The translations under genes were made by a program, and so were the position numbers. From the NCBI RefSeq assembly GCF_004010195.1, contig NC_057719.1, positions 42,771,024-42,805,675 on the forward strand: a stretch of DNA of 34,652 nt. Direction: 5' to 3'. Below the pieces are notes generated by a model. The model saw only the letters and a program-made list of their open reading frames with translations. It had not been told where the DNA came from and did not search any database. This DNA is from Chiloscyllium plagiosum (lineage: Eukaryota). Below, one piece after another: positions 1 to 34,652 of the stretch. Each line of letters opens with the position of its first letter. Positions within the stretch are counted from its first letter, which is position 1.

Positions 1-525
1 GCGCTAACTGATCATGGAAGCTATTGTACAGGAAACCATTCAAGTGGTACTGAAAAAGAATATATTAAAGCAGTATAGTCAGTGGGATTGACACCATTTT
101 CTGTAACAATTAGTGAGAATCCAGGCAGCGGTGTTGTTTGTCTGGCACCAAGGTTTGGGACATCTGCTCAAGACTGGGAAGAAGTTTTCAATGAGAGAAG
201 GAGGATTCAGTTGTCATGGTCCATTAATATCTGCATCAGAGGTACACCAAAAATAAGGTTAGCATTGTCAGTATGTGGAACTAGGTGCCAAATTCAAAAC
301 CAGAACCTGAAAGGTCATAAACTTGGCATTATTACGTAAACTACATGCAAATTGGCATTGGGCAAATCAAATTAGAGAGGTGTATGTATGGATCAAAGAC
401 TGCTATGGGAGGAATAGGTTCTGTACTTTGGGGCATAGACAGTACTACTTGGAAAAGTGGAATCTGTACCAATACAATGGTCCCAACCTGAACTGGGTGG
501 GGCTGGTCTTCCAGCCAACTGCATA
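1..525 (+). mobile_element. Old CR1 LINE ORF1 remnant (SGNH/esterase-like C-terminal part)
   Basis: ORF 323-526 (LLRKLHANWHWANQIREVYVWIKDCYGRNRF...LGH...W.LY..NG.NLN..G) resembles the CR1 ORF1 esterase C-terminus (LLP.PRA.W.R...I...N.WL..WC...GF..GH...DGLHLN..G). It is degraded and boundaries are approximate. Confidence 0.55.
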
Positions 526-527
526 AA

Positions 528-1013
528 TTGGAAGAATGTTGTTAAACCTGACAGATTTCAGAAAACATTTACAAGAATGTCTTTGGAACTGGAAGGTTTG
601 AGTTATACTGAGAGTTTGAATAAGCTGGCGCTTTTTTCCCTGAAGCATCAGAGGCTGAGGGGTGACCTTTTAGAGGTTTATTGCATCATGAGAGCCATGG
701 ATAGGGTGAATAGTTAAGTCTTTTTCTAAAACTAGAGGACATCAGTTTAAGGTGAAAGGGGAAATAGTTATAAAGGGCCTGAAGGGTAACTGTCACACAG
801 AGGGTGGTGCTTGTATAGAACTAACTGCCAGAGGAAGTGGCGGAAACAGGTACAATTACAACATTTCAAAGGCATCTGGATGGATATATGCGATGGAAGG
901 GTTTAGAGGGATATGGACGAAATGCTGGCAAATGAAACGAGGTCAGATTGGGATATCTGATTGGTGCAGATGAGTCTGTCTGCTTCCGTGTGGTATGGTT
1001 CTATGACTCTATG
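528..1013 (+). mobile_element. 5'-truncated CR1 LINE 3' end
   Basis: Peptide LSYTESLNKLALFSLKHQRLRGDLLEVY (CR1 ORF2 C-terminus); ends in a CTATGACT-type tail at 1001-1013; similar to copies at 10157-10914 and 12362-13049. Confidence 0.9.
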
Positions 1014-1019
1014 CTCTGG

Positions 1020-1920
1020 AATTGACTATACTAGACCTGCCACTGTGCAACAAGATTACTTAATGATCTCATGGTGAAAGTGCCTGGAGATGGCAGCGAG
1101 CCTAATATGATTGAATTTTACATTCAGGTTGTGGGTGAGAGGAGTGAGTGCAAGACATCTTTTTAACTTTAAGTAAGGGGAATTTTGTGGGCATGAAAGC
1201 AGAGTTGGCTAAAGTGCATTGGCAGCTTAGGTTAAAGGATTGGTCAATGGAGATGCAATGGCAGCCTTTTAAGGAGATATTTCACAAAACACGGAATAGT
1301 TTTGTTTTGATTAGGATGGAATATGGGCATGGCTGGCTGGGCTAGCATTTATTACTTGGCTCTAATTGCCCTAACTGAGTTGTTTGGTAGGCCATTTCAG
1401 GGGGCAGTTAAAAGTCAACAACACTGTTGTTGATCAGGAGTTACAGGCAGATCAGACCAGGTAAGGATGGTAGAATTTCTTCCCTAAACAACATTACTGA
1501 GCAAGTTGAATTTTTACGACCAACAATTATGTCGTGGCCATTAGCTAGCTTTTAATTCTAGAATTTATTGAATTCACATTTCACCATTGGTGGGGTGATG
1601 GGATTCAAATCCACGTCCGCAGAACATTAATCTGGGGGATGCTCTGGATTCTACTCCAGGGATATTCTAATGAGAAAGAAAAATTCAAAAGAATGGACAC
1701 ACAATCAGTGACTAACGAGGATGATTAAATATTGTATCAAACTTAAAGAAAAAGCCTATAACTGTGCAAAGACAAGTGACACAAGTCAGAAAATTGGACA
1801 GAATGCAAAAAAAAGGTTTTTAAAAAATGACTAAAAAACTCAAATGAAGAGAAAAATTAGAATATGAAAGAAAACTAACCAGAAATTTATAAACACATAG
1901 TAAGTGTTACTGTAAATATT
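1020..1920 (+). mobile_element. Degraded CR1 ORF2 endonuclease/tether fragments, interrupted by another short repeat (~1320-1660)
   Basis: Remnant motifs ILDL, INDL, NMIEF and the ORF 1148-1345 (KGNFVGMKAELAKVHWQ...QWQPFKEIF) are typical of the region after the CR1 endonuclease. Boundaries are approximate. Confidence 0.55.
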
Positions 1921-1934
1921 TTTTTTTAAAGTTG

Positions 1935-2494
1935 GCAATTATACAGGGTCTTGGTGAGGCCACATCTAGAATATTGTGTACAGTTTTGGTCTCCTTTTCT
2001 GAGGAAGGATACTCTTGCTCTTAAGGGAGTGCAGCCAAGGTTTACCAGGCTGATTCCGGGAATGGCGGGACTACATATGAGGAGAGATTGACTAGGTTAG
2101 GATTGTTTTACCTGGAGTTCAGATGAGTGACGGGGGATCTCGTAGAGACCTATAAAATTATAAGATGCATGTTTCCAATGGTGAGTGCATCCAGAACCAG
2201 GGGTCACACTCTGATGATTCAGGGTGGACCATTTAGGATGGAGATGAGGAGACATTTCTTCACCCAAAGAATGGTGAGCCTGTGGAATTCATTGCCACAG
2301 GAAGTTGTTGTTGCCAAAACATTGAAGGTATTCAAGGCGCAGCTAAATATAGCATTTGGGGCAAATGGAACCAAAGGTTATGGGGAGAAAGCAGGATTAG
2401 GCTATTGAGTTGGACAATCAGCTATAATACTGATGAGTGGTGGAGCAGGCTCAAAGGGCCAAATGCCCTTCTCCTGCTCCCATCTTCTATGTTT
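1935..2494 (+). mobile_element. 5'-truncated CR1 LINE 3' end (second subfamily)
   Basis: LVRPHLEYCVQFWSP, GDLVETYKI, SRTRGH, FFTQRMVSLWNSLP motifs; ends at TTCTATGTTT. Confidence 0.9.
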
Positions 2495-3742
2495 ACCTCA
2501 TTTGAATTTCTCAGTATATACCTTGTCCATTATAAATGTAAAATATATTTTGATACCTCATCAAATAATTTACAATTGTTGATATGATTTACATTCTCAA
2601 TTCTTTTTAATCAATCATTGTCACTCCTCTTGAAACTTTTGCATCTAGATCTATATTATTTTTCAAAATATTGGACTCTGCCATTGAGTTATACAGAGCA
2701 ATATGATTCTGAATGTAAGCATGCAACTATGCTTACTTAGCTTTAGTGGCTGAAATTGGCAATAGGCTGCCCAATATTCCTACCTTTCCAGTGATCCCTG
2801 ATGAGCGCATGTTAGCCAGATATGCCCCATTCCTCCATTACGTAAAATATGGAAGGACTGCTGTTAACCATTGGAGCTTCACGGTAGCTTTCCAAAGCAA
2901 AGCAGAGAAAATGATGTGGGAGTGGAAGATTAGGATGGGAGGTAAAGGAGAAAAATACTATCACTGTTTGATATAAAATTACAGTGCTATCCAAGATATA
3001 TAAAAACCTATTCTAGTACTGTTCTACTGATCAAAGCAAAATGCCTTTATTAAAAAATCTTAACTTCTAAGTGTGTTATGTTACGGTTCTGTTAGTTGAA
3101 TGGTTTCTATTTGAATTTTTGTTTCTTACTATGAGTATTGACTTCAATATAACAAGTTAGATTATTAATAACAAAACTAACATTAATTTGCATGAAAAGA
3201 AGAGAGTTTCTCCTATTTCTAACTCCCAGCCCTGATAAGCACTAAACATCAATTTCAATTCCTCTTTTGCACAGTTTTTTTATTGGTGATTTGTGATACA
3301 AACTATTCAGTAGTTTAGAGTGGCTGTGTTTTGGATTGTAAAAACATAGATTTTTATTTGAATTTCTTTCTGTTTTTTTCAGCCTGTTTAAATCGGATGC
3401 ATATTTAAAACATATCCATTGCTGAACTAAACACTTCGCAAATTCACATAAATAGATGAATGAGATGACCAGTTGACATTCAGAATTATTTTCTTTTCTT
3501 TGATTTTTTTCAAGAAACAAAGTGCAATAGTTCTATGTAGGGTGGGTCTGAATATATATAAGAATGTGATGAGAACAAAAGGTCCAAAGGAAAAATGATA
3601 AGAAATTTTCCTCCATACCCAACACAAAGTAACAGCTCTGTACCATTGACAAGATGCAGTAATTTATCAAAGTTCCTTCCTATACTTCCAAACATCCAAT
3701 CTTCTTCTTAGAAAGATAGGGGCAGCAGCTGATTGGGATTAC

Positions 3743-4397
3743 TGTTATGGACCAGACCAAATCCCCTTCAAATATATCGAGGCGATAGTCTAGATCTTTA
3801 TTTAAAGACAAGTGTAAGGTACTGTGTTCCAAATATAATTTGATTGTTCATGCTACTCAGCTTGAAGCAAAACACACTTTATTCTTATACTCAGTTAAAA
3901 TACAAACAAAAGGAAGAAGAATTGGTATAGCTTTATCTCTTATTGGAAAACTTAACACAAGAATAAATCATTTAACTATTAAACAGCCATTGTTCCAATG
4001 AAGTAACATCCCATAAACACACTCTTGGCAAAGGCAGATTCAGTAAAATAGATTGTCTCACGTGCAATGTTTCTCCAGTCCAGAGAAAAGATGATCAAGA
4101 GAAAATTCTGGCAGAGAGAGAGAGCACTCCAGCTTTTTGCTTCAGCCAAGGGAAATGTATCAGAGTTTCCACAGTTTACTTCAAACCCCCAACAACTGCA
4201 GAAAGCTAAATTAAAACTCTGGTTCTGTGGGAGCCTGACTCCACCCATTCATGCTGCTTCAATTATTCTAACTTTAAAAAAAAACCCAGAGCCTCACAAG
4301 CTGCTTACTTTATTGGCTTAGAAGAGACAACTCTGAACCATTGTCTCAAAGCCCTCTTCAAAAAATACAAGGACAAAATACACTTCTTAAAACCACA
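3743..4397 (-). repeat. 3' LTR of the Gmr1-like element (~655 bp)
   Basis: TGT...ACA termini (TGTTATGG at 3743; CCACA ending 4397), adjacent to a polypurine tract, with minus-strand AATAAA at 3878-3883. No second LTR in the window to confirm the ends. Confidence 0.65.
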
Positions 4398-4401
4398 CTG
4401 A

Positions 4402-4414
4402 CCCCCCCCCCCCC
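4402..4414 (-). other. Polypurine tract (G run on - strand) preceding the 3' LTR
   Basis: C13 run on the + strand between the end of pol and the LTR. Confidence 0.65.
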
Positions 4415-4579
4415 AAAAAAAGAAATCAATGTATAAAAATGGTTCATTTTAAAAATTCTTTAGTCTTGAACTATTAGTACAATACAATACATATATATTA
4501 CATTGACTCTAAGCATGCACACATTCAATATTACAGTCCATTTTAGTCCATTCCTTCTGCCACTGAACATCTTTGTCTT

Positions 4580-4740
4580 TCCTCATCAAAGTCGTGACAA
4601 TATTTCAGCAATTACCTTCTCTTATCCTGCCACATGTATTACTTTCAAATTAAATGGCTGTAACAATAAACTCCAACGAAACAGTCTCATAATTTTATCT
4701 ATAAACCTTTCCAACAATATTAAGGGGTCAGGTGCAATCA
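4580..4740 (-). pseudogene. Gypsy RNase H C-terminal remnant
   Basis: Minus strand reads RLFRWSLLLQPFNLKVIHVAG*EKVIAEILSR, matching the RW.L.LQ....I.H..G..N..AD.LSR motif. Confidence 0.85.
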
Positions 4741-4818
4741 CCTGACGGAGTAGCACTCTGAAAGCTAGTGCTTCAAAATAAACCTATTGGACTATAACTT
4801 GGTGTTGTGTGATTTTTA
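4741..4818 (+). mobile_element. Short Penelope-like terminal-repeat fragment with decayed hammerhead motif
   Basis: CCTGAC-GGAGT-AGC-ACTCT-GAAAGCTAGTG...AAACCTATTGGACTATAACTTGGTGTTGTG; same family as 15880-15950. Confidence 0.6.
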
Positions 4819-4819
4819 A

Positions 4820-5300
4820 AAATAACCAGATCATCTATGTGTGCCACACAATTGGGTAATTCTGAAATGAATTGGTTAGTCTTTAAAATGTGGATGGTAC
4901 ATTTTACATACTAAGTGCTTTAACTTGAAATTAGTAAATTCTATTTGGTGTCACAAAAGCCAAAATTTCCTTTGCTCTCTCAGATAAAAGTATCTGCCAG
5001 TAATCTTTAAGCTAGTCCAGCTTTGAAACATAAGTTTCTTGTCCCACCTTCTCAATTAATCTTTCAGCCATAGAATAGGATATAAATCAGATTTTATAAT
5101 TGCATTGACTTTGCAGTAGTCAATACCTACATATTGGGTATCATCTGGTTTTGGCACCATCATTATGGGTAAATTCCATTGACCACAACTCACTTTGATT
5201 GAATTATATTTGAGCATGCTTTCAATTTTTTTTTTATACATCTGCCAATTTTAAAGGGTTAAGTGTATAAGGATGTTGCTTAATTGGAACAGAATTTCCT
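4820..5300 (-). pseudogene. Gypsy reverse transcriptase remnant
   Basis: IKQHPY; QWNLPIMMVPKPDDTQYVGIDYCKVNAIIKSDLYPI; LKDYWQI; AHIDDLVIF (YIDD-equivalent). Confidence 0.88.
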
Positions 5301-5499
5301 GTATCTACATCATGTGTAATCATGTTAGTACTTCCTAGCTTATTCCCACATATCTCTCCACGTGATTGTAATAACTCTTTCAGGTCATTTCAATTTTCCT
5401 CTGGAATTTATCAATAATTTATCCCAATTTTTGAGAAACTCCTCCTTACCCAATTTAATTTGAAAATGATCAAATTCAAATTTATCTGGATTTGCTTAT

Positions 5500-6716
5500 T
5501 CACTCCGAGTGGTAACAAATACCAAATTGTCCTTTGCTTTCCTTCCTGATCAAAATACCATTTGACCGTACTCACATGACACGGTCTGTGAGTTTTCTTT
5601 CTATCTGGCATTCTAATCAAATAATTCACCTCACTCAATTTCCTTTCAATTTGATAAGGCTCACTAAACCTTGCTTTTAAAGGTTCATCTACCTTTGGTA
5701 GTAACATTAACACTTTATCTCCTCTACTGAAACAACAAATTTTTCATTTCTTTTCTGCTTCTTGTTTCAACATGTACTTTCAAATGCTGTCTAGCCAACT
5801 CACCCATTCTATTTAACCTTTCTCTGAAACAAAATCCCAAATATATGGTCATCAAACTCTGACTTACCAATATTTCCTGAATTAATTTAAGTCACCCTCT
5901 CATCTCATTCCGAAAACTAATTCAAATGGACTGAATTTAGCTGAATCACTGGGTGCATCCTAATTTCAAAAATTACATATGGAATTCATCTATCCCAATC
6001 TTCTGGATAGTCTTGACCATAAACCCCCAGCGTGGTCTTTAAAATTTGAGGCATCCTTCTAATGTTCCTTGCAATTCTGAATGGTACGCTGTTGATTTTA
6101 ATTGTTTTATTCCTAAGTAATCTATAACTTACTTGAATAATTTTGATGCAGAATTTGACCCTTGATCTGATTGTATCTCTCTAGGTAGTCTATATCAAGT
6201 ATAAAATATTTCTTCTAACTTCCTTTTAGCTGTAATATTGCATAATGGAATAACATCTGGAAAGCATGTAATGCATCCATTATGGAGTTTTGAGAAGATT
6301 TGTAGCTCAGGTTGAGGTTCTGGATGTAAGTTCCCTCGCTGAGCTAGAAGGTTCGTGTCAGACATTTCATCACCATACTAGGTAATATCATCAGAGAGCC
6401 TCCAATGAAGCACTGGTGGTATTGCCCGCTTTTTATTTATGTGTAAATAATGGTTAACAAATATTGATTTCCACTTTTTGTTTTAGGGAAGGGTCCTATA
6501 CAATCAATTAATACTCTTATAAAAGGTTTCTCAAATGCTGGAAAAGGTATTAATGGCGTTGGTTTTATTCTGCCTGTTTATTACTTCCTATTACCTGACA
6601 TATGTGACCTGTCCACGAAAACTCAACCACATCTCAATGTAGTCCATGGCAGTAAAAATGTTTTTGTAGTTTGCTTTGAGTTTTCCTTACTCCCAAATGA
6701 CCTTTTACTGGTACAT
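5500..6716 (-). pseudogene. Gypsy integrase remnant (HHCC, core, GPY/F module)
   Basis: GHLGVRKTQ...HFY...HICQVIG; PFIRVLIDCIGPFPKTKSGNQYLLTI; EIQSDQGSN; LGIKQLKSTAYHSELQG; PLKARFSEPYQIERKLSEVNYLI. Confidence 0.9.
6285..6445 (-). mobile_element. Short insertion in the integrase carrying a hammerhead-like motif (probable Penelope-like terminal fragment)
   Basis: Interrupts the codons LLTI|MDA with a degenerate duplication ATTATGG/ATAATGG. Minus strand 6394-6361 reads CTGATGA-T-ATTACC-TAGTAT-GGTGAT-GAAA-TG-TC. Confidence 0.6.
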
Positions 6717-7116
6717 TGATTTAATTTGATTTAATTTATTATTGTCACATGTACTGAGATACAGTGTGAAGTATTGCTTTGCATGCTAATCAGACAACAC
6801 ATACCTTACTTAAGTACATAAGGGTAAATGAACATAATGCAGAATATAGTGTTACAGCTACTGAAAAGGTGCAGAGAAATATATAAGTGATCCAGTCATA
6901 AATCTGATAACAGCAGGGAAGAAACTGCTCTTGAATCTATGGGACAATTTAACATGACCAATCTACACTGTGCAGTTTGTGGAAGGAAACCAAAGCACAC
7001 AGGCAGACACTGGGAGAACATGTAAACTCCATATAGACAGTCACCCAAGGCTGGAATTGAAGTCAGGTTCTTGATGCTGTGAGGCAGCAGTGCTACCCAC
7101 TGAGCCACCATGCCAC
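6716..7116 (-). mobile_element. tRNA-derived V-SINE head joined to a Rex1/Babar-type LINE 3' end
   Basis: 7116-6940 aligns with the head and core of the SINE at 11969 (GGTGGCTCAGTGGGTAGCACTGCTGCCTCACAGC...). 6939-6716 begins with RFKSSFFPAVIRFM and ends in an AAATT/AAATC tail. Confidence 0.7.
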
Positions 7117-7277
7117 CTGTTCATAAAATAGATGTTGTTCATAACATTCTTGGTGGGGGGAGGTAATATTGAAGCCCATATCATCCAGTCCTGTTGTAAA
7201 TCATGTGCCATTTTCGAGTATTAGCCAAGGCAGTTTATTTCAGCTTATTCCCTTTTATGTTGATGGTAGTAGTACTT

Positions 7278-7376
7278 CAGTTCTAATGTAGAGTCACCAG
7301 ACTCGGAATGTTAACACTGCTTCCTCCCCACAGATGCTGCCAGACCTGCTGAATTCTAGCAATAATTTTGGTTTTT
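7278..7376 (+). mobile_element. Decayed Penelope-like terminal fragment
   Basis: TTCTAATGTA-GAGTC-ACCA-GACTC-GGAATGTTAAC...CACAGATGCTGCCAGACCTGCTGA; related to 29890-30045. Confidence 0.55.
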
Positions 7377-9189
7377 GTTGGTAGTTTAGTAACACTTCTT
7401 AATCAGTTTTAAACAACATAAACTAAAATAATCAAATTACCAAAACTATTTAAAAGAATTGGTGATAATGTCATTTACACCTTCAACTCATGTTGATGTT
7501 GAATGCATTGTTATAGAATGTTTCATCAGCTATATGAATAATTGGACATTGATGCCATGGTTTCTCACTACAGTGTGACACTGCCTTTATTGATGAGCTT
7601 GCGTTAATGAACATTTTTCATTAGTGAATGGTTTCCTTTTATGTTGAAGACTAAAATCTGAGTGTATGAAGGTGGACAATACACTACTGGTGCTACAGTT
7701 GGTTATCTGAAGTTGTTTTGGAAAAACTGGATGAAGCATCACCTCGTATACATTCATCATTTCATTTACAGCATGGCAGGAAATATGGATGATTGCAAAA
7801 TGAATCCCAATGTGTACAAGTGATTTGTGATGTGATATAACATATCCTGATTTTATATTGATGCTGAAGTAACCATTAAACTACCAATATTTTCATCCTT
7901 AGTGTACAGATTTAGCCTTTGTCAAAATAATTTTAAATATACTATCCCTCACACCAGGCATAGAAGTCAGACCTCTGCAAACCCGAGAAGTGAGCTCCTA
8001 TACTTGAGCAGTAGCTAGTTCTCTAAAATTCTTAGTTGAAATATGACTTGGTTATGAAGTTCTTCTAAAAAGGTTTATGATCATTTTCTTTGTGTGGTCA
8101 AGCCAAAAAATGTAATGTAAAAACAACTCGCGGTACCATTTTTTTGCTAATAGATTGAAGGTTACACTAAAAGTGAAAAGCTTCATGTGCAACTTTTAAA
8201 TGAGGGAAAAGAAAGCATTTTATAAAACAGTTGTAAAAGTTATCCAAGGACTATTCCCATGCTTTAGGGCCTTGCAAGGATAATTACAAAGTGTTTACAA
8301 GAACAATGCACAGTAGGATCCTTATCTCAGCTCTTGTATTGAGCATTCTGATGGAAGTGAAAATGGAGTAAAGTAACATTTATATCAGCTACCTTATTGA
8401 ATAAATCATAAAACAAAATTAAAAACTTAAAGAATTGAATTCAAAAATGGCATCAAGTTCATACTTCCACAGTGTTTATGAAAATATAATGGTCATTAGC
8501 TGCACTGCTCTTTCTGTTTTCAGTTGACTGTGATAATTCAGTGTGGCCTCAGCATGTCCTACAGTTTATTACATACAATGAAGCAATATTAGAGGTGTAG
8601 CCATTGATGGAATCATAACAGCAGTTCAATAAGCTGGTTGACCACACCTGTTCGACTGACAAGTTAGATACAAACTGTAAATACTGGCATTGTCAGCAAT
8701 GCCCATGTCTCATGATAAAATATATAAGTTTTGTTAATATTTGTTTTTTGTTTGTAAAGTCTGTGCTTTTTGAAACAAGTTGAGACTCTACAGTTCATGC
8801 ATTTTGCTCATTGATGTGGATGTACCTGCCTGTCTTGTTGAAGTATGCAAGTTATTAAGTCACAACAAACTTCAGTATAAAAGTAAGCATTGCTGAAAAG
8901 ATGCATAGATTCAAAGCATTTCACCTTGCAGTTATCAAGTCTGCAAAGCAAGAAAATCAATTTAAAAAGGGTTAGTTAGACTTGGTTGGTATGAAGGTGT
9001 AATGGGGCTTATTAACAGTTAAATGAAATTCAAAGCAGGCATGTTAACTCAGGTGAGAGCATTGCCATTGAAATGCAGGTGTTTTCATTGGCTTTTCCTC
9101 ACTGAAATAAAGGCATTGTTTGAGCGTGTTTTTTTCTCTATTGGAAGGAGAAGGCGTCTCAATTTGAGCAAAGGTGAAACGAGCCATTT

Positions 9190-9482
9190 TTAAAAATTCA
9201 TTCACTGGATGTGGGCAGGCATGAATTACTTATCCCTAGTTGTCCTTGGGAAAGTGGTGGTGAGCTACCTTCTCAAACCGCTGCAGTCCATTTGCTGTAG
9301 GTAGATCCCATAATGCTGTTACAGAGGGGGTTCCCATAATTTGACAGACTGACACTGAAGGAACAGCAAGATATTTCCCAGTCAGAATCATGAGTGGGTT
9401 TTGTTGGGAACATGTAAGATGATGGTGTTCCCATGTATCTGCTACCCTTCGAGATGGAAGTGGTTATGGGTTTGGAAGGTGA
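9190..9482. mobile_element. Old interspersed repeat fragment (probably a LINE 3' end)
   Basis: Starts with text similar to the repeat at ~1320 (GGGC...GCAT..ATT...CCCTA.TTG.CC). Family not established. Confidence 0.35.
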
Positions 9483-10150
9483 TGGCAGATGGAGTATAAT
9501 GTGGATAAATATAGAGTTATTCAATTTGCTAGCAAAACTAGGAGGATAGATAATTGTTTGGCCGTAAATTGAGTGGGAAATGCTTAATGAGATCTGGATG
9601 TCCTTGTGCACCAGTCATTGAAAGTAAGTGTGCACGTGCAGTAGGCAGTAAAGAAGGCAAACTACAGGCTGGCCTTCATAGCCATCGGATTTAAATACAG
9701 GTACAAGGGTGATCTCATTATCTGAGGAAGGATGTTTTTGTTATAGAGGGAGTGCAGTGAAGGTTTACCAAGTTGATTCCTGGGCTGGCAGGACTGACAA
9801 CTGAGGAGAGATTGAATTGGTTAGGATTGAATTCACCGGAGTTTAGAAGAATGAGGGGGGATCTCATAGAGGTGTATAAAATTCTAACAGGGCTAGACCG
9901 GTTAGATGAATGAAGGATGTTCGCATTGTTGGGGGAACCCAAACCAGGGATCATAGTTTAATGATAAGGGGGAAACCTATTAGGACTCAGATGAGGAGAC
10001 ATTACTTCACCCAGAGAGTGGTGAGCCTTTGGGAGTGATTCAGGCCAAAGCATTGTGCTTTCAAGAAGGAGGTAGATTTAGTCTTGGGGCTAAAGGAATC
10101 AAGGAATAATGGGAGGAGGATGAGATGAGGGTTTTGAGCTTGATCAATCA
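9483..10150 (+). mobile_element. CR1 ORF2 3' fragment with internal deletions
   Basis: WQMEYNV, DLDVLVH, YLRKDV..IEGVQ.RFTKLIPG, RMRGDLIEVYKIL motifs. Confidence 0.85.
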
Positions 10151-10156
10151 TGAGAT

Positions 10157-10914
10157 TGGTGAGAAGGGAAAAATTTTAAAGGGACCTTAGGGGCAACTTG
10201 TTCACACAAAGGGTGGTGCGAGTATGGAATGAGCTGCCAGAGGGGAGATAGAGAACACTTCAGAGAACATCTCTGGGCCACACGAACCCAACAACCCCAC
10301 TGCCGACTACTTCAATTCTCCCTCCCACTCCACCAAGGACACGCAAGTCCTGGGCTCCTCTACTGCCAAATCAAACCATCCAATGACGGGAGGAAGAATG
10401 CCTCATCTTCTGTCTTGGTACCCTCCAACAATATGGCATCAACAGTGACTTCACTAGTTTCCAAATCAACAATCCTCCCACCTCATCCCAAATCCAACCT
10501 CCCAGCTCCGCACTGCCCTCTTGACCTGCCGTACCTGTCCATCATCATTCCCTCCTATCCACTTCACCTTTCCGCACCACCCCCTCATTCACATTCCTAA
10601 TGAAGGGCTTATGCCCTCCTTCTCCTTCTCCTCGGATGCTGCCAGACCTGCTGTGCTTTTCCAGCACCATACTTTTTGACTCTAACTCTCCAGAATCTGC
10701 AGTCCTCACTTTCTGTCAGAGGAAATGGTAGAGGCTGGCACAATTACAACATTTAAAAGGCATCTAAATGGGTATATGAATAGGAAGGGTTTAGAGTCAT
10801 ATGGGCCAAGTGCTGGCAAATGGGACTAGATTAGGTTGGGATATCTTGTCAGCATGGCTGAGTTGGACCGAAGGGTCTGTTTCTGTGTTGTACGTCTCTA
10901 TGACTCTATGACTC
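10157..10914 (+). mobile_element. Short CR1 3' end, interrupted by a Penelope-like fragment
   Basis: FTQRVVRVWNELP|EE continues at 10713; CTATGACT x2 tail ends at ~10914. Confidence 0.88.
10244..10712 (+). mobile_element. Penelope-like element 3' fragment (GIY-YIG C-terminal region plus terminal repeat)
   Basis: FREHLWATR...FNSPSHS...LGLL...LIFCLGTLQQYGINSDF (frameshifted), a C-rich tract, then CTAATGAAGGGCTTATGCCC. Flanked by a 10-bp TSD CTGCCAGAGG/CTGTCAGAGG. Confidence 0.8.
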
Positions 10915-11259
10915 CATTGGTATCATCTAATGTGCTACCCTCAACATCTTCTTTCGATAGCCCACCAATAGTATAGTTTGATAAGCTTCTGCCAATGTTT
11001 CATCTGCCTGAATAAGTAATGGTCTCTATTTCCTCATCAAGACTTAATTTTTAAGATAATAACATTCTGACATACACTCAGATGTTTCTTCTGTGTGTGC
11101 TTTTTGCTATAGCTACTTTACTTTGTTCATTTTTTTGTTAAAATTTAACTAACCTCACTGAACGAAAAATATCCACTTTGTCCTCAACCTGTTCTTGTTT
11201 TGTTCTCAACTATTTCACCAATAAAATTTCTGACTATTGAACTTCAACCTCTGTACCTT

Positions 11260-11720
11260 TATTCTTTCATTTCTCCTCCTGCTTCAACTAGTGGCTTTGT
11301 CACCACACAGTCAGAAAAAATCCCAGCATTTACTTCTTGTAACATCTCATTTGCCTGAATTCCCACGGGCTTTTCAACCACAGTAGGCATCACTCCCTCC
11401 TTTGATTCAGTTATATCATTCTCAAGGATAAGCTGTATCTCCAGGACAGAGAATTTCTCTATGACTTCTCCCACTACCTCACCACTTTTCACCAGACTCT
11501 CCAACCTCACTTTATACAATGGAACAGTACTCTTTAACCATGAACTCCACATATTACCTCCTTTCCTGGCAATACTCCTTCCAAAGTATATGCCTCCTCA
11601 TTTCTCACCATCAAAAATTGACTTGCTCCTCGATCACTTAAAATTTTAATTTCTTTACCTTTTCCTCCTAGTGCACATGAATAAACGTTACCCACACAGA
11701 TAAATTCTTTTTTATTAATC
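11260..11720 (-). pseudogene. Gypsy aspartic protease region remnant
   Basis: KEIKILSDRGASQFLM (RDTGA-type active site), VPLYKVRLES.VKSGEVV, IQLILENDI, IFSDCVVT. Confidence 0.8.
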
Positions 11721-11968
11721 AATCCTGACCAGGCTGTACATTTGTTTGCAGCATTTTAGCTTCCAGCAGGATCTCTTTTACCTCTTTAAAAAACCCTACT
11801 GCTTATCCTGTTTTTCCACATCTGCTTTCCCACTGCTTTTCTTCAGCCACCATCACTGCGACTTTATGTATCTTACTTTATTACAGTGAAAACACCTGAG
11901 ATTTTTACTTCTCTTCCCCTCTTATGGGTTACCTTTTTAAACTGTGGGTAAACTGACTTTATTATTGT

Positions 11969-12280
11969 GGGCGCCACGGTGGCACAGTGGTTAGCACTGC
12001 TGCCTCACAGCGCCAGAGACCTGGGTTCAATTCCCGCTTCAGGCGACTGACTGTGTGGAGTTTGCACGTTCTCCCCGTGTCTGCGTGGGTTTCCTCTGGG
12101 TGTTCCGGTTTCCTCCCACAGTCCAAAGATGTGCAGGTTAGGTGAATTGGCCATGCGAAATTGCCTGTAGTGTTAGGTAAGGGGTAAATGTCTGGGTATG
12201 GGTGGGTTGCGCTTCGGTGGGGCGGTGTGGACTTGTTGGGCCGAAGGGCCTGTTTCCACACTGTAAGTAATCTAATCTAA
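11969..12280 (+). mobile_element. Full-length HE1-like tRNA-derived V-SINE (young)
   Basis: Pol III A box TGGCACAGTGG (11980-11990), B box GGTTCAATTCC (12024-12034), V core GGAGTTTGCACGTTCTCCCCGTGTCTGCGTGGG, CR1-like 3' end TTGGGCCGAAGGGCCTGTTTCC, TAATC tail; many CpGs retained. Confidence 0.92.
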
Positions 12281-12361
12281 TTATCTTCAATAAGCTCTCC
12301 TTTTCCTTTACTATCTGAGGATTTCCCTTTTCCCCAATTTCTATACCTCACAGATTGAAAT

Positions 12362-13049
12362 TAAGTGGAGTCGCAGGTAGATAGGATAGTGAAGAAGGCA
12401 TTTGGTATGCTTTCCTTTATTGGTCAGAGTATTGAGTACAGGAGTTGGGACATCACGTTGCGACTGTACAGGACATTGGTTAGGCCACTGCTGGAATATT
12501 GCGTGCAATTCTGGTCTCCTTCCTATCGGAAAGATGTTGTGCAGCTTGAAAGGGTTCAGAAAAGATTTACAAGGCTGTTGTCTGGGTTGGAGGATTTGAG
12601 CTGAGGATTTGGAGGGAGAGGCTGAACAGGCTGGGGATGTTTTCCCTGGAGTGTCGGAGGCTGAGGGATGACCTTATAGAGGTTTACAAAATTATGAGGG
12701 GCATGGATAGGGTAAATAGACAACATTTTTTCCCCTAGGCTGGGGGAGTCCAGAACTAGAGGTTATAGGTTTAGGGTGAGAGGGGGAAGATATAAAAGAG
12801 ACCTAAGAGGCAATGTCTTCACGCAGAGGGTGGTACATGTATAGAATGAGCTGCCAGAGGAAGTGGTGGAGGCTGATACAATTGCAACACTTAAGAGGCA
12901 ATTGGATGGGTATATGAATAGGAAGGGTTTGGAGGGCTGTGGATCCAGTGCTGGCAGGTGGGACTAGATTGGGTTGGGATACCTGATCGGCATAGATGGG
13001 TTGGACCGAAGGGTCTGTTTCCATGCTGTACATCTCTATGACTCTATGA
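12362..13049 (+). mobile_element. 5'-truncated CR1 LINE inserted in Gypsy gag
   Basis: ORF 12365-12604 LYRTLVRPLLEYCVQFWSPSYRKDV; CTATGACT tail; closely similar to the 3' end of the 22830-27051 copy. Confidence 0.95.
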
Positions 13050-13059
13050 TGCTGGAGGC

Positions 13060-13633
13060 CAAACTTTAATTTACGAGCTAACTCATAATCATTTGCCATT
13101 TCTGCTGCTAATCTCGTGTTTAACTCTTTGTTCTTCTACACGAGTTCTGACTATTTCAGGAAGTGAAATTTAGAACTCCTCCAAAATAACACGCTCTCTA
13201 AAAGTGTCATATGTCTGATCTATTTTCAATCCTCTTAGACACCTATCAAAGGTACTTTGTTTGATCCTTTCAAACTCTGTATACATTTGATCAAGTTCCC
13301 TCCTTAGATTCCTGAAATATTGTCTTTTGGCATTAGTTCATATGCACTTAAGATGGCTTTTTTCACCTCAGCATATTCCCCAAATACCTTCTCTGATATT
13401 GACTCAAATACCTCACTAGATCTATATGCCAACTTTGTTGAGTCCACAATGTCATTGGTCACTGGCCATTTCATTTGTTTAGCTACTTTCTCAAATAAAA
13501 TGAAAAAGGCTTCTACATTCTTCTTGTCAAACTTTAGCAATGCTTGGACATATTTAAACAGATCCCTACCAGGCTTTTGGTGATGATAGGTTTGCTTTTC
13601 ATCTCTGTTCTCATCAGTACTCTTACCTACCAC
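13060..13633 (-). pseudogene. Gypsy gag remnant with SCAN-like capsid C-terminal domain
   Basis: VEAFFILFEKVAKQMKWP...VKKAILSAYEL, then (frameshift) FRNLRRE...FDRCL...RERVILEEF*ISLPEIVRTRVEEQ...AAEMANDYE. Confidence 0.8.
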
Positions 13634-15704
13634 CTTCGCTATTATATGTCGATTTCCTCTTTCATTGTCAACTTATGAAGTTCAAAAACTCTCAATTTCT
13701 CCCTCTCTTCTATATGTTTCTCCTTTTTTTTATCTGCTAGGGCCATCCTTTCTTTCGAAAAGCCCTATGTTAAATGCATGTTTTCTTTTAAATATCTTGC
13801 TAAAAAGTACTATTCCTCTCTAAAATCTATGTTCTGTTTGGCTGACATATTCATTGCCTTATTTAGAGTATATGATTTTAAACATTATATTGCAAGGAAT
13901 AGTTTTGTCATATTTCATCTATTAACTTTTCCCTTCATAAAATATGGGACTTGCTGAGACTCAGCTGCTGAATCAGAGCCTCCTAATCAGAGATTGTTGG
14001 TTGGATAATAAAGTTAATTGGATAATACCTAATTACATTTTATGAAGCTCAATCAGTGGCAAAGCCTTTTAAAAATTAATCCATAGTGCTGTTTCAAAAT
14101 AAAAATCTCATTCTAACTCTATAATCCCTCAAGTGTGCTGACATTACAACATTGGTCCAATGACAATACTTTGTAAGGAACAGACCACAGCATAGCTGAA
14201 CAGCTGGATCAGGAAATGGAAACAGCAATTTCTAACAGATGTAAACAAAGTCTGTTAAAATAATGGTTAGGATCTTGTAGTTGGATGAAATGTGTTCTCT
14301 TGTGAATCCATTTTGTGCTTTAACTATGCTGTTCGTAATGGATTGGAATGAAGGCTAAGTTTATCCTTAAGGTACGACATTTACAAGATCTTTATCCTTT
14401 ATGTACTTTATGCCTCAAACAATCTTAGGGATTACAGTCCAGTTATTAGTCTTCCATATAAAGATCTGTTTTCTGATAATTTTTCCTACAAGTTTCCTTG
14501 TACTCTTGAATCCATGTCCATTTGGGTTTGTTAAAGGATGGGTCCACCTCTGCTTTCTCTGGTCCATTAAGAATCAGTGAACTGTATAAAGAAGTTTTTA
14601 TTTTGAATGTCCCAGTTTATCTCTAAATATTTCATTTTATTGTTAGAATCCTTTCAGCATGTAATTCAGATCAGGCATTTCTTATTCTCAGTGTAACAGT
14701 TTGGAGCTCTATTTGCTACTTTGGTGTCTTGAAGGCACTGACTCATTCTGAGACACTGTTCCAGAACCATTAGATTTCTAAGTCTCTGTCCTCCACAAGC
14801 AGTACAAGTTTTGCTGTTTGCATGTCTGTTCTATTTCCATCTCTACATTCTCATGGAGAGGTTCAGAATTTATAGGAATTCTCACATTTGCAACGAAGAA
14901 TCACAGACTTCATTTCCATCCCAAAGTTTTGCTTTGAAAGTACATGTTACAAGGTAGGCAGATTTTATTTCTTAGAACTTTAAGTCCACCTTTAGTTTTA
15001 AAGACAACACGTACTGCATGGGTTTGCTTGGGAGAAGTGAAGGTCTAAGACCACTTAAGAAAATGGATCTGTAAAACAGAAAGTGAGTGGGAGAATGGGA
15101 CTAATATCTACAAGAGAGCTGAAAGGCTTTGGAGTCGATGGTCAGAGACTTGAGAGGAGAAAGAGAGGCAGTCAGACAGATTCAGAGAGGGGAAGAAGTA
15201 GTCACCAAGTGACGCTGGGAACATTGTTGTCAGGCAGTTGTGTTTTTTGTTAAATCTTATTTATGTTTCTACATTTGCGATGTAGATTGAAGCAGAGGAT
15301 TCCTGTTGCTGAAAGGGAGTTAAATAAAATATCAAGTTGGTTCATGTTTCTACTTAAAAACAAGCAGAAAATTTGACCTAAAGTCAAAAAATATTTAGTA
15401 CCTATTATGTATCAAATGAAAAATAACATTGGCACTGCATGTTCTGCAGTGCTGCAGACAAGAAGGCCACATGTCACAACATCCTTTATTTTAGTTCCAA
15501 AGTTGCTATTTCAAGATTACCAGTAAAGTATTTTCTCCCTATTTTCTACTGAAATATTTAATCAATTTCACCAAGTTGCATACAATTTTAAGCCCTTATT
15601 GGCTATTTCTCCAAAATGGTGATTGTCCCTAATGTTTACAAATGCAAGGTCACCACTATATATAGCAAGTCAGTTGGCAATACTTTCGTCATTATCTATG
15701 ATTT

Positions 15705-15950
15705 GGAGGAGCTGGTGTTAGACTGGGATGAACAAAGTTAAAAATCATACAACACCAAGAAAGAATAGCTGGTCAAGAAACATGTGATAAATATGTGTTT
15801 AAAAAAACAGACAACACCAGGTTATAACCCAACAGGTTTATTTGGAATCTTGAGCTTTTGAACCTCTGCTTTTTCAACACCTGATGAAGAAGCAGCACTT
15901 CGAAAGCTAGTGATTCCAAAGAAACCTGTTGGGCTATAACCTGGTGTTGT
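15705..15950. mobile_element. Penelope-like terminal repeats in inverted arrangement
   Basis: ACAACACCAGGTTATAACCCAACAGGTTT and its reverse complement flank a hammerhead motif; same family as 4741-4818. Confidence 0.6.
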
Positions 15951-16004
15951 CTGTTTTTTTAAACACATATTTATCACATGTTTCTTGACCAGCTATTCTT
16001 TCTT
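15757..16004. repeat. 93-bp inverted repeat (arms 15757-15849 and 15912-16004)
   Basis: The arms are reverse complements with 2 mismatches; 62-bp spacer. Confidence 0.95.
15878..15912 (+). ncRNA. Putative minimal type I hammerhead ribozyme motif
   Basis: CAC-CTGATGA-A-GAAG-CAGCA-CTTC-GAAA-GC-TA-GTG: complete core, 4-bp stem II, palindromic AGCT mini-helix III, 3-bp helix I CAC/GTG. Transcription and activity unknown. Confidence 0.6.
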
Positions 16005-16625
16005 CTTGGAGTGAAATGGGCCATTTTGGATTCAATGTTCTTTCTAAAGACATTTGCTTAAAGAGATGACAATTATTATGGATTCATAGACATTGAGCAT
16101 CTCATTTACAATGATCAAATAACGGCTTATTTGATGAAGTATTAAGGGAAAATAGAGAAATTTGAATTGTATCTGAAATAAAGACCCAGGAGGAGAAAGT
16201 TGACAAAAAGAACATGATAGGAAAAGTAAAAGGTATGTTTTCATTTTCACTGTTGTTAATCCCTTCAGCCTGCAAGAAAATCAACACAATGTGTCAAATC
16301 TCTGCATTGATTTAGTACATAGTATTCATATCCAAACCCTAGTAATGCTTTAACCTAATTTTCATATGCAATTCAGTTGCTCTATACCCTTGGTATCTTA
16401 GACCAGAGATTATCTTGGTCATCTGCAATGCTATCGAGTATACTACAAGACTAAAAACATTCTATGCTGTCAGACCAAGTGGTTCAGGTTAAAGTTAACA
16501 TCAAGCTAATTCACAATGAATATGTTTACAGAAAGAAACACAAGTGGGAACCAATACCTAACTGTAAGTAACCAATATTTTATTTACACATTATTTAAGC
16601 TGAGCAGAAAACAAAAGAAAATAAA

Positions 16626-16720
16626 ATCATAGAATTCCTATAGTATGGAGCCATTGATTATACACCGACCCATTCAGACCCACTTGCCCAATCTATTCCT
16701 GTAACCCTGCATTTCCCATG
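16626..16720 (-). mobile_element. 3' part of an HE1-like SINE split by a CR1 insertion
   Basis: Minus strand CCATGGGAAATGCAGGGTTACAGG...GGGTCGGTGTA...TTCTATGAT; continues at 18267. Confidence 0.65.
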
Positions 16721-18266
16721 GTATTAGAATGTATGAAGCTAGATAAATCTCCTGGTCCTGACCAGATATATCTAAGAACACTGCAAGAGGCTGGAGAAGA
16801 CATTGTGGGGACCCTGGCTGATATTTTTGCATCACATTAGCCACAAGTGAGGTCCCGAAAGACTGGAGGATAGTGAATGATATGCCATTATTCAAAAAGG
16901 GCTCCAAAGAAAAGCCTGGGAACTATAGACCAATAAGCTTAACATCTATGGTAGTTACTTGAGAAGATTCTGAGGGATAAGATTTGGAAAGGCATGGTTT
17001 CATTAGGAGTAGCCAGGCATGGCTTTGTGAGTGGGAGATCATGCCTCACAAATTTGTTAGCGATCTTTGATGAATTGACCAGGGAGGTTGATGAGGGCAG
17101 TGCGGTAGATGTAGTCTATGTAGATTTCAATAAGGCCTTTGCTAAGGTTCCACATGGTAGACTGCTCTGGAAGGTCAGATAGCATGGAATCCAGGGCAAG
17201 CTGGCAAATTGGATACAAAATTAGCTCGAGGATAAGAAGCAGAAGGTAACAGTAGAAGGATGCTTGTCGGACTGGAGGCCTGTGACTAGTGGAGTGCCTC
17301 AAGGGTCGGTGCTGCACTCATTATTGTTTGTTATCTATATCAATGATTTGGATGAGAATGAACAAGGTATGATTAGTAAGTTTGCAGATGACACTAAAAT
17401 AGGCATTATTGTGAACAGTGAGGAAGGATCTCAGGACCTTGATAAGCTGAAGAAGTCTGCCAAGAAATGGCAAATGGAGTTTAATATAGGTAAGTGTGAG
17501 GTCTTGCATTTTGAAAAGTCAAATCAAGGTAGGAGTTTCATAGTGAATGGTAGGTCCTTAAGGAGTGTAGTGGAACAGAGAGATATTGGAGTTTAGGTTC
17601 ACTGTTCTCTGACAGTGGAGTTACAGGTAGACAGGGCAGTGAAGAAGGCTTTTGGCACAGTAGCCTTTATCAGTCAGGGATTGAGTATAGAAGTTGGGAA
17701 GTTATGTTGCAGTTATGCAGGATGTTGGTGAGGCTGCATTTGGAGTATTATGTTCAGTTTTGGTCACCTTCTTAGTGGAAAGACGTTACTAAACTGGAAA
17801 GAGTGCAGAAGAAATCTACAAGGATGTTGCTTGGACTCAATGGTCGGCATTATAGGGAGAGGTTGGACATTTTTCTTTTGAACATAGGAGACTGAGGGGG
17901 GACCGTATAGAGGTGTACAAGATCATGAGAAGCAATGATAGGGTGAATGCATTCAGTTTTTTTCCCAGGGTTAGAGGACTAGAGGTCATCAGTTTAAAGT
18001 TAGAGAGGAAAGAATAAAAGGGAATCGGAAGGGCAACTTTCATACACAGAGGTGTATATGGAATGAGCTGCCAGCGGAAGTGGTTGAGGTGGGTACATTA
18101 ATAACATTTAAAAGGCATTTGGACAAATACATGGATAGGAAAGGATCAGAAGGATATGAGCCAAGTGCAGGGAAATGGGGTTAGTATGGACGGACATTTT
18201 GGTCAGCATTGACCAGTTTGGGCCAAAGGGCCTGTCTCCGTGCTGTAGGATTTTATGGGTTCTATA
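16721..18266 (+). mobile_element. 5'-truncated CR1 LINE (RT domain to 3' end)
   Basis: DKSPGPDQIY, KPGNYRPISLTS, HGFVSGRSCLTNL, DVVYVDFNKAFAKVPH, SGVPQGSVL, SKFADDTKIG; stops and frameshifts present. Confidence 0.95.
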
Positions 18267-18487
18267 ACCCACCTAGCTCACACATCCATGGACATGGTTG
18301 GCAATTTAGCTTGGCCAATCCACCTAACCTACACATCTTTGGACTATGGGAGGAAATGGAGCACCTGGAGGAAACCCATGCATTCCTGGGGAGAATGTGC
18401 AAATTCCACACGGACAGTCCCCCAGTGCTGAAAACAAACCCCATTACTGTGAAGCAGCAGTGCTAACCACTGAGTTACCATGCCACC
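18267..18487 (-). mobile_element. 5' part (tRNA head and V core) of the split HE1-like SINE
   Basis: Minus strand GGTGGCATGGTAACTCAGTGGTTAGCACTGCTGCTTCACAG...GTGGAATTTGCACATTCTCCCC; aligns with the 11969 copy. Confidence 0.85.
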
Positions 18488-18997
18488 TAAAACCTTAACA
18501 GATCTCTTATAATCTTATCACAAAGTTTTAAATGGGTACATGGATGGTGTAGCAGATCTCTTTTCACTGTTGCACTAAACAATATATATTGCAACTGATA
18601 ATACCATGAAAACTCATCTCAGTAATTCGAAACATAGAATTCAACATAAAGACAATCAAAGAAACTCTTTCTGCTAGAAAGGCCAATGGGTAATTCAATT
18701 CTATTGCTTACTATTATAAATGATGAAGCTGCATTGTAACAGCAATCTTTCAGCCATTCTCATGATTTCATGTTTTTTGCTACCTGATAGATAGGATGTA
18801 GCCATATTATATCACAATCCCAACAAAACATTTCAATACTTTCTTGGCTAAGAATAGTTTTGTTGATGGTTGGTGCACAGCTACATTGACCTTTTGGGAC
18901 TTGTATCAAGTCCAGCCAGAATGGTGAGATCTCTCTCTATCACTGTAAGCAAATCTGTGGGTTGAATTTTGCAGCCTTGACATATTTTCTACTGTGA

Positions 18998-19122
18998 AGA
19001 AGGGCTTATGCCCGAAACGTCGATTCTCCTGTTCCTTGGATGCTGCCTGACCTGCTGCGCTTTTCCAGCAACACATTTTCAGCTCTGATCTCCAGCATCT
19101 GCAGCCCTCACTTTCTCCTCAA
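18998..19122 (+). mobile_element. ~125-bp Penelope-like-derived mini-element with hammerhead motif at its 5' end
   Basis: Perfect 16-bp flanking duplication ATATTTTCTACTGTGA (18982-18997, 19123-19138); begins (TGA)AGA-A-GGGC-TTAT-GCCC-GAAA-CG-TC; matches the terminal part of the PLE fragment at 10597-10712. Confidence 0.8.
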
Positions 19123-20621
19123 ATATTTTCTACTGTGATTTTCTCTGGCTCTTCCACTTGGATTTCTAGCCACTTCAGGCTATCTCAGTCAATTTGGTGA
19201 CCATTTTTGACAGCCCGGTTCTTAAGTTCCTAGACCGGCTGCTACCTATCATGCTTACTAAATTATCATTTTATTTTCTATTGAAATTTAATGCAATCCA
19301 CTTCACTAAATAATCGTTGATAGCTTCCTTAGTTCATTCCATAAATCCTTTACAGACTATCCATAGCATTTTAAAAAAATTAACTACATGTTACATAATG
19401 AACAGCAAAAAAATTGCGGGGCTCCAGTGAAAGGGTGGCAGAGTTTTACAGACTCAAAGGGCAAAATGCCTTCATCTATGCTATGAGTCTAAAAACTTTG
19501 TTGATGCTTCCTATCCGCAAAATCTTATTTTATGTTCACACATTTTCATGATAACTTTGTCAGCTTTTTCTTTATAAATATCTGTGTCTGCATTCATAAT
19601 GGCAAGTTTTTTTTTGAACTTATCAATGTGTAATTGCAACTTAGCATCAGTGGTGGCACTGTTGCATCTCAGGTTTGTACCTCAGCTTGTGCAGCCGGGA
19701 AAGCCCAAGTATTTCTTCTTGTCTGCGGCTTAAAACACTATCAGCTTTCGTTCTCGTTAAATAAATCAACATACATCAAAATGAATTTATTTAAATGTTT
19801 GTTCCAATGTCCTCCAATGTCTAACCCAAATTTATTGAAGACTATATTTAGTCTTGATAATTATGGGAGAATATGTGGCAAATCAACTAGCATTTAAGAT
19901 TGATATTAAAAAAATCTAGAATTTATTTAATATTTCCTTTGCAATATTTCCTTTGACTCACTGTGATGAATGCTACGGGTTTATTATTATCTTCAGTATC
20001 TTCAGTTCTCTCCTTGAACACAATAACTATACTTGTTCTTATTTTGCCAACGAAAAATAATGGAAAATGTTATAATAGGAAAAATCACATGTTAGTTTTA
20101 AATTACCAAATGTTGCTTGATAAGTCAATTAAAACATTCACAATGATTGTTGCAAACATCTTTCTTGCATGTGTTTTCTCAGTGTCTAAAACTTCTACTG
20201 GCCAAAATTGGGTTTACAGGAGAATGAAACAAAAACAAAATTTTAGATTAAGGAACTGCAATTTATCAGGAACGGAGTTGTTTGCACCAGGTTTTATTGG
20301 TAATGATGATGATTGAGTAATGTGTTCATTTTGAATATGTTAGAACATACAACTATGTGAAAACCTAGGCCAATCTGTTGGGGAGTTTCTTGTGTGACAT
20401 ACTTTATGGCACCAACCTTCCACCTATTGATAGAGAACAGCTAGGTCCATCTGAGAGGTGGAAAAAAATTGAAATTGACAAAACCCAAGACAATATTTTA
20501 AATGATGGAATATTATTTGTTACTTATAGCAACAGAGAGTTGTTCCGTTTGTGTCCTTGCTTGTGTTAGAAAACCATAAATATGCTGCATTGTTGAAACA
20601 TTTGACCTTTTTGCTCTACAG

Positions 20622-20702
20622 ATGAAGCCCCTGAGAAACCTAGAGCTTAGAACCTCACATGTGCCGTATGCTAAAAGCCGTAGGAAATGCAGGCACAAAT
20701 GG
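20622..20702 (+). CDS. PLD4: Putative first coding exon of the PLD4-like gene (MKPLRNLELRTSHVPYAKSRRKCRHKW)
   Basis: Strong acceptor CCTTTTTGCTCTACAG directly before ATG and donor TGG|GTAAGA. 81 nt, phase 0, in frame with exon 29032; the other two frames contain stops. Gives a basic cytosolic tail before the TM helix. No transcript evidence. Confidence 0.62.
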
Positions 20703-21875
20703 GTAAGATTACAAGGCCTATATCATAGACTGTTATTTAAGAGTTTGATAGATGTTTACAAAACAGACTAGATCTTTCATTGTTTGAACACCAGTTATTT
20801 GACATTCAAATTATCTGATAGATGAACAGAAAAGTTTGGTGTTTTTAATGTGTTTGGCTTCATTTCTATGCGGAAGCTTTTCCTGTCTCACATGCATGAC
20901 CAAAATGTGGAGGCTGTCTTTTATTCACCAATTACCAGGGTTAATGAAAGATCCATTGTGATGATAGGGAGACTTGAAATTTGCGATCTGAGTTGACAGG
21001 GAAGAGTAGAGACATTTGCCAGCTCTGCAAAGCCGACAGTTCCCTGAGAGATGGGCCAAACGACTTCAGATTGGAAGTAAAGGCTGCTAACTGAGGAGGT
21101 GGGCTGCACAGAAGACCTACCTTGGTCTATTGACACTGTGATGAAGTTTAATAATAAAAACATCCCTCCATCTATCACCCTTCATTCCCCATACACACTC
21201 CCCATGCTCCATCTTTGCCTCCATGCCAACACAGGCCTTCTGCTGACCCCCATGTCTCCAATACTGTCCATGCCAACCTATGCCCAGTTGCCCATGCTAC
21301 ATTATACATTTCAAACCATTGTATGTTCGTTTGTCCATCACCCGTGACTCCTAACAGCTTCTAGACCAATCTATATACCTCTGCCCTTTATAATGCTAAC
21401 TCATGCAAAGTTATTCCTTCCAAACAAAATCACCATCACACCAATCCACCATGACAGGACCCAGGATCCATCCAGAGATAAATTAAAGATCTGTAAAATA
21501 TGTGCAGACATTGCAATATTGAGAAAAAAGGTCTCATTTATAAAACTCATTAGCAACATTTACATTTCTTTAACAAAATCAAGTCTTATGACAACAGATA
21601 TTTCATTAAAATGCATAATCCCTTATCAAAACAAGAAAGTTAACGTTGGAATTCCTTTATTCAGTGAGTCTGTAACTGTTTACAACTGTTCATAAAGCCA
21701 AAACGGAAGGCATCTCATTGTGATGATGGATGGTTGTGTAAACAGCTCATGCAGGGGTAATCTAGTAATGGAACGTCTCCGGCTTAGGCACACAGAGTGA
21801 AATAAAAAAAAACTCAATGCTTTAAAGGGACCAGACATATTTTTTCAAAGATTCAGATGCCAGGAGTTTGAAATG

Positions 21876-22000
21876 CCTTGACAGTTTAACAGCTCCCATT
21901 TTCAGGTGCTTTTGACGCGTCCTCTTACCACTTTTGACAGATCATTTGACACTTCTGAGCAGTCCTCTTGATATTGCCCTTTGACAGCTCCTCTTGACAG
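21876..22000. repeat. Degenerate short-period repeat of TTGACAG-containing units
   Basis: Four exact TTGACAG (21878, 21934, 21981, 21994) plus variants TTGACGC, TTGACAC, TTGATAT; ~13-bp period at the 3' end. Confidence 0.6.
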
Positions 22001-22004
22001 ATAT

Positions 22005-22829
22005 ATGGTTCACACTGCCACCACTGTGCAACAGTGGAGCACAGAGTAAATGTTGAAGGTATTATTTGGGGTCCTGATCAAGCAGGTTGCTTTGTCCAGG
22101 ATGATGTTGGGCATCTTGAGTATTGTTGGAGTTGCACTCATCCAGGCAAATTGTGAATATTCCATTAACCTCCTGATTTGTGCCTTGCACTTGGAGGGCA
22201 GGTTTTGAAAAGTTTAAAGGTAGCTTTGAGCAAAATGCATGAACTCTGACTTGCTCATAAAGCCATAGTATATACGAGGCTGATCCACTTCATTTTCTGG
22301 TCAGTGGCAACAGCGAGGATGTCAATAGAGAGAATTTCAGTGATAATAATATCATTGAATGTCAAGGCATGATGAATGGATTATCTGTTAGCGAGATGGC
22401 TATTACTGGCATTTGTGAGCTACGAATGTTACTTCCCAATTATCATTCCGAGCTGGGTATTTCAGTCGTGTTGCTTTTGGATAAGGAGGACTACTTCAGT
22501 AACTGAAGAGTCAAGAATGATGGTGGGCATTATGCAATCATCAAAGAATATGTTAATGTCTAACTTTGATGGAGGGAAGGTCATTGATGAAGTAGCTGAA
22601 GATCGTTGGGTAAAGGATACTACCCTAAGGAATTCTTGCAGAGATGTCCTGAAGTTGAGATGACTGACCTCTAACAACCACAACCATCTTCCTATTTGTC
22701 TGGTATTGCTCCAACGAGCAAAAAATTTTCCCCAATTTTTGTTGACTACAGTTTTTTTAGAGTTCTTTGATGTCACATTTGGTAGAATGTGGACTTGATG
22801 TGAAGGGAGTTATGTTCACTTCCCCTTTG
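22005..22829 (-). mobile_element. Old non-LTR retrotransposon RT fragment (continues at 27052-~27570)
   Basis: Minus strand VVVVRGQSSQLQDISARIP*GSILYPTIFSYFINDLPS...FFDDC (GVPQGS/FINDL/FADD equivalents); split by the CR1 insertion. Confidence 0.7.
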
Positions 22830-25800
22830 TCATAGAGTCATAGAATCTTAGAGATGTACAGCATGGAAACAGACCCTATGGTCCAACCCGTCCATGCTTA
22901 CCAGATATCCCAACCCAATCTAATCCCACCTGCCAGCACCCGGCCCATATCCCTCCAAACCCTTCCTATTCATATACCCATCCAAATGCCTCTTAAATGT
23001 TGCAATTGTACCAGCCTCCACCACTTCCTCTGGCAGCTCATTCCATACATGTACCACCCTCTGTTTGAAAACCTGCCCCGTAGGTCTCTTTTATATCTTT
23101 ACCCTCTCACCCTAAACCTATGCTCTCTAGTTCTGGACTCCCTGACCCCAGGGAAAAGACTTTGCCTATTTACCCTATCCATGCCCCTCATAATTTTGTA
23201 AACCTCTATAAGGTCACCTCTCAGCCTCCGACGCTCCAGGGAAAACAGCCCCAGCCTGTTCAGCCTCTCCCGATAGCTCAAATCCTCCAACCCTGGCAAC
23301 ATCCTTGGAAATCTTTTCTGAACCCTTTCAAGTTTCACAACATCTTTCCGATAGGTAGGAGGCTAGAATTGCACGCAATATTCCAACAGTAGCCTAACCT
23401 ATGTCCTGTACAGCCGCAACATGACCTCCCAACTCCTGTACTCAATACTCTGACCAATAAAGAAAAGCATATCAAACGCCTTCTTCACTATCCTATTTCC
23501 CTGTGACTCTACTTTCAAGGAGCTATGAACCTACACTCCAAGGTCTCTTTGTTCAGCAACACTCTCTATGACCTTACCACTAAGTATATAAGTCCTGCTA
23601 AGATTTGCTTTCCCAAAATGCAGCACCTCACATTTATCAGAATTATACTCCATCTGCCACTTCTCAGCCATTTGGCCCATCTGATCAAGATCCTGTTGTA
23701 ATCTGAGGTAACCCTCTTCGCTGTCCACTACAACTCCAATTTTGGTGTCATCTGCAAACTTACTAACTGTACCTCTTATGCTCGCATCCAAATCATTTAT
23801 GTAAATGACAAGAAGTAGAGACACTTGTGGCACTCCACTGGTCACAGGCCTCCAGTCTGAAAAACAACCCTCCACCACCACCCTCTGTCTTCTACCTTTG
23901 ACCCAGTTCTGGATCCAAATGGATAGTTCTCCCTGTATTCCGTGATATCTAATCTTGCTAATCAGTCTCCCATGGGGAACCTTGTCGAACGCCTTACTGA
24001 AGTCCATATATATCACATCTACCAGTCTGCCATCATCAATCCTCTTTGTTACTTCTTCACAAAACTCAATCAGGTTTGTGAGACATGATTTCCCACGCAC
24101 AAAACCATGTTGACTATCCCGAATCAGTTCTTGCCTTTCCAAATACATGTACATCCTGTCCCTCAGGATTCCCTCCAACAACTTGCCCACCACCGGCTCA
24201 CTGGTCTATAGTTCCCTGGCTTGTCCTTACCACCTTTCTTAAACAGTGGCACCATGTTTGCCAACCTCCAGTCTTCCGGCACCTCACCTGTGACTATCGA
24301 TGATACAAATATCTTAGCAAGTGGCCCAGCAATCACTTCTCTAGTTTACCACAGCGTTCTAGGGTACACCTGATAATTTCCTGGGGATTTATCCACTTTT
24401 ACGCGTTTCAAGACATCCAGCACTTCCTCCTCTGTAATATGGACATTTTGCAAGATGTCACCATCTATTTCCCTACAGTCTATATCTACCATATCCTTTT
24501 CCACAGTAAATACTGATGCAAAATACTCATTTAGTACCTCCCCCATTTTTGCAGCTTCACACAAAGGCCCCCTTTGAGGGGCCCTATTCTCTCCCCAGTT
24601 ACCGTTTTGTCCTTCATGTATTTGTAAAAACCCTTTGGATTCTCCTCAATTGCATTTGCCAAAGCTATCTCATGTCCACTTTTTGCCCTTCTAATTTCCC
24701 ACTTAAGTATACTCCTACTTCCTTTATACTCTTCTAAGGATTCACTCGATCTATCCTGTCTATACCTTACATATGCATCCTTCTTTTTCTTAACCAAACC
24801 CTCAATTTCTTTAGTCATCCAGCATTCCCTATACCTACCAGCCTTTCCTTTCACCCTGACAGGAATATACTTTCACTGGATTCTCGATATCTCATTTCTG
24901 AAGGCTTCCCATTTTCCAGCCGTCCCTTAACCTGTGAACATCTGCCCCCAATCAGCTTTTGAAAGTTCTTGCCTAATACTGCCAAAATTGGCCTTTCTCT
25001 AATTTAGAATTTCAACTTTTAGATCTGGTCTATCCTTTTCGATCACTATTTTAAAACTAATAGAATTATGGTCGCTGGCCCAGTGTGCTCTCCCACTGAC
25101 ACCTCAGTCACCTGCCCTGCCTTATTTCCCAAGAGTAAGTCAAGTTTTGCACCTTCTCTAGTAGGTACATCCACATACTGAATCAGAAAATTGTCTTGTA
25201 CACACTTAACAAATTCCTCTCCATCTAAACCCTTAACACTTTGGCAGTCCCAGTCTAGGTTTGGAAAGTTAAATCCCCTTACATAACCACCCTATTTTTC
25301 TTACAAATAGCTGAGATCTCCTTACAAGTTTGTTTCTCAATTTCCCTCTATTAGGAGGTCTATAATACAATCGCAATAAGGTTATCATCCTTTTCTTATT
25401 TCTCAGTTCCACCCAAATAACTTCCCTGGATGTATTTCAGGGAATATCCTTCCTCAGCACAGCTGTAATGCTATCCCTTATCAAAAATGCCAACCCCCTC
25501 CTCTCTTACCTCCCTTTCTATCCTTCCTGTAGCATTTGTATCCTGGAATTAAGCTGCCAGTCCTGCCCATCCCTGAGCCATGTTTCCGTAATTGTTATGA
25601 TATCCCAGTCCCATGTTCCTAACCGTGCCCTGAGTTCATCTGCCTTCCCTGTTAGGCCCCTTGCATTGAAATAAATGCAGTTTAATTTATTTGTCTTACC
25701 TTGTCCCTGTCTACCCTGACTGTTTGACTCTCTTCTGTTCTCAACTGTACCAATCTCAGATTGATCTCTTTCTCACTATCTTCCTGAATCCCACCCCCAC

Positions 25801-27051
25801 CCCCCCCCACCCCACCTTACTAGTTTAAATCCTCCCCCGCACCTCCTACAAATTTCCCTGCCAGTATATTCGTCCCCTTCCAATTTAGGTGCAATCCGTC
25901 CTTCTTGTGCAGGTCACTTCTACCCCAAAAGAGATTCCAATGATCCAAAAATGTGAATCCTCCCCCATACACCAGCTCCTCAGCCATGCATTCATCTGCT
26001 CTATCCTCCTACTCCTGCCCTCACTAGCTCGTAACACCGGGAGTCATCCAGATATTACTACTCTTGAGGACCTCCTTTTTAAATTTCTGCTTAGCTCTCT
26101 GTAATCTCCCTTCAGAATCTCAACCTTTTCCTTTCCTATGTCATTGGTTCCAATGTGGACAACGACCTCTTGCTGGCCCCTCTCCCCATGAGAACATTCT
26201 GTACCCTCTCTGAGACATCCTTGATCCTGGCACCAGGGATGCAACACACCATTCTGCTTTTTCTCTGCTGGCCACAGAAACGTCTGCCTGTACCTCGAAT
26301 TAGAGAATGCCCTAACATAATTGATCATTTGGAACCCGACGTACCACTTGTTGCATTTAGAGCCAGTCTCAATACCAGAAACTTGGCTATTCATGCTACG
26401 TTCCCCTGAGAATCCATCACCCCCTACATTTTCCAAAACAACATACCTGTTTGAAATGGGTACGTCCACAAAAGATTCCTGGACTAGCAGCCTACCTCTC
26501 TTACCTTTCCTGGAGTTAACCCATCCATGTGACTATATCTAAGACTTCCCCCCTTTCCTATAACTGCCATCCATCACATACTGTTGCTTCTAACTCTCTC
26601 TCCAACCGATCCATTCGATCTGATAAGATTCACAGCCAGCAACATTTATGGTAGATATAATCCCCAGCAACCCTTAAACTCTCTTTAATCTCCCTCATCT
26701 GACAAGAAGTACATATCACTCTATTAAAGGCCATTTTTGCTCCTTCACAATCTACAGACCCAGAAAATAACACCGTCTTATTCCTCTACAAACACTGCCC
26801 CAGGTTAAATTAATAGTTATTTTAAGTTTAATCAAGAGACATATCTACAAAAAAAAATCAAGAAAGAACCTACTCTACTCACTCCTACAGATTCCCTGTA
26901 GGCCACACTTAAAACAACGATTAACTTATCGGATTCTGTGCTGTGAACTTCACCCAACAGTTCCTCCAAAATCAGTTGTGAAATTCACTGTTTGTTAGTT
27001 TTCCCAGATGCACTCCGATGTCCAGTGATACACGAATTCAAACATCAAAGG
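22830..27051 (-). mobile_element. Near full-length CR1 LINE (5' UTR, ORF1 zinc-finger/esterase, ORF2 endonuclease-RT), inactivated
   Basis: ORF1 GHSLIRGTGRRFCG..SRMVCCIPGA, VHIGTNDI; ORF2 RT SQHGFVRGKSCLTNL, MDFSKAFDKVPH, KFADDTKI; CTATGACT tail at 22830; TSD CCTTTG at 22824-22829 and 27052-27057; frameshifts throughout. Confidence 0.95.
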
Positions 27052-27570
27052 CCTTTGGATCTTTTGTCTATGTTTGGATTAAGGCAGTAATAAGGTCAGA
27101 AACTAAGTGTAACCCAAACTGAGTGTCAGTGACCCAGGTTATTGTTGGAAGGCTGGATGGATCATCCACTTGAGGAGAGAGTGAGGACTGCAGATGCTGG
27201 AGATCAGAGCTGAAAATGTGTTGCTGGAAAAGCGCAGCAGTTCAGGCAGCATCCAGGGAACAGGAGAATCGACGTTTCGGGCATAAGCCCTTCATTCACT
27301 TGGCACTTCAAGCTGAAGATTGTTGCTTCGGCCTTACCTTTTGTACTGATGTGCAGGTCGCCTCCATCATTGTGAATGGGGATTTATGTGGATCCATCTG
27401 CTCCTATTATTGTTGAACTTTTCACCAGCATTCATGACTGGATGTGGCAGGACTGCAGAGCTTAGATCAATCTATTTATTGTGGGAAGGCTTACCTCTAT
27501 TTATCACTTGCTGCTTATGCTTCTTACTGCAAAAGTAGTCCAATTCTGCAGATTCACCAGATTGACACCT
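27052..27570 (-). mobile_element. Continuation of the old non-LTR element interrupted by CR1
   Basis: Minus strand LTSSKRSKEVNI-like junction across the TSD (LD....GEV...LDIK.AFD region); right boundary approximate. Confidence 0.5.
27173..27291 (-). mobile_element. Second ~120-bp Penelope-like-derived mini-element
   Basis: Reverse complement differs from 18999-19120 at only 4 positions; flanked by TCATCCACTTG/TCATTCACTTG (27162-27172, 27292-27302). Confidence 0.82.
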
Positions 27571-29031
27571 AATTTTAAACCCTAATCCGAGGCATAAGAC
27601 TTACCCTAAAATCATGCGACTGAATAAATCTCAGCAGTAGTGAGATTATCCCCTTACAATGCCCAGGATTTGGCCACCTAAGGGCCTTAATTTGTCCATG
27701 ATTGGAAGGGCCTGCCTCTACCTTTCCTGTCACTGGTAAAGTTGTGGTGGGACCATGGACAGAGCTGGTGTCATAGAATTGTTGAACACTTCTGGCCTGT
27801 AAATCTGCTCCAGGGAGCGATAAAATCCAGCCCACACTAATTCTACTTCCTGAGCCATCATCCAAGATCCTTTCTCATTTCTTTCCCTATTGCATCCTTT
27901 AATATCAGGGCCACTCCTCTTCCTTCTCCATTCTCACTATAATTTCTAAATAAAACAAAGAACAATGCAGTGCAGAACAAGCGCTTCACCCCTCCAAGCC
28001 AGTGTTGCCCTGGAATGTGCCCTGGAATATTTAATTTTCAATCTTAGACAATTTATAACTATGGGCTTGACTTTGGAGGGGGTTGGGGCATGTAAAATAC
28101 CTTCACATCCATTCCCATGCTTAGTCCCAAAATATAGAGGGTGGGAGGGAGTGGTATTTAAGAGGCTCCTTACTTACTGGAGGCCGGGGGATTTATGAGG
28201 CATCATTTGAGACTGGTAGTAGTTCTGACAGCACCCAGTATTGAGCTGTATGGGACTTTTGGAGTAGCAATTGGGGGGGGATTTCATAAATCATCCATTA
28301 CACATCTCCCTGTACCCCCCTCCCCCAACCACCCCCGAATGAACTCTCCCGCATGTCTCAAGTGGCCATTAGATCAAAACCATTTATCCCTCTTTATGCT
28401 GCAAGTCTATCTTGTTGTGAATGCTTTGAGCATTCAGAAACACAGTTTTAAATTATTTTCTACTAATGCTATTTCCATTGTCGATGCATTATTACCATTA
28501 AGACCTTTGTCCTTTACTGCTCCTCTGTGCATAACTTTATTCAAAATTCTCTACTGCTCTGTTGCTTCCACAGTTTTCTTTCAAATTCGACATTTCTCTT
28601 CACCTGAACCCTTCCTCTGCTCATTTTGGTCAGCATTTCCAACATGAAGCTTGGGTATATATTATTTTCAAAAGTTCAGTGCAACCAACATTCCCACTAA
28701 GCTGAATGACCACAATGCTAAGCTGCATTGAAGTCCAGTTTCAGATGTCACTAACAAACACAGATCACAGAGGTCTGTGCAGATGAAGATGAAGGGAATG
28801 TAGAGTATTACCCCACTTTGCTCTTACCTTTATTCCATTCAAAGCAAATTAATGAAGGTTTGGTCTAAGTAACACTTGAGTAATGTGCAGTAGTGATTGA
28901 CCAAACGACGAGAGAACAAGGTAAGAGAATGAAAAAGGAAGACAGAAAACCTAAGTCTCAGGTAGTTGTGTAGTTCTCTGTGTTCACCTGCTTGCTTTTA
29001 AAAGTATTTGGGTATTGTGATTCTTTTTCAG

Positions 29032-29183
29032 TGGAAAGGACCAATTGTTTTCCTATTACTCATGACTGTTTGCCTGGCGATCTTTGCACTTACGCAGTCA
29101 GTTCGCAAACTAATTGATGATTTACCAGGCAAAGAGAAAGCTTGGAAAGAGCTGCAAAGTACAACCTGTGATGATCCCTGTAG
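29032..29183 (+). CDS. PLD4: PLD3/PLD4-family exon encoding signal-anchor TM helix and stem (WKGPIVFLLLMTVCLAIFALTQSV...TCDDPCR)
   Basis: Acceptor TTCTTTTTCAG, donor AG|GTAAGA; 152 nt, open, ends in phase 2 matching the next exon; hydrophobic helix; CDDPC resembles the PLD3-family C.DPC motif. Confidence 0.88.
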
Positions 29184-29354
29184 GTAAGAGTATCCAATTA
29201 AAAGTCAACTATGAAATCAAAACAAAACCTGAAGAAAACTTAATTAAAATGAAGAACTGCAGATACTGAAATTCTGAAAGAGATGCTGCCAGATCTGTTG
29301 AATTCCTCCAGCAATTTCTCTTTGTGCTTCTAAACAAAATTCAGATTTTCCTTT

Positions 29355-29887
29355 CTAGTGCAGCCACACTTAGAATATTGTGTACAGTTCTCGTCGCCAT
29401 ATTTCAGGAAGGATGTGGAAACATTGGAAAAGGTGCAGAGGAGATTTACCAGGATGTTGCCTGGTCTTATGAGGAAAGGCTAAGAGACTTGGGTCTGTTC
29501 TCATTGGCAAGAAGAAGAATAAGAGGGAATTTGATAGAAACATACAAGATGATCGGAAGATTAGATAGGGTAGACAATGAAAGTCTTTGTCCTGGGATGA
29601 TGACGTCAGCTTGTACGAGGGGGCATAAGTACAAATTGAGGGATGATAGGTTTAAGACAGATGTCAGAGACAGGTTCTTTCCTCAGAGAGTGGTAAGGGA
29701 GTGGAATGCTCTACCTGCCAATGCAGTCAACTCAGCCACATTAGGGAGATTTAAACAATCCTTGGATAAGCACATGGATGATGATGGGATAGTGTAGGGG
29801 GACGAGCTGAGATTAGTTCACAGGTCGGTGCAACATCGAGGCCTGAAGGGCCTGTTCTGTGCTGTATTGTTCTATGTTCTATGTTCT
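29355..29887 (+). mobile_element. 5'-truncated CR1 3' end (TTCTATG-tail subfamily)
   Basis: SYEERLRDLGLFSLARRRIRGNLIETYKM...TRGHKYKL...FFPQRVVREWNALP; TTCTATG tail. Confidence 0.92.
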
Positions 29888-29889
29888 AA

Positions 29890-30045
29890 AAACAGAAATT
29901 GCTGGATAAACTCAGCAGGTCTGGAGAAAAAACACTTAACATTTTGAATCTGGTGACCCTTCTCCAGAACGGACTTAATGTTAACTCTGCTTTCTCTGCA
30001 CAGATGCTGCTAGGTCTGTTGAGTTCCTCCAGCAATTTCTCTTTG
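29890..30045. mobile_element. Inverted pair of decayed Penelope-like terminal fragments
   Basis: AGAAATTGCTGGA.AAACTCAGCAGGTCTGG and its reverse complement; minus-strand decayed motif CTGGAGA-A-GGGTC-ACCA-GATTC-AAAATGTT. Confidence 0.55.
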
Positions 30046-30209
30046 TGTTTCTAAAGAAAATTCAGCTTTTTCTATTATCATAAAAATTGCAGGATAAAAG
30101 GGACATTTAGCCTTTTCCATTTTCTCCTGTGTAGGCTCTTTAAGCAGTTCTAGCTACGCTAATACATCAGTTTCTGATCTCTCAGTTTTCTTGTGCAATT
30201 GAGTGAGAA

Positions 30210-30480
30210 TGTACAAATTAGGAGCAGGACTAATCCACTCGACCCCTTGAGCCTGCTCCGCCACTCAATAAAAATCATGACTGATCTGATTACGGCCTCA
30301 ATTCCTCTATATTCTGTCTGTCCCCTCTATTATTCTTGTCAATCAAAAATCTAACTCAGTCCTGGATGTACTCAATGTCTCAGACTCCACTGTTCTCTGT
30401 GGAAGAGAATTCTGCCCAATAATGACTCTCTGAGAGGATAAATCCTCTTCATCTCCAACTTAATTGGGAGACATCTTAAT
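30210..30480 (-). mobile_element. Old CR1 3' end
   Basis: Minus strand ...TCTCAGAGAGTCATT...GAATTCTCTTCCACAGAGAACAGTGGAG...TGGCGGAGCAGGCTCAAGGGG; resembles 2270-2490. Confidence 0.7.
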
Positions 30481-30685
30481 CTACTTACTTATCTTAAAGG
30501 TATCAATTTTCCTGGTCTCTTTCTATTCTATTACTGGACAAGATCAGTACACCTAATGCACACAAAGCTTTGGATGATTGTGGAGTCTCTGCCCATTAAA
30601 ATGGACCTGTCCAAGGAAAACGGGAATGCAAACGGGATCTGACCTGTTGCTGGGTTGGATATTGACACAATAATGTTGCGCCCAC

Positions 30686-30751
30686 TTCGGCGGGTCGGTG
30701 TGGACTTGTTGGGCTGAAGGGCCTGTTTCCACGCTGTAAGTAATCTAATCT
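30686..30751 (+). mobile_element. 3' tail fragment of HE1-like SINE or its partner CR1
   Basis: Near-identical to 12213-12278, including the TAAGTAATCTAATC tail. Confidence 0.85.
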
Positions 30752-30760
30752 TAAAAAAAA

Positions 30761-30950
30761 AGAGTGGTTCTGGAAAAGCACAGCAGATCAGGCAGCATCT
30801 GAGGAGCAGGAGAATCGACGTTTCAGGCTGAAGGACTTTTGCCTGAAACGCCGATTTTCCTGCTCCTTGGATGCTGCCTGACCTGCTGTGCTTTTCCAGC
30901 ACCACTCTAATCTTGACTCTAATCGCCAGCATCTGCAGTACCCACTTCAG
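30761..30950. mobile_element. Head-to-head Penelope-like terminal repeats (68-bp inverted arms 30761-30828 / 30841-30908)
   Basis: Same family as 18998-19122; arms are reverse complements with about 6 mismatches. Confidence 0.8.
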
Positions 30951-31694
30951 CCTACCTGAATATGGGAACACACTGTTTACTTGTACGTTGAGTTGGAATA
31001 TGCAAGCTAAAAAAGACAAATCATTGTGAATATCAGGATCACATAGATAAGACAGATGGAATGAACAGCACAATTAGAATTTAATGTCTGCTATGTTTCT
31101 GTTGTTTTACATACATTCTAAGATGAATATTCCTCAACAAACACAGTTGTCCACTGAGGAATAGTAAAGAAAAATTAAAGTAATCAGCTGGTGTTCTGGC
31201 AGTTGTCTTTCTCTTTCCATTTATTTGTATATTCATCTGTATAGGGGTGGCCTTTGACAGTATGCGCTGTCTCCACAGTTCCTCAGGCCAAAGAAGGACA
31301 GGTGTTAACTCTCAATTTCAGGCTTTGCTTTCTTTCAGGTATGTTGGAATTCATAGAGATCCAGAGCACAGCAAAAGGCCCTTTAGCCCATTGGGTCTGC
31401 ACCACTCAGTTGGAGCTTTCTGGCTATTCTCCAACAACAGTGCACAATCAGCCCGAAGGCTCCATTCTTGAAGATCTAACATTCAGTTGCAGGCCTCAGA
31501 GGACTAAAATATTCCTATTCTGCAAGTTAATTGGCCTGACAGAGGTGGGTTGAGGCTAGAGTTGCTCTCAGGCATTGTTAATGCTACTGGCATTTGTGGT
31601 CAAATGTTAGGCGACAGGAGATCCAGGTAAATGTAAATAGGTTAAAACTCTCCATAATGCAGACATCTAACAGAACGTTGCACTGTTCTTTCAG

Positions 31695-31878
31695 ATTTGT
31701 AGTTACAGAGAGCGTGCCAGATGGTGTACATTATGGTGAAAATGCTACAAAATATCAATCAACATATAACTCCTGGTTAAACCTAATCAATATAGCAAAT
31801 AGCAGTCTGGATATTGCCTCATTCTATTGGACTCTTACCGGCCATGATATTAATGTGACTGATCCCACCTCCAAGCCT
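31695..31878 (+). CDS. PLD4: PLD3/PLD4-family exon, start of luminal catalytic domain (FVVTESVPDG...SWLNLINIANSSLDIASFYWTLTGHDINVTDPTSKP)
   Basis: Acceptor TGTTCTTTCAG, donor CCT|GTAAGT; 184 nt; ES.P and SLDIASFYWTLT motifs are diagnostic of PLD3/PLD4; TG.DI.V.D is PLD4-like; N-glycosylation sequons NAT, NSS, NVT. Confidence 0.93.
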
Positions 31879-32229
31879 GTAAGTAAAACTGTTCTGATTT
31901 GACTTGTACTTAGCCCTGTTCTGTGTTTTGTGTCCTGTAGTCTGCTTTGAGCTCAATAACAATGTAATGTGGTGCGAGGATCAAAATAGAAAGACAGAAA
32001 GGAGAAGGCAGATAGCACTCAAAGTTAGCAAATCACACAATCCAAATGGAACATATGCTAGTTGCTGAAAGAGGTTAATGTGGAAACAATTTATCCTCTG
32101 ACCCCAATCCGTCAATCCTCCTTGGGATACTGCCAGAAGATTTTAAATATTCTTGTTCAAAATGAGCACACATTACACCCAGTAAATGCAGACTCTTCAG
32201 TCCAATGTCAAGGGTGGGGTGGGGGGATC

Positions 32230-33520
32230 TACTAGAGATATGTTCAAGACAATTTTCACTTGAAGAGGCATGGGTTAATCAGGGATACACAGTGTTTGGA
32301 ACAAGGCAGCCAGGTGGATCTCATAGAATATGAGTTCCCTGATTGGGGCTGTTAATCTTGTCCAATCAGGGAGCCCTGGCTGACAGGTATCAATACGCAT
32401 GTCAGAGGTTCTGTTCACTCTGAGAGCTGACTCTGAGGGAGCTGTATCAGTGTCATGGACTTTCCCTATACAAATGAAGGGTGACTAGGTGATGGGATAC
32501 CGGCCTCTGTAGAGTTATTTCAGGATAGTTAACATAGATTTGTTAAAGCCAAACATGGTTAAGTGCATGGCGTGAATAACAAAGTGGGTAGTTGCAGTCA
32601 CTGTTACATTTATGAATTTTCAAAAGGAATTTGATTAGGCACATCATAAAAGACTTACTCAGAAAATAGAAACATATGGCATTAAACAGATGATGGACTT
32701 TTAGGTTTGAAATTAGCTGAGTGATAGGAGCCAAAGATTCAGTTGTGAATGGATGTATTTCAAACTGAAAATAAGTAGGCAATGTGGTCCCCCAGCATTC
32801 TGCATTGGGACCATAGTATTTCCTGTTATGTATAGGTTTAGTGAGTGAAATGTTTAAATTTGAGAAGTTTGCAAAAGTTTGGCAATACAGTAAGTAGGGA
32901 GCAGGGGACCAGAGACTCAGGAAACATGGAAAAGTTCACAGACAAGTGGCAGATGCTATTTAACACAGCTACATGTGAGGTGAAGCACTTTGAAAGAAAA
33001 AGAACAGTGTAATCTGAACTGTACCACAAAGAGGGAAGCTTAAGGAAGGAATTGGGGGAGGTGCATACCAAAATCATTGAAGATGGATGGGCAGTTTGCA
33101 ACACAGCTAAAAAAAAGTATCAAATCGTAAGACGTCAAACTGAATATAAAACATAAGGATATCCATTATAGAGCTCTGAATACTGCTAAACTGGAGATGT
33201 CTTTACAAATCTGGCACCACATTTCAGGAGATTTGTTTTGTGTGTATATGTGTATGCCTGTCTCTGTGTGAGATTTTGATAAAGCAAGCATTTCTTCTGG
33301 TGAGTGAAGTGATAGTGTGGGAACATGTACTTGATATAATTGGCAAAAGAACTAAAGGAGAAAACAGCAGAATTTTGATCACACAGTTATTATTGTGGAA
33401 TGCACCACCTGAAGGTGTGGTTCAAATGAATTTTCATAGGAATTTTATAAAAACATTGACATTAAACATTGAAATCTGGAAAGTACTAATTTGAAAAGTC
33501 ATTAGAAAATAAAGCTGGAG
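32230..33520 (+). mobile_element. Very old, degraded CR1 ORF2 remnant
   Basis: HLKRHGLIRDS.H.FVK, NFQKEFD, VPQHSALGP, KWQMLFN...CEVKHF, IWHHIS, LWNAPP remnants; boundaries approximate. Confidence 0.65.
32288..32522. mobile_element. 235-bp insertion, possibly a solo LTR
   Basis: Interrupts old CR1 codons (IRD|S) with a 5-bp duplication GGATA (32283-32287, 32523-32527); ends in TTTCA; contains inverted CCAAT boxes. Confidence 0.5.
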
Positions 33521-33533
33521 TATGGAACTAAAT

Positions 33534-33704
33534 CAAAGTAAATCAATAAACTGAAATTGACAATATTTTTATTGGACTAGTTTTCTAACAGCTCCCCTCA
33601 GACGTTTAGTACAAATATTACAAATTTCAGTTTATTGATTTACTTTGTTATATTTTTATTGGACTAGTTTTTCTAAGAGCTCTCCTAAGACATTTAGTAC
33701 AAAT
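33534..33704. repeat. Local A-B-A(inverted)-B duplication
   Basis: A 33534-33558 is the exact reverse complement of 33623-33647; B 33563-33616 is directly repeated at 33650-33704. Confidence 0.92.
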
Positions 33705-33894
33705 TTGTTTTATTCTATTTAAGCTCAGTATGTTTTTACATATATTAATAGATTAAAAATTCCACTATGTAGCAATGAGATATTTCTACCACTAGGTAGC
33801 ATTAGTTCCATGTTCAATGACCTTACAATAATTTAACGAAATACATTCCATTCTTTTTTTAAACCTTTTAATATTAGGACCTCTTCATTTCCAC

Positions 33895-34206
33895 CAGTTC
33901 TGTCACTACCAGCAGGATGTCACTGCTATCACATATTCTCTCCTTTTCTCTCAGCATTCCGCTAGGACTGTTCCCTTTGGGACACCTGGTCCACTCCTCC
34001 TCCTCTCCCTACACCTCCATTCCCAATATCTTCTTACCCCTGCACAACAACTTCCCCTGCAATCGCAAAAGATGCAACACTTGCCCGTTTACTTCTTCTA
34101 TTCTCACTATCCAAGGCCTCCAACACACTGTCCAGGTGAAACAGCGATTTACCTGCTCTTCACTCAATCTAGTCTACTGGACTCACTGCTCACAATGTGG
34201 TATTCT
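33895..34206 (+). mobile_element. Penelope-like (Neptune-type) element fragment: Cys-rich linker and start of GIY-YIG endonuclease
   Basis: FPCNRKRCNTCPF...QVKQRFTCSSLNLVYWTHCSQCG; truncated by the CR1 insertion before the YIG motif. Confidence 0.82.
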
Positions 34207-34652
34207 GGCTCGTATATGTGTGGAAAATGTGTGCACATTCAGCAATTGACCGAGCATATTGCAGCGCTGACGAAAGAACTCGAAGACCTTCGGCTCATCC
34301 GAGAAAACGAGATCTTTCTGGACAAGACCTTCAGCAATGTTATTACACCAATCATGCCAGAAGAGAGCAGAAGAGAGCAGATGATGAGGAAGGCAGAGAG
34401 GAGACAGGTGCAAGAGACCCCGGGAGAAGTACCTGTCAGGAACAAGTTGAAGCTTTTGGAAGCAGAGACTGATGACACTGCCAGTTCGCAAGGCGGCCAA
34501 GTTTGTCAATCAAAAGTTGCCGCAGAGGCAGAGCAGAAGAGTCGGACATCACACAGAGCCGTGGTAATAGGGGACTCCATCGTGAGAGGAACTGACCGAG
34601 GTTTTTGTGGCAGCAGACGGGACTTAAGGATGGTGTGTTGCCTTCCTGGTGC
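34207..34652 (+). mobile_element. Young CR1 LINE, 5'-truncated within ORF1; runs off the window
   Basis: Uninterrupted frame from 34207: SYMCGKCVHIQQLTEHIAALTKELEDLRLIRENE...RAVVIGDSIVRGTDRGFCGSRRDLRMVCCLPG (GDS esterase motif). Confidence 0.92.

Follow-up and report, generated by a model that had tools for sequence, protein, structure and literature searches.

Minimal hammerhead ribozymes in Penelope-like end repeats of the shark Chiloscyllium plagiosum and a probable origin of their short copies as run-off cDNA of a capped RNA leader

Minimal hammerhead ribozymes (min-HHRs) have been known since 2014 from the pLTRs of metazoan Penelope-like elements (PLEs) (Cervera & de la Pena; PMC4209133). 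That work gives the consensus CUGANGAH-G..C-GAAAN-palindrome-UH with an extra nucleotide after position 9, a short helix I, a loopless helix III, a U3–A8 core variant reported in Schistosoma, and thousands of mostly solo copies per genome with some opposite-strand pairs. Cleavage has been reported as absent in monomers and poor in dimers (PMC4209133, 10.64898/2026.07.22.740005, PMC11167929). EN+ PLE units combine a head-to-head inverted copy, target-site duplications (TSDs) and a one-ended 30–40-bp tail, and TATA/Inr-like motifs were seen in Adineta pLTRs (PMC8557442, PMC3846280, PMC2377424); the inversion is put down there to antisense self-priming, and Penelope of D. virilis has a TATA-less internal promoter and an intron ahead of the ribozyme (PMC2377424). 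For one Poseidon family, PAc of the green anole, in vitro work revealed two internal RT start sites that set the optional tail, nicking and extension of both strands, and uncut RNA as the template; the RNA start and genomic 5' ends are not covered in the available parts of the report (Frangieh et al. 2024, PMC11167929). Non-LTR retrozymes are PLE-related, carry type I hammerheads and reach up to 120,000 copies in axolotl, as head-to-tail tandems with typically canonical hammerheads and circular RNAs (PMC7229834; 10.64898/2026.07.22.740005); one cartilaginous fish is included in the retrozyme survey (10.64898/2026.07.22.740005). What the hammerhead does in PLEs and how the inverted ends arise are treated as open questions (PMC8557442, PMC11167929).

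Here we analysed a 34,652-nt stretch of Chiloscyllium plagiosum DNA (the window; Table 1) and placed its motifs in the genome. A preliminary description had listed nine intact or decayed hammerhead sites: on alignment, each of the nine proves to be a hammerhead-bearing pLTR end from one of four families, A (15881, 4742), B (10597, 18995, 27295, 30828), C (6394) and D/D2 (7284, 29970), and the core is intact in two of the nine only. The site at 30828 is an inverted-pair junction lacking the 5' core. Decayed arms on the opposite strand at 15880(-), 30828(-) and 29977(+) had been overlooked, as had a piece of tail at 29281(+). The A-U/G-C swap described there for copies 15881 and 4742 is confirmed, but the stem GGAGT/ACTCT is out of register, the family stem being GGAG/CUC[C/U]. 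A strict descriptor (exact CUGANGA, 0–1 extra base, at least 4 helix II pairs, GAAA, a paired dinucleotide and UH, with helix I optional) was matched twice in the window, at 15881(+) and at 6394(-), compared with a mean of 0.01 (maximum 1) in 200 window shuffles. The heptamer CUGANGA alone was not enriched there (31 versus 22.9 expected, reached by 10/100 shuffles), and an Rfam covariance-model scan of the window gave no hammerhead match at E<=1. One Rfam match, Plant_SRP, falls on a palindrome and was rejected as spurious. Other repeats in the window include broken LTR-retrotransposon-like fragments at 5414–5743(-), which matches Pfam Integrase_p58_C/SH3_Tf2, and 13307–13672(-), and numerous CR1/L2-type RT fragments (e.g., 23534–24205).

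Table 1. Hammerhead-bearing PLE ends and neighbouring features, in window coordinates.
Feature	Coordinates	Strand	Remarks
Family A pLTR stub (site 4742)	4735..4821	+	core with 2-nt deletion
Family C (Poseidon-type) pLTR fragment	6286..6440	-	intact core 6394-6361; CATAAA at -47
Family D pLTR stub (site 7284)	7277..7382	+	decayed core with several changes
Family B pLTR fragment (site 10597)	10389..10714	+	core has G5>A and lacks the GAAA box
Left arm of 15881 insertion, inverted	15698..15880	-	core decayed; ends at outer (tail) end
Minimal type I hammerhead of family A (Neptune-type PLE), intact	15878..15912	+	predicted cut after 15909
Family A pLTR stub, right arm	15878..15963	+	5' end offset -3 from C3; 3' end inner (tail-less)
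Young family B stub (site 18995)	18995..19122	+	lacks C3; 13-nt target-site duplication on its flanks
Young family B stub (site 27295)	27170..27296	-	lacks CUG
Head-to-head family D pair (site 29970)	29924..30073	.	decayed; several core changes at 29970
Head-to-head family B pair (site 30828)	30761..30947		arms cut off inside ribozyme; one tailed, one tail-less
Exon of PLD3/PLD4-like host gene	31690..31887	+	further exons at ~40458, 43733, 51751 (flank)
Neptune-type PLE ORF fragment	33878..34246	+	covers Cys linker and beginning of the GIY-YIG endonuclease

The motif at 15881(+) reads CAC-CUGAUGA-A-GAAG-CAGCA-CUUC-GAAA-GC-UA-GUG, a perfect minimal type I hammerhead. Helix I is CAC/GUG (15878–80/15910–12), helix II has 4 bp, helix III is a loopless GC, the core is C3–G8, an extra A follows position 9 and the G10.1–C11.1 pair is G-C. 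The predicted cut lies after 15909, as in the preliminary description. This copy is one of the two arms in an inverted repeat of 123 bp, with a predicted fold of -189.8 kcal/mol (z -23), and a search for a TSD around the insertion unit found none. The closest intact same-strand motifs lie 27 and 31.5 kb off, and their helix III is CG, not GC. The copy is ordinary for its kind, sits in this predicted hairpin and is likely inert. In the left arm, 15757–15797 is an exact 41-nt inverted copy of the right flank (15964–16004), after which the arm's own tail resumes. Across 15757–16004 the arms have derived changes in common in their outer parts and differ in the ribozyme part; the palindrome looks like the result of a later template switch between them.

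The assignment of the motifs to PLEs, proposed from the window, holds, with RT/GIY-YIG remnants upstream in families A, B, C and D. The D2 hammerhead lies ~0.7 kb downstream of same-strand RT and GIY-YIG frames of 509 and 497 aa. RT-thumb/linker/endonuclease remnants were detected by tblastn upstream of family A (8e-7, locus L004) and B copies (1.5e-38, L099; 5e-31, L059), at 3/7 loci tried, and a C2 copy follows a GIY-YIG end read in translation. None of the PLE proteins was recognised by Pfam, all scores being under the cut-off. Translations of A, B and D2 contain a CxxxxCxxC-type linker, and on this motif A, B and D are tentatively named Neptune-type; family C we take to be Poseidon-type. 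A query with the window's PLE linker yielded 47,823 first-look candidates. The optional tail, head-to-head partner and TSDs that mark EN+ PLEs all occur in sampled copies, most units here being pLTR-only stubs with a fixed end. Head-to-tail arrays of the non-LTR retrozyme kind are not the pattern: copies in the window, and by far most of those sampled, are dispersed, minimal, and solo or head-to-head. Same-strand duplicates of the hammerhead-bearing end, 130–330 nt apart, were occasionally seen (L005:1375–1580, L095, L138) and are the sole kind of locus observed from which a cis dimer could arise. The open frame of 4,039 aa listed at locus L064 (C96894) is probably a run of N. The motifs are further members of the class in print since 2014.

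The secondary structure is maintained across families. The covariation check proposed earlier gave 52/54 cells paired in six families, compared with 31.8 after shuffling (0/20,000), the shuffle disregarding relatedness and B and D having tail sequence in common. Because a MAFFT alignment of 15 representatives ran one column off between families, pairs were counted by descriptor. Helix II pairs 1–3, helix I pair 2 and pair 3–8 (C-G or U-A) are formed in all 13 real representatives, as is the extra nucleotide after position 9 present; pair II.1 is G-C in 9, G-U in 3 and A-U in 1, the helix III palindrome is GC or CG in 11/13, and helix I spans 2–4 bp. The U3–A8 variant dominates in D2, where the first 100 of the matches listed have U3/A8 in 93, C3/A8 in 7 and G8 in none. 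In D2 (L040, L061 and others), helix I is a 4-bp AGCU/AGCU that starts exactly at the predicted transcription start, its four bases following a pyrimidine tract and resembling a 3' splice site.

Genome-wide abundance was estimated from two samples (~1.16 Mb together): 80 stretches of 10 kb spaced evenly over C1–C18 (776,059 non-N bases) and 40 more over C19–C43 (388,309 bases). Strict motifs numbered 55 in the first, compared with 0–2 per shuffle (20 shuffles), and 27 in the second (82 pooled). Extrapolation to 3.56 Gb gives ~250,000 intact cores (199,000–311,000, Poisson), an estimate in which pairs are non-independent and whose sampling lies outside unplaced scaffolds. pLTR ends in any state, 276 and 120 in the two samples, extrapolate to ~1.2 million. 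Exact whole-genome pattern counts are 115,321 for the family B core, 24,864 for family A (a pattern that misses the loop variant of 15881) and 1,731 for D2, 141,916 in sum, with reversed-pattern controls at 0. The very large dispersed hammerhead-bearing population suggested by the window is borne out by these figures, counted and estimated, which are 15–60 times the published PLE-type counts consulted and were missed by Rfam; the 2014 survey gives ~4,000 copies for coelacanth and ~9,000 for Xenopus, and the supplementary file searched contains no shark entry (PMC4209133). The suggestion that some copies are sense-strand intronic is not established: the PLD3/PLD4-like gene runs on the + strand from the exon at 31690, and no upstream exon was located inside the window or within 20 kb before it. 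The exons of this gene in the window and flank (L065/L066) keep an intact HKD motif.

We then considered where copies begin and end, which, like the promoter and the cap mark treated below, is absent from the available parts of the min-HHR survey (PMC4209133). The 3' ends fall into two clusters, at about +82–92 and +113–124, ~35 nt apart, in agreement with the anole element, where two internal RT start sites define the optional tail (PMC11167929). In sample 1, 152/276 copies have a head-to-head partner. Of the close pairs that are 80% or more identical, taken over both samples, 57/66 combine a tailed with a tail-less arm, where about 50% is expected. 5' ends were scored in copies of at least 80% identity whose end was verified by a pair junction or TSD and lay at or upstream of +45, a set that omits 59 unverified and 13 shorter verified copies from sample 1 and 32 and 5 from sample 2. 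In sample 1, 72 of the 108 verified ends lie at -12..+6 from C3 (hazard ratio 10), a range picked after seeing that sample; with the range fixed in advance, sample 2 gave 32/48 (ratio 9, p 1.5e-13). All A and B copies together have 79/145 and 43/73 ends in this range, and the TSD-verified ends of sample 1 taken alone give 13/16. The bin at the cut site (+24..+32) holds 4/108 and 3/48 verified ends, and the idea that copies start where the hammerhead cuts was rejected. The hotspot is a property of the Neptune-type families here and, set against the Poseidon element PAc (PMC11167929), was unseen in Poseidon-type family C, which has no peak at the predicted start (3/25 ends in -12..+6, 0 at -16..-22). 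Ends spread over ~18 nt; genome-wide, family B ends number 7,753 at -3, 7,308 at -4 and 3,560 at -5, and many at -3 and -5 share microhomology with the partner arm. Most D rows with a scored end at -4 derived from another subfamily's reference and were set aside as evidence. A 3' splice site was considered as the cause of the D2 hotspot, given the pyrimidine tract and AG at -4; no recurrent upstream exon appears among the junctions examined.

Copies that keep the upstream pLTR carry a promoter-like box. TATAAA lies at -37..-40 in 17/23 family A rows, TATAAA/CATAAA at -32..-38 in 20/22 D2 rows, and a TATA-like box at -47..-53 in 12/15 family C rows. Family B has no canonical TATA and a conserved TTATCT at -33..-36 in 35/44 rows, which may be either a non-canonical TATA or a GATA-type site. 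B subfamilies that have diverged in other respects (e.g., L130, L059) retain TTATCT where the TATA box would lie. Counting 31 nt downstream from the box leads to A-8 (family A) or A-4 (B and D2), and ~31 nt is the standard spacing from TATA to start; in B1, A-4 sits in TCATTC, which we take to be an initiator-like word. In copies ending at these positions the preceding base is frequently G. Before A-4 of family B, the first 100 of the matches listed, read by eye, have G in 61, A in 28 and T in 11, compared with G in 26 before -5 and 16 before -3 (first 100 of the matches listed each; Fisher p 1e-6 and 6e-11), and genome-wide totals at A-4 are 4,946 G versus 2,564 A. Inspection by eye of 30 such loci traced the G to the partner arm in 5, to the TSD in 3 and to neither in 22. 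In family A, G precedes A-8 in 66 of the first 100 matches listed, and in 19/22 truncated loci; at the eight non-truncated loci the base is always T or A. For L1 and SVA, a 5' G that has no template is accepted as the mark of cap copying (PMC4859970). In B1b, the five letters G+ATTC also begin the 3' cleavage product, an alternative source of the G for family B and not for A.

Taken together, we consider the motifs to be minimal hammerheads in PLE end repeats and most short Neptune-type copies to be complete cDNA of the capped first ~90–130 nt of an uncut RNA, at a probability of roughly 0.7. Observed in its favour are family identity, covariation, copy number, the 5'-end pile-up, the TATA(-like) box, the excess G and the tail/no-tail asymmetry; a pLTR start of a capped RNA, run-off with cap copying, and priming from both nicks are steps that we infer from the DNA. 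Evidence against it comes from the scatter of the ends, the G shared with partner arm or TSD in 8/30 B loci, the missing canonical TATA of family B, the different behaviour of family C, the TATA-less promoter of D. virilis Penelope (PMC2377424), and RNA reads on a family B copy in which starts do not pile up. The pLTR promoter would drive a capped Pol II transcript from A-4 (B, D2) or A-8 (A), a start that would make the hammerhead the first ~35 nt of the RNA and the first transcript bases the 5' strand of helix I. The RT-endonuclease would nick target DNA, and reverse transcription would begin at either internal site, ~90 or ~125 nt downstream. From the 5' copy of the start site, RT would pass the uncut ribozyme, run off the RNA end and copy the cap as an extra G. 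Priming of both nicks, one per start site, would yield head-to-head pairs joined near the RNA start; long copies would come from the downstream pLTR, and stubs lacking the TATA box would be dead on arrival. As in full-length L1/SVA insertions and L1 twin priming, the extra G would be a copied cap and inversion would follow from priming at both nicks (PMC4859970); unlike in L1/SVA, full run-off here would leave a ~100-nt stub, since RT would prime internally and near the RNA start. With confidence slightly better than even, we further propose that, in the Neptune-type elements of this genome, a capped mRNA driven by a TATA box opens with the hammerhead as its initial ~35 nt and that the ~1 million stubs are "strong-stop"-like run-off copies of this leader, primed from both nicks at the two internal start sites. 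The genome-wide end pattern provides a testable and moderately well supported mechanism. Neither a cap/run-off model for PLE stubs nor a shark min-HHR census was found in the literature searched, and paywalled papers, Repbase or Dfam may hold them.

The strongest competing account retains the same elements and attributes the hotspot to RT stalling, or to fold-back or microhomology joining, at the folded or protein-bound 5' edge of the hammerhead in a longer RNA. Many pair junctions contain short palindromes or microhomologies at -3..+2, self-priming has been put forward for palindromic PLE junctions (PMC3846280), and the ~18-nt scatter of the 5' ends fits as well. We nevertheless judge this account unlikely: TSD-flanked solo copies have the same hotspot, the TATA spacing in A and D2 and the position-specific G are left unexplained, and a polymerase is expected to stall ahead of a structure, not past it.

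Less probable still is that stubs and palindromes are non-autonomous SINE- or retrozyme-like elements, themselves transcribed and re-copied. Such a cycle would suit the very high copy number and the recurrence of some junction sequences, and retrozymes do derive from PLE pLTRs (10.64898/2026.07.22.740005); it sits poorly with heterogeneous junctions and 5' ends, with stubs that have no upstream TATA box, with arms stopping at the two PLE tail boundaries in most close pairs, and with copies dispersed between TSDs, lacking canonical loops, instead of forming head-to-tail arrays.

We also weighed, and find very improbable, that dispersed copies are host-relevant ribozymes that cut pre-mRNAs as dimers or with protein assistance. 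The number of intact cores could be taken to favour this, as could a mismatch rate in family B that is slightly lower in the core (21/869, 2.4%) than in the tail (113/2897, 3.9%; p 0.04). In family A core and tail do not differ (12/299, 4.0%, versus 59/1246, 4.7%; p 0.76), all 11 core residues are intact in 60/87 B and 13/30 A copies (broken in 27 and 17), and hammerhead copies are equally numerous on both strands. Copies are found in RNA: 1,607 reads of one single-cell run map to a family B copy (L130:5760–6220) in both directions and span the cut site, with no pile-up of starts or ends in this fragmented library (about 2% of one run), and since 95% of them continue into unlike sequence they represent read-through from other copies. 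A>G (16 places) and T>C (12) are the commonest differences in these reads and could reflect hairpin editing or merely other copies. The published cleavage behaviour of monomers and dimers and the predicted hairpin around 15881 speak against host use as well. With 7/9 window cores broken, single copies decaying roughly like their tails, the best copy in a hairpin and its nearest neighbours far off and non-matching, a population of working ribozymes, as the preliminary description might have implied, is not supported. We read the hammerhead fold as being under selection in master elements, with near-neutral decay once inserted. The ribozyme of the master element is likely a slow, protein-assisted or dimer-dependent cutter, and the dispersed copies, that at 15881 among them, are likely inert. 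A chance resemblance within repeats, as the unenriched heptamer, the missing Rfam match, a monomer that folds like its shuffles (z 0.41) and folding energies likewise indistinguishable in 5/5 sequences might suggest, is refuted by the strict counts against shuffles, by compensatory changes in helices I, II and III and pair 3–8, and by the exact fit of the published consensus (PMC4209133).

If most stubs are cap-marked run-off copies, their templates were uncut, and simple experiments are predicted. The most direct prediction for the role of the ribozyme is a slow cut that removes a capped ~33-nt leader or trims the downstream copy; viral 5' UTR hammerheads have been linked to translation (PMC13725137). 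If true, the proposed mechanism would map a transcription start from DNA alone and explain inverted pLTRs without an antisense template, and the ribozyme of these PLEs would be a 5'-leader switch, acting in decapping or translation control, and not a processor of the transposition template.
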